From: Promethearchaeum syntrophicum
GTDB lineage: Archaea > Asgardarchaeota > Lokiarchaeia > Sigyniarchaeales > Promethearchaeaceae
Direction of reading: 5' to 3'
DNA length: 32,000 nt
NCBI RefSeq assembly: GCF_008000775.2
Contig: NZ_CP042905.2
Location: 1,080,001 to 1,112,000, forward strand
Shown here: piece by piece, positions 1 through 32,000 of the stretch
How positions within the stretch are numbered: position 1 is the stretch's first letter
How the letters are laid out: the number at the start of each line of letters is the position of its first letter
The notes under the pieces: model-generated
What the model was told of the DNA's origin: nothing
What the model saw: only the letters and a program-made list of their open reading frames with translations
Databases searched by the model: none
Made by a program: the position numbers and the translations under genes

Positions 1-1
1 C

Positions 2-229
2 ATATTCAAAAAGAACGAAGAATTACTTCGTCTCTACAAACAAGCTCAAATCAATAAAGAATTTAAAAATACGTTAAGGAAAATTAATGAATTGTTTTTA
101 GTTAATGCATGGGATGAATTCAATCAAGAAGTTCATTCAGCTTTGATAATTCTTGAAAATAATTATGAAAATATTTTGGAAAGTCAAAAAATTAAATTAG
201 AAGAATTTTCAAAACGTTCAAGATTCTAA
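2..229 (+). CDS. 3' end of a hypothetical protein (5'-truncated by window edge)
   Basis: Frame 2 is open from the window edge to TAA at 227-229 (IFKKNEELLRLYKQAQINKEF...EEFSKRSRF*). It is missing from the ORF track because it has no start in the window. The sequence is K/E/L/N-rich and helical-looking, with no recognisable domain. Confidence 0.4.
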   Translation: MFKKNEELLRLYKQAQINKEFKNTLRKINELFLVNAWDEFNQEVHSALIILENNYENILESQKIKLEEFSKRSRF

Positions 230-670
230 AGTTAATCTAACCAATTTTTTAAGAGTTTCATCAAATTTTCGTTGAATTTCATCCAAATCTGTGAGGATTT
301 TAGTGAATTCATCAAAAATCTCCCATTTATACAAAACGATTAACTTTATACTATTCGCTTCTTTTGGGAAATAATATTGGGTTAATTTTATTCCATTAAA
401 ATTCATGGAAACTAACATTTTTCTTGCTATCATAATTAATAGATCAGAAGATTGTCGCGTTAATAAAATACCTAACAAATTTAGAGATTTTCCTTGAAAA
501 AAAATATAAGGATAATATTTCTTTTTACTTTGAAATATGATAATTTGTTCAATCGCTTCGATTTTCTTATCAATCTGAAGAGGGATAAGTTTTCCTTGCA
601 CACTTTTAGATGATTCTTGCGTTTTAACTAATTTTAATAATATTTTAGTCGATTTATTCACATATATCAA
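218..670 (-). CDS. hypothetical protein (150 aa)
   Basis: Long ORF for such an AT-rich sequence. The start is TTG at 670 or GTG at 661, with no ATG nearby. It converges on and overlaps the 2..229 ORF by 12 nt. No recognisable motif. Confidence 0.45.
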   Translation of the reverse strand: MIYVNKSTKILLKLVKTQESSKSVQGKLIPLQIDKKIEAIEQIIIFQSKKKYYPYIFFQGKSLNLLGILLTRQSSDLLIMIARKMLVSMNFNGIKLTQYYFPKEANSIKLIVLYKWEIFDEFTKILTDLDEIQRKFDETLKKLVRLTLES

Positions 671-709
671 TATAAAAGAAAATAAAAAAAGTTTTTAGCT
701 TGATTCTAA

Positions 710-1261
710 TTAGAAATTCGTGGAAAACATTGCTGCCAATCCACCGAAGAACGCTCCATTGAAAATTGCAGCTAAAATTATAATAAGATATGGTGTATGA
801 TACATGCTTGGGACTATTGTTGCTCCAATTGCAGTTACCGATGAAATTCCTAAAGCTGGAATCAATATAAATATTATAGGCAGTACTGATAAAATGAAAA
901 TTGCTAACATCAGTCCGAAAAATGCAGATTTACTTGATTCATTTGATGATTTACCAGCAAATATTGCTGCAACTAATCCTGGAACTAACACCCAAACCAT
1001 TCCAAAAATATTTGTTAGAACTGGGTAAGGATTTGCTCCCATATTTACATGATACATCAAAGATGTAAAGACATCAGCTTGTACTCCACCTGGGCTTAAT
1101 AAAGCGGTAAAGAAACCCCAGAGATCATCACCGATCAAACCAAAGAATGCTCCAATAGTTGCACCTCCAACTCCACCTACTGCTGCGTAGACGAATAGGA
1201 AGATAGCGTTCAATAGGAAATATATACCTATACTAATACCAAAAGTTTTTCCAAAACCCAT
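710..1261 (-). CDS. Gly/Ala-rich polytopic membrane protein, unknown function
   Basis: ATG start. The 183-aa protein is almost entirely hydrophobic, with several predicted TM helices (GISIGIYFLLNAIFLFVYAAVGGVGG..., FGLMLAIFILSVLPIIFILIPALG...). Confidence 0.6.
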   Translation of the reverse strand: MGFGKTFGISIGIYFLLNAIFLFVYAAVGGVGGATIGAFFGLIGDDLWGFFTALLSPGGVQADVFTSLMYHVNMGANPYPVLTNIFGMVWVLVPGLVAAIFAGKSSNESSKSAFFGLMLAIFILSVLPIIFILIPALGISSVTAIGATIVPSMYHTPYLIIILAAIFNGAFFGGLAAMFSTNF

Positions 1262-1434
1262 TTTAATTTACTCCAATTATTGATTTAATTACTTATTATA
1301 ATAATCAACACGAATATTAATATAATTTTGGAAGTGATGAATTAAAAATATATGCGAATAATCTGATTTTACTGAAGATAGGAGTGGAAATTTAGAAAAA
1401 TAAAAAAAAAATGAAAATATTTTTCTTAAAATTC

Positions 1435-1965
1435 TCAGTGTATTGTTATTGTAACTCCAGATGACAGTGCAGTGAACATTACGATAGTTATTATTAGTGC
1501 TGCAAGTAAGAATGATAATTGACGTTTTTTAGGATCCATATCTTCATCAGCAGAATACCCAATAAAACCAACCATTACAAAAATCAAACCGAAATTGACT
1601 CCAACTCTCGCAATATTTTCAAATATCACCTCTTGAAATCTCATCCAATCTGCTTTAGCATATATCTCTCTATCTCTTTCGAGGTATTCTTGGTATCCAT
1701 AATCACCTCTCCAGTATCCCAAATCATTTTCATGTAACTGATAGTTTTCCCAGTCATAGGAATTGTTTGCCAGAGAAATACTTATCAATGCTGTGGTTCC
1801 AAAAATTATTGCAATTATCATGCCTCCAATAATAAATTTGGTTGCTTTCCTTCGATCAATATCAATTAATCTGTCCCATAAGCTTACTTCTTCATTTTCT
1901 TTAGCGACTTTTTTAATAGGGTTATCTGCAATGATCGCTTTTTTACTTGTTGTTTTTTTTGCCAT
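1435..1965 (-). CDS. membrane protein, unknown function
   Basis: ATG start 3 nt downstream of the stop of the 1969..2637 gene, which suggests an operon. It has a basic N-terminus, then about 3 TM segments around a W/Y/E-rich loop (YDWENYQLHENDLGYWRGDYGYQEY). Confidence 0.6.
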   Translation of the reverse strand: MAKKTTSKKAIIADNPIKKVAKENEEVSLWDRLIDIDRRKATKFIIGGMIIAIIFGTTALISISLANNSYDWENYQLHENDLGYWRGDYGYQEYLERDREIYAKADWMRFQEVIFENIARVGVNFGLIFVMVGFIGYSADEDMDPKKRQLSFLLAALIITIVMFTALSSGVTITIH

Positions 1966-1968
1966 ATC

Positions 1969-2637
1969 TTATCCACTCCTGAATTTTTTAATGGAATAGT
2001 TTATTATAATAAGTCCTGCAAGTATTAACATTGCCCAACCCGCTGTAGAAAATCCATTTCTTAATAGAGTGCTAGGACCGTCTTTATAGATTTCAATATT
2101 ATAAGTTACTTCAGTGCTCATGTTGTACGAATTAGAACCGTAAACAAACACCACATAATCACCCGGTTCATTCCAAATATAACCTCCTGAACTTCCATCT
2201 CCCATAAATTCAATAAAATAGAAATCATCTTGAATGCAACTTACAACCATTTGAGTCTCTCCGAACCAACTTGGATCTCCACTCCAAGCAGGCTTACTTA
2301 TAAGGAAATAACGCCCACTGACATTCTTAGGTCCATAAGTATCATTTTTTATATATTCTGAATCAAAAAGTCCTTTCCCAAATATTTTGAGATATGCTGT
2401 TACATTTTGCGAATACACAGAAAATTTGATTGTGATTTTTTGATTTTTTTTAATACTAATTTCGTATGCATCTACATCGTGAAATGATTTTTCGCTTTCT
2501 TGATTAACAATTTTGCTCGATTCATTATGGATAAGGATTGATTCTGTCATTTCACCCAAAAGGGGTCCCAGAATAAGACAAATAATACCCAAGGTTAGAA
2601 GAATTTTTATTGTTTTTTTTATTTTCATTTTCTCCAT
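1969..2637 (-). CDS. exported beta-rich protein with N-terminal signal/anchor and C-terminal TM anchor
   Basis: N-terminal KIKKTIKILLTLGIICLILGPLLG hydrophobic segment. The central domain carries several N-x-S/T sequons. The C-terminus is GFSTAGWAMLILAGLIIINYSIKKFRSG (TM plus basic tail). Confidence 0.6.
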   Translation of the reverse strand: MEKMKIKKTIKILLTLGIICLILGPLLGEMTESILIHNESSKIVNQESEKSFHDVDAYEISIKKNQKITIKFSVYSQNVTAYLKIFGKGLFDSEYIKNDTYGPKNVSGRYFLISKPAWSGDPSWFGETQMVVSCIQDDFYFIEFMGDGSSGGYIWNEPGDYVVFVYGSNSYNMSTEVTYNIEIYKDGPSTLLRNGFSTAGWAMLILAGLIIINYSIKKFRSG

Positions 2638-2806
2638 CTCGTTTATCTATCAGATGAAATTTCTGATATGTTCACAAATTATCTCATTACTTAAATAAAT
2701 TTTACAAAATTACTAATTAATGGCTTAATAATTGATACTTCTAGTAAACTTTGCTTTTTTAGTTGATAAAGAGGTAAATAATCTAGAATAATTTCACTAA
2801 GATTGA

Positions 2807-3625
2807 ATGAATAGAATTTTTTATTTTGAGTCATTAATAATACTAATGCCATTGGAATTAGCACGAAAAAAAGAGTTTTATGATAAACATCTTAATTTCA
2901 CCGATAGAACGTTAATAGATTATAATATATCTCCCGGAACAATGGCAAAATTTAATATTATTAAAGAAAGAATTGGAAGTAATCATCATTTTAAGACTGG
3001 ACTCGAAGTAGGATGTAGTGGAAATTCATTTATTCATTTTTTAAATAATGTAGATCATCGAATTTTATTAGATATAGCTCATAAACCGTTGATACCATAT
3101 GCAAATTATTTAAGATATCATCCTTCAGAAGGTACATTAACCCAAATTCCTTATAAAGATAATTCATTTGATTTAGTTGTAGGGTTAGATGTGATTGAAC
3201 ATATTTATGATGATGGGTATGCTGCTTCTGAAATGATAAGAGTGCTTCAACCAAAAGGCTTATTAGTAGTTTCAGTCCCTCATCGAATGAAATATTATTC
3301 TCATCAAGATGTTTTAATTGGTCATTATCGAAGATATGAATTAGATCAATTGAGAAATCTTTTTATATCACGTGGTCTTGAAGAATTAACCTATTTTGGA
3401 GTTTATGGTCAAGCAATGCGCGTTCAATTATATCAAGCAGCAAATCCTGATAAAATGGAAGCTGATTTACAAAATTTAAGAAAAAAATACATCTCAAATC
3501 CCGTATTTCGACGAATTTATGATAAAATTGTTAAATTTGGGAGCAAATGTATGAAAATAGATGCAAATTTTCAACCGTTAAGGAACATAATGAACATTTG
3601 TATTATTTTTCGCAAACCATCTTAA
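2807..3625 (+). CDS. class I SAM-dependent methyltransferase
   Basis: Motif I-like LEVGCSGNS and the FDLVVGLDVIEHIYDD / LKPKGLLVVSVP pattern typical of Methyltransf_11/23-type enzymes. The start is ambiguous: ATG 2807, or ATG 2846 giving MPLELARKKEFYD. Confidence 0.75.
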   Translation: MNRIFYFESLIILMPLELARKKEFYDKHLNFTDRTLIDYNISPGTMAKFNIIKERIGSNHHFKTGLEVGCSGNSFIHFLNNVDHRILLDIAHKPLIPYANYLRYHPSEGTLTQIPYKDNSFDLVVGLDVIEHIYDDGYAASEMIRVLQPKGLLVVSVPHRMKYYSHQDVLIGHYRRYELDQLRNLFISRGLEELTYFGVYGQAMRVQLYQAANPDKMEADLQNLRKKYISNPVFRRIYDKIVKFGSKCMKIDANFQPLRNIMNICIIFRKPS

Positions 3626-3629
3626 TTTT

Positions 3630-4736
3630 TTACGAATTTCCGGGTAAGTGTATTGCAATTTGGCAGACTTTATCCCCTTTGAGAATTGATTTTATCACTT
3701 TGACTTCCACAGATTTACCAAGAATCCGTTCCCATGTAGATTTATAAAAACCTGCCCCACAATTACAATAAGTTGGGGATAAGGTTTTATCAGGAGTTTT
3801 TAATACATTTCGAATACGAGAACAGTGACAGTAGTTCATCTTTCTTTCCAGATGATTTCCTGCTTCAAAATATCCTTTAATATTAGCAGCCATTTTTGTA
3901 GCATATATGATGTTTCCTTCTTTATAACCTGCCTCTCCCCAGTTATCTGTAAGAATAACATTCATCCATTCTTTTTTTAAATCCATTCTGGCTTTTAATC
4001 TTGTTAAGAAATTTTCTTTCATGAAGGAATGAACTTCATCAATGCTATGATTTTTTTCATAAACATCTTTATATTCTTTAATTCGGGAATCAGGAATTAT
4101 ATGCGCGCATTTGGTGAGAATTTTCCTTTTCTCTTCATCCGTAAATTTTTCGTCCATTTTATCAATTTTATCAATTGTCCAATCTATATTTTCTTCGTCA
4201 GAATAAAGATCCTTAGGATTGATTTCTTCTGGAATTATTTCAATTCTTAATTTGTTTCCTACAATTTCATCGAGATTTTTAGAAAGGAGGTCTCTCCAAG
4301 GATCTTCTGTTTTCAATGGATTTTTCAGATAATATGAATAAAATTCTCTATCGAATGGACTTTGAACAATAATTTTTTCGATATCTAGATGGATTAAACA
4401 AAATAAGGGATCTTCATAAGATGTCCAATACGTATCAAACCAGGTTATTTCTTCAGAAACTTTCTTCTTTAATTTTTCATCTTTAATTATAAACGCTTTA
4501 CCTCGCGCTCTTAAACTTCCTATATTGTCACCTTGCTTTAATGAGAAACTAAATTCAAAATTATTATTTTTCTGAATCTGGTTTACTTTTGACCGAGGAG
4601 TTTTTGTGGTAGTATACCATTTGTTGTTAGAAGGTATTAAGGCCATTATTCTGACCCTAGGTTGATTATCCTCAATGGTTGCAAAATGCATTAAGACATC
4701 TTTTGCCATAAATTCGTAAATTTCTTCCAATAACAT
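3630..4736 (-). CDS. fusion protein: N-terminal pyridoxamine-5'-phosphate-oxidase-like (FMN-binding split-barrel) domain plus C-terminal Cys-rich domain
   Basis: The N-terminus (EEIYEFMAKDVLMHFATIEDNQPRVRIMAL...GSLRARGKAFII) resembles PNPOx/general-stress-protein-26 family proteins. The C-terminus has a CHC...YCNCGAGFY...GDKVCQIAIHL cysteine pattern that I associate with DUF6144/ATC-hydrolase-like domains. That assignment is from memory and was not searched. Confidence 0.65.
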   Translation of the reverse strand: MLLEEIYEFMAKDVLMHFATIEDNQPRVRIMALIPSNNKWYTTTKTPRSKVNQIQKNNNFEFSFSLKQGDNIGSLRARGKAFIIKDEKLKKKVSEEITWFDTYWTSYEDPLFCLIHLDIEKIIVQSPFDREFYSYYLKNPLKTEDPWRDLLSKNLDEIVGNKLRIEIIPEEINPKDLYSDEENIDWTIDKIDKMDEKFTDEEKRKILTKCAHIIPDSRIKEYKDVYEKNHSIDEVHSFMKENFLTRLKARMDLKKEWMNVILTDNWGEAGYKEGNIIYATKMAANIKGYFEAGNHLERKMNYCHCSRIRNVLKTPDKTLSPTYCNCGAGFYKSTWERILGKSVEVKVIKSILKGDKVCQIAIHLPGNS

Positions 4737-4739
4737 TTC

Positions 4740-6485
4740 TTACTTTTTTCCCTTGGACTTCTTCTTTAGAGATTTCTTGAGTTTTTTTAGATCTTTCTTT
4801 AATTTTTTTATTTGTTTTTTATTACCCTTTCTAACTTCTTTATCTGTCGTTTTGATATTTTTGAGATCAACTATTTGCTGTTCAATATTAATAATCTGAT
4901 TTCCAAGGCTATCGAGAATTTCTGCAGTTTTAATAATTTCTAATTTTGCTTTTTCTAATCGTTTTTCTGATTCGATCTTTTCTCTTTCCAATCTTGCTTT
5001 TTCAATTCTTTCGTTTGCCAATCTTGCTTTTTCAATTCTTTCTTTCTCCAATTCCTTAGCTTTCATCTCTTCACGTATTTTTCTCTGGATTTCTTCTTCT
5101 TCCTTCTTTTTCATCTCTTCTTCTTCAATCCCATTTATCCAGAAATTGATTTTTTCCAAATAATCTTTTTTGTCACGTTGATTTAAACCTAAATTTGGTT
5201 TTTGACGTAAAAGATAATTTGCAATTTTGCTCATATCCCACATATAATCCGATTGTAGAATTATTTTTCTAATATTTTCTCTGGCTAAATCGAAGGCTTT
5301 CCCAATTGAGATCATATCGTAATCACCTTCAACAAGAGAATATAGATAGCTAAGAATTTCTTTAATATTTCCTTCTGGTATCTTTGGTAAAGGTTTAATT
5401 TCAACACTATTATGTTTTAGAAAACTTAATTCAAATTTTTCTGTTTCTTCTACAGGTCCACCTTTATAATTAATCGGAATTTTAATTTTTTCTTTCATGC
5501 TGGCGTTATAATCGAATTTTTTTAATTTGGGTGGCTTAACCATCGCTTCATAAAACATTTTTGACTTTCTTTTAAATTTCTCGGGCCATTCTACATCAGT
5601 TTTGAAATTATAATCTGCAGTATTAAAAATTGTTTCAACTGAATCAACTGGGGGAATTTTTTCATCGTCAGGTAGAACCTTTTGAACAAATAGAGAATTT
5701 AATTGATTTGCACTATTTTCTATAATTGAAAATAAATACATTGGGTCAATTTCAACCTTTGAATAAACTTGTTTTAATAATTGTATGTTTAATTTAATCA
5801 AATCAAGATCTTGTTGGGTAAAGTAATCAATTGCAAATATATCAAATCCGTAATCTATGCTTTCTATTCCTGCAGTACATTCAAAATAAGAAGGTTGTGG
5901 AAAATTTTCCATTTTATTTGAGATCAATATTTTATTATAAAATTCAGGATGAGAACTTAACACTTGATGCCCGTATTGGCCTATCTGATAACTATTCGGA
6001 TCACTGATGTATTTCATCATTTCTAGAAATATCTCTTTATTTGGAGTAAAAATATTTCTCATAAGTGCTCCTTTAATAAAGGTTATTGCATTACTGGGTT
6101 TATTGGAGAGATTTAATGGAACTTTGACAATGTTTTCTTTAAAAATGACATCACTTTCATCACTTATGGATAAATTTTTGGATTTTATCATATAGTTAAC
6201 TACAAAATCTGATAGTATGAGTCCAGTCAATTGTTTATGATCTACAATATATTCACCTGGATTAATCTCAAATTTTGTGTAATAATATCCCAAGCCGAAA
6301 ATTAAATGCATTGTTCCGTGTTCAGTCCGTAAAGTGGTTTCTGACCCTGCATAAAAGATTACAACATCGGTATGAATTTTAGATACTTTCTGAGATAAAT
6401 AACGGCCCAAGGTTGGGTAACCCATTAATTCACCCCAACTTGGAATTATAAAAAGATTATTATAAGGAATTATATTTGCACACAT
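4740..6485 (-). CDS. large hypothetical protein with C-terminal K/E-rich coiled coil and poly-basic tail
   Basis: 581-codon ORF with an ATG start. Its stop lies 3 nt upstream of the 3630..4736 start, which suggests an operon. The last ~130 aa are EEEMKKKEEEEIQRKIREEMKAKELEKERIEKARLANERIEKARLEREKIE...KKLKKDLKKLKKSLKKKSKGKK. I do not recognise the N-terminal 450 aa. Confidence 0.7.
   Translation of the reverse strand: MCANIIPYNNLFIIPSWGELMGYPTLGRYLSQKVSKIHTDVVIFYAGSETTLRTEHGTMHLIFGLGYYYTKFEINPGEYIVDHKQLTGLILSDFVVNYMIKSKNLSISDESDVIFKENIVKVPLNLSNKPSNAITFIKGALMRNIFTPNKEIFLEMMKYISDPNSYQIGQYGHQVLSSHPEFYNKILISNKMENFPQPSYFECTAGIESIDYGFDIFAIDYFTQQDLDLIKLNIQLLKQVYSKVEIDPMYLFSIIENSANQLNSLFVQKVLPDDEKIPPVDSVETIFNTADYNFKTDVEWPEKFKRKSKMFYEAMVKPPKLKKFDYNASMKEKIKIPINYKGGPVEETEKFELSFLKHNSVEIKPLPKIPEGNIKEILSYLYSLVEGDYDMISIGKAFDLARENIRKIILQSDYMWDMSKIANYLLRQKPNLGLNQRDKKDYLEKINFWINGIEEEEMKKKEEEEIQRKIREEMKAKELEKERIEKARLANERIEKARLEREKIESEKRLEKAKLEIIKTAEILDSLGNQIINIEQQIVDLKNIKTTDKEVRKGNKKQIKKLKKDLKKLKKSLKKKSKGKK
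4988..5042. repeat. tandem duplication, 30-nt period (25-nt identical core ccaatcttgctttttcaattctttc x2)
   Basis: The identical 25-mer occurs at 4988-5012 and 5018-5042. It encodes the repeated ERIEKARL decapeptide inside the coiled coil of the 581-aa protein. Confidence 0.9.
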
Positions 6486-6631
6486 GGTTTAACACCTATG
6501 AAACAGACTTTTTTGTATTTATTACATTTCTGTGTCTGAGTTGGATATTTCAGATAATAATGTTATTTGTTTTATCTTTTTTTAAATTTCCTTTAGAATA
6601 TTTTAAATCTTTACTTATTCAAAATTAAAAC

Positions 6632-8689
6632 ATGGAAAAAATAAATAACTTTTTTAAATACAAACATTCTGAACTAATTCTTGTTAGCATTATGTTCCTA
6701 TTTTTTCTGGAATTATTTTCTGATTTTGTGGAAAGTGTTTACATTTTCGCTTTGATGACTTTATCGCTTAATGTTAATGTACTATCTGTTCTATTTTTCT
6801 TTACTCCGGTTTTATTGTTATTTTTCAGAAAAAAAGTACCTGATAAAGTATTGTTAATAGTCGGGCTATTAATGGTAATATCAAGAATATTAGAGCCATT
6901 ATTTGATACTACGCTTCGAATGCTTATATCTGGATTGGGAGTAGGATGTTTTATGTTCTATTTTCCCGCATTTCTTTCAAGACAAAAAGTAAACAATGAA
7001 GAAACTACTAGTTATACCTTAGGTATAGGGCTAATTGTTGCACTTTCCATATCAATTTTGTTTAGAACACTAAATTCATCAATAGATATTTCCACTTATA
7101 CTGAGTTTCAGATAGTTGGTTGGATTCTTGGGGGATTAGAAATAAATCTTTTTATTAGACACTATAATAATTGCACTAATGAGAAAGAATCAAGTGAAAA
7201 ATTAGAATCTCCCTCATTAGATTCAAATTCTGAGAACCATCATAAAAAAAAAGGGCGAATATTTGTATATATAATTGGAATATTTAGTATCTTACTGGTA
7301 ATTAATTTTGTTTTTAATGGATCTACTGTACTGGCAAGATGGACTGAAGGAAATTATATTTTTATAACTAGTAGTATAATAATTATATTATGTTTATTTG
7401 CCATTTTGTTACTCTATAAACCAGAACTAATTTTCAATCTAAAACCATATATAATTTATTTGTGGAATGGATTATTTTTTATTTTTCTGGTTGTTACTAT
7501 TGCCGTAAATCAAATATCTTTTCCACATACATTAGATATTTATCCAATCGTGGTTTCACAACCTAAACCATTACAATTATTACCGCTTGCTTTACTAATC
7601 ATTCTAATACCGATCCTATTTATTGATTTTATTTTGTTAATTAGATTATTAATTAAATGCAAACCAACGGTAAAGAAATTAGCTTGGAGCTTTACATTTG
7701 GAGGAGGATTTTACTCATTATTAATGATTTTTGCAATAATCTTCACCTCAACATGGGGATTCGTCCCTCCTGTAAGTTTTTTCTTTAGGGACCGTCTTTG
7801 GTTAGTATTTTTATTTATCACAGGTTGTTTTACCAATTTTAATTGGTTTAGAATAGTAAAAAAGAACCCTTTTATCTTTAAAGATTTAAAATTTGGTAAA
7901 AAAACTAAGAAATCTGCATTAATATTATTAGGAATCATTGGTGTAGGAACTATTGCTGGAGTAATTGCTCTTGAGCCTAGACCTATAGCACAACCAGCAG
8001 GTGCGACTTCATTTAAGATTTTAACATACAACCTCCAACAAGGAACAAATGATAATGCAACTAAGAATTATGATGGTCAACTTGAACAAATAAGAGAGAT
8101 TGATGCAGATGTTATTGGTTTACAAGAATCGAGTAAAATTGCAGGAAATTCCGATGTAGTTCGATATTTTGCTGACAAGTTAAATATGTATTCATATTTT
8201 GGACCAAAAGGAGTCACCGGCACCACAGGTGTCGCTTTGCTGTCTAAATATCCTATTCAATGCGCCAAAACTCTCTATCATTATAATGAAGATTCAGATC
8301 GTAAACAAACTGCAACCATCGAGGCAGAAATTGTGATTGGATCACGAACTTTCACAATATATATTACTCATACTTATGGATCAATGGATGCTAAGAGTAT
8401 GCTTGTAAATGATATTCTCGATAGATCTGTTGATAAAGAAAATGTACTTTTTATCGGTGATATGAATTTTAGGCAATATTCAGAACCTTATAATATAACT
8501 ACTAATGTTTTAGTAGATGCTTGGCTGGATATATGGCCTAAAGCCGTGGATGATAATGGATTAAATGCAAGTCGTAGAATTGATCACATTTTCGTAGATC
8601 CAGATTTAAATATCGATAGTTGTGAATATATTGATTGGATTGAGATTGAATCTGATCATCCTGCCGGGACCGCAGTAGTTTCATGGTAA
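6632..8689 (+). CDS. polytopic membrane protein fused to a C-terminal endonuclease/exonuclease/phosphatase (EEP) domain
   Basis: About 450 aa of repeated TM helices are followed by the EEP motif series: FKILTYNLQQG, DVIGLQES, TIYITHT, FIGDMNF, RIDHIFV, ESDHPAG. Confidence 0.8.
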   Translation: MEKINNFFKYKHSELILVSIMFLFFLELFSDFVESVYIFALMTLSLNVNVLSVLFFFTPVLLLFFRKKVPDKVLLIVGLLMVISRILEPLFDTTLRMLISGLGVGCFMFYFPAFLSRQKVNNEETTSYTLGIGLIVALSISILFRTLNSSIDISTYTEFQIVGWILGGLEINLFIRHYNNCTNEKESSEKLESPSLDSNSENHHKKKGRIFVYIIGIFSILLVINFVFNGSTVLARWTEGNYIFITSSIIIILCLFAILLLYKPELIFNLKPYIIYLWNGLFFIFLVVTIAVNQISFPHTLDIYPIVVSQPKPLQLLPLALLIILIPILFIDFILLIRLLIKCKPTVKKLAWSFTFGGGFYSLLMIFAIIFTSTWGFVPPVSFFFRDRLWLVFLFITGCFTNFNWFRIVKKNPFIFKDLKFGKKTKKSALILLGIIGVGTIAGVIALEPRPIAQPAGATSFKILTYNLQQGTNDNATKNYDGQLEQIREIDADVIGLQESSKIAGNSDVVRYFADKLNMYSYFGPKGVTGTTGVALLSKYPIQCAKTLYHYNEDSDRKQTATIEAEIVIGSRTFTIYITHTYGSMDAKSMLVNDILDRSVDKENVLFIGDMNFRQYSEPYNITTNVLVDAWLDIWPKAVDDNGLNASRRIDHIFVDPDLNIDSCEYIDWIEIESDHPAGTAVVSW

Positions 8690-8740
8690 TTTTTTACCTT
8701 TTTTAATAAAATAAAAATAAAAAAAGTCACATTGAGAATT

Positions 8741-10087
8741 ATGTCTAAAGAAAAATTTCCTCGAAAACCTGAGCATCGGAAAAGACTTCTGTATTTAGAC
8801 TCTGTTCGAGGATTTTGCACAATGATCATTATTGTTGCTCATGCATTTTCCCATTTAATGTTTTGGGATATGAATTTAATTCCGCTGGAAGAGGTTTCCA
8901 TTATCGCAATAATTATTCTTGCACCAGTTATTATTCTTGCTACAAGTGCTCCTGCTTTTGTTCTTTTTTCAGCTAGTGCTCTTTCCTACAATTTTTACTT
9001 AGATATTAAAGAATTTATCAAGTTTAAATCGGAGAATATTCCTAATCAAAAAACTCAAATAGATATATCATTTAAAGATCCCGCTCTATCCCGGATTGTG
9101 AAAAAAAATCTCATCAGTTATTTAGTTTTATTGGTAGCATCTCTTGCTCATGTATTTTTATTTCACTATGGTTTAAATTGGAATGGTCGAGTTCAACGCA
9201 CATTGTTAACAGGGATTTTGGAAACGGGAAGTTTTACAAGTATAGATTATGAAGTTTTTTTTCAAACTGATGCTATTGGATTAATCGCTATTAGTGGAAT
9301 TTTCAATGTGGGACTTATTGTTCTTCTATTACGAAAACAAGGATATTATAAACCTAAGCGTAATCTCCTTATTCTCTTGGGGTTAATTATTGTATGGTAT
9401 ATTTTATCACCACTATTTCATAATTTACTCGATGATTTATTTTGGCAAAGTCTTAATGATGGTCGATATGGGATTACACTCTTACTAAAATTTATTGTAG
9501 GACCTCCAATGAGCATTTTTCCGAACTTTGCATTTGGATTTGCAGGTATAATTTATGGGTTTGGTTTTGCTCAGGAACAAAGTCGTGCATTTTTCCGTAA
9601 ATTAGCATTATATTTTTCAATCCTTTTTATCAGTGTTTCAGGAACCCTTATATTAATTAATGGGTTCAATCTTTCTCCTGAGTCATTTGGATTATTCCTT
9701 CCCCTAGAACTTCAGATTCTTGATTTCGCAGTCATTCAAATCTTGGTTATCATTTTTATTGAAATTATCAAATACTCCAAAAAATCAAAAAATGAAATAA
9801 CTAAATCCACTCGTATTTGGCAGAGATTGGGAAATGTTACTATGACTGCCTATATTTTTGAAAGTGTGTTATGCATTTTGAATATGAAGTGGTATATTCC
9901 CCTTTGGGAAAAACTTCCACAATCTTCATTAATTCTACATTTAGAAGTTTTTATTTTTGTTGGAATGCAGTTTGCTTTATGGTATGGGATTATATTGCTT
10001 TGGGAAAAGAAAAATTTCAAATTCTCAGTAGAATGGTTTACGAAAATTATTAGGAAGAAATTAGTAAAAAATAATAAAAAAAAATAG
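8741..10087 (+). CDS. multi-pass membrane protein, acyltransferase-3/DUF1624 (HGSNAT-like) superfamily candidate
   Basis: The N-terminal RKRLLYLDSVRGFCTMIIIVAHAF matches the R-x-x-x-D-x-x-RG...H signature of membrane acyltransferase_3/DUF1624 proteins, followed by ~10 TM helices. I prefer ATG 8741 over the TTG 8732 in the ORF track. Confidence 0.5.
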   Translation: MSKEKFPRKPEHRKRLLYLDSVRGFCTMIIIVAHAFSHLMFWDMNLIPLEEVSIIAIIILAPVIILATSAPAFVLFSASALSYNFYLDIKEFIKFKSENIPNQKTQIDISFKDPALSRIVKKNLISYLVLLVASLAHVFLFHYGLNWNGRVQRTLLTGILETGSFTSIDYEVFFQTDAIGLIAISGIFNVGLIVLLLRKQGYYKPKRNLLILLGLIIVWYILSPLFHNLLDDLFWQSLNDGRYGITLLLKFIVGPPMSIFPNFAFGFAGIIYGFGFAQEQSRAFFRKLALYFSILFISVSGTLILINGFNLSPESFGLFLPLELQILDFAVIQILVIIFIEIIKYSKKSKNEITKSTRIWQRLGNVTMTAYIFESVLCILNMKWYIPLWEKLPQSSLILHLEVFIFVGMQFALWYGIILLWEKKNFKFSVEWFTKIIRKKLVKNNKKK

Positions 10088-10102
10088 TACATTCTATGTG
10101 TT

Positions 10103-11968
10103 TCATTTAAGAACAGATATTGTTTCTTCTTCTTCGGGTTCAAATTGACTATTATGCAACTCTGCATAAAAGCCTCCACGTTTGAGTAATTCTTCATGAT
10201 TTCCTTGTTCTACAATATCTCCATCACGCATTACTAAAATTAAGTCTGCATCGCGAATGGTTGATAATCGATGAGCGATTACGAAACTTGTGCGATCTTT
10301 CATTAAATTATCCATTGCTTTTTGAATTAAAAGTTCAGTTCGAGTATCCACTGAGCTGGTAGCTTCATCCAAAATTAAAATTTTTGGATCAGCAAGAACT
10401 GCCCGAGCTATTGTAAGTAATTGCTTTTGCCCTTGAGATATATTCGTGATTTCTTCATTGAGTATCATATCATAACCTCCAGCTAAAGTGTGAACAAAAT
10501 GATCAACATGGGCTGCTTTGGCTGCTCTCATTATGTCTTCTTCGGTTGCATCAGGGTGACCGTATCGAATATTATTTCTGATCGTGTCATTGTAGAGCCA
10601 TGTATCTTGCAAGACCATTCCAAAAGTATTCCGGAGGTTTTCTCGTGAGTATTCACGAACATCATGATTATCCACCAAGATAGCGCCATCATTAACATCA
10701 TAAAACCTCATTAATAGCTTAACCATCGTGGTTTTACCGGCTCCTGTAGGCCCAACAAGTGCAATTTTTTGTCCTCGACGAGCAATAGCGGAGAAATTCT
10801 TAATGATAATCTTATCTGGGCTATATCCGAATTTAACATTTCTGAATTCAACGACCCCTACTTTATCTTCACATTGACATGGAGTTTTTGTTTCAGCGAT
10901 TTCTTCATCTTCATCGAGAAATTCAAACACTCGTTCAGCTGCAGCACCAGTTTGTTGAAGGGTACTAGAAACATTCGCCAGCTGCCCTAACGGTCTCGTA
11001 AATGATCGAACATATTGGATAAATGCTTGAATATCTCCAATATTAATGCTACCTTGAATTGCTAACCATCCTCCTAAAATTGCAACAACTACATATCCTA
11101 AATTGCCTATGAAATTCATGATTGGCATCATCAAGGTTGAAAAGAATTGGGATTTCCATGCAGTTTTATATAAAGTTCCATTATACTCTCCAAATTTCTC
11201 TATGCTTTTTTCCTCCCCATTAAAGGACTTCACTACAAGGTGTCCGCCATACATCTCTTCAACATGGCCATTTACATGTCCCAAATATTCTTGTTGTCTT
11301 GTGAAATATTTCTGAGATCTTTTTAAGATAATACCTAACAAAATCATGGATAATGGAATTATTGCTAAAGATACTAAAGCAAGAAGCCAGTTTATTGTGA
11401 ACATCATCACAAGAACTCCGATAACCGTCACTATTGATGTTATTAATTGTGTGATACTTTGACTTAGAGTTTGATTTATTGTATCTACATCATTTGTAAT
11501 CCGTGAAAGGACTTCCCCTTGACTTATACCATCAAAATATTTTAATGGCATTCGATTGATTTTTTCGGATATATCTTTTCTAAGCCGAAAAGAAATATCG
11601 GTTGAAATATTTGCCATTATCCATCCCTGAATATAACTAAACAGTGATGAAACAGCGTAAAGTATCAAGACACCGATTACAATCTTACCAATTGCGGTAA
11701 AATCAATATCTCCCAAACCTCGAATTTTTCGGACTAAACCTTCGAATAATTCTGTGGTTGCCTGTCCCATTATTTTTGGACCGACAATCATTGCTGCAGT
11801 AGATCCTATAGCGAATATTAAGACAATTATAAAAGATTTTTTATAATGAGACATATAGGAGAAAAGTTTTTTCATAGCCATCTTGATGTCACGAGCTTTT
11901 TCTGGCTTCGCTTTCATCATACCTCCTCCTGGACCACGTCTCCGAGATCCAGCTGGTCGATGCATCAT
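10103..11968 (-). CDS. ABC exporter half-transporter (TMD-NBD), canonical-hydrolysis subunit of a heterodimer
   Basis: Walker A GPTGAGKTT, Walker B ILILDEATSSVD and H-loop IAHRLST are canonical. The signature motif is degenerate (ISQGQKQL). The N-terminus RRRGPGGGMMKAKPEKARD is typical of the YheH/BmrD/LmrD/TM288-type half. Its ATG overlaps the upstream stop (ATGA, 11965-11968). Confidence 0.9.
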   Translation of the reverse strand: MMHRPAGSRRRGPGGGMMKAKPEKARDIKMAMKKLFSYMSHYKKSFIIVLIFAIGSTAAMIVGPKIMGQATTELFEGLVRKIRGLGDIDFTAIGKIVIGVLILYAVSSLFSYIQGWIMANISTDISFRLRKDISEKINRMPLKYFDGISQGEVLSRITNDVDTINQTLSQSITQLITSIVTVIGVLVMMFTINWLLALVSLAIIPLSMILLGIILKRSQKYFTRQQEYLGHVNGHVEEMYGGHLVVKSFNGEEKSIEKFGEYNGTLYKTAWKSQFFSTLMMPIMNFIGNLGYVVVAILGGWLAIQGSINIGDIQAFIQYVRSFTRPLGQLANVSSTLQQTGAAAERVFEFLDEDEEIAETKTPCQCEDKVGVVEFRNVKFGYSPDKIIIKNFSAIARRGQKIALVGPTGAGKTTMVKLLMRFYDVNDGAILVDNHDVREYSRENLRNTFGMVLQDTWLYNDTIRNNIRYGHPDATEEDIMRAAKAAHVDHFVHTLAGGYDMILNEEITNISQGQKQLLTIARAVLADPKILILDEATSSVDTRTELLIQKAMDNLMKDRTSFVIAHRLSTIRDADLILVMRDGDIVEQGNHEELLKRGGFYAELHNSQFEPEEEETISVLK

Positions 11969-14220
11969 GATAATCCCTCCAATGCAAGCTGTGAAACAGC
12001 AATTTCTTTATATGTTTCACATGTTTCAAGTAATTGTTCATGTGTTCCTTTTCCAATAATTCTTCCTTCGTCTAAGACAATAATTTGTTCTGCATTCATA
12101 ACAGTAGAAACACGTTGTGTCACGATAAGTAAGGTGCTGTTTCCTGTTGTCTGCTTCAAAGCTCTTCTGAGTGCAGCATCAGTTTTAAAATCTAATGCCG
12201 AAAAACTATCATCGAAGATATAAATAGGTGGTTGCTCAAGTAAAGCGCGAGCAATGGATAAGCGCTGTTTTTGACCACCCGACACATTTGTTCCGCCTTG
12301 AGATATTGCAAGAGACATTCCTTGATCCTTAGCAAAAACAAATTCAGCAGCTTGTGCAGTAATTATGGCATTCTTCAATTCTTCTTGAGTAGCATTCTCG
12401 TTTGCATAAAGTAAATTACTTTCAATTGTTCCCGAGAATAATGTGTTTTTTTGAGGAACATATCCTAATTTTTCCCGTAAGTCGTGTTGGGTTACCTCTT
12501 GAATGTTGATGCCATCTATCAAGATGGAACCTTTTGACGCTTCATAAAAACGCGGAATTAGATTTACAATTGTTGATTTTCCGGAACCAGTTGCACCAAT
12601 AAATGCCGTCATTTGACCAGGATGTGCGGTGAAAGAAATATTATGAAGAATGTCTTTCTCAGCATTTGGGTATCGAAAAGATACGTCCCGAAACTCAATT
12701 TTTCCTTCAAAAGGGGATGCAAATTGCTTGGGATTTTGTATATCTTTAATTGATGGTTCAGTATTCAGCACTTCTTTGATTCGCTCGACTGATACTGAAG
12801 CTCGTGGTAGAATTATGAACATCATAGTCACCATCAGAAATGCCATTACGATTTGCATTGCGTATTGTAAAAATGCTATCATATCACCTACTTGCATTGT
12901 TCCGTCGGCTACTTCATGAGATCCGTACCAAATTATTGCTAAAGTTAGTACATTCATAATTAACATCATCATTGGCATCATAATAACCATTATTCGGTTT
13001 ATAAATAGACTGACCTTGGTAAGATCGCGATTTGCATTCTCAAAACGCTCCTCTTCATTTTTTTGCATATTAAATGCCCGAATTACCATCATTCCTGAAA
13101 GATTTTCTCTGGATACAAGGTTGAGGCGATCAATTAATTTCTGAACTATTTTAAATTTCGGGAATGCCACGATGAAGACTGTCAGAATAAGGAGGATAAG
13201 AAGAAGTACTGCGATTCCAACAATCCACCACATAGAGGAGGCCTTATCTAACGCCCGGATGACACCCCCAATCCCCATTATTGGAGCATAAAAGACCATC
13301 CTTACAATGATAAATACCATCATTTGAATCTGAGTAACATCATTTGTAGATCGAGTAATAAGGGATGCGGTAGAAAAGCTGTCAAATTCCGCACTGGAGA
13401 AGTTTTCAACTTGTTCAAATACATCTGCCCGAATTTTCTGAGCCATTCCTGCTGAAGTTTTAGCAGCTAAAAATCCAACTGTGACCGTGGCTATGACTGA
13501 AAGAAGGGTAAATAGAAGCATGATTCCTCCAGACTTGAGAATAAACATTAATTCTATATTGTCTATATCTACACCAATTGCTTCATATTCAGCAATTACT
13601 GCTACAATCGCAATTTGATTAAGCATCGTCTCTCCCAAAGCAGAAAAATTCTCAACAATTCCCTCTCTCATCACCGTCCGATTAGCGGGATCAACAACAA
13701 ACTCCAGAAATTGGTAAAAGGAAGATTCTGTAGGGAACATAGTAAGATCGAACCCCAAATCCATTCCTGTATCTATAGTCACGTTGTGTTGTGTTGCGTT
13801 GTAGATTTGATTCAAACTAAAGACTACAGTCATTAATTCTGCCATTGCAGGTTCTAAACCTTCAATGTCTGACTTACTAGCATTTGATAGTACGTAAATC
13901 GATTCGTTTACCAGTATTGGGTATTCCTCCAGATATTCCTCGTAGTTTTGAGAAGTATTAGTGATAAGCGAATAATTTCCCTTAATCAGAGTTTCTTCTT
14001 CGGGAGTCATAAAAAGCTCCAGTTTGTGCATTTCAGTTTCGCGAATTCCTAAAGGTACCGTACTTTCAATACCTTGTTGTTGGATCCCAGTATCTACAAT
14101 ATCCGATAAGTAATCAGGTAGGGACAGATCTAAATTTGCTTGGGCGAATAACAGCACAATGGCCAGAAAAATCATTGGCAAATAGGGTACTGCATATTTA
14201 ATTATTCTTTTTTTTACCAT
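11965..14220 (-). CDS. ABC exporter half-transporter (TMD-NBD) with large extracytoplasmic insert, degenerate-site subunit
   Basis: Walker A GATGSGKST and signature VSGGQKQR are intact. Walker B is IYIFDDSFSALD (Asp in place of the catalytic Glu) and the switch is TQRVST (Gln in place of His). An insert of ~190 aa between TM1 and TM2 carries 8 N-x-S/T sequons. Confidence 0.9.
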   Translation of the reverse strand: MVKKRIIKYAVPYLPMIFLAIVLLFAQANLDLSLPDYLSDIVDTGIQQQGIESTVPLGIRETEMHKLELFMTPEEETLIKGNYSLITNTSQNYEEYLEEYPILVNESIYVLSNASKSDIEGLEPAMAELMTVVFSLNQIYNATQHNVTIDTGMDLGFDLTMFPTESSFYQFLEFVVDPANRTVMREGIVENFSALGETMLNQIAIVAVIAEYEAIGVDIDNIELMFILKSGGIMLLFTLLSVIATVTVGFLAAKTSAGMAQKIRADVFEQVENFSSAEFDSFSTASLITRSTNDVTQIQMMVFIIVRMVFYAPIMGIGGVIRALDKASSMWWIVGIAVLLLILLILTVFIVAFPKFKIVQKLIDRLNLVSRENLSGMMVIRAFNMQKNEEERFENANRDLTKVSLFINRIMVIMMPMMMLIMNVLTLAIIWYGSHEVADGTMQVGDMIAFLQYAMQIVMAFLMVTMMFIILPRASVSVERIKEVLNTEPSIKDIQNPKQFASPFEGKIEFRDVSFRYPNAEKDILHNISFTAHPGQMTAFIGATGSGKSTIVNLIPRFYEASKGSILIDGINIQEVTQHDLREKLGYVPQKNTLFSGTIESNLLYANENATQEELKNAIITAQAAEFVFAKDQGMSLAISQGGTNVSGGQKQRLSIARALLEQPPIYIFDDSFSALDFKTDAALRRALKQTTGNSTLLIVTQRVSTVMNAEQIIVLDEGRIIGKGTHEQLLETCETYKEIAVSQLALEGLS

Positions 14221-14240
14221 TACTTTTTGTTCTCCTAATA

Positions 14241-14789
14241 TTAGCTTCTAGGAATTAAGTTATCTTTTTCAATTAATTTCTCAAGTTTTACTTTTCGTTT
14301 ACGAATAAATTCAAGTTTTTCTTGTAATTTAGATTCCATTTGAGTTATAAATTCTAATTTTTGCTTAATTGATATATCACTTTTGAGGGGATTTGTAATA
14401 GGATCTTGCCAAAGGTGAAATGAAGCACAATCTATAAATTTTTTACCATCAAATTTCTGAACTTCTGGCATTTTCTGGCGAACATATTCGAATTGATTTA
14501 GTAATGCTTCTTTTAAATTTATATAATAATTCTGGCCGAGGTCTGAAATGAAAAATTTATATCTTGGTCTTCCTTGATCATTTTGTTCTTCATTTCTGGT
14601 CAATAATCCTTGTACAAACAAATTATTCATCATTCGATAGATTTTTGATGTTGGAATTGTGTCTTTTCCTATTTTTTTTAAATCATAGTAAGTCAAACCA
14701 TCTGGATTAGCTTTAAGAGTATTGAAAACCAACAAAAGTCTTATATCCTTCCAGAGATCATGAAAATATGAAAAATCTTTACCCCACAT
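14241..14789 (-). CDS. PadR-family winged-helix transcriptional regulator with C-terminal coiled coil
   Basis: LLVFNTLKANPDGLTYYDLKKIG...SKIYRMMNNLFVQGLLTRNEEQNDQGRPRYKFFISDLGQNY is a PadR-like wHTH. It sits immediately upstream of and co-oriented with the ABC pair. I prefer ATG 14789 (MWGKDF...) over the TTG 14834 in the ORF track. Confidence 0.7.
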   Translation of the reverse strand: MWGKDFSYFHDLWKDIRLLLVFNTLKANPDGLTYYDLKKIGKDTIPTSKIYRMMNNLFVQGLLTRNEEQNDQGRPRYKFFISDLGQNYYINLKEALLNQFEYVRQKMPEVQKFDGKKFIDCASFHLWQDPITNPLKSDISIKQKLEFITQMESKLQEKLEFIRKRKVKLEKLIEKDNLIPRS

Positions 14790-14927
14790 ATAGAATCGCA
14801 AATTGTATGATTTTATTGCAAAATGATATATCAATGAAAAATCGATATATTATTTAATTTTTTTCATTTTGAAATATATCTAGATTGAAAATTTGTGAAT
14901 TTAATAAAATAACAAAATGAAAAAAAA

Positions 14928-15386
14928 TCATAATCGCAATTCTAATACAGAATATTTTTTTTGAAAATTCAAATCTTTGTAAAGATTAAAGCTTCGTTCA
15001 TCATCACTTTTTACATTAAGCTTAATAACTTGAATATCTAATTTTTTTAAATTTTCTATCACAGATCCCAATAATGAACTTAAATTTTCATCAGTTCTAT
15101 ATTTTGGACGAATATAGATGTCTTTAATATATCCTTCTGAATTTCCGAAAGGATCAACTCTTAATTCAGAGAAAATCATAGCAATTAATTCCTTTGATTC
15201 CCCTGGTCCTATTTTGTCTTCAACAACAAACGTGCCTTGTCTCTGGAGGGGATCAAATATTCTCCGAGCAATCCCCCATTCAAATCTTTTTTCATCGAAG
15301 GGTTCTTTTTTTTCACTCACAAGTAATCTAGTTAGTAGTTCGATTTGATCGCGGTCTTCAGGAGTTGCATTCCTAAATTTTTCCAT
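14928..15386 (-). CDS. GNAT-fold (N-acetyltransferase-like) protein
   Basis: The size (152 aa) and layout fit GNAT: ...IAMIFSELRVDP...GYIKDIYIRPKYR...LLGSVIENLKK...NLYKDLNFQK. The acetyl-CoA loop reads R-T-D-E-N-L rather than the usual R/Q-x-x-G-x-G/A. Confidence 0.55.
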   Translation of the reverse strand: MEKFRNATPEDRDQIELLTRLLVSEKKEPFDEKRFEWGIARRIFDPLQRQGTFVVEDKIGPGESKELIAMIFSELRVDPFGNSEGYIKDIYIRPKYRTDENLSSLLGSVIENLKKLDIQVIKLNVKSDDERSFNLYKDLNFQKKYSVLELRL

Positions 15387-15444
15387 TTTTCATCACATGA
15401 TAATTTAATTTATATATTTATTAATTCTTTAACCATTAATTTTT

Positions 15445-15454
15445 TTTTAAATAT
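15445..15454 (+). promoter_or_regulatory. TATA-like element upstream of the rfc operon
   Basis: ttttaaatat lies ~50 nt upstream of the TTG start at 15503. GAGG at 15491-15494 sits 8 nt before the start as a Shine-Dalgarno-like element. Confidence 0.35.
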
Positions 15455-15502
15455 CGCTCATAACATTTGTAGTAGTAGAAATTTCATTTTGAGGAAATAA
15501 TT

Positions 15503-16510
15503 TTGGATAAAAAATACAAAGATTTGAGGGATATTCCGTGGGTAGAGAAATATCGTCCCAAACATCTAAATGATATAATTAGTCAAACTTTAACGGTGCA
15601 ATCATTAAGGAATTTTGTAGAAAAGAAAACTTTACCACATTTAATTTTTGCAGGACCCGCTGGAACCGGTAAAACTTCCACAGCGAGATCATTAATTAAT
15701 GACTTTTTGCAGACCGAGAATAACCGGATTCCTCAAGATTGTATGCTAGAAAAGAATGCTTCTGACGAGGTACGAATGGGAAAACTGGACCAAATTAAAA
15801 ATTTCGTATTTCATCGAGGAATAACCAACGCAAATCATTTTAAATTTGTAGTATTAGATGAAGCTGACAATATTCCAAAAGCGGTCCAGTCTGCTTTCCG
15901 AAGAATAATAGAGATGGCACCTCCTAACGTGAAATTCATTTTTATGTGTAATTTTGTAGAAAAAATAATCGATCCAGTCTTAAGTCGGTGTGCAATATTT
16001 AGATTTTATCCTCTTCCTCGTGCTGGCTTTGATCAAAATATGAAATCAATTGCAAAAAATGAAAAGATCAAGGTTTCCAAGAATGTTTTTGATGCAATTT
16101 ATTATATTACATTAGGCGATATGCGTCTTGCAATAAATTTGTTTCAAATGATTGTAGCTCTTCATGAAGATGAGACATTAGACAGTATTCCAATTAATCC
16201 TGATGTGGTATATGAAATATCTGGGTATTTACCCCAGAAGAAATTGGATGATTTATACAAATATTGTGAATCATTAAATTATGGAGAGGTCCTAAAAATA
16301 CTTAATACTCTTCAAGGATTTTCAAGTCGGGGATTATTTCGCCAAATAATGTCCAAAGTATTAAGTTCTGAGCTAAATTTTCCTGTTAGGGAACGATTGT
16401 TAACTATAATTGCTGAATATGATTATCGATTATCATTAAGTGCAGATCCTCAAATCCAAATTAATGGCTTTTTTGCCAACTTAATCTCTATTTTAGGAGG
16501 AACTGAATAA
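15503..16510 (+). CDS. rfcS: replication factor C small subunit (canonical ATPase)
   Basis: IPWVEKYRPKHLNDI (RFC box II), Walker A GPAGTGKT, NASDE, Walker B VVLDEADN, SRC arginine-finger motif LSRCAIFRF, sensor GDMRLAIN. TTG start preceded by GAGG. Confidence 0.9.
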   Translation: MDKKYKDLRDIPWVEKYRPKHLNDIISQTLTVQSLRNFVEKKTLPHLIFAGPAGTGKTSTARSLINDFLQTENNRIPQDCMLEKNASDEVRMGKLDQIKNFVFHRGITNANHFKFVVLDEADNIPKAVQSAFRRIIEMAPPNVKFIFMCNFVEKIIDPVLSRCAIFRFYPLPRAGFDQNMKSIAKNEKIKVSKNVFDAIYYITLGDMRLAINLFQMIVALHEDETLDSIPINPDVVYEISGYLPQKKLDDLYKYCESLNYGEVLKILNTLQGFSSRGLFRQIMSKVLSSELNFPVRERLLTIIAEYDYRLSLSADPQIQINGFFANLISILGGTE

Positions 16511-16512
16511 AA

Positions 16513-17616
16513 ATGGACGAAAAATCTGATTCTAAAGTAGATTCTCAAAAAATGTATGTTCCAGGAGATTTAATGTCTAGTCCATTATGGAGAATTAAAT
16601 ACCGGCCATTAATGCTTGATTCAATAAAAATCTACTATCCAAAGATATACTCTCAGTTGAAAGGATATTCTAAAGCAGGAAATATCCCACATTTAATTTT
16701 TGTTGGACCTGAAGGAGGAGGAAAAACATTACTGGCTGAATTATTATCACGGGAATTATTAAAATCAGAGTTCTCGATCAATTATAAACTGCTTTTTGCT
16801 GATGATCCTATTGGAAAAACGGAACGTAATGAATCAAATAAACAAGGTAGGATTTCAACTCGTAGAATTGGTTCAGGTGCTGGATCTGTTCGTAGATATA
16901 GGCCTTTTATTCAGATGAGGGTCCGTCCATTTTTATCAAATAGGAAATTCGGGGATGCTCCGTTTAAAATCTTAACAATAAAAAATTTCCATAGATTAGA
17001 TGTCGAACAACAAGCATTTAGAAGATTGATGGAAAAATATTCTTCTAATTGTAGAATCATTATAGTCACAAATAAAATATCTGGAATTATTGATCCAATA
17101 ATTTCACGTTGTCAGCTGATTATGGTTCCTTATTTGCCTTCACATCTTTTCAATAAACTGATTAAATCTATCTGTGAAAAGGAAAAAATCGAAATAAAAT
17201 TAGATACCTTAAATTATTTGAACAAAATAACTCATTTTAATATTGGAAAAGCCTTAGATTTACTACAACTTACCTATTTAACATTTAAATCAATTAATAT
17301 AAACAATCTCTCTAAAATGAAGAGTCAATTGAGTAACACTTTAGTGAAAGATTTATTTATTCAGACTTCTAAAGGAAAATTCCCATTAATTCGTAGAACC
17401 TTGCGCGAAATTTTTAAACAAAAATCCCTCTCAAAGGCTGAAATTTTAGTAGAATTGAGTAGGGTAGTTATACAATTACCATTAGAACGAAAATTGCGCG
17501 TTTTATATCTCGATTTGATAGCAAGAACCGATTTTGAATCTATCGAATCTAATGATGATGAAATTCAACTTAATAAATTACTTTCTCAAATGATGTTAGT
17601 TGGACAGGAGATATAG
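16513..17616 (+). CDS. divergent second RFC small-subunit paralogue lacking Walker B acidic residues
   Basis: WRIKYRP, Walker A GPEGGGKT, SRC motif IISRCQLIMV, and RFC-like QQAFRRLMEKYSSNCRIIIVTN are present. The DEAD position reads KNFH (16981-16992) and NASD reads FADD. There is a ~45-aa Arg-rich insert. AGGAGG lies upstream of the ATG, and the gene starts 2 nt after the rfcS stop. Confidence 0.8.
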   Translation: MDEKSDSKVDSQKMYVPGDLMSSPLWRIKYRPLMLDSIKIYYPKIYSQLKGYSKAGNIPHLIFVGPEGGGKTLLAELLSRELLKSEFSINYKLLFADDPIGKTERNESNKQGRISTRRIGSGAGSVRRYRPFIQMRVRPFLSNRKFGDAPFKILTIKNFHRLDVEQQAFRRLMEKYSSNCRIIIVTNKISGIIDPIISRCQLIMVPYLPSHLFNKLIKSICEKEKIEIKLDTLNYLNKITHFNIGKALDLLQLTYLTFKSININNLSKMKSQLSNTLVKDLFIQTSKGKFPLIRRTLREIFKQKSLSKAEILVELSRVVIQLPLERKLRVLYLDLIARTDFESIESNDDEIQLNKLLSQMMLVGQEI

Positions 17617-17619
17617 AAG

Positions 17620-18966
17620 ATGAGTGAAGCAAAAAAGAGTAATATTCCTTGGGTTGAAAAATATCGTCCACAATCTGCTAAAGATTTAATTGGATTTGAA
17701 AAAGTAATAAATAAATTGAAGCAATTTCTGGATGATTTTTTTATTTTTCAAGCAAAATATCGAAACCTAAGGAAAGAAATTAAAACCATTTCAGACCCCC
17801 CCTTGTTAAAGAAAAAAAAACTCCAGCTTAAATCTTTTCAATTAAAAATGCAGAGGCACAAAGCTCAAATATTAATAGGGCCTCCTGGAGTTGGAAAAAC
17901 CACTATTGTATACGCTCTAGCTAATGATTATAATATGAGTGTTATTGAATTAAACGCTTCAGATGTCAGAACTGAAGATGCGATACAAAATAAATTACAA
18001 GAAACTGTAAAATCTACAAATCTTCTCTCGTTTACGTCAAAAAAATCTAAAGGGAAAATTATTTTAATCGATGAAGTTGATGGGTTACACGGTCAGAGCG
18101 ATCGAGGTGGAGTTAAGGCCCTTGTTAATATTATCGCCCAATCAAAATTCCCCCTCATCTTGACATGCAACTTTCGAGATAAAAAATTAAAATCCTTATT
18201 TGATCTATTAGGTTCTATTGATATCTCTCAAGCCTCAGCCAAAGATATCTCAAAAGTGCTGAGAAAAATATCAAAATATGAAAATCTTGATATATCAGAG
18301 GACCAAATCCATCAGCTTGCAATTGGATCAAATGGAGATTATAGATCTTCAATTAACGATCTCCAAGCTCTCACGCAAAGTAGTCATAGCATTGATGAAG
18401 AGACCCTCAAAAATATTAATATTAAAAGAGATACAGAAACTGAAGTCCAACTTTTCATGAATAATATGTTTGCGACTTATAGAATTAAGGATACAAAAAA
18501 AATAATAGATGATGTTCTTGGACCTGGAATTGATTTCCGGTCAATTCATAAATGGATTAACGAAAATTTATTGTCTTATATCACAAAGAGATATGATTTG
18601 TATTATGCTTTTGAAAATCTTGCACATTCTGATAGAATCCTTGGGTATGTTGGGCGAACTCAAGATTATGCTCATTTAAGTTATTACTTTGATATTTTAG
18701 CTGGAGTTCGGTACGCAAAATCTGATAAAATATTACCAAAAGATAAAAAAGTACGACCTCCAAGATGGTTCAGGACGCGAGCAGTTCCGGATGATGAAGT
18801 TGCTTTAAGTCTTCAAAAACTCTACACACTTTCTTTAAATTCTATTATGAAGGAAATTCGTCCTAATCTAAACTTGTTTCTCAAGTTTCCAATTGGAATA
18901 AAAGAATATCTTGCTTCTGTATTACAGGAAGATGTTAAAAAAATTCCAAAATTGATCGCAAATTAA
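17620..18966 (+). CDS. rfcL: replication factor C large subunit
   Basis: IPWVEKYRPQSAKDLIG, Walker A GPPGVGKTT, VIELNASDVRT, Walker B IILIDEVDGLHGQSDRGG and PLILTCN are the typical archaeal RFC-L pattern. A ~40-aa insert precedes Walker A. The gene starts 3 nt after the preceding stop, with AGGAG upstream. Confidence 0.85.
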   Translation: MSEAKKSNIPWVEKYRPQSAKDLIGFEKVINKLKQFLDDFFIFQAKYRNLRKEIKTISDPPLLKKKKLQLKSFQLKMQRHKAQILIGPPGVGKTTIVYALANDYNMSVIELNASDVRTEDAIQNKLQETVKSTNLLSFTSKKSKGKIILIDEVDGLHGQSDRGGVKALVNIIAQSKFPLILTCNFRDKKLKSLFDLLGSIDISQASAKDISKVLRKISKYENLDISEDQIHQLAIGSNGDYRSSINDLQALTQSSHSIDEETLKNINIKRDTETEVQLFMNNMFATYRIKDTKKIIDDVLGPGIDFRSIHKWINENLLSYITKRYDLYYAFENLAHSDRILGYVGRTQDYAHLSYYFDILAGVRYAKSDKILPKDKKVRPPRWFRTRAVPDDEVALSLQKLYTLSLNSIMKEIRPNLNLFLKFPIGIKEYLASVLQEDVKKIPKLIAN

Positions 18967-18981
18967 AGATAATAATCTATG

Positions 18982-18994
18982 TTTTGCTTTTTTT
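18982..18994 (+). terminator. oligo-T tract downstream of rfcL (archaeal-type terminator candidate)
   Basis: ttttgcttttttt begins 16 nt after the rfcL stop, in a convergent intergenic region. Confidence 0.4.
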
Positions 18995-19067
18995 GAAATT
19001 AAAAATTCTTTCTTTCGCCGATTTAACATATTCCGCTGAATTATCATACCCTATAAAATGATGTTTT

Positions 19068-19679
19068 TCACCAAATATCATAATAATGTTGAATAAAATC
19101 TAATGAAGTGTTAGGCCCTTTAGATATATTATTCCAATCAATTGGGATGTATTTACAATCAGGATCGCTTTTTAATGCATTGAAACCTTTTGTAGATAAA
19201 GAAACACCTCTAGGATTTGTTCCTGATTTAGGTTTATTCAGAAATTCTGATTTGAGTTTTTTTCGAATTTTCTGTAGTAATTCAATTGAAAAATAATAGA
19301 GTCCCCCAACAGATTTTTGAAAGATTAAAAGAATTATTGGATATTTTGGGGTGAATTCTTCATAGAATTTAATAGCAAGTTCATAATTACTTGTCCATAT
19401 TAATTTAAAGCTTTTTGAGATACTAGTTTTAAAAGAAATCAATTCATTAAATAAGATAAAATCAGCTTCAGCTTCTTGAGGAGGTAATTTATCAGAGAAA
19501 TTATCTCCAAAATGTTTTGAAAAAATGCCTATTATCATCTTTTCTCTTAGAGTTCCAATATCTGGGGATAATTTTCCATCTTTTGCAAAAGCATTATTTA
19601 AATCGTAGATATATTTAGGAAATCTATTTTGAATTTTTTTTATAAATGTTTTGTCATTGAATATATCATTAAAGCTCAT
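19068..19679 (-). CDS. putative type II restriction endonuclease (PD-(D/E)xK-like candidate)
   Basis: It is the last gene of a co-oriented cassette behind two MTase-family genes. A possible nuclease core is EAEADFILFNELISFKTS (D...E/S-x-K spacing). The call rests on context plus this weak motif only. Confidence 0.4.
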   Translation of the reverse strand: MSFNDIFNDKTFIKKIQNRFPKYIYDLNNAFAKDGKLSPDIGTLREKMIIGIFSKHFGDNFSDKLPPQEAEADFILFNELISFKTSISKSFKLIWTSNYELAIKFYEEFTPKYPIILLIFQKSVGGLYYFSIELLQKIRKKLKSEFLNKPKSGTNPRGVSLSTKGFNALKSDPDCKYIPIDWNNISKGPNTSLDFIQHYYDIW

Positions 19680-19745
19680 AAAGAGAGTGAATAAAAAGTA
19701 AAAATAACAATATTAATACTATTGTGATAATATCACTTTTTATTT

Positions 19746-20585
19746 TTACCATTCAAAGAAAATATTCATATTTCTATGATTTTGTGCAAATTTCATAAAA
19801 TCACGATTAATATTTGGAAATATATATAATATATTATCTTCAACAAAGGAAAATAGATGAATAAATCTTTGAATATAATCTGTAATTTCCTTGGATTGAA
19901 TAAGAGTTTCATCATTTTTTAACATTAACTCATTATTATATCGCCAAATTGATTTTGTATATGTTAAAAATTGATCACGAGTAATGGTATCTGTTTTTTC
20001 AAATGCTTTCCTTTTATTTTTTTTAATCCGTTTTAACACATCTTTACTTGAAATAAGTGCAATATTTAGATTAGAATTTAAGTTATCAAGGGATTTTTCA
20101 AAATTCTTATTAGGAATATTAAGAATTACATTTCCCCTCATAATCATATCACTATTAATCAGGATTTTAGTAATTTTTGCATGAAGGGGATAAAATTGAG
20201 AATTTTTGACATTTTTATCAATATGATTATTTACAAGAATTATTAAGCGCCCCCCTGTTATCAAAAATTTTCTTAAAATCTTTATTGTTTTTACAATTTC
20301 TTGAAACCATTTATCAAAATTTTCAAAGATATCTTTATCAATTTGCGGGATTTGAACAATTATAAGATGTATACTTTCATCTATAATTTTTTTAGCATTT
20401 ATTTCATTAAATTTTAAGACTTCATTAAATATTTCTTTTGAAATTTCTGCTGATCTATCAATAACTTCTTTTTTTTCATTTATAATAAAACCATCATATA
20501 ATCTAGATGAGTAAAATTGACGCGAATCATGCCCCTCTCTTTTAGATACTCCAAAATCACTTGTTTTGGTACGATTTCTTGACAT
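19746..20585 (-). CDS. DNA-methyltransferase-like paralogue with ablated catalytic and SAM motifs
   Basis: It aligns by eye along its length with the neighbouring MTase: DESIHLIIVQIPQ vs DESIHLMVTSPPY; ITGGRLIILVNN vs IPGGIVALNIAN; SIWRYN vs NLWAFG; FSFVEDNILYIFPNINRD vs FSEENDIILDPFMGSGST. It remains an intact 279-codon ORF in a very AT-rich region. Confidence 0.65.
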   Translation of the reverse strand: MSRNRTKTSDFGVSKREGHDSRQFYSSRLYDGFIINEKKEVIDRSAEISKEIFNEVLKFNEINAKKIIDESIHLIIVQIPQIDKDIFENFDKWFQEIVKTIKILRKFLITGGRLIILVNNHIDKNVKNSQFYPLHAKITKILINSDMIMRGNVILNIPNKNFEKSLDNLNSNLNIALISSKDVLKRIKKNKRKAFEKTDTITRDQFLTYTKSIWRYNNELMLKNDETLIQSKEITDYIQRFIHLFSFVEDNILYIFPNINRDFMKFAQNHRNMNIFFEW

Positions 20586-20610
20586 TTTGATTTTTCACTT
20601 TTTATTCGGA

Positions 20611-21615
20611 TTATTTAAGATAGGATAATAAGTTATTCTGTATTTTTCGTTTCTTCTTTGATTCTGAAGTAATTGTCTCTTCATTCCTTTTGATAACTTG
20701 GGTTAATTTTTTAGGAAATGGGAGTGGTTCAATTTGATTAGGCTTTAGATTTCCTTTCTTTAATTCTTCTTTGATTCTCTTTTTTTCTTTTCTTTCCCTC
20801 TTTATTCTTATTTTTTTCTTTTCTGGATGATAATATTCATCAATTCTTCTTTCACAATTAGCAATATACTGATGATTTATTTCATAACCAACGTACCTTC
20901 TCTTAGCAATGATGGCAGCAAGAGCAGTTGATCCAGATCCCATAAAAGGATCTAAAATAATATCATTTTCTTCAGAAAACATTAGAATAATCTTATATGG
21001 TAGTTCTACCCTAAAAGGTGCAGGATGATTAACCCTTTTTGCGCTTTCAGTTCCAAATGCCCATAGATTTGTTAATAATTCTTCTTCATTAATTTCCACT
21101 TTTTTATCATCAATTTTTTCAGGAAATTTATTGATTCTTCCTTTTGGAAAATGAATTACTTTTCTATCTAAATCAGGTTTTCGAGCAATAATAATATATT
21201 CATGAACATCTCTTAAAGAAGGGTTTGATGCTGATTGCCAACTACCCCATGCACAACTTCCACCTGCACTGGCGGCTTTATCCCATATGATTTCTTGTAT
21301 TATTTCAAAATGTAATTTTTCAAGGATTTCAATAAAATAACAATCTAAAGGAAGATATGGCTTTCGTCCAACATTAGCTATATTCAATGCTACGATACCT
21401 CCCGGAATTAAAACCCGAGAGATTTCTTTATGAACTTCTTCAATAAAATCTAAATATTCTTTTAAATTCAAGTTTTCATCATATTGTTTTGTTACATTAT
21501 AGGGTGGTGATGTCACCATTAAATGGATAGATTCATCTTTTAATTGTGTCATTTTTCGAGAATCTTGACAATAAATTTTATTCCACAATGAATCTTGAGC
21601 TTTCAATAATTTCAA
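20611..21615 (-). CDS. beta-class N4-cytosine/N6-adenine DNA methyltransferase with C-terminal basic tail
   Basis: Motif IV TSPPY (21499-21510) precedes motif I DPFMGSGST, which is the beta-class order of the N6_N4_Mtase family. SPPY is most often seen in m4C enzymes. A ~70-aa K/R/E-rich tail ends in KKKRKIQNNLLSYLK. A TTG start at 21615 is needed to retain the conserved WNKIYCQD segment. Confidence 0.85.
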   Translation of the reverse strand: MKLLKAQDSLWNKIYCQDSRKMTQLKDESIHLMVTSPPYNVTKQYDENLNLKEYLDFIEEVHKEISRVLIPGGIVALNIANVGRKPYLPLDCYFIEILEKLHFEIIQEIIWDKAASAGGSCAWGSWQSASNPSLRDVHEYIIIARKPDLDRKVIHFPKGRINKFPEKIDDKKVEINEEELLTNLWAFGTESAKRVNHPAPFRVELPYKIILMFSEENDIILDPFMGSGSTALAAIIAKRRYVGYEINHQYIANCERRIDEYYHPEKKKIRIKRERKEKKRIKEELKKGNLKPNQIEPLPFPKKLTQVIKRNEETITSESKKKRKIQNNLLSYLK

Positions 21616-21854
21616 TTCCAGTTTTTTTTATATTTATCAAAGATTTTATTTTTTTAATAATTTCACCATTAATAAATGATATTACAGAACTAAATTATTT
21701 AACGTATGTTTTAATTCGAAATTATTAGAAATGCAACTTGAAATATTTTTCGAACTTTCGATAAATTTGTATCGTGTTTTCTAAATAATTTTTTTTTTTT
21801 GGGAGAAGAGGATACAACTACAAGTTGACTTTACTTTATGATACTCCAAAAGAA

Positions 21855-23222
21855 CTAGTCTTGGAGCTTTTTCGGGATGTTTTTTTTTTGATCACCATTA
21901 TTTTTTCCCCTTTTTCTCTCTATAAATATTGCAAAAAATAACATTATTAACCCACCTAATGTGATAATAGCAGATATAAGAAATGCAAATTTATAAGCAT
22001 TATTTTCTGGTATTCCATCTGCTATTAATCGATCTATTAATGGACCAATAACAAAAGTCGATCCTATTCCCCATGATAGAAAAAAAGTGGCATTATAAAC
22101 CCCAAATAATCGTCCTCGTTTTTCTTGAGGTATTAATAAGGATGCTAATGCATAAGATGAAGTCATTATTAAAACTTCAGCAGCCCCCCAGATAAATCTT
22201 CCAACATACATTAATCCTAAACTTGTTGTTAGAGCAATGATAATTAAGTAAATTACTGCAAAAAAGGAGCTTATTACTAAAGTTTTCCTAAGTCCAACTT
22301 TGTTAGTTAATTTTCCCGCTATAAAACCTATTAGAATTATAGCTATTCCTCTGGTGTTTGAAATAAAACCTAATGTTAATGGATCTACTGCAAAACCTGA
22401 TTCCAACACCAAATATTGGCTGAAAGGTATGGCAATTGAATTTCTGCCTACATTTATTATAAAAAGAGCAGCTATATAAGATAGGAATACAACATAAGAA
22501 AATTCCGGTGAATTTGTCGACTCTCCTGAACTGAAATTATTTTTAATTTCTGGATTGTTCCACGATCTTTTTGCTCCCCCTTCAGGTACAAGAAAAAGTA
22601 TAGGAATAATGGAAGTAATCATAATTGCAGCTGCGATAAAAAAAAGTGGTCCTTCTTTAAAACCATACCCATCATATTTAAGTCCATACCCATCGTAGAA
22701 AACTCCTCCGATTAAAACCCCCACTATTTGACCAATTCCTCCTAAACTTGTTAATCTTCCCATAGCTTTACTTCTTTTTTTTGGGGAAAAAATATCACTA
22801 ACTAATGCACTCCAAGCGATATTTGACATTGACCAGAAGAATTCGATAATAGATAATCCTATAATAACAAAGTAACCCGCTAACTGAAGATCTGCAAAAG
22901 TGTTATGAACAAAATACACAATAACTATACCAATACCCGCTGAAAGCTCTCCAATTACAATAAAAATCCTCCGTTTTTGGATTTTATCGGTTAAAGGACC
23001 CCATACGAAATTTTGAGCTACTACGCTTAAAATCATAGGAATTGTCGCAAAAAGAGTTGTGGCAGTTACAGATAAATTGAGAAAAAATCTCAAGTATAGA
23101 GATAAATAGGTGTAAAATAAGCCCCGTCTAAACATAGCGAGAATCTGAAACGACGATAACCCTAGAAATATACGTTGTAACACGTTTTTGTTTGATTTTA
23201 ACTCTTCATTCATTGTTTTCAT
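21855..23222 (-). CDS. MFS transporter
   Basis: About 12 TM helices and the MFS motif A-like GPLTDKIQKRRIFIV between TM2 and TM3. Confidence 0.85.
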   Translation of the reverse strand: MKTMNEELKSNKNVLQRIFLGLSSFQILAMFRRGLFYTYLSLYLRFFLNLSVTATTLFATIPMILSVVAQNFVWGPLTDKIQKRRIFIVIGELSAGIGIVIVYFVHNTFADLQLAGYFVIIGLSIIEFFWSMSNIAWSALVSDIFSPKKRSKAMGRLTSLGGIGQIVGVLIGGVFYDGYGLKYDGYGFKEGPLFFIAAAIMITSIIPILFLVPEGGAKRSWNNPEIKNNFSSGESTNSPEFSYVVFLSYIAALFIINVGRNSIAIPFSQYLVLESGFAVDPLTLGFISNTRGIAIILIGFIAGKLTNKVGLRKTLVISSFFAVIYLIIIALTTSLGLMYVGRFIWGAAEVLIMTSSYALASLLIPQEKRGRLFGVYNATFFLSWGIGSTFVIGPLIDRLIADGIPENNAYKFAFLISAIITLGGLIMLFFAIFIERKRGKNNGDQKKNIPKKLQD

Positions 23223-23263
23223 TAACTTTTAATTTTCATTAAGTCTTTTGATTAATATTTATC

Positions 23264-23602
23264 ATGAAAAATTCAACCTATGCAGCAATTTTAATGAAAG
23301 TTGCGCCTCCTAAAACAATGGGGGGGGCGGATTATTATCAATTGGGGTTTAAAACTGCTAGTGGGAAACGGATATTGGTCGTTTTAGGCGTCTATATGAT
23401 GGGTTGGAGTGGTAATTTAAGTAAATCGAAAATTTATTATTATCATGAAAAAGGGGAGCGACTTGTTAAAACATCAATGAAAAATCCCGAGCATTTCATT
23501 GGGCAACGATTCAAGATTACAGGATTTTTACAAACTCTGAGTAAAAAAGAAGAGAAATACCGCATTTTTCCTCTTGAACGGCTTGTTTATTACCCTAAAT
23601 AA
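23264..23602 (+). CDS. hypothetical protein (112 aa)
   Basis: Clean ATG ORF with a non-repetitive soluble sequence. No recognisable motif. Confidence 0.5.
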   Translation: MKNSTYAAILMKVAPPKTMGGADYYQLGFKTASGKRILVVLGVYMMGWSGNLSKSKIYYYHEKGERLVKTSMKNPEHFIGQRFKITGFLQTLSKKEEKYRIFPLERLVYYPK

Positions 23603-23667
23603 ATTGAAAAAGAATGCATAAAAAACCAGATATAAAATTTATATAGATTTACCGCAAGAGAAACATA

Positions 23668-24360
23668 ATGACAACTTCAATTTATTTTATGATTGGATTT
23701 TTCCTCTTCTTTGTTATTCATCTCATTGGAGAACTTCTTTTAATTAAAAATAAAGAAAGTAAAAATCATATGCTAATCCGATATATTAGCAAACCCCTTC
23801 TAATGCCGTTACTGGCGTGTTTCTACATCTTTGATAATACAAGTCTCAATTTATGGGTTATCTTAGGAATTGCAGGAGATTTTTTGGGAGATGTCTTTCT
23901 CATGATTCCAGATCCTCAAAAAACCAAGAAGTTTTTTAAAATTGGTCTGATTTCTTTCCTATTAGGACATATTTTCTATATAATCGCTCTTATTTTAATG
24001 ACTGATTTTTCAAAATTTCAGTGGTGGAGTCTACTCCTTTCAATCCCGTATATTATAATAGGAATAATAGTTTACCCTCGCTTAATAAAACATACTGGAA
24101 AAATGAAGATTCCCGTAACTGTTTATTTAATAGTTATTATTTTCATGGGTGTGTGCACTACGTTCCTATGGGGCGGAGCGGAACCAATAGGTGTTATTTT
24201 GCTAATGATGGGTGCATTAGTGTTTATTATTTCCGACACAATAAATGCATTTAATAAATTTGCCAAAGAAATTCCTTACGAACGTCTTTATACGATGAGT
24301 ACATATCTGTTAGGACAATTTCTACTAATATTTGGCTTTTTAAATGCTACATCTCTCTAG
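23668..24360 (+). CDS. YhhN/TMEM86 (lysoplasmalogenase) family membrane protein
   Basis: ISKPLLMPLLA, GIAGDFLGDVFLM, FLLGHIFYI and GALVFIISDTINAF match the conserved YhhN-family blocks. About 8 TM helices. Confidence 0.75.
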   Translation: MTTSIYFMIGFFLFFVIHLIGELLLIKNKESKNHMLIRYISKPLLMPLLACFYIFDNTSLNLWVILGIAGDFLGDVFLMIPDPQKTKKFFKIGLISFLLGHIFYIIALILMTDFSKFQWWSLLLSIPYIIIGIIVYPRLIKHTGKMKIPVTVYLIVIIFMGVCTTFLWGGAEPIGVILLMMGALVFIISDTINAFNKFAKEIPYERLYTMSTYLLGQFLLIFGFLNATSL

Positions 24361-24403
24361 AAATAAAGGAAAAATGAAGGAAAAATAAAAAATAATTCAA
24401 AAA

Positions 24404-24419
24404 AGGAAAAAAATTTCCT
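24404..24419. terminator. short hairpin between convergent genes (AGGAAA-aaaa-TTTCCT)
   Basis: Perfect 6-bp inverted repeat with a 4-nt loop in the 65-nt gap between convergent genes 23668..24360 (+) and 24426..25058 (-). The stem is weak and AT-rich. Confidence 0.3.
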
Positions 24420-24425
24420 AGATCT

Positions 24426-25058
24426 TTATTCAATCTTTTTTCTATATCTTCCTATTGCAAAAACAAATAATCCAATAGCTACCATTACCAAACCACCAAT
24501 TAATTGAAGAGAATTATACATATAGACATTAACATCATCAATTATATGCGTTGGTGCAACAATTAATGTTTGTAGCGATAAAATAAGCCCTGGAATTATT
24601 AATACAGCAGATAAATTCGTAGAAACTGAACCTTTTTCGCTTTCATCTTCAAATAATGCTTCTTTAAAGCTTGGTATTAAAAGCAATATTAGGATGATTA
24701 GATAAATGAACGTTCTTAGAAGGGATGGAGAAAATGATGACCCCCCTATTAGCATTATTAGCAATGCTGGGATAAGACCACTAATGAATCCCGTTATATT
24801 TGTAATAATGGCAGTAATATAAGCCCATTTTTTATTCTTCTTAATTGCCCAAACCAATACACCCGAACCAATTGCAGCAGCCCATGATAAAAGGGTTGTG
24901 ATAATAAAAATCCATTGCATTTGATTCATAATATAAAGGGAACTAGTAGGATCTGTCGGAGGGGTAAATGTAGGACAAGATGATCCATATGCACTAATTA
25001 ATCCAATTATTGCTGCAATTACCTCCAAAATTATTATTGTTCTTTTTTTTCCACTCAT
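24426..25058 (-). CDS. polytopic membrane protein, unknown function
   Basis: About 6 TM helices. I prefer ATG 25058 (MSGKKRTIIILEV..., with GGAG ~11 nt upstream) over the TTG 25073 in the ORF track. Confidence 0.6.
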   Translation of the reverse strand: MSGKKRTIIILEVIAAIIGLISAYGSSCPTFTPPTDPTSSLYIMNQMQWIFIITTLLSWAAAIGSGVLVWAIKKNKKWAYITAIITNITGFISGLIPALLIMLIGGSSFSPSLLRTFIYLIILILLLIPSFKEALFEDESEKGSVSTNLSAVLIIPGLILSLQTLIVAPTHIIDDVNVYMYNSLQLIGGLVMVAIGLFVFAIGRYRKKIE

Positions 25059-25396
25059 TTCTTTCAACTCCAATAAAAAAATTTATATTGATTTGGATGT
25101 AAAAATTACCAAATTCAATAGAAAATTATATCAAGAATACCCTAAAAAATGCTAATTTAATCTTGATTTTTACTGTATAAAAGCATTTCTCCTTTTTCTT
25201 AAGTAAAAATGTGAAAATCTCTATTATATTCAAATATTGAGATTGAGAATGAAGCTTATTGGTAAAGTAAATTATATAAAAACTAAAAATTTCTTGATAA
25301 AAAATACTAAGAAAAAACAAAGAAAAGAAAAGGTGGATATGAAAAAAGCAGATATTAAAAATAGGTGATTAAAATGAGAAATTTAATATATATTTA

Positions 25397-26296
25397 TTAT
25401 TTCCTGCAATATTTCTTAAGATCTCTTACACGAACCCTAAGGGTGACCTCTGTAATATGTGCTAATTTTGCAATCTCATTCTGAGTTCTTGGATTTTTAT
25501 GAATATGAGATGTTATATAGAGTGCAGCAGAGGCTAATCCTTTGGGATCTTTTCCCTCAATAAGTAATCCATGTCTTTTTGCAAATTTTAACAATCTGAT
25601 TGCATCTTGACTTACTTTCATGGGTAAATTTAATTCTTCCCCAAATTTATCGACATATCTGATTGGCCCTAAATGCATGACTTTTATGTTCATTTCAGGG
25701 AGTATTCTCATTAAAAGTAAGCGATAGCATTTTACTACATTCTTTTTTGGAGTATCCATTGCTGTAAGAATTTCTTCAACAACTCTTGGAATTCCATGAA
25801 TCTTTAGGCTTGCAAAAATGGATGCGGCCATTAAAATATCAATACTACGACCCATTGTCAGTTTTGCCTTTACCGCATTTTGATAAATTTGAATTGCATC
25901 TTTTATCACTGTATCAGGAATCCCTAGGCGTTCCTGGAGTCTTTGGAAATTAGGTAATGCTATCCAGAGATTGCGTTCATAGCTACTTGTTAGTGATCGG
26001 TGAATTTTACCTAAGCGATTAAATTTAATTTGCTCTTCGACTGGTATTAATGATCCTTTTGAATCAGTGTTTCCTCTAATTATTGTTCGTGGTCCAATTG
26101 GAGAGTAAACCGGCTCATTCTTCTTTCGCTTATTTCGCTCTTCTTGTGTAAAAGCTCTTCGTGGTGAATTATCAAATATTCGTTCGAATACTACTCCACA
26201 ATTTAAACATACATTAAAACCTTCACGATCTCCAATATTCGGGTTTGCACAACATTTTTCCTGTTTGATCAGTTCTTCTCGTCTAAAAATTTGCAT
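25397..26296 (-). CDS. tfb: transcription initiation factor IIB (TFB)
   Basis: N-terminal Zn-ribbon region (CCANPNIGDREGFNVCLNCG), a B-reader/linker, two cyclin-fold repeats (GRSIDILMAASIFASLK..., GKDPKGLASAALYITSH...) and a C-terminal HTH (TQNEIAKLAHITEVTLRVRVRDL). Confidence 0.9.
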   Translation of the reverse strand: MQIFRREELIKQEKCCANPNIGDREGFNVCLNCGVVFERIFDNSPRRAFTQEERNKRKKNEPVYSPIGPRTIIRGNTDSKGSLIPVEEQIKFNRLGKIHRSLTSSYERNLWIALPNFQRLQERLGIPDTVIKDAIQIYQNAVKAKLTMGRSIDILMAASIFASLKIHGIPRVVEEILTAMDTPKKNVVKCYRLLLMRILPEMNIKVMHLGPIRYVDKFGEELNLPMKVSQDAIRLLKFAKRHGLLIEGKDPKGLASAALYITSHIHKNPRTQNEIAKLAHITEVTLRVRVRDLKKYCRK

Positions 26297-26341
26297 TAGT
26301 TAAAATACCCCCTAAAAAAAACTCGATTTTGTTTGTTATTT

Positions 26342-26353
26342 CTTATTATAGGG
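26342..26353 (-). promoter_or_regulatory. TATA-like element for tfb (CCCTATAATAAG on the minus strand)
   Basis: It lies ~50 nt upstream of the tfb ATG. A G-rich SD-like AGGGGGT sits 13 nt before the ATG. Confidence 0.4.
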
Positions 26354-26395
26354 TATTTTTACTTATAGGTATTCTTTTAGAATATTTCCAATAAT

Positions 26396-26408
26396 CCCTA
26401 TAAAAAAT
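26396..26408 (+). promoter_or_regulatory. plus-strand TATA-like element (CCCTATAAAAAAT), inverted partner of the tfb element
   Basis: The CCCTATA core is an exact inverted repeat of 26347-26353. It would fire rightwards about 340 nt upstream of the next ORF (26774). Confidence 0.3.
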
Positions 26409-26773
26409 ATTTAGTCGGTCTGGGATAGGAAGTTTGTTGAATTGAGGGTGTTAACGTCGCAATATCTTTCCATTTTGCTTTCACAATTTTGATTCTAATT
26501 CTACCCTCTTTCCACAATGCTTACAATATATAAAATCTTGAACTCGTGATGTGGGATTTAGAGAGTGATTTTCAAATATATAAATATAAATAACCGTTTG
26601 AATTTCTGTTCTAATTCAAATGGAGTGAATAATTTAATAAGGAAAGACTCTATATTTTTTTAAAAAGAAGAAAAAATGATTTTCTATGGATTAGTAAAGA
26701 TTATGAATTCTTTATTTGGGATTATATAAACCGGTATGAGGATAGAAGAATAATTAGAGATCTTAAACCCGTA

Positions 26774-26992
26774 ATGAAATATTATGAAAAATCCCCATTC
26801 CTACTAGCTAAGCAATATTGTGATGATCCTTTATCTTTAACTGATGAAGAAATAGAGCGATTGATTTGGGAAGCAAATGCTTCAATAAGAGAAATGTTAG
26901 AATCGAATTATCCTCCCGATAATGAAGTCGTTAAAAAAATCAACGATCGCCTAAGTTATGAATTGAAATACAATCTAAAAATAATATTTTAA
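26774..26992 (+). CDS. small hypothetical protein (72 aa)
   Basis: ATG ORF with an acidic helical sequence (LTDEEIERLIWEANASIREMLESNYPPDNE). No recognisable motif. Confidence 0.4.
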   Translation: MKYYEKSPFLLAKQYCDDPLSLTDEEIERLIWEANASIREMLESNYPPDNEVVKKINDRLSYELKYNLKIIF

Positions 26993-27093
26993 ATCCATTA
27001 ATACCACATACCTAAAACTATAGAAAATTATATTCCGAATATTTTTTATTTGTACTAATTTTTATATGATAAAGAAATTGAAGGTATAGCTGA

Positions 27094-27579
27094 TTGAAAA
27101 AAACAAAAATTACAATTCTTTGCGTTGGTAATATTTGCCGTAGCCCCGTTGGTGAATATCTTCTAAGAGAATATGCCAAAGAGAGAGGTTTTTCACAATC
27201 AATTATTATTGATTCTGCTGGCTTACATGGGGGATTTTTAGAGCTTGCTAAAGATTCAAGAGACTATCTTAAAGAAAAGGGAATCGATCCTTCCGATTTT
27301 AAATCAAAAGGAATATCGAGAAAATACTTAGACCAATTTGATAATATTTGGGTAATGGCGAATTGGCATAAAAAATTCATTATAGACCATTATTACGCTG
27401 AATTGCCCAGGAAAGAAAGGCGAAAAATTAAATCAAAAATGAAAACACTTGTTGAAGTTAGTGGTGAGGGATCAGGGGATGTCACAGATCCCTATGGTTT
27501 ACCGTCTAACGAATATCTTCAAATATTAAAACAAATTGATCGTTTAAGCAAAAAAATTATAGATCAATTAAAATTTTAG
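27094..27579 (+). CDS. low-molecular-weight protein-tyrosine phosphatase
   Basis: The P-loop ILCVGNICRSPVGE gives C-x5-R-S, DSAG is present, and the general-acid motif is TDPYG. TTG start preceded by GAAGGT. Confidence 0.85.
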   Translation: MKKTKITILCVGNICRSPVGEYLLREYAKERGFSQSIIIDSAGLHGGFLELAKDSRDYLKEKGIDPSDFKSKGISRKYLDQFDNIWVMANWHKKFIIDHYYAELPRKERRKIKSKMKTLVEVSGEGSGDVTDPYGLPSNEYLQILKQIDRLSKKIIDQLKF

Positions 27580-27728
27580 GTATGATAATAATAGTTTTTT
27601 CTAAAACTTAGAAAATTCCTTAGAAAAAAATTACAAACATCTTAATATTTTTAATGATATCCCAATAAATAGGGAATAAAATTTTTCTCAGAATTAACGG
27701 AAATATTTTCTAGGGGTAAACATATTCT

Positions 27729-28316
27729 ATGGATAAAGTCGATATGAAACTACTTGCGGCAATGGAGGAGAATTCTAGGATCTCTTTGAAGAACCTCGCT
27801 CGTGATTTAAACGTAAAAACAAGCACCATTTATCACCGCTTACACAAGCTCAAAGAAAGCAATATTTTGGAGAATTTCACGATTATAATCAATCCGGAAG
27901 CGGTAGGACTTAATAAACATATCATCATGAACATCAGGTTAAAGAAGATGGTAATAGGAAAACTGGATACCATGTTTTTAGAATCATTTGGCAAATTTTT
28001 GGCTGAACAATATGAAGAAGTGTTATTTAGTTCAGTTGGCAGTGATGAGATGATTTGGATCATAGCAACTTTTAGAGATGATAAACATTATGAGCAGTTT
28101 AAATCCGAAATAAGCGAGAATCCTTACATTGAGAATTCCGAAACAGTTCTTTTAAATAGTATCTTGAAAGGGCAAAAAATCTTCAAATTTTTACCAAATT
28201 TACTGAAACAAGAAGCTAAAGGAGATTATTTTAGTGAAGATGATGAAGATGAAAAACCAGATGCAAATAAAAAGAGCAATTCAAGTGAAGATGATGAAAC
28301 CGATATCTTCTTTTAA
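27729..28316 (+). CDS. Lrp/AsnC-family transcriptional regulator with acidic C-terminal tail
   Basis: N-terminal HTH DMKLLAAMEENSRISLKNLARDLNVKTSTIYHRLHKLKESNIL, followed by an RAM-like alpha/beta domain and then a 35-aa D/E-rich tail. Confidence 0.85.
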   Translation: MDKVDMKLLAAMEENSRISLKNLARDLNVKTSTIYHRLHKLKESNILENFTIIINPEAVGLNKHIIMNIRLKKMVIGKLDTMFLESFGKFLAEQYEEVLFSSVGSDEMIWIIATFRDDKHYEQFKSEISENPYIENSETVLLNSILKGQKIFKFLPNLLKQEAKGDYFSEDDEDEKPDANKKSNSSEDDETDIFF

Positions 28317-28336
28317 AAAATTATTTTGAGTTAAAA

Positions 28337-29794
28337 TCAAATATCATCTCGAATATTCGCATAATCGATCTTTTTTTCTTCTTTGGGCATACTTTCTGGA
28401 AAATTTAATGCAACATCAAGTGGTGTTTCAATAAATTCGGGTTCTTTCACTTTATTTTCATTTTCTGTAGAATTAGATAAATTATCGATTACTTTCCTAC
28501 CCAAAGTGATATAGCCTGGATTAAATTTTTCTTCAACGGTAGAATAACTCCCTTGCTGTTCAATATTCACACTTCGTTTAATTAATTCACAAGTAGAAAT
28601 CTCGAAATAATTTAATCTATACATTTGATCGAAATATGACTTAGCTATTTCAATAAATTGACCTAAGATACAGAGAACCCTTCCATTTTCTAAGAATACG
28701 TGTAATTTTTCTACAAGCTCATTGGAATTAATAGAATCAACAATAATTCCATCAAAATTCATATTTTCCAAGTTTAAAGTTCTTAGAATGTTATCGATAT
28801 CTTTGGGATCAGGATGAGACGGGATTTTAATGACATGAACATTACTCTGATCATCGCCATTTCTGTCATAAAATTCGTGGAATAGTTTGGGAAGCGGAGT
28901 TTTTTTATTTTTAGGGCAAACGAGCAAAATATTATCACCTGGGGAACATCCAAGATGAACTAACATATATCCAATATTCTCTGGAGAATAGTATGAGAAA
29001 TATTTTGTAGATAAAAGTGGCTCTGAATTACGATTTGCAAATGTAAGGTATCCTGTATGACCATTGACTCTTCCCTTAGGCCTCGTTGCGTTTGGTTTTA
29101 CTTGAAAATCCCTTTTAATCAATTCAATTGTGTGAATATTGAAAAATTGGTTTTCTTTCAAAACTCGATGATTTTTTTTTACCTGTTCTATAGTTGGGCT
29201 AAAACAACAAATTTTTCCTTTAGGACTAAGATTTTTCACAACCTTAGGAATAGCTTCCCATGTTGTTGCTAAATCAAGCAATGCAAAATCTATTTCATGT
29301 AAATCTAAATCATCCTCGCAAATATTCATTAATTCAACGGAACAATTATCTTCAGCCTTAAACATCTTAATATTCTTTCTTGCTTGTTTAATTGCAATAT
29401 CTCTAATATCAAATGAATGGACTTGACCATTTGGACGGCAAAAAATCCCCATAAGGCTTGTAACAGTTCCACTTCCAGTTCCAGCTTCAATTATTTTAAA
29501 TCCAGATTGAATCCCGCTGTAAGTTAGGATAAGACCTATATCTTCGGGATAAATGATTTGCGATTGCCTCTTCATTGAATAAATTGTGTCTGAGAGTAGT
29601 GCAGGTAAAATTGCAACTTTTAATTTACTTGGATTAAGACGTGCAGTTTCGCCATAATTTTTTCCAATGATATCATTAAATTTTAAAAATCCTCTGTCGG
29701 AGTGAAACTCGGTATCTTCTATCGCTTTTCTTACCCATTTTCTTCGTTTATCATAAATAATGTAAACTAGATCACCATTCAATATTTTAGGCAT
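28337..29794 (-). CDS. trmI: tRNA (adenine-N1)-methyltransferase TrmI/Trm61 family with an internally duplicated, degenerate second catalytic-domain copy
   Basis: The N-terminal beta domain plus IYPEDIGLILTYSGIQSGFKIIEAGTGSGTVT...FDIRD...LDLATTWE...RPKGRVNGHTGYLTFANR is classic GCD14/TrmI. Residues ~268-434 repeat the same fold without the Gly-rich SAM loop. Confidence 0.85.
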   Translation of the reverse strand: MPKILNGDLVYIIYDKRRKWVRKAIEDTEFHSDRGFLKFNDIIGKNYGETARLNPSKLKVAILPALLSDTIYSMKRQSQIIYPEDIGLILTYSGIQSGFKIIEAGTGSGTVTSLMGIFCRPNGQVHSFDIRDIAIKQARKNIKMFKAEDNCSVELMNICEDDLDLHEIDFALLDLATTWEAIPKVVKNLSPKGKICCFSPTIEQVKKNHRVLKENQFFNIHTIELIKRDFQVKPNATRPKGRVNGHTGYLTFANRNSEPLLSTKYFSYYSPENIGYMLVHLGCSPGDNILLVCPKNKKTPLPKLFHEFYDRNGDDQSNVHVIKIPSHPDPKDIDNILRTLNLENMNFDGIIVDSINSNELVEKLHVFLENGRVLCILGQFIEIAKSYFDQMYRLNYFEISTCELIKRSVNIEQQGSYSTVEEKFNPGYITLGRKVIDNLSNSTENENKVKEPEFIETPLDVALNFPESMPKEEKKIDYANIRDDI

Positions 29795-30146
29795 TAATAT
29801 TATTAATTAAACAGATTATACAAATTTTTTTCTTTTCTTTTTTTCCCGTTTTTTATCATGGAAATCGTTGAACTAGAAGACTAGCATATGGATAGAATTT
29901 AACAGCATTTTAATATTTGGATGAGAACCCTTGTCCAAATTTCATCATTTATTAGTTCAAAATTTATTCCTTACTATTTTTATTAATCGAATTATCCAAC
30001 TATAATATGCATAAAAAAGTTTTACCAATTACATGTGTTGGATTTGTAATAATTGAAGGATTTATGAAAAGTAATATAATTAAGTATCGTAAATCAACCA
30101 GGAGGAATTTAAAACGAGCTTAATTAGTTATACAGCAAGAAGAATT

Positions 30147-31130
30147 TTGGCAATGATTCCCATATTAATTGGAGTGTTACTGATCACTTTTATTTTATCA
30201 TTAGAATTACCTGGGAGTCCTTTTAATCCAGAAGGAACAAAGATAAATCCTGAATCAACTAAAGTTGCTGAAGAATTGCTTGGTTTAGATAAACCCATAT
30301 ACACTCAACTTTGGTTATATATAAAGAGAATATTGCAAGGAGAATGGGGAAATTCAATATCTTTGGCAGATGGAATTCCAGTATGGACTTATATCTGGCA
30401 AAAAGCCCCTTTAACAATCGAACTCGCAGTACTATCACAAATTTTTGCAATAAGTATTGGAATTAGGGCGGGAGTGTTCTCTTCAGTCAATAAAAACAAC
30501 CCAAAAGATACTATTGTACGTTTTATTGCTCTTCTCGGGGTATCAATTCCAATATTCTGGTTGGGGATGGTATTGAAATATCTTTTTGCATTAGAACTTA
30601 ATCTTTTTCCAACTATCCACGGAATTTCCCCATATTATAACATAGCGCTCAATAAAGTAACTGGGTTCAACACGATAGATTCGATACTAATGGGGAGATT
30701 TGATATATTATTGGATATAATCTGGCATATGATTTTACCGGTATTTTGTTTAGCTTTTGTCGGTTTAGCTTCAATTACTCGTCAAACTCGATCAAGTATG
30801 CTTGAAGTTTTAGAATTAGATTATATTCGATCAGCAAGAGCAAAGGGATGTAAAGAAAAGGATGTAATTAATAAACACGCTTTGAAAAATGCCATGATTC
30901 CCACAATTACAATAATTGGGATTAGAATAGGGGGATTATTAGGTGGTGCAGTGCTTACAGAAACCACATTTGCCCTTGATGGTTTTGGGAGTCTAATGAT
31001 TGGTGCCATACAAAATCGGGATTATTTTGTAATTAATGCTCTCGTACTATTAACCACTGGAATCTTCATGACCGCTAATTTAGTTAGTGATATTCTCTAT
31101 GGGATAATGGATCCACGAATTAGATACTAA
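30147..31130 (+). CDS. ABC transporter permease, Opp/Dpp/Nik (peptide/nickel) family, OppB/DppB-type
   Basis: AMIPILIGVLLITFILS..., an EAA-loop region (LDYIRSARAKGCKEKDVINKHALKNAMIP) and the C-terminal DILYGIMDPRIRY are typical of OppB/DppB. The annotated TTG start truncates the conserved SYTARRIL N-terminal segment, which is in frame upstream but lacks a canonical start (see findings). Confidence 0.85.
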   Translation: MAMIPILIGVLLITFILSLELPGSPFNPEGTKINPESTKVAEELLGLDKPIYTQLWLYIKRILQGEWGNSISLADGIPVWTYIWQKAPLTIELAVLSQIFAISIGIRAGVFSSVNKNNPKDTIVRFIALLGVSIPIFWLGMVLKYLFALELNLFPTIHGISPYYNIALNKVTGFNTIDSILMGRFDILLDIIWHMILPVFCLAFVGLASITRQTRSSMLEVLELDYIRSARAKGCKEKDVINKHALKNAMIPTITIIGIRIGGLLGGAVLTETTFALDGFGSLMIGAIQNRDYFVINALVLLTTGIFMTANLVSDILYGIMDPRIRY

Positions 31131-31461
31131 GTAGATTTCATAAACTAACCATTATTTATTTTTGGATAAAAAATCCGGATTTTAGTGGATTTTGATAAAT
31201 TTCCTTCAATATTACCAAAGTTCGAAATTTTAACTATCATTTAATCATATAGTAATTTCCATTTTAACCAAATTACTTAAATAGTGGTTATTATACATTT
31301 TAGATAACTTCGGAAGATTAAGTTAAGATTTTTTTTATAATTTGATAGTGTCTTTCTTGACAGAATTATTTAATAATTAAGAAGGAAAAAATCGTTAAAA
31401 CATTAAATATTGATGGATCTATAACCAGATTTTATAACCTGAATTAGGAGCAAAAAATAAT

Positions 31462-32000
31462 ATGAGTGAAATCACATACGCAGAAATAGAGAAGGCTGAA
31501 TCTATTGATTTAGAAAAAGAATTAACGTTTAAAAATCAATTTAGTGAGTTAATTTCTCCACATTATTTAAAATATCAGTTTAAAAGAAATGAAATTGATG
31601 AAACGTTGAAGTTACGAAAGTTTGTTTTGAACAAATATAAGAGTAAACGAAGTTTATTACGAAGAATTAAATCTCCTTTAACTTATGTGGGAATAATAAT
31701 ACTAGTAGCAATTGTTACTTTTGCAGTTTTTGCCGCTTGGCTCTCGCCATATACAGTACAAGAACTTCAGGGCATTGATATGAGTCGATCAGAATATCAA
31801 CCCCCAGATGCGCAACACATTTTAGGTACGACAGAATTCGGTCAGGATGTATTTGGAAGATTAATGTGGGGAGGTAGGGTATCTTTAACTCTTGGATTAG
31901 GAGCAATTGGAATCAGCGTAGTAGCTGGAGTTATTATTGGAGTTTTTTCGGCTTATACCGGAGGAATTATTGATTCCATAATAATGCGCATCGCGGATAT
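31462..32000 (+). CDS. ABC transporter permease, Opp/Dpp family, OppC/DppC-type (3'-truncated by window edge)
   Basis: ATG at 31462 with AGGAG at 31446-31450, open to the window end and absent from the ORF track. The translation contains ...SPLTYVGIIILVAIVTFAVFAAWLSPY...HILGTTEFGQDVFGRLMWGGRVSLTLGLGAIGISVVAGVIIGVFSAYTGG..., the OppC N-terminal plus TMD signature. Confidence 0.8.
   Translation, partial: MSEITYAEIEKAESIDLEKELTFKNQFSELISPHYLKYQFKRNEIDETLKLRKFVLNKYKSKRSLLRRIKSPLTYVGIIILVAIVTFAVFAAWLSPYTVQELQGIDMSRSEYQPPDAQHILGTTEFGQDVFGRLMWGGRVSLTLGLGAIGISVVAGVIIGVFSAYTGGIIDSIIMRIAD

What the first reader, a model, noticed from the sequence alone, without database searches (positions are those of the whole stretch)
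19068..21615. Restriction-modification-like cassette: active beta-class MTase, a conserved but motif-dead MTase paralogue, and a small nuclease candidate
**Seen in the sequence.**
- Three co-oriented minus-strand genes are separated by gaps of 25 and 66 nt.
- Gene 1 has intact motif IV (TSPPY) and motif I (DPFMGSGST).
- Gene 2 is a full-length paralogue. Motif IV reads VQIPQ (nt 20343-20357) and motif I reads IFPNINRD, so neither target-base catalysis nor SAM binding looks possible.
- Gene 2 nevertheless keeps an 840-nt open frame in a region so AT-rich that stop codons should arise quickly. This argues for selection, not decay.
- Gene 2 also has its own N-terminal extension (FGVSKREGHDSRQFYSSRLY) that the active enzyme lacks.
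- Gene 3 (203 aa) has only a weak PD-(D/E)xK-like signature.
- By eye, the cassette is more AT-rich than the flanking rfc and ABC genes. This is compatible with horizontal acquisition.

**Inference.** The dead paralogue could be a DNA-recognition or scaffolding subunit of a heteromeric MTase. It could be a regulator of the nuclease. It could also be part of a non-classical defence module rather than a textbook type II system.
Basis: partly seen in the sequence, partly recalled or inferred. Interest (0 to 1): 0.65.

Follow-up and report, generated by a model that had tools for sequence, protein, structure and literature searches.

The report
Two-gene DNA methylase with dead paralogue
In the Asgard archaeon Promethearchaeum syntrophicum, an ordinary ThaI-type restriction enzyme sits beside an unusual DNA methylase that appears to be built from two paralogous proteins, one catalytic and one catalytically dead but strongly conserved, which resembles the eukaryotic METTL3-METTL14 arrangement.

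Summary
The three minus-strand genes are real.
- **Gene 3** is a clear ThaI-family type II restriction endonuclease. Its catalytic residues are intact.
- **Gene 1** is an active-looking beta-class MTase (motif IV SPPY, so probably N4-cytosine).
- **Gene 2** is a full-domain paralogue without motifs IV and I. It is not decaying: dN/dS is 0.24, and about 30 sequence clusters share down to 34% identity and 30 invariant residues.

The conserved unit is the gene 1-type/gene 2-type pair, not the trio.
- The pair is adjacent, often overlapping, in all 11 separate-gene loci examined, including the Lokiarchaeum ossiferum chromosome.
- It is fused into one chain in three diverged lineages, one in a closed genome.
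- A reverse-order fusion seems to have arisen independently.
- Only 3 pair loci carry the ThaI nuclease.

Single-chain relatives, the usual partners of ThaI-like nucleases, carry every motif. Their conserved columns are split reciprocally between the two Asgard proteins: 68 kept only by gene 1-type, 25 only by gene 2-type.

My best reading is a heteromeric methylase that evolved from a homodimer. Physical association and activity are inferred, not shown.

A 99-nt relic of a third, canonical MTase lies just after gene 3. This suggests the pair now protects the genome.

This is a new variant of a known kind. I found no prior description.

The parts
20611..21615 (-). Gene 1: catalytic ('partner'-type) beta-class amino-MTase. 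Motif IV is TSPPY, the HPAPF motif is present, and motif I is DPFMGSGST. It has a Lys-rich C-terminal tail from about aa 262 to 334. It lacks the family's N-terminal motif and has GGI, PLD, IIQE and T-NLW where the canonical family has GGR, PLH, MRGE and TKSxW.
   Evidence: PF01555 E = 3e-44. PADLOC MTase_II PDLC03350 E = 4e-87, profile positions 54-303 of 312. Alignments. NCBI protein QEE15745.1 starts at the second TTG.
19746..20585 (-). Gene 2: catalytically dead paralogue ('dead'-type; DSAG12_01571, annotated hypothetical). It keeps the N-terminal motif TKTSDFGVSKREGHDSxxFY, and also GGR, PLH, MRG, TDTIxRDQFLxYTKSxW and RFIxLxSFxED. It has lost motif IV (VQIPQ), the SAG..AWGSW loop, HPAPFP, motif I and the C-terminal helix.
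   Evidence: PDLC03350 E = 9e-27, profile positions 7-261. hhalign against the canonical family: 100% probability, E = 4e-53. AF2 model pTM 0.80; best Foldseek hit TTHA0409, E = 4.5e-11. dN/dS 0.24. 30 invariant columns in 31 sequences.
19068..19679 (-). Gene 3: ThaI-family type II restriction endonuclease (PD-(D/E)xK fold). Catalytic residues E46, D73 and K84 are intact. Recognition elements W95 and N155 (TNPRG) are conserved. The position of ThaI's intercalating Met47 is Pro39.
   Evidence: Pfam ThaI E = 7e-30. PADLOC REase_II. PDB 3NDH E = 7e-28, with residue mapping (PMC3025569). All 31 family-conserved positions are kept. dN/dS 0.13.
18977..19075 (-). Relic of a third, canonical MTase gene (M3). 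It comprises 32 codons plus a stop (FGEKHHFIGYDNSAEYVKSAKERIFNFKKSKT*), lies in a different frame from gene 3 and overlaps gene 3's stop codon.
   Evidence: Translation. 81% nucleotide identity to the 3' end of the complete 307-aa canonical MTase in the sister MAG (L005 3436-3508). 18 of 25 residues match M3's C-terminus, against 5 of 25 for gene 1's.
20586..20610 (-). Gene 1-gene 2 spacer of 25 nt, with a GTGA Shine-Dalgarno-like element. This fits co-transcription of the two genes.
   Evidence: Sequence conserved with L005. In other genomes the two genes abut or overlap, with distances from -32 to +5 nt.
19680..19745 (-). Gene 2-gene 3 spacer of 66 nt. It is AT-rich with short palindromes (GTGATA-T-TATCAC; CAATAG-N5-ATATTG). 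It may hold a promoter or operator for the nuclease gene.
   Evidence: Partly conserved with L005, where CAATAT-N5-ATATTG is a perfect repeat. Function not tested.
21616..21759 (-). Region upstream of gene 1. The proximal ~65 nt are near-identical in the sister genome and include a TATA-like AAATATAAAA about 26 nt before the second TTG; 21759 is the end of the block conserved with L005.
   Evidence: Alignment of the window with L005. Its role as a promoter is inferred only.

Best explanation
The locus is a ThaI-type type II restriction-modification system whose methylase comes in two pieces.

Gene 3 is a normal homodimeric PD-(D/E)xK nuclease of the ThaI family. ThaI itself cuts CG/CG.

The modification enzyme is proposed to be a heteromer of gene 1 and gene 2. 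Both descend from a canonical single-chain, M.ThaI-like beta-class N4-cytosine MTase, an enzyme type that works as a homodimer. After a tandem duplication in an ancestor of the Promethearchaeota, the two copies lost complementary features.
- Gene 1-type proteins kept everything needed to bind SAM and transfer the methyl group: SPPY, the SAG..AWGSW loop, HPAPF and DPFxGSG.
- Gene 2-type proteins kept the invariant N-terminal arm and a set of invariant polar residues (GGR, PLH, MRG, TKSxW). In the homodimer every protomer supplies these.

I infer that the dead protomer supplies these elements in trans to the catalytic protomer. They could bind DNA or the non-target strand, or complete the partner's active site.

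In MK-D1 the canonical MTase that still accompanies the nuclease in a sister genome has been reduced to a 99-nt relic. The two-gene methylase is therefore most likely what protects the chromosome from gene 3.

In most other genomes the pair stands alone, probably as an orphan methylase.

Shown here: homology, motif status, selection, adjacency, fusions, reciprocal partition, and the relic. Inferred: physical complex, dependence of gene 1 on gene 2, methylated base and site, and protection against gene 3.
For: (1) Gene 2 is a full-domain MTase homologue without catalytic motifs. The motif IV and motif I columns vary among family members, so no replacement catalytic motif exists.

(2) Purifying selection. 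dN/dS is 0.24 for gene 2, against 0.28 for gene 1 and 0.23 for the MFS gene. There are about 31 clusters at the 90% level and about 21 at the 50% level, with 30 invariant residues.

(3) A partner-type MTase sits immediately upstream of a dead-type gene in the window and in L001, L003, L005, L006, L008, L010, L012, L018, L095 (Lokiarchaeum ossiferum chromosome) and L096. That is 11 of 11, with spacing from -32 to +25 nt. At least 15 further cluster pairs share the same longest-contig length.

(4) In-frame partner-linker-dead fusions occur in three diverged lineages: L016, P0218 (51% identical to L016; its cluster includes a protein from the closed Ca. Harpocratesius repetitus genome) and P0248 (34% identical to L016).

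(5) P0230, on a bacterial-like contig, has the reverse order: a dead-like half followed by an active half, with the same partition of motifs. Both halves score closer to the canonical profile than to the Asgard profiles, which points to independent origin.

(6) Reciprocal partition. Of 120 columns at least 85% conserved in 78 canonical enzymes, 68 are kept only in partner-type, 25 only in dead-type, 10 in both and 17 in neither. The odds ratio is 0.1 and Fisher p = 1.5e-7.

(7) Partner-type proteins form a sharply separate class: 50 clusters, all lacking the N-terminal, RGE and TKS motifs. Both classes are monophyletic with 100% bootstrap.

(8) Class beta MTases are homodimers with a division of labour between protomers. 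TTHA0409, the closest solved structure, is a dimer (PMC7544214; PMC5173035).

(9) Canonical family members sit next to ThaI-like nucleases (L013, L036, L049, L051, L052, L086) and are even fused to one (P0249). ThaI's own methylase is an N4-cytosine MTase acting on CGCG (PMC3025569; PMC11033074).

(10) The relic of the canonical MTase, together with an intact and selected nuclease in MK-D1.
Against: - No direct evidence of a complex. A fused-chain structure prediction could not be set up with the allowed inputs.
- The co-evolution signal is weak once the one close pair is removed: r falls from 0.87 to 0.40.
- Partner and dead clades do not group as sisters in a distance tree (0% bootstrap). 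A single duplication is therefore inferred from synteny, not from the tree.
- The columns in the partition test are not independent, because they fall in contiguous motifs.
- The role of the elements kept only by the dead subunit is unknown. In AF2 monomer models the invariant N-terminal arm is unplaced in both the dead protein and a canonical enzyme, which fits the model but is not decisive.
- The rest of the MK-D1 genome could not be searched. Another MTase elsewhere might protect against gene 3.
- CGCG is not under-represented in the window (15 observed, 12.9 expected).
- Met47 of ThaI is Pro in gene 3, so the recognition site could differ from CGCG.
Confidence: 0.65

Rival explanations
1. 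Gene 1 is a self-sufficient homodimeric MTase. Gene 2 is a non-essential accessory protein that stayed next to it after duplication. It might be a DNA-binding modulator of specificity, processivity or hemimethylation preference, or a reader of methylated DNA.
For: Gene 1 keeps every catalytic motif, and its SAG..AWGSW..NPxLRD loop is identical to that of canonical enzymes. Nothing here shows that gene 1 depends on gene 2.
Against: Partner-type proteins have uniformly replaced residues that are invariant in 78 canonical enzymes: R127, H144, R159/G160 and TKS. They have also lost the invariant N-terminal motif, while the dead protein keeps exactly these. No partner-type gene was seen without a dead-type neighbour, and fusions recur.
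Confidence: 0.2
2. The gene 1/gene 2 enzyme is an orphan methylase with a specificity unrelated to gene 3. The nuclease in MK-D1 is either countered by another MTase elsewhere in the genome or is silent. On this reading the trio is a chance neighbourhood produced by rearrangement.
For: Among the 12 pair loci (the 11 separate-gene pairs plus the L016 fusion), 9 have no ThaI gene in the DNA fetched. In L005 a canonical MTase is also present. The cassette has been inverted and rearranged.
Against: Gene 3 is intact and under purifying selection (dN/dS 0.13), while the neighbouring canonical MTase is destroyed. ThaI-like genes lie beside partner-type MTases in three loci: the window, L005 and L012. 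The pair descends from the MTase family that normally accompanies ThaI-like nucleases.
Confidence: 0.25
3. Gene 2 regulates or inhibits the nuclease, acting like an antitoxin or control protein.
For: It lies between the MTase and nuclease genes in MK-D1.
Against: The dead-type gene is conserved mostly where no nuclease is present. It is always tied to the partner MTase and is sometimes fused to it.
Confidence: 0.03
4. Gene 2 is a decaying pseudogene left over from a duplication.
For: It has lost motifs IV and I. It has the lowest GC content of the cassette.
Against: The frame is open at P of about 2e-13 by chance. dN/dS is 0.24. The family has 30 invariant residues down to 34% identity. Full-length orthologues exist in two cultured Asgard genomes.
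Confidence: 0.01

Closest known systems
ThaI restriction-modification system of Thermoplasma acidophilum (R.ThaI, PDB 3NDH; M.ThaI, m4C at CGCG)
   Same: Gene 3 belongs to the same nuclease family, with the catalytic E/D/K triad and the W and TNPRG recognition elements conserved. The canonical relatives of genes 1 and 2 carry SPPY, which fits N4-cytosine MTases, and they sit next to ThaI-like nucleases.
   Different: Here the methylase is encoded by two paralogous genes, one of them catalytically dead. ThaI's intercalating Met47 is Pro in this nuclease. The recognition site has not been determined.
Homodimeric class beta amino-MTases: TTHA0409 (2ZIE/2ZIF), M.PvuII, M.RsrI, M1.MboII, CcrM, and the M.EcoP15I Mod dimer
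   Same: Same fold and motif order. These enzymes are dimers in which the two protomers can take different roles, one recognising and one catalysing (PMC7544214).
   Different: In those enzymes the two protomers are identical products of one gene. Here the two roles appear to be hard-wired into two diverged genes.
Eukaryotic heterodimeric class beta-like MTases with an eroded partner: METTL3-METTL14 and ciliate MTA1-MTA9. DNMT3A-DNMT3L is a further analogue; that comparison is from my own knowledge.
   Same: An active subunit paired with a paralogous subunit whose motif IV is eroded (PMC7544214).
   Different: No specific relationship to the MT-A70 clade was found. MTA1 structures are much weaker Foldseek hits (E about 1e-4 to 1e-5) than prokaryotic beta-class enzymes. 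The probable target here is DNA N4-cytosine, the host is prokaryotic, and the genes are adjacent in an operon-like pair.
Split type II MTases such as M.AquI alpha/beta and M.EcoHK31I alpha/beta (from my own knowledge, not checked here)
   Same: A type II modification enzyme made of two polypeptides encoded side by side.
   Different: Those are complementary fragments of one MTase domain. Here each polypeptide is a complete copy of the domain (238 aligned columns), and one copy is inactivated.

Membership tests
Type II restriction endonuclease, ThaI family (PF15514) | Significant match to the family profile and to the solved ThaI structure's sequence | tested here: met
   Pfam E = 6.6e-30, 105 bits against a cut-off of 25. 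PDB 3NDH E = 7.3e-28 over residues 4-203.
Type II restriction endonuclease, ThaI family (PF15514) | Catalytic residues Glu54, Asp82 and Lys93 of ThaI present | tested here: met
   They map to E46, D73 and K84 of gene 3 (PMC3025569).
Type II restriction endonuclease, ThaI family (PF15514) | Cleavage of CG/CG, with Met47 intercalating into the DNA | tested here: inconclusive
   W107 and N169 equivalents are conserved, but Met47 is Pro39 in gene 3 and in all Promethearchaeota relatives. Cleavage specificity cannot be tested with these tools.
Class beta N4/N6 amino-MTase (PF01555): gene 1 | Motif IV (S/D/N)PP(Y/F) precedes motif I (DPFxGxG) in the sequence, and the family profile is matched | tested here: met
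   TSPPY lies upstream of DPFMGSGST. PF01555 E = 2.8e-44.
Class beta N4/N6 amino-MTase (PF01555): gene 2 | Homologous fold | tested here: met
   hhalign 100% probability, E = 4.4e-53. Foldseek hit to TTHA0409, E = 4.5e-11.
Class beta N4/N6 amino-MTase (PF01555): gene 2 | Catalytic motif IV and SAM-binding motif I present | tested here: not met
   Gene 2 has VQIPQ in place of TSPPY, and the domain ends where DPFxGxG should begin. These columns vary across the family. Gene 2 is therefore a pseudoenzyme relative, not an MTase.
Classical two-gene type II R-M system | A nuclease gene adjacent to a cognate MTase of the same specificity | tested here: inconclusive
   Adjacency is met. Shared specificity cannot be tested here. 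The usual canonical MTase partner survives only as a relic.
Heterodimeric MTase with an inactive paralogous subunit (METTL3-METTL14 / MTA1-MTA9 type) | One active and one motif-eroded paralogue | tested here: met
Heterodimeric MTase with an inactive paralogous subunit (METTL3-METTL14 / MTA1-MTA9 type) | The two subunits form a physical complex that is required for activity | not testable with these tools
   Supported only indirectly: 11 of 11 adjacency, three fusion lineages, an independent reverse-order fusion and reciprocal motif retention.
Heterodimeric MTase with an inactive paralogous subunit (METTL3-METTL14 / MTA1-MTA9 type) | Membership of the MT-A70 clade | tested here: not met
   The best structural and sequence matches are prokaryotic beta-class enzymes. 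MTA1 is a far weaker hit. This system works like that family but is not a member of it.
Split MTase (M.AquI / M.EcoHK31I type) | Two polypeptides that are complementary fragments of a single MTase domain | tested here: not met
   Both proteins span the whole domain; gene 2 aligns over 238 columns.

The most novel reading that the evidence does not exclude
Asgard archaea of the Promethearchaeota (Lokiarchaeia), and at least one MAG labelled Hodarchaeota, carry an obligate heterodimeric DNA N4-cytosine methylase. It would be a catalytic protomer plus a pseudoenzyme protomer whose invariant N-terminal arm and basic residues act in trans at the partner's active site or on the non-target strand. 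It is mostly free of any nuclease, so it would be an epigenetic writer rather than a defence component. A reverse-order fusion that arose independently suggests that 'homodimer to hard-wired catalytic/non-catalytic heterodimer' is a recurrent evolutionary route for class beta MTases. On that view the eukaryotic METTL3-METTL14 and MTA1-MTA9 pairs are other instances of the same route.
Probability: 0.35. Interest if true: 0.75.

Novelty: new variant of a known kind. Interest (0 to 1): 0.62.

Why it matters
Class beta DNA methylases are thought to work as homodimers in which one protomer recognises DNA and the other catalyses. This division of labour is hard to study when both protomers are identical.

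A natural system in which the two roles sit in separate genes, sometimes re-fused in either order, would give a clean genetic and structural handle on it.

It would also be a prokaryotic counterpart, found in the closest archaeal relatives of eukaryotes, of the active-plus-dead-paralogue design of METTL3-METTL14 and MTA1-MTA9. It is a tidy example of an obligate heteromer arising through duplication and complementary loss.

On the practical side, the gene 2 family (about 30 clusters) is annotated only as 'hypothetical' and has no Pfam model. R-M and methylome annotation of Asgard genomes therefore currently misses half of this enzyme.

Tried and rejected
- **Fused-chain AlphaFold test of the gene 1 + gene 2 complex.** With the allowed proteins, MAFFT stacked both families onto one half of the concatenated query. 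I abandoned the test.
- **Co-evolution by Mantel test.** r = 0.87 and p = 1e-4, but one close pair drives it. Without that pair r = 0.40, which is too weak to count as evidence.
- **Distance tree to show that the partner and dead clades are sisters.** Not recovered (0% bootstrap), probably because of the long dead-clade branch.
- **Under-representation of the recognition site as a clue to specificity.** CGCG is not depleted (15 against 12.9). CTAG is the lowest tetramer palindrome (0.68), but I treated that as not specific to this system.
- **'Gene 2 plus relic = one MTase interrupted by the nuclease gene'.** Rejected. The dead family ends at the same point in all members, and the relic matches the separate M3 gene of L005.
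- **Monomer AF2 models, to decide whether the N-terminal arm acts in cis.** The arm is unplaced in both the dead and the canonical protein, so the result is uninformative.
- **Pfam and PADLOC scans** of the extra C-terminal region of P0230 and of its downstream gene found nothing.
- **Literature searches** for Asgard or Promethearchaeum methylation, or for a prokaryotic MTase with a dead paralogous subunit, found no prior description. The library lacks many subscription papers and REBASE, so absence is not proof.
- **tRNA and Rfam scans** of the window found nothing.


Full report
**Source and observation**

The window comes from Promethearchaeum syntrophicum MK-D1. Gene 2 is identical to DSAG12_01571 ('hypothetical protein'), and gene 3 is already annotated by NCBI as a ThaI-family type II restriction endonuclease.

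Three co-oriented minus-strand ORFs lie at 20611-21615, 19746-20585 and 19068-19679, separated by 25 and 66 nt. They sit between the clamp-loader (RFC) genes and an MFS transporter gene. The orthologous flank in a sister MAG carries PF07690, so it is not an ABC gene.

Gene 2's frame is open against a chance expectation of about 2e-13, and the other two frames of that strand hold 25 and 49 stops. Gene 2 (GC 0.236) and gene 3 (0.263) are AT-rich relative to the window mean (0.309). Gene 1 (0.297) is not.

**What the three proteins are**

- **Gene 1** matches PF01555 (E = 3e-44) and a PADLOC type II MTase profile (E = 4e-87). It carries TSPPY and DPFMGSGST.
- **Gene 3** matches Pfam ThaI (E = 7e-30) and the crystal-structure sequence of ThaI, 3NDH (E = 7e-28).
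  - ThaI cuts CG/CG. Its active site is Glu54/Asp82/Lys93, and its cognate methylase is an N4-cytosine MTase (PMC3025569; M.ThaI = m4C at CGCG, PMC11033074).
  - Through the alignment these residues map to E46, D73 and K84 of gene 3, all intact.
  - The recognition elements W107 and N169 (TNPRG) are conserved. ThaI's intercalating Met47 is Pro39 here and in all Promethearchaeota relatives.
  - Gene 3 keeps all 31 positions that are at least 90% conserved in 17 family members.
- **Gene 2** has no Pfam hit but matches the same PADLOC MTase profile as gene 1 (E = 9e-27, profile positions 7-261 of 312).
  - Against canonical relatives, hhalign gives 100% probability, E = 4e-53. VQIPQ sits on TSPPY, and the alignment ends just before motif I.
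  - Its AF2 model (pTM 0.80) hits beta-class MTase structures: TTHA0409 first, then rotifer N4CMT, M.PvuII, M.RsrI, M1.MboII and CcrM.

**Gene 2 is conserved, not decaying**

About 31 clusters of 258-308 aa, all without a Pfam domain, share 34-82% identity with gene 2 and have 30 invariant residues. Those with a name are Promethearchaeota.

An exhaustive profile search of 1.84 billion representatives finds about 21 full-length clusters at the 50% level. After those, only canonical MTases match.

Between MK-D1 and a sister MAG (L005), dN/dS is 0.24 for gene 2, 0.28 for gene 1, 0.13 for gene 3 and 0.23 for the MFS gene.

**The conserved unit is the pair, not the trio**

In every context fetched, a PF01555 MTase lies directly upstream of the dead-type gene. 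These are L001, L003, L005, L006, L008, L010, L012, L018, L095 (the Lokiarchaeum ossiferum chromosome) and L096 (a MAG labelled Hodarchaeota), plus the window. The spacing runs from -32 to +25 nt.

A search with gene 1 returns 50 clusters of a sharply distinct 'partner' type before switching abruptly to canonical enzymes. At least 15 of them share their longest-contig length with dead-type clusters.

A ThaI-like gene accompanies the pair only in the window, in L005 and in L012.

**Natural fusions**

| Protein | Architecture | Relation to the L016 fusion |
|---|---|---|
| L016 ORF, 600 aa | partner (3-266), Lys-rich linker, dead (295-593) | n/a |
| P0218, 598 aa | partner + dead | 51% identical over the full length |
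| P0248, 540 aa, high-GC lineage | partner + dead | 34% identical over the full length |
| P0230, 775 aa, bacterial-like contig | dead-like half, then active half, then ~200 aa extra | independent; see below |

P0218's cluster includes MCF2139007.1 from the closed 4.36-Mb genome of Ca. Harpocratesius repetitus. The fusion is therefore old and maintained, not a sequencing artefact.

In P0230 the N-terminal half keeps the N-terminal motif, GGR, PLH, RGE and TKS, but has AAPTI for SPPY and DPYAFGH for motif I. The second half is active and has GGW, MAGE and HSSVW. Both halves score higher against the canonical profile than against the Asgard-specific profiles, which points to an independent origin.

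**Reciprocal degeneration**

Canonical relatives are found in Nitrososphaera, Methanobrevibacter, Bathyarchaeota, other Asgard groups and some bacteria. They carry all six marker motifs in one chain in 66 of 77 cases.

Of 120 alignment columns that are at least 85% conserved in 78 canonical enzymes:
- 68 are kept only by partner-type proteins: SPPY and its surroundings, the GRKPY loop, IIWxK, SAG..AWGSW..NPxLRDxHEY, HPAPF and DPFxGxG.
- 25 are kept only by dead-type proteins: the N-terminal motif T19-Y36, then H84, G125/R127, H144, M158/R159/G160, S198, I213, F218, T222/K223/S224 and L253/Y254 (L005 M3 numbering).
- 10 are kept by both, and 17 by neither.

Independent loss would predict about 23 kept by both and about 30 by neither. 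The odds ratio is 0.1 and p = 1.5e-7, with the caveat that neighbouring columns are not independent.

Where the partner differs from the canonical family, its replacement residues are themselves fixed: D for H144 in 12 of 12 sequences and N for S224 in 11 of 12. This indicates a new constraint rather than drift.

Both classes are monophyletic with 100% bootstrap. The dead clade evolves faster (mean identity 0.35 against 0.62).

**Interpretation**

Structurally characterised class beta MTases are dimers, including TTHA0409, the closest solved relative. In M.EcoP15I one protomer recognises DNA while the other catalyses. The only heterodimers with an eroded partner listed in the class beta review are eukaryotic: MTA1-MTA9 and METTL3-METTL14 (PMC7544214; PMC5173035).

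The simplest account of the data is that a canonical M.ThaI-like homodimer was duplicated in tandem, and the two copies lost complementary features to become a hard-wired catalytic/non-catalytic heteromer.

What the dead protomer contributes is inferred. Its invariant N-terminal arm is unplaced in AF2 monomer models of both the dead protein and a canonical enzyme (pLDDT 35-47). The same is true of loops that in related enzymes become ordered only on DNA. This fits a role in trans or one that depends on DNA, but it does not prove either.

**The relic and the link to the nuclease**

This is the C-terminal tail of a canonical MTase.

It is 81% identical in DNA to the 3' end of a complete 307-aa canonical MTase (M3) that lies between RFC and the trio in L005. 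It matches M3's C-terminus at 18 of 25 residues, against 5 of 25 for gene 1's.

Elsewhere, canonical MTases sit next to ThaI-like nucleases (L013, L036, L049, L051, L052, L086) or are fused to one (P0249). In L012 the nuclease is divergently paired with a partner-type MTase.

MK-D1 has therefore lost the canonical methylase but kept an intact, selected nuclease. The most economical inference is that the two-gene methylase modifies the same site and now protects the genome. I could not search the rest of the MK-D1 chromosome, so a protecting MTase elsewhere is not excluded.

**Cassette history**

- The trio is inverted between MK-D1 and L005 (window 19064-21759 corresponds to L005 7521-4828).
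- L005 holds diverged extra copies of the RFC-L 3' end (83% identical to its native copy) and of the MFS flank (85%).
- The trio's dS (0.31-0.45) is lower than that of the flanking genes (0.70-1.03).
- Together with the low GC of genes 2 and 3, this points to rearrangement or exchange of the cassette at this site.

**Verdict**

The nuclease and the catalytic MTase are ordinary members of known families. The unusual element is the dead paralogue.

Comparative evidence makes it very probably a functional partner of the adjacent MTase (confidence 0.65 for the full model, higher for 'functional and tied to gene 1'). I found no description of such a prokaryotic enzyme in the searchable literature. 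REBASE and many subscription papers were not available.

I rate it a new variant of a known kind, with interest 0.62.

Noticed in passing
window 18977-19075 (-): A 32-codon relic of a third, canonical MTase gene overlaps the stop codon of the nuclease gene in another frame. The complete gene (307 aa) survives in sister MAG L005 at 3425-4348.
   Followed up: yes
window 19064-21759 vs L005 4828-7521; L005 2522-2852 / 4334-4664 and 4280-4340 / 7530-7590: The three-gene block is inverted between MK-D1 and the sister MAG. L005 carries diverged extra copies of the RFC-L 3' end (83% identical) and of the MFS flank (85%) next to the block. dS of the block (0.31-0.45) is lower than that of the flanks (0.70-1.03). 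This suggests cassette mobility or exchange at this site.
   Followed up: partly
P0230 (775 aa); locus L097 6001-8328: A reverse-order single-chain fusion (dead-like MTase half, then active half) on a contig with bacterial-type genes. It carries an extra C-terminal region of about 200 aa with a Zn-ribbon-like CxxC...CxxC and an IEAK motif. Neither that region nor the downstream 219-aa gene matches any Pfam or PADLOC family.
   Followed up: partly
P0249 (488 aa, ENA metagenome): A single polypeptide that joins a ThaI-like nuclease domain (residues 19-191) to a canonical family MTase (193-483), that is, an R-M fusion enzyme.
   Followed up: no
window 19563-19565 (gene 3 Pro39): The methionine that intercalates into the CG steps in ThaI (Met47) is proline in gene 3 and in all Promethearchaeota ThaI-like proteins. 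It is retained in the Nitrososphaera-type relatives. DNA recognition or distortion may differ.
   Followed up: partly
window 20611-20832 (gene 1 residues ~262-334): Gene 1 and its closest relatives have a lysine-rich C-terminal tail of about 70 aa that most partner-type proteins lack. It resembles in composition the linkers of the natural partner-dead fusions and might bind DNA non-specifically.
   Followed up: no
window 19680-19745: Short palindromes lie in the gene 2-gene 3 spacer (GTGATA-T-TATCAC; CAATAG-N5-ATATTG). The second is a perfect CAATAT-N5-ATATTG in L005. This could be an operator or promoter element for the nuclease gene.
   Followed up: partly
L006 7425-8339; L008 4992-6269: In two other genomes an unrelated, more distant PF01555 MTase (304 and 425 aa) lies just downstream of the partner/dead pair, so MTase genes cluster at these loci.
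   Followed up: no
window 15503-18966 (+): Three tandem ORFs (335, 367 and 448 aa). The last two are clamp-loader (RFC-like AAA+) genes; the first was not checked.
   Followed up: no
whole window: CTAG is the most under-represented palindromic tetramer (36 observed, 53 expected), and it is also low in several related loci. CGCG is not depleted (15 against 12.9).
   Followed up: no

Follow-up and report, generated by a model that had tools for sequence, protein, structure and literature searches.

A PIP-box-like motif at the C-terminus of a restriction-modification DNA methyltransferase in Ca. Prometheoarchaeum syntrophicum and its possible docking to PCNA

In eukaryotes the DNA methyltransferase DNMT1 is brought to the sliding clamp by a PIP-type peptide, in replication-coupled maintenance methylation, and to our knowledge replication-coupled DNA methylation has so far been known from this enzyme. 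Classic PIP boxes of archaea are QATLFDFL in Pyrococcus RFC-L and QSTLxxWF in Fen1, and the Asgard ending xTLDxFL is similar to these. The archaeal PIP clients (Fen1, RFC large subunit, PolB, PolD DP2, RNase HII, NreA and Hef) are replication and repair enzymes that end, at the extreme C-terminus, in a peptide of the QxxLxxF type, borne on a flexible stretch and flanked by basic residues. Their consensus has been given as QxxLxxFx, with position 8 free (PMC7776575). In METTL3-METTL14 and the ciliate MTA1c, both of the MT-A70 type, an active methyltransferase is accompanied by a paralogue which lacks the catalytic and AdoMet motifs and is still under selection.

In Ca. Prometheoarchaeum syntrophicum an ORF at 20611..21615 on the (-) strand of the window (the whole stretch of 32,000 nucleotides that was analysed) encodes an intact beta-class N4/N6 DNA methyltransferase of 334 aa, hereafter M, the product being 100% identical to QEE15745.1, whose annotation is 3 residues shorter. 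The catalytic core, residues 1–262 (20830..21615, (-) strand), was delimited with Pfam, PDB sequence matches and AF2/Foldseek. Pfam N6_N4_Mtase (PF01555) covers residues 30–252 (E 2.8e-44), and motif IV (SPPY, residues 36–39) is placed N-terminal to the AdoMet motif I (DPFMGSGS, residues 222–229) in a Rossmann-like fold, as in the beta class. TTHA0409 and the rotifer N4-cytosine MTase were found as PDB sequence matches, and the AF2 model (pTM 0.80), in which the last core helix stops at about residue 262 (...CERRIDEYY), has N4CMT (8s9o, E 9e-19) and TTHA0409 as its best Foldseek matches (range E 1e-18 to 1e-16). With M.PvuII, TTHA0409 and the rotifer N4CMT, M shares the order of motif IV before motif I, SPPY, FxGxG and the fold, but while the solved beta-class relatives have no such tail, the core of M is extended by 72 residues that end like a PIP. 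The likeness to DNMT1 is one of concept, a methyltransferase with a PIP-type peptide, and thereby an analogy and not homology; DNMT1 is a C5-cytosine MTase whereas M is a beta-class amino-MTase, the catalytic domains are unrelated and no C5-cytosine catalytic domain homologous to that of DNMT1 is found in M. Further, the PCNA motif of DNMT1 is N-terminal and internal while that of M is C-terminal, and the purpose of DNMT1 is epigenetic inheritance while that of M is protection from the cognate endonuclease.

M is best explained as the enzyme that methylates in a type II R-M cassette of three genes, the other two being a catalytically dead paralogue of M and a ThaI-like endonuclease. Adjacent and on the same strand lies a gene for a ThaI-family type II restriction endonuclease (19068..19679, (-) strand, 203 aa), identified through Pfam PF15514 (E 6.6e-30, profile positions 1–187 of 203), and orthologues of this gene adjoin the M family in 13 other genomes, 4 archaeal and 9 bacterial. 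From the SPPY motif together with the ThaI family it is predicted that M probably makes N4-methylcytosine at CGCG, provided that the endonuclease has the CGCG specificity of ThaI. The density of CGCG is about one site per 2 kb, and the window, with 15 sites where 12.2 are expected, shows no avoidance of CGCG that would point to active restriction. In the present cassette, as a difference from the known systems of this type, an inactive paralogue sits between M and R. This degenerate paralogue, "pseudo-M" (19746..20585, (-) strand, 279 aa; BLASTP, family alignment and AF2), is related to M with a BLASTP E of 3e-4, has SPPY replaced by QIPQ and gives no Pfam match, and its AF2 model matches beta-class MTases (TTHA0409, E 4.5e-11). 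The family consists of 31 "hypothetical proteins", found in Promethearchaeota only and always adjacent to the M gene, among which motifs IV and I are unconserved and other positions invariant. In two other Lokiarchaeia (L011 and L012) pseudo-M is fused to M. A degenerate paralogue that is co-inherited with the active enzyme recalls METTL3-METTL14 and MTA1c, both MTA1 and METTL3 being among its more remote matches by structure; the difference is that M and pseudo-M belong to PF01555, stand in a prokaryotic R-M setting and are known from their genes, while the others are MT-A70 enzymes. Pseudo-M is probably a partner subunit of M, and the gene fusions and gene order suggest that the two may form a physical complex.

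The preliminary description of this DNA had mentioned an extension of ~70 residues past the core, which corresponds to exactly residues 263–334 (20614-20829, 72 aa). It opens with a basic helix extension, residues 264–286 (PEKKKIRIKRERKEKKRIKEELK; 20758..20826, (-) strand), modelled by AF2 with a pLDDT of ~95, in which HPEK[KR]K..R[LI]K is kept in 13/13 of the closest homologues, whether or not they have the terminal motif, and in which the mean pairwise identity is 0.81. The following variable linker of ~35 residues (residues 287–319; 20659..20757, (-) strand) is predicted to be disordered from AF2 and the orthologue alignment, with pLDDT values of 35–44 for residues 300–327, and among the four closest orthologues it contains indels and averages 0.41 in pairwise identity, whereas the core reaches 0.89. 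A basic cluster KKKRK, read directly at residues 320–324 (20644..20658, (-) strand) and represented by KKKRK, EKKKK or KSKKT in orthologues, then flanks the PIP-box-like motif QNNLLSYL, residues 326–333 (20617..20640, (-) strand; direct read and orthologues), one residue before the C-terminus, so that the tail ends in the order KKKRK-I-QNNLLSYL-K before the stop codon. The C-terminal peptide carrying Q326/L329/Y332 is KKKRKIQNNLLSYLK. For residues 328–333 AF2 predicts a short terminal helix after the disordered linker, and the model in this way presents an exposed disordered terminus able to form a short helix, as in a PIP box. A homology search with the tail only (residues 236–334) returned no matches, probably because of its low-complexity composition.

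Both the reading of the DNA and the fit to the PCNA-interacting consensus given earlier were confirmed; the reverse complement of 20611-20640 is cag aat aac tta tta tcc tat ctt aaa taa, coding for QNNLLSYLK and stop, and Q326, L329, Y332 and L333 match Q-x-x-[LIM]-x-x-[FY]-[FYL] at the extreme C-terminus, with KKKRK directly before I325. Position 1 is occupied by Q326, which is kept in P0002-P0004 and P0009, while most other Asgard variants have K, T or S instead of Gln. The aliphatic position 4 (L329) and the aromatic position 7 (Y332) are invariant in the five motif-carrying orthologues, the latter being F or Y in other Asgard variants. Position 8, aromatic in the strict eukaryotic consensus, is L333 in M and I in P0003 and P0009, and since this position is unconstrained in the archaeal consensus it is only from the strict eukaryotic form that L333 departs. 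By sequence the tail of M is likened to the QxxLxxFx consensus of archaeal PCNA clients (PMC7776575). It differs from them in that its carrier belongs to an R-M system and not to replication or repair, and in that only some members of the family have the motif. Two other short C-terminal signals were discarded by inspection, the proteasome HbYX, which requires a penultimate Tyr (M has its Tyr at -3), and APIM ([KR][FYW][LIVA][LIVA][KR]), which is absent from the C-terminus of M.

When the chance of the motif was estimated from the amino-acid composition of the 28 ORFs of the window, it came to p = 1.5e-4 per position and 4.6e-4 per protein over the last three registers, or ~2 C-terminal cases per proteome of ~4,000 proteins. 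Anywhere in the 28 ORFs the motif occurs 3 times against 1.4 expected, and one of these matches, QIQINGFF, is found inside the folded C-terminal domain of an RFC small subunit; RfcL in the window ends in ...KKIPKLIAN, without a PIP. Among 97 ORFs of Asgard loci the motif is found within the last 14 residues in these MTases only. A single instance of QNNLLSYL is not beyond chance, and it is the conservation of the motif across orthologues that lifts it above that level.

Q-x-x-L-L-S-Y-[LI] is found at the extreme C-terminus in four orthologues (82–85% identical) and in one at 70%, as QNNLLSY[LI] in P0002-P0004 and QSKLLSYI in P0009, the exact QxxLLSY form being seen in five sequences only. Within the motif the codons differ synonymously (TTA/CTA, TCC/TCA, CAG/CAA), and CTT/CTA/TTA/ATT also occur. 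Whether the tail is conserved had been named in the preliminary description as a check, and the answer is divided. The part that stood is the motif itself, with an identity of 0.94 against 0.41 for the linker among the four closest orthologues, and P0009 (70% identical), in which the linker is shorter and of different sequence, still ends in QSKLLSYIK. Conservation did not extend to all near relatives; P0005 (87%), P0006 and P0008 are complete close orthologues that end after the basic helix and lack the motif, and P0007 has only a truncated version, QTDLAL, as its last residues. Its absence from three complete close orthologues means that the motif is dispensable and its distribution patchy. 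A metagenome scan gave no additional close orthologues with a long tail. In this comparison the end of the disordered tail evolves as would a short linear motif under selection.

Similar endings are found further out in the family. The pattern xxx[LIM]xx[FYW] is present in the tail of 21/50 of the closest homologues, and for the regex of the hydrophobic half 16 cases were observed against 1.6 in shuffles, none of 2000 shuffles reaching 16. Among Asgard homologues PIP-like ends (xTLxxF[LI], PKLTDF[LM]) occur in at least 7 separate sub-clades with unrelated linkers, typical examples being KKTLDSFI, SKTLDAFL, QSSLDKFL and APKLTDFL, which resemble the archaeal QxxLxxFx. Where genomes carried a taxonomic label, Q..[LIM]..[FYW] was found in the tails of 5/16 archaeal but 0/62 bacterial homologues (Fisher p 2e-4), and among homologues adjoining a ThaI-like endonuclease in 4/4 archaeal and 0/9 bacterial cases. 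In all these enrichment tests the sequences share ancestry, and the p-values treat them as more independent than they are. One bacterial homologue, from Atribacteria, fits the PIP regex with QNVLPLF. Many homologues have a short basic tail only, and where short-tailed homologues carry the motif no more than ~10 residues separate it from the core, against which it could pack. Many bacterial and phage members of the family end in QEMLF, QEYLF, QTFLF, QLSLL, NESLF or DESMF, often directly after the last core helix, and Q..[LM]F ends number 8 against 0.5 in shuffles, most of these sequences being without assigned taxonomy. With the ends of bacterial beta-clamp clients (QL[SD]LF / QxxLF) they share a resemblance only; QxxLF-type ends would correspond in bacteria to the PIP of archaea. 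The 50%-identity representative library, too coarse and too rich in fusions and truncations for a clean set of orthologues, served for motif enrichment only.

Taken together we lean towards M being a PCNA-tethered R-M methylase. The C-terminal KKKRK-I-QNNLLSYL-K would be a PCNA-interacting peptide and would place its Q, L and Y-L in the hydrophobic pocket beneath the interdomain connector loop of PCNA, with the flanking lysines contributing electrostatic affinity. The M/pseudo-M complex might then be held on clamps remaining on freshly replicated or repaired DNA, and the rare CGCG sites could be methylated as the duplex passes, ahead of access by the endonuclease. A split of the motif between archaea and bacteria would be expected if its receptor is domain-specific, as PCNA is. 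Since hemimethylation as a rule already shields a site from type II cleavage, it is not evident what selective advantage tethering would bring. The earlier remark that such coupling appeared not to have been described for a prokaryotic R-M methylase agrees with the literature searched, in which no description of a clamp-binding one was found. The preliminary description had also pointed to the clamp-loader operon next to the cassette, and that link was given up: the adjacency is limited to the nearest relatives, the cassette is inverted between genomes and the insertion site near the RFC operon is a hot spot where nested insertions have left repeat scars. For the PIP-bearing homologues further removed from M, RFC is not a neighbour.

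Selection on the C-terminal peptide could also reflect a functional short linear motif for a partner other than PCNA, such as pseudo-M, the ThaI-like endonuclease (M:R balance) or another DNA-associated protein. Nothing in the conserved motif singles out its receptor, and the pairing of M with pseudo-M is conserved, to the point of fusion in L011/L012, so that the position of the tail would suit a tether between the two. This alternative is nevertheless unlikely, as PIP-like ends occur in archaeal homologues without pseudo-M (L031, L041, L048 and P0078; Thermoplasmata and Methanosarcina are among the carriers) and in others without a ThaI gene (L006, L007 and L008), but are missing from the pseudo-M-bearing L013, L014, P0005, P0006 and P0008, and the split between archaea and bacteria fits a PCNA-like receptor. 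The motif and pseudo-M thus occur independently, which disfavours a tether to pseudo-M in particular.

Slightly less probable again is that the end has no specific function. On this view a fast-evolving tail of low complexity, rich in K, N and L, fits the motif by chance, and the apparent conservation comes solely from the recent relationship of the orthologues that keep it. The ~2 C-terminal matches expected per proteome, the 3 matches against 1.4 expected in the window ORFs with one of them within a folded RFC domain, the loss of the motif from close orthologues that keep the gene, and the restriction of the exact QxxLLSY form to five sequences all agree with chance; yet chance accounts poorly for a motif at 94% identity with synonymous changes beside a linker down to 41% with indels, for its retention in P0009 on an unrelated linker and for similar endings in at least 7 sub-clades at ~10x the shuffle expectation. 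The least probable of the alternatives takes the tail as a non-specific DNA-binding extension for site search or processivity, its end being an amphipathic element and no docking peptide. Of the tail it is indeed the basic helix 264–286 that is conserved throughout, motif-less orthologues included, and many homologues have the short basic tail alone, but neither the selective conservation of the uncharged Q-N-N-L-L-S-Y-L nor the recurrence of the L..F[LI] spacing is explained by it. DNA binding by the tail and docking to PCNA are mutually compatible and not exclusive.

A wider claim, that tethering to a sliding clamp is recurrent in the whole beta-class MTase family, through PIP and PCNA in archaea and through QxxLF and the beta clamp in bacteria and phages, is tentative and rather doubtful. 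Were it true, replication-coupled methylation would have arisen repeatedly in prokaryotic R-M and orphan methylases, with Lokiarchaeia using an active/inactive heterodimer reminiscent of METTL3-METTL14. Pseudo-M merits attention in its own right, as a parallel to that pair among prokaryotes. The 15-residue peptide, the natural deletion variants and point mutants offer a simple handle on whether the timing of methylation matters for restriction. If the tail of M binds PCNA, M would become the first DNA methyltransferase of a prokaryote with demonstrated attachment to a sliding clamp and a new class of client in the archaeal PCNA toolbelt, and methylation would compete with Okazaki-fragment processing on the clamp. 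Self-protection in R-M systems could then be secured by coupling methylation to DNA synthesis, a DNMT1-like logic in an unrelated enzyme of the archaeal lineage closest to eukaryotes.

The open reading frame at 20611..21615 (-) of the sequence from Ca. Prometheoarchaeum syntrophicum (Lokiarchaeia, Asgard) is 100% identical to QEE15745.1 and encodes a DNA methyltransferase of 334 aa, here called M, with an N6_N4_Mtase (Pfam) domain at residues 30-252 (E 2.8e-44). Its nearest solved structures, by sequence and fold, are TTHA0409 and a rotifer N4-cytosine methyltransferase, and the enzyme looks active since both motif IV (SPPY, 36-39) and motif I (DPFMGSGS, 222-229) are present. The tail, residues 263-334 (20614-20829), is encoded at its 3' end by AAG AAG AAA CGA AAA ATA CAG AAT AAC TTA TTA TCC TAT CTT AAA TAA, which gives KKKRK-I-QNNLLSYL-K before the stop, exactly as read in the preliminary description. 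The basic cluster KKKRK preceding the motif (20644-20658, -, read from the sequence) matches exactly the core of the nuclear localisation signal of SV40 large T; eukaryotic PCNA-interacting peptides (PIP boxes) often have such basic clusters as flanks, and in M it is probably a mere electrostatic flank. The motif QNNLLSYL agrees with the archaeal PIP consensus QxxLxxFx (PMC7776575) but does not fit the strict eukaryotic form with its double aromatic. In an AlphaFold2 model built on a 50-sequence alignment (pTM 0.80), the core and a helix at 264-286 (pLDDT about 95) are predicted with confidence, 300-327 comes out disordered (pLDDT 35-44) and 328-333 forms a short helix; this predicted layout is the one expected of a flexibly tethered docking peptide. 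Elsewhere in the window, an ORF of 581 aa without Pfam match (4740-6485, -) has a strongly repetitive, lysine-rich tail (...KQIKKLKKDLKKLKKSLKKKSKGKK).

Downstream of M, on the same strand, lies an ORF of 279 aa (19746..20585, -) without Pfam match, by sequence a paralogue of M (BLASTP E 3e-4 against M, phmmer about 1e-20 against active relatives) and predicted to have a beta-class methyltransferase fold, in which QIPQ stands in place of SPPY and YIFPNINR in place of DPFMGSGS. The family of this pseudo-M consists of 31 "hypothetical proteins", found in Promethearchaeota only and always adjoining the M gene; many invariant residues are kept, the N-terminus T.T..FGVSKREGHD..FY is strongly conserved, and motifs IV and I are unconserved. 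One member, P0297 (Harpocratesius sp., L007 6819-7745), has an N-terminal (TQ/TK/TR)n low-complexity repeat of ~50 residues that the others lack. M and pseudo-M are joined in a Rosetta-stone fusion of ~600 aa in Ca. Harpocratesius repetitus and a second Promethearchaeota MAG (L011 3938-5788, L012 868-2679), neither fusion carrying a PIP-like motif. Pseudo-M is likely an inactive partner subunit of M in a putative heterodimer, by analogy with the inactive partner METTL14. A ThaI-family endonuclease (PF15514, E 6.6e-30) is also encoded downstream of M on the same strand (19068..19679, -).

Upstream of this cassette are three consecutive RFC (clamp-loader) genes of 335, 367 and 448 aa (15503-18966, +). 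The large subunit ends ...QEDVKKIPKLIAN and has no C-terminal PIP box; euryarchaeal large subunits typically have one. The operon fits the Lokiarchaeales-specific, eukaryote-like RFC complex, with extra RfcS paralogues and RfcL (PMC12680538). Adjacency of cassette and RFC genes is common only to the nearest relatives (loci L001, L004 and L104), where the cassette has the opposite orientation. L001 also contains an extra 307-aa methyltransferase, a 113-aa ORF, a duplicated RfcL 3' end (300 nt, 83%; 2547-2846 / 4359-4658) and a 61-nt repeat (4305-4365 / 7555-7615) shared by the extra methyltransferase 5' end and the MFS gene 3' end, matched in the window by a 56-nt repeat (20539-20594 / 21834-21889); these repeats connect the 5' ends of N-extended methyltransferase or pseudo-M genes with the MFS gene 3' end. 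RfcL and the MFS transporter flank a hot spot of insertion and rearrangement. With adjacency so limited, the cassette inverted and repeats at the site, a functional tie between cassette and clamp loader was rejected; the earlier remark had allowed that the neighbourhood may be coincidence.

With the consensus used initially, Q-x-x-[LIM]-x-x-[FY]-[FYL], and the composition of the 28 window ORFs, a match has p = 1.5e-4 per position and, for the last three registers, 4.6e-4 per protein, or about two chance cases per 4,000-protein proteome. Three matches were observed in these ORFs against 1.4 expected, one being a perfect QIQINGFF 11 residues before the end of the 335-aa RFC small subunit, within its folded C-terminal Rep_fac_C domain. 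The lone match in M, for which background frequency had been named as a concern, is thus not significant, and the case depends on comparison. When 97 distinct ORFs of the window and of Asgard loci were compared, only these methyltransferases had the motif in the last 14 residues. The close orthologues P0002, P0003 and P0004 (82-85% identical to M) end in QNNLLSY[LI][KE] and P0009 (70%) in QSKLLSYIK after a shorter, unrelated linker. Pairwise identity of the four closest averages 0.89 in the core, 0.81 in the basic helix, 0.41 in the linker (with indels) and 0.94 in the eight motif residues, and codons within the motif differ synonymously (TTA/CTA, TCC/TCA, CTT/CTA/TTA, CAG/CAA), the hallmark of a short linear motif under selection. 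Conservation of the tail, a check proposed in the preliminary description, was borne out only in part: the genes of P0005 (87%; RFC-adjacent, at the same site as M), P0006 and P0008 are complete and stop just past the basic helix, the downstream gene following directly, and P0007 ends QTDLAL, so that the motif is dispensable, either lost or never gained in these relatives.

Of the 50 nearest homologues, by source name mostly Promethearchaeota, Harpocratesius, Hodarchaeales and Heimdallarchaeota, 21 have a tail with xxx[LIM]xx[FYW], typically as KKTLDSFI, KKTLDVFI, SKTLDAFL, TKTLEAFL, NTTLDSFL, QSSLDKFL, KNSLLNFI or APKLTDF[LM]. The hydrophobic-half regex has 16 matches where tail shuffles give 1.6 (0/2000 as high), and in 78 taxonomically labelled genome loci, two fusions left out, Q..[LIM]..[FYW] occurred in 5 of 16 archaeal tails and none of 62 bacterial ones (Fisher p 2e-4) and, next to a ThaI-like endonuclease, in all 4 archaeal homologues (Promethearchaeum, two Thermoplasmata lineages, Methanosarcina) and none of 9 bacterial ones (p = 1/715, by hand), although these tests overstate independence because phylogenetic relatedness is ignored. 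One homologue from Atribacteria also fits (QNVLPLF). In a neighbour-joining tree built from the core sequences, PIP-like tails occupy at least seven sub-clades with tail-less or merely basic ones between. A motif that is chance or without function, as the two matches expected per proteome and its absence from P0005, P0006 and P0008 would allow, is improbable against its conservation relative to the linker, the synonymous codons and this recurrence.

Slightly less improbable is that the peptide serves another receptor than PCNA; as a tether to pseudo-M or the endonuclease it is disfavoured, the motif occurring independently of both across the loci compared. A tail that only binds DNA is the least probable of these alternatives. 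We lean towards an M/pseudo-M enzyme that would dock, through the C-terminal PIP-like peptide, on PCNA remaining on nascent DNA, the basic helix probably contacting DNA or the partner. So docked, it would meet its rare sites, putatively CGCG (15 in the 32 kb window) methylated to m4C, as they are made. The concept parallels DNMT1, with unrelated catalytic domains. In the literature searched no prokaryotic R-M methyltransferase bearing a PIP or clamp motif was found, in line with the preliminary description; a survey of archaeal R-M systems covers one Lokiarchaeota genome with 10 m6A and 7 m4C methyltransferase genes, its Table 2 leaving the Asgard row empty in the methylation-data columns (PMC10609329).

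Members of the family with lower identity, probably from bacteria or phages, often end in QEMLF, QEYLF, QTFLF, QPSLF, QLSLL, NESLF, DESMF or QDELLL (bacterial loci L016-L089; P0166, P0175, P0186, P0254, P0266; L107 2832-3563), and the contig that carries P0175 is phage-like, with many small ORFs on one strand. Ends of the type Q..[LM]F were observed 8 times in family tails against 0.5 in shuffles, and these ends resemble in sequence the bacterial beta-clamp-binding motif, which suggests that clamp tethering may be general across this methyltransferase family.

Follow-up and report, generated by a model that had tools for sequence, protein, structure and literature searches.

Does a single gene of the Asgard archaeon Promethearchaeum syntrophicum encode both an active tRNA methyltransferase and an inactive copy of its catalytic domain, and how would such a protein relate to the eukaryotic Trm61/Trm6 pair? 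The question is raised by an open reading frame on the minus strand of the window (the whole 32,000-nucleotide stretch of DNA that was analysed), for which a preliminary description had proposed a TrmI followed in tandem by a second, SAM-motif-less catalytic domain. Known TrmIs consist of subunits of ~250 aa that form α4 assemblies with four identical sites (PMC3281791, PMC5007650). We found that the 485-aa reading frame exists as described and that the arithmetic behind the nucleotide ranges given earlier for residues 81-254 and 268-434 is right; we collected its parts in a table. The reading that we favour, with a probability of roughly 0.7, is a single-chain pair of an active enzyme and a pseudoenzyme that would dimerise to a pseudo-tetramer with two sites, convergent with Trm61/Trm6.

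Features of the fused gene, with positions in the window
Feature	Residues	Position	Strand	Evidence
Whole CDS: fused TrmI and pseudo-TrmI, 485 codons plus stop	1-485	28337..29794	(-)	ORF listing
N-terminal beta-barrel domain, basic (pI 9.75)	1-66	29597..29794	(-)	TrmI-like_N (weak), AF2, Foldseek
Catalytic Rossmann copy 1, SAM-competent by motifs	70-256	29027..29587	(-)	GCD14, 3mb5, motifs, dN/dS
Motif I EAGTGSG, Gly-rich SAM loop of copy 1	103-109	29468..29488	(-)	
Motif IV LLDLATTW with Asp174, copy 1	172-179	29258..29281	(-)	
QVKPNATRP loop, TrmI-specific, copy 1; erased in copy 2	231-239	29078..29104	(-)	
Inter-domain linker, 12 residues, poorly conserved	257-268	28991..29026	(-)	
Copy 2: degenerate TrmI Rossmann, predicted pseudoenzyme, acidic (pI 5.5)	269-436	28487..28990	(-)	
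LLVCPKNKKTP, motif I equivalent in copy 2, no Gly	290-300	28895..28927	(-)	
GIIVDS, motif IV Asp353 retained in copy 2, Trp lost	349-354	28733..28750	(-)	
ELIKR (b6) to GYITLGRK (b7), best-conserved stretch of copy 2	403-407 to 427-434	28493..28588	(-)	
Acidic disordered C-terminal tail	437-485	28340..28486	(-)	pI 4.25, pLDDT, dN/dS
Tail block 1 EFIETPLDVA	453-462	28409..28438	(-)	
Tail block 2 KIDYANI	475-481	28352..28372	(-)	

The neighbouring genes (AsnC-HTH, LMW phosphatase, TFB and YhhN) are syntenic only within the genus (L001-L003), the arrangement being absent in Lokiarchaeum and Harpocratesius, and therefore offer no operon clue. The window contains zero tRNA genes.

The N-half has the makeup of an orthodox TrmI protomer. 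It matched Pfam GCD14 (PF08704) with an E value of 1.9 × 10−40 (139.5 bits, cutoff 26) and aligned over its whole length with P. abyssi TrmI, 3mb5 (residues 5-255, E = 2.8 × 10−40, 33% identity), in agreement with the earlier assignment of residues ~81-254 to a canonical TrmI/GCD14 Rossmann domain. Using Foldseek, we compared the AF2 model with solved TrmIs and obtained TMt values of 0.88-0.92 to 3mb5, 1i9g, 1o54 and 2pwy over ~255 columns, with 0.90 and an rmsd of 2.4 Å for 3mb5. Residues 1-66 are all-beta in the model and match Pfam TrmI-like_N weakly (E = 5 × 10−4, 20.4 bits vs. a cutoff of 24), and the N-half contains both domains of the TrmI protomer, a beta-barrel and a class I Rossmann domain. 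Its EAGTGSG, FDIRD, LLDLATTW and IIYPEDIG motifs are invariant or near-invariant in the fused family, in columns that are conserved in solved TrmIs; E103, G105 and G107 of motif I and D174 and W179 of motif IV are invariant across the family, and four solved TrmIs also have the motif IV Asp. The IIYPED Tyr and the motif IV Asp are residues that we take, from PDB entry titles rather than from a residue-level alignment, to correspond to Y78 and D170 of the T. thermophilus enzyme. The dN/dS ratio of the N-half is 0.05-0.08. Judged by its motifs, it is a complete, SAM-competent TrmI, and methyltransferase activity is predicted for it.

The C-half is derived from the TrmI catalytic domain by tandem duplication. 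BLASTP of one half against the other yielded 22% identity over 175 aa (E = 3 × 10−5), in the same register as the block-by-block alignment of the preliminary description. We also performed the hhalign self-comparison proposed there, using family profiles of 25 sequences as input, and the halves were significantly similar (99.5% probability, E = 3.1 × 10−22, score 136.9, 163 columns); as controls, the reversed profile scored 12.4 and 21 column-shuffled profiles scored at most 22.3, all 22 having E values of at least 0.009. The only relatives of the C-half, in sequence or in fold, are TrmI, Trm61 and Trm6; there were no matches to unrelated domains. A profile search of the PDB with the C-half found 1yb2 (2.4 × 10−9), P. 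abyssi TrmI 3mb5 (4 × 10−4) and 3lga, and no Trm6 chain, and the best Foldseek matches were TRMT61B, yeast Trm6, P. abyssi TrmI and TRMT61A/TRMT6 (E values from 1 × 10−9 to 1 × 10−6). An exhaustive profile search was needed to find relatives by sequence: a word-indexed search with the C-half alone returned a single relative, a fused gene truncated by the end of its contig, and the C-half profile, run against 1.84 billion representatives, found single-domain TrmIs of ~250 aa next after its own family. The window's own C-half stays below the curated Pfam threshold for GCD14 (E = 0.16, 11.9 bits, cutoff 26), and 12 of 18 orthologous C-halves match GCD14 weakly (best E = 0.0025). The second domain is therefore invisible at Pfam curated thresholds, and databases label these proteins as ordinary TrmI or as hypothetical.

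We then compared the motifs of the two halves across the family. The EAGTGSG loop of copy 1 aligns to LVCPKNK of copy 2, as had been noted from the single sequence, and a motif I loop glycine is kept in 0 of 17 orthologous C-halves. Also absent in all 17 are the motif II Asp, the motif IV Trp, the QVKPNATRP loop and the GHTGY His, and the IIYPED active-site Tyr is replaced by Ser, Thr, Ala or Cys, or by Asn in a second tandem lineage (type 2, below). The motif I, motif II, Tyr and His positions are gone family-wide; the near-invariant D353, the motif IV Asp, is the only SAM or catalytic motif position kept. Helix A and strands b4, b6 and b7 are kept as well. Identity between N- and C-halves is 3% in the motif I loop and 47% in helix A. 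Strand b6 is 36% identical between the halves and 48% among C-halves, and strand b7 38% and 61%, respectively. The QVKPNATRP loop is 86% identical within N-halves, 16% within C-halves and 9% between the two. The C-half has its own set of invariant or near-invariant positions, and its dN/dS of 0.12-0.16 indicates purifying selection. It is acidic across the family (median pI 5.4). The motif comparison, together with the homology of the halves, bears out the proposal of an active and a SAM-motif-less copy in one chain, and none of the findings that the preliminary description had named as contrary to it was obtained.

To place this protein among its relatives, we surveyed related genomes for the ~485-aa architecture, as the preliminary description had suggested, and found ~40 full-length orthologues of 453-522 aa, all apparently from Lokiarchaeia (Promethearchaeum, Lokiarchaeum ossiferum and Harpocratesius). 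Among them are the L. ossiferum orthologue NEF87_004049, on a complete chromosome, and one on a 4.36-Mb Harpocratesius contig. In other Asgard MAGs, some of which bear the labels Heimdall or Thor, TrmI has a single domain. The C-halves are monophyletic with 100% bootstrap and their topology mirrors that of the N-halves, so the fusion is ancient and arose in a single event. The NJ tree, which contained no Trm6 sequences, places the C-half clade outside the Asgard TrmIs, at the end of a long branch; we set aside an older origin of the C-half as an explanation of this placement and treated it as long-branch behaviour. Type 2 is a second Lokiarchaeial lineage with an independent and younger tandem TrmI, in which the halves are 58-71% identical and motifs I and II are still in the course of decay, in a lineage-specific manner and in the C-copy only. 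The C-half is always fused and never its own gene. Short matches to the C-half profile (P0123-P0130, P0043, P0062 and P0038), considered as possible stand-alone dead paralogues, are mid-domain or contig-end fragments. Among the best 120 matches listed, no separate TrmI lies on the 6.03-Mb or 4.36-Mb contigs. The patterns of the genome scan, SQIIYPED and EAG[TV]GS[GA]TV[TS], would miss a stand-alone Asgard TrmI of the TQIIYPEDAG type, so the fused protein could be a specialised second enzyme and not the housekeeping one.

The full-length AF2 model is compact and confident (pLDDT 86, pTM 0.85). Mean pairwise identity in the linker is 18%, and the 10-residue blocks covering residues 251-270 have a mean pLDDT of 90-91. 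In the model, the C-half begins at helix A, 12 residues past the N-half, with no second beta-barrel or arm. The acidic tail of ~50 aa that had been noted after copy 2 was recovered as a disordered segment, with pLDDT below 50 at residues 443-470 and a dN/dS of 0.12-0.20. Its block 1 is conserved across the fused family, and a similar block ends single-domain Asgard TrmIs; block 2, (E)KIDYAN[LI], is found in the Promethearchaeum and Lokiarchaeum subclades and is absent from the Harpocratesius-like subclade. KIDYANI occurs once in the window.

How such a chain might assemble is suggested by TrmI itself, whose tetramer is a dimer of tight dimers that is required for activity, with an inter-subunit interface formed by the C-terminal strands b6, bG and b7 (PMC3281791). 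A TrmI tetramer binds at most two tRNAs (PMC3281791; PMC5007650). We propose that residues 1-256 would bind SAM and catalyse m1A58 formation, possibly m1A57/58 as in P. abyssi, and that residues 269-436 would act as a non-catalytic structural partner that kept the fold and the subunit-contact strands and lost SAM binding. The two Rossmann domains of one chain would pack as an intramolecular pseudo-dimer, and two chains, joined through their C-terminal strands, would build a pseudo-tetramer. Its two active sites would match the two tRNAs per TrmI homotetramer. This arrangement probably originated by an intragenic duplication within Lokiarchaeia. From the compactness of the AF2 model, its confident linker and the retained interface strands we infer a Trm61/Trm6-like packing of the halves and dimerisation of the chain; the activity and the tRNA stoichiometry are predictions of the same scheme. 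In Trm6, the N-terminal beta-barrel, the arm and basic insertions help bind tRNA (PMC5007650), whereas the C-half is acidic and brings no second barrel; its share in tRNA binding may therefore be smaller than that of Trm6, and tRNA may be bound in a different geometry.

Several other explanations would account for parts of these observations. The C-half could be a repurposed docking or regulatory module, working with the tail motifs (EF[IV]E..LDVG and KIDYANL) in an enzyme that is monomeric or belongs to another complex. This would fit an acidic C-half and tail (pI 5.4 and 4.6), a tail that is disordered yet conserved under purifying selection, the erased substrate-loop region and the missing second barrel. 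However, the best-conserved elements of the C-half, b6 and b7, are those of the TrmI subunit interface, and TrmI activity depends on the tetramer (PMC3281791); the AF2 model is compact (pTM 0.85), and tail block 1 is shared with single-domain Asgard TrmIs and so is no special feature of the fusion. We regard such a repurposing as unlikely. Much less probable still is a C-half that remains an active methyltransferase through non-canonical SAM binding, which would provide two catalytic activities per protein: the retention of D353 and of the Rossmann fold speaks for it, but no member keeps the three glycines of motif I, the acidic residue of motif II, the aromatic one of motif IV or the equivalents of the Tyr and His, and the lost positions have not become conserved anew (within C-halves, the motif I loop is 24% identical and the substrate loop 16%). 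A chimeric assembly, read-through across two genes or a duplicate turned pseudogene would be in keeping with a C-half that Pfam leaves unannotated, the sole point in favour of an artefact or a decaying gene; this explanation is effectively refuted by the ~40 orthologues with the same uninterrupted architecture, one of them on a complete chromosome, by dN/dS values well under 1 in both C-half and tail, and by the confident fold prediction.

The remaining alternative concerns descent. Under it, the fusion would be homologous to Trm61/Trm6, the C-half would be the ancestor or orthologue of Trm6, and the two parts would have become separate genes later, in the stem lineage of eukaryotes. The gene comes from an Asgard archaeon, and the C-half shares with Trm6 a TrmI-like Rossmann fold without SAM motifs; yeast Trm6 (5erg_A, 5eqj_A) is among its top Foldseek matches (E = 6.4 × 10−9 and 16% identity for 5erg_A; 1.2 × 10−6 for human TRMT6, 5ccb_B). 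The Foldseek TM-scores (0.48-0.53) are, however, indistinguishable among Trm6, Trm61 and TrmI. The Trm6 family Gcd10p (PF04189) is matched by 0 of 18 C-halves at E ≤ 10, against 12 of 18 for GCD14, and outside its own family the C-half profile finds prokaryotic-type TrmIs only. The N-half scores 141 bits with P. abyssi TrmI and 77 bits with TRMT61A, which places it closer to the archaeal enzyme. Moreover, the C-half lacks the N-terminal beta-barrel and the arm insertion of Trm6 (PMC5007650). The fused architecture is restricted to some Lokiarchaeia, the single-domain form being carried by other Asgard MAGs, and the second, independent duplication implies that convergence is easy. We therefore consider it very improbable that Trm61/Trm6 descends from the Lokiarchaeial fusion or from a related Asgard gene not yet sampled. 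If it does, the division of labour between an active and a dead copy predates eukaryotes, with a later gene split after which Trm6 gained its barrel and arm. The preliminary description had left the choice between convergence on the eukaryotic architecture and an intermediate towards it; convergence is favoured by the narrow range, the two origins, the missing barrel, the lack of Gcd10p matches and the acidic character, and an intermediate is the less likely of the two. The fusion apparently arose independently of the eukaryotic pair, whose inactive subunit has been reported to have no prokaryotic counterpart (PMC5007650).

The single-chain active-plus-pseudoenzyme pair can be set beside several known systems. 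Relative to archaeal and bacterial TrmI (3MB5, 2PWY), residues 1-256 are the same and the C-half comes from the same domain; the fused protein adds a SAM-motif-less Rossmann domain and an acidic tail in cis, so that only half of its Rossmann domains can be catalytic. Trm61/Trm6 (TRMT61A/TRMT6; Gcd14/Gcd10) likewise combines an active subunit with a SAM-motif-less, TrmI-derived paralogue, both systems having come about by TrmI duplication, and in either of them four Rossmann domains are expected to provide two active sites (PMC5007650). They differ in that the Lokiarchaeial form is one polypeptide and the eukaryotic form two genes, and in that the Lokiarchaeial dead copy is acidic whereas Trm6 contributes a basic tRNA-binding surface. 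The Lokiarchaeial dead copy also aligns to TrmI by sequence, whereas Trm6 is reportedly without evident similarity beyond its orthologues. Two homologous modules in tandem in one chain, one of them dead by its motifs, is the architecture found here, as in EndA of the α'2 type or in PRMT7. The C-terminal module of PRMT7 is inactive. PRMT7 and PRMT9 carry two methyltransferase modules per chain, an intramolecular pseudo-dimer replacing the homodimer (PMC13639276), but they differ from the TrmI fusion in belonging to another methyltransferase family, in acting on protein substrates and in being eukaryotic. In the archaeal tRNA splicing endonuclease EndA (α4, α'2, (αβ)2 and ε2), a homotetramer of identical subunits with non-equivalent roles has given way in some lineages to a homodimer of a tandem chain and in others to a heterotetramer (PMC3488258, PMC3239211), and a parallel between TrmI and EndA has been drawn explicitly (PMC3281791). 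EndA follows the same logic of catalytic and structural units that became subfunctionalised, although its fold and chemistry are unrelated.

A literature search outside subscription journals found no work on Trm6/Trm61 or m1A58 in Asgard archaea or on TrmI in Lokiarchaeota. In the literature searched, an α'2-type enzyme would be a third quaternary solution, beside the prokaryotic α4 and the eukaryotic (αβ)2. Since Lokiarchaeum ossiferum, the source of one orthologue, is in culture, the idea that half of the TrmI active sites are dispensable can be put directly to the test. Finally, the two fusion instances, with halves that are 58-71% identical in one and ~20% identical in the other, form a natural time series of the passage from a homo-oligomer to an obligate pair of active enzyme and pseudoenzyme.

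The fused gene of the window encodes an intact TrmI protomer covalently joined to a conserved TrmI-derived domain without SAM motifs (type 1 hereafter). Its N-half (residues 1-256) is an orthodox TrmI. Pfam GCD14 matched residues 74-234 (E=1.9e-40; 139.5 bits, cutoff 26), and P. abyssi TrmI (3mb5) aligned end to end with residues 5-255 (E=2.8e-40), the next structure matches being bacterial TrmIs, TRMT61A and yeast TRM61. Superposing 3mb5 on the full-length AF2 model (pLDDT 86, pTM 0.85) gave TMt 0.90, with an rmsd of 2.4 A across 257 columns. Across 25 orthologues, the Gly-rich SAM loop of motif I (EAGTGSG), motif II (FDIRD), motif IV (LLDLATTW), IIYPEDIG, the substrate loop QVKPNATRP and GHTGY were invariant or nearly so.

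The C-half (residues 269-436) is a diverged duplicate of the TrmI catalytic domain. The preliminary description had matched the halves block by block, and BLASTP recovered its register (E=3e-5, 22% identity, 175 aa). Using family profiles, hhalign bore this out with 99.5% probability (E=3.1e-22) and a score of 136.9 over 163 columns, compared with 12.4 when the C-alignment was reversed and at most 22.3 (E>=0.009) for 21 column-shuffled versions. Against solved structures, a profile of 18 C-halves found 1yb2, of the archaeal TrmI family (2.4e-9), and P. abyssi TrmI (4e-4 and 1e-3). We performed an exhaustive HMM search with the C-half profile across 1.84 billion representatives, which returned the fused family and its fragments, then a second tandem group, then ordinary TrmIs of ~250 aa aligned across their catalytic domains. 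Modelled alone, the C-half was confident at residues 270-436 (overall pLDDT 78). Its secondary-structure elements follow the same order as in the N-half, except that one strand is missing around aC-b3. Foldseek of the stand-alone model, with matches to TRMT61B (1.5e-9), yeast TRM6 (6.4e-9), P. abyssi TrmI (3e-8), TRMT61A (4e-7) and TRMT6 (1.2e-6), TMq being 0.48-0.53 throughout, puts the C-half in the m1A58 methyltransferase family. Databases label the fused proteins plain TrmI or hypothetical because Pfam detects the second domain only below threshold (GCD14 in 12 of 18 C-halves, best E=0.0025). A 3111-aa protein, P0139, matched a 30-residue part of the C-half profile (positions 80-110) 13 times (E=7.6e-11); it is probably a repeat protein whose unit has a similar composition.

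As had been proposed, copy 2 has no SAM motif: the three motif I glycines are absent from 17/17 type-1 C-halves. Gone from the same 17 are the motif II acidic residue, the motif IV Trp, the QVKPNATRP loop and the GHTGY His, and the IIYPED Tyr is replaced by Ser, Thr, Ala or Cys. Helix A of the C-halves still opens with P-E-N-x-G, motif IV keeps its Asp (D353), and I-E-x-x-K of helix E, ELIKR (b6) and GY[IL]TxGRK (b7) are likewise retained. Identity between N- and C-halves was 47% in helix A, 38% in b7, 36% in b6 and 24% in b4, falling to 9% in the QVKPNATRP loop and 3% in both the motif I loop and bG. Within C-halves, identity was high at retained elements (b7 61%, helix A 55%, b6 48%) and low at lost sites (motif I loop 24%, substrate loop 16%), which have acquired no new conservation. 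One inter-subunit interface of TrmI is formed by the C-terminal strands b6, bG and b7, and activity needs the tetramer (PMC3281791); the pattern of loss and retention is therefore consistent with a domain in which fold and contacts persist but cofactor and substrate chemistry have been abandoned.

Judging from substitution rates, the C-half is maintained by selection. Comparing the window gene with two congeneric orthologues, and those two with each other, dN/dS was 0.05-0.08 in the N catalytic domain, 0.12-0.16 in the C-half and 0.12-0.20 in the acidic tail, values that are approximate because dS is near saturation but are all still far below 1. The closest orthologues among the matches listed (80% identity) are in two Promethearchaeum sp. 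MAGs; the complete chromosome CP104013.1 of Candidatus Lokiarchaeum ossiferum B35 and a 4.36-Mb contig of Candidatus Harpocratesius repetitus carry more distant ones (48% and 44%, respectively). These relationships put the window in a Lokiarchaeial (Asgard) archaeon, most likely a member of the genus Promethearchaeum or a close neighbour. Family-wide mean pairwise identity fell from 58% in the N catalytic domain to 36% in the tail, 34% in the C-half and 18% in the linker. In a domain-level NJ tree of fused and single-domain TrmIs (200 bootstraps), type-1 C-halves were monophyletic (100% bootstrap) and mirrored the branching order of the N-halves, which fell inside the single-domain Asgard TrmIs (monophyly 72%). 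This topology indicates one ancient intragenic duplication, after which the halves co-evolved. Among matches to the C-half profile we found no stand-alone dead domain, every short match being a fragment. Two single-domain TrmIs, P0055 (labelled Thorarchaeota) and P0056 (labelled Heimdallarchaeota), are nearly identical, so class-level taxonomic labels of such Asgard MAG proteins are unreliable.

Four further proteins of 486-490 aa (P0037, P0039, P0040 and P0041; type 2), from a different Lokiarchaeial lineage, also have a barrel-cat-cat layout. The two catalytic domains of each chain are 58-71% identical, and type-2 N- and C-copies cluster at 99% bootstrap, while the bootstrap for joining type-1 with type-2 C-halves is 1%; by these measures the type-2 duplication is independent of type 1 and younger. 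The type-2 contig is Lokiarchaeial, with an adjoining SHMT gene 80% identical to a "Candidatus Lokiarchaeia archaeon" gene. Damage is confined to the C-copy, whose motif I reads EAHTGSG, AACTGNG, EVGNGNG or VASNGNR depending on lineage, the last two with the motif II Asp also changed to Asn; N-copy SAM motifs are intact. The C-copy has diverged faster (P0037 versus P0039: 57% identity, N-copy 85%). Duplication in cis followed by loss of SAM binding in the C-copy has thus occurred twice in Lokiarchaeia. Directly downstream of the type-2 gene at locus L016 lies a gene for a 1932-aa protein with weak TPR, MIT and PUB matches, eukaryote-like domains on a Lokiarchaeial contig.

Like Trm61/Trm6, the fusion pairs active and dead TrmI paralogues. 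The C-half is nevertheless not a Trm6 family member: it gives no Gcd10p signal (0/18 C-halves in Pfam), lacks both a second beta-barrel and an arm insertion, is not encoded by a gene of its own and has an acidic surface. The HMM search of 1.84 billion representatives returned no proteins of Trm6-like length. TRM6 homologues are known only from eukaryotes, with an orthologue in no prokaryotic genome (PMC5007650), a statement that the fused family leaves standing, yet to which it adds a prokaryotic analogue. Given its compactness (pTM 0.85) and linker-region pLDDT of 90-91, the model suggests that the two Rossmann domains of one chain pack as an intramolecular pseudo-dimer. Two chains may then join, using the C-terminal strands that the C-half has kept, to build a pseudo-tetramer in which two sites are active. 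At most two tRNAs are bound per TrmI homotetramer (PMC3281791, PMC5007650); identical subunits are therefore already non-equivalent in role, and two of four active sites would be expendable. The enzyme is predicted to form m1A58 in tRNA, or m1A57/58 like its P. abyssi counterpart. With chains assembled this way, the architecture would correspond to the alpha'2 type of the archaeal splicing endonuclease EndA, whose architectures include alpha'2, alpha4 and (alpha-beta)2 (PMC3488258, PMC3239211), and would parallel the pseudo-dimeric PRMT7 and PRMT9 (PMC13639276). A literature search of incomplete coverage found nothing linking Asgard archaea or Lokiarchaeota with TrmI, Trm6 or Trm61, which is no proof that the fusion is new.

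The acidic tail described after copy 2 is confirmed at residues 437-485 (pI 4.25), and rechecking the arithmetic of the earlier residue-to-nucleotide conversion showed it to be right. Two conserved blocks lie inside this disordered tail. Single-domain Asgard TrmIs have a C-terminal extension similar to block 1, ...K(E)EF[IV].[IL]..MPLRG, whereas non-Asgard TrmIs, whose chains stop right after b7, lack the block; block 2 occurs only in part of the fused family. The ancestral GRK[VI] following b7 is present in the C-half and lost from the N-half, so the native C-terminus is that of the C-copy, and the linker derives from the end of the N-copy.

Coordinates of the fused gene, its tail, neighbouring genes and type-2 loci
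Feature	Coordinates	Strand	Remark
Fused TrmI/pseudo-TrmI ORF	28337..29794	minus	485 aa, ORF listing
Acidic tail, residues 437-485	28340-28486	minus	disordered in model
Tail block 1, EF[IV]E..LD[VI]G	28409-28438	minus	
Tail block 2, (E)KIDYAN[LI]	28352-28372	minus	
AsnC/Lrp-type HTH regulator	27729-28316	plus	neighbour of fusion gene
TFIIB/TFB-family transcription factor	25397-26296	minus	~2 kb from TrmI gene
Two large ORFs	10103-11968, 11965-14220	minus	fill higher-G+C stretch
Type-2 tandem TrmI, L016	8001-9470		P0037
Type-2 tandem TrmI, L017	681-2150		
1932-aa protein, L016	9471-15269	minus	

No tRNA genes were found across the whole 32-kb window. In the AsnC/Lrp-type neighbour the C-terminal tail is acidic and of unusual length, ...FSEDDEDEKPDANKKSNSSEDDETDIFF; synteny of this gene with the TrmI fusion is limited to the genus. 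The TFIIB/TFB-family gene is 93% identical to its counterpart in a congeneric MAG (locus L002). The window is AT-rich (G+C 27-37%), with G+C of 0.36-0.37 at 10001-14000 versus 0.27-0.32 elsewhere.
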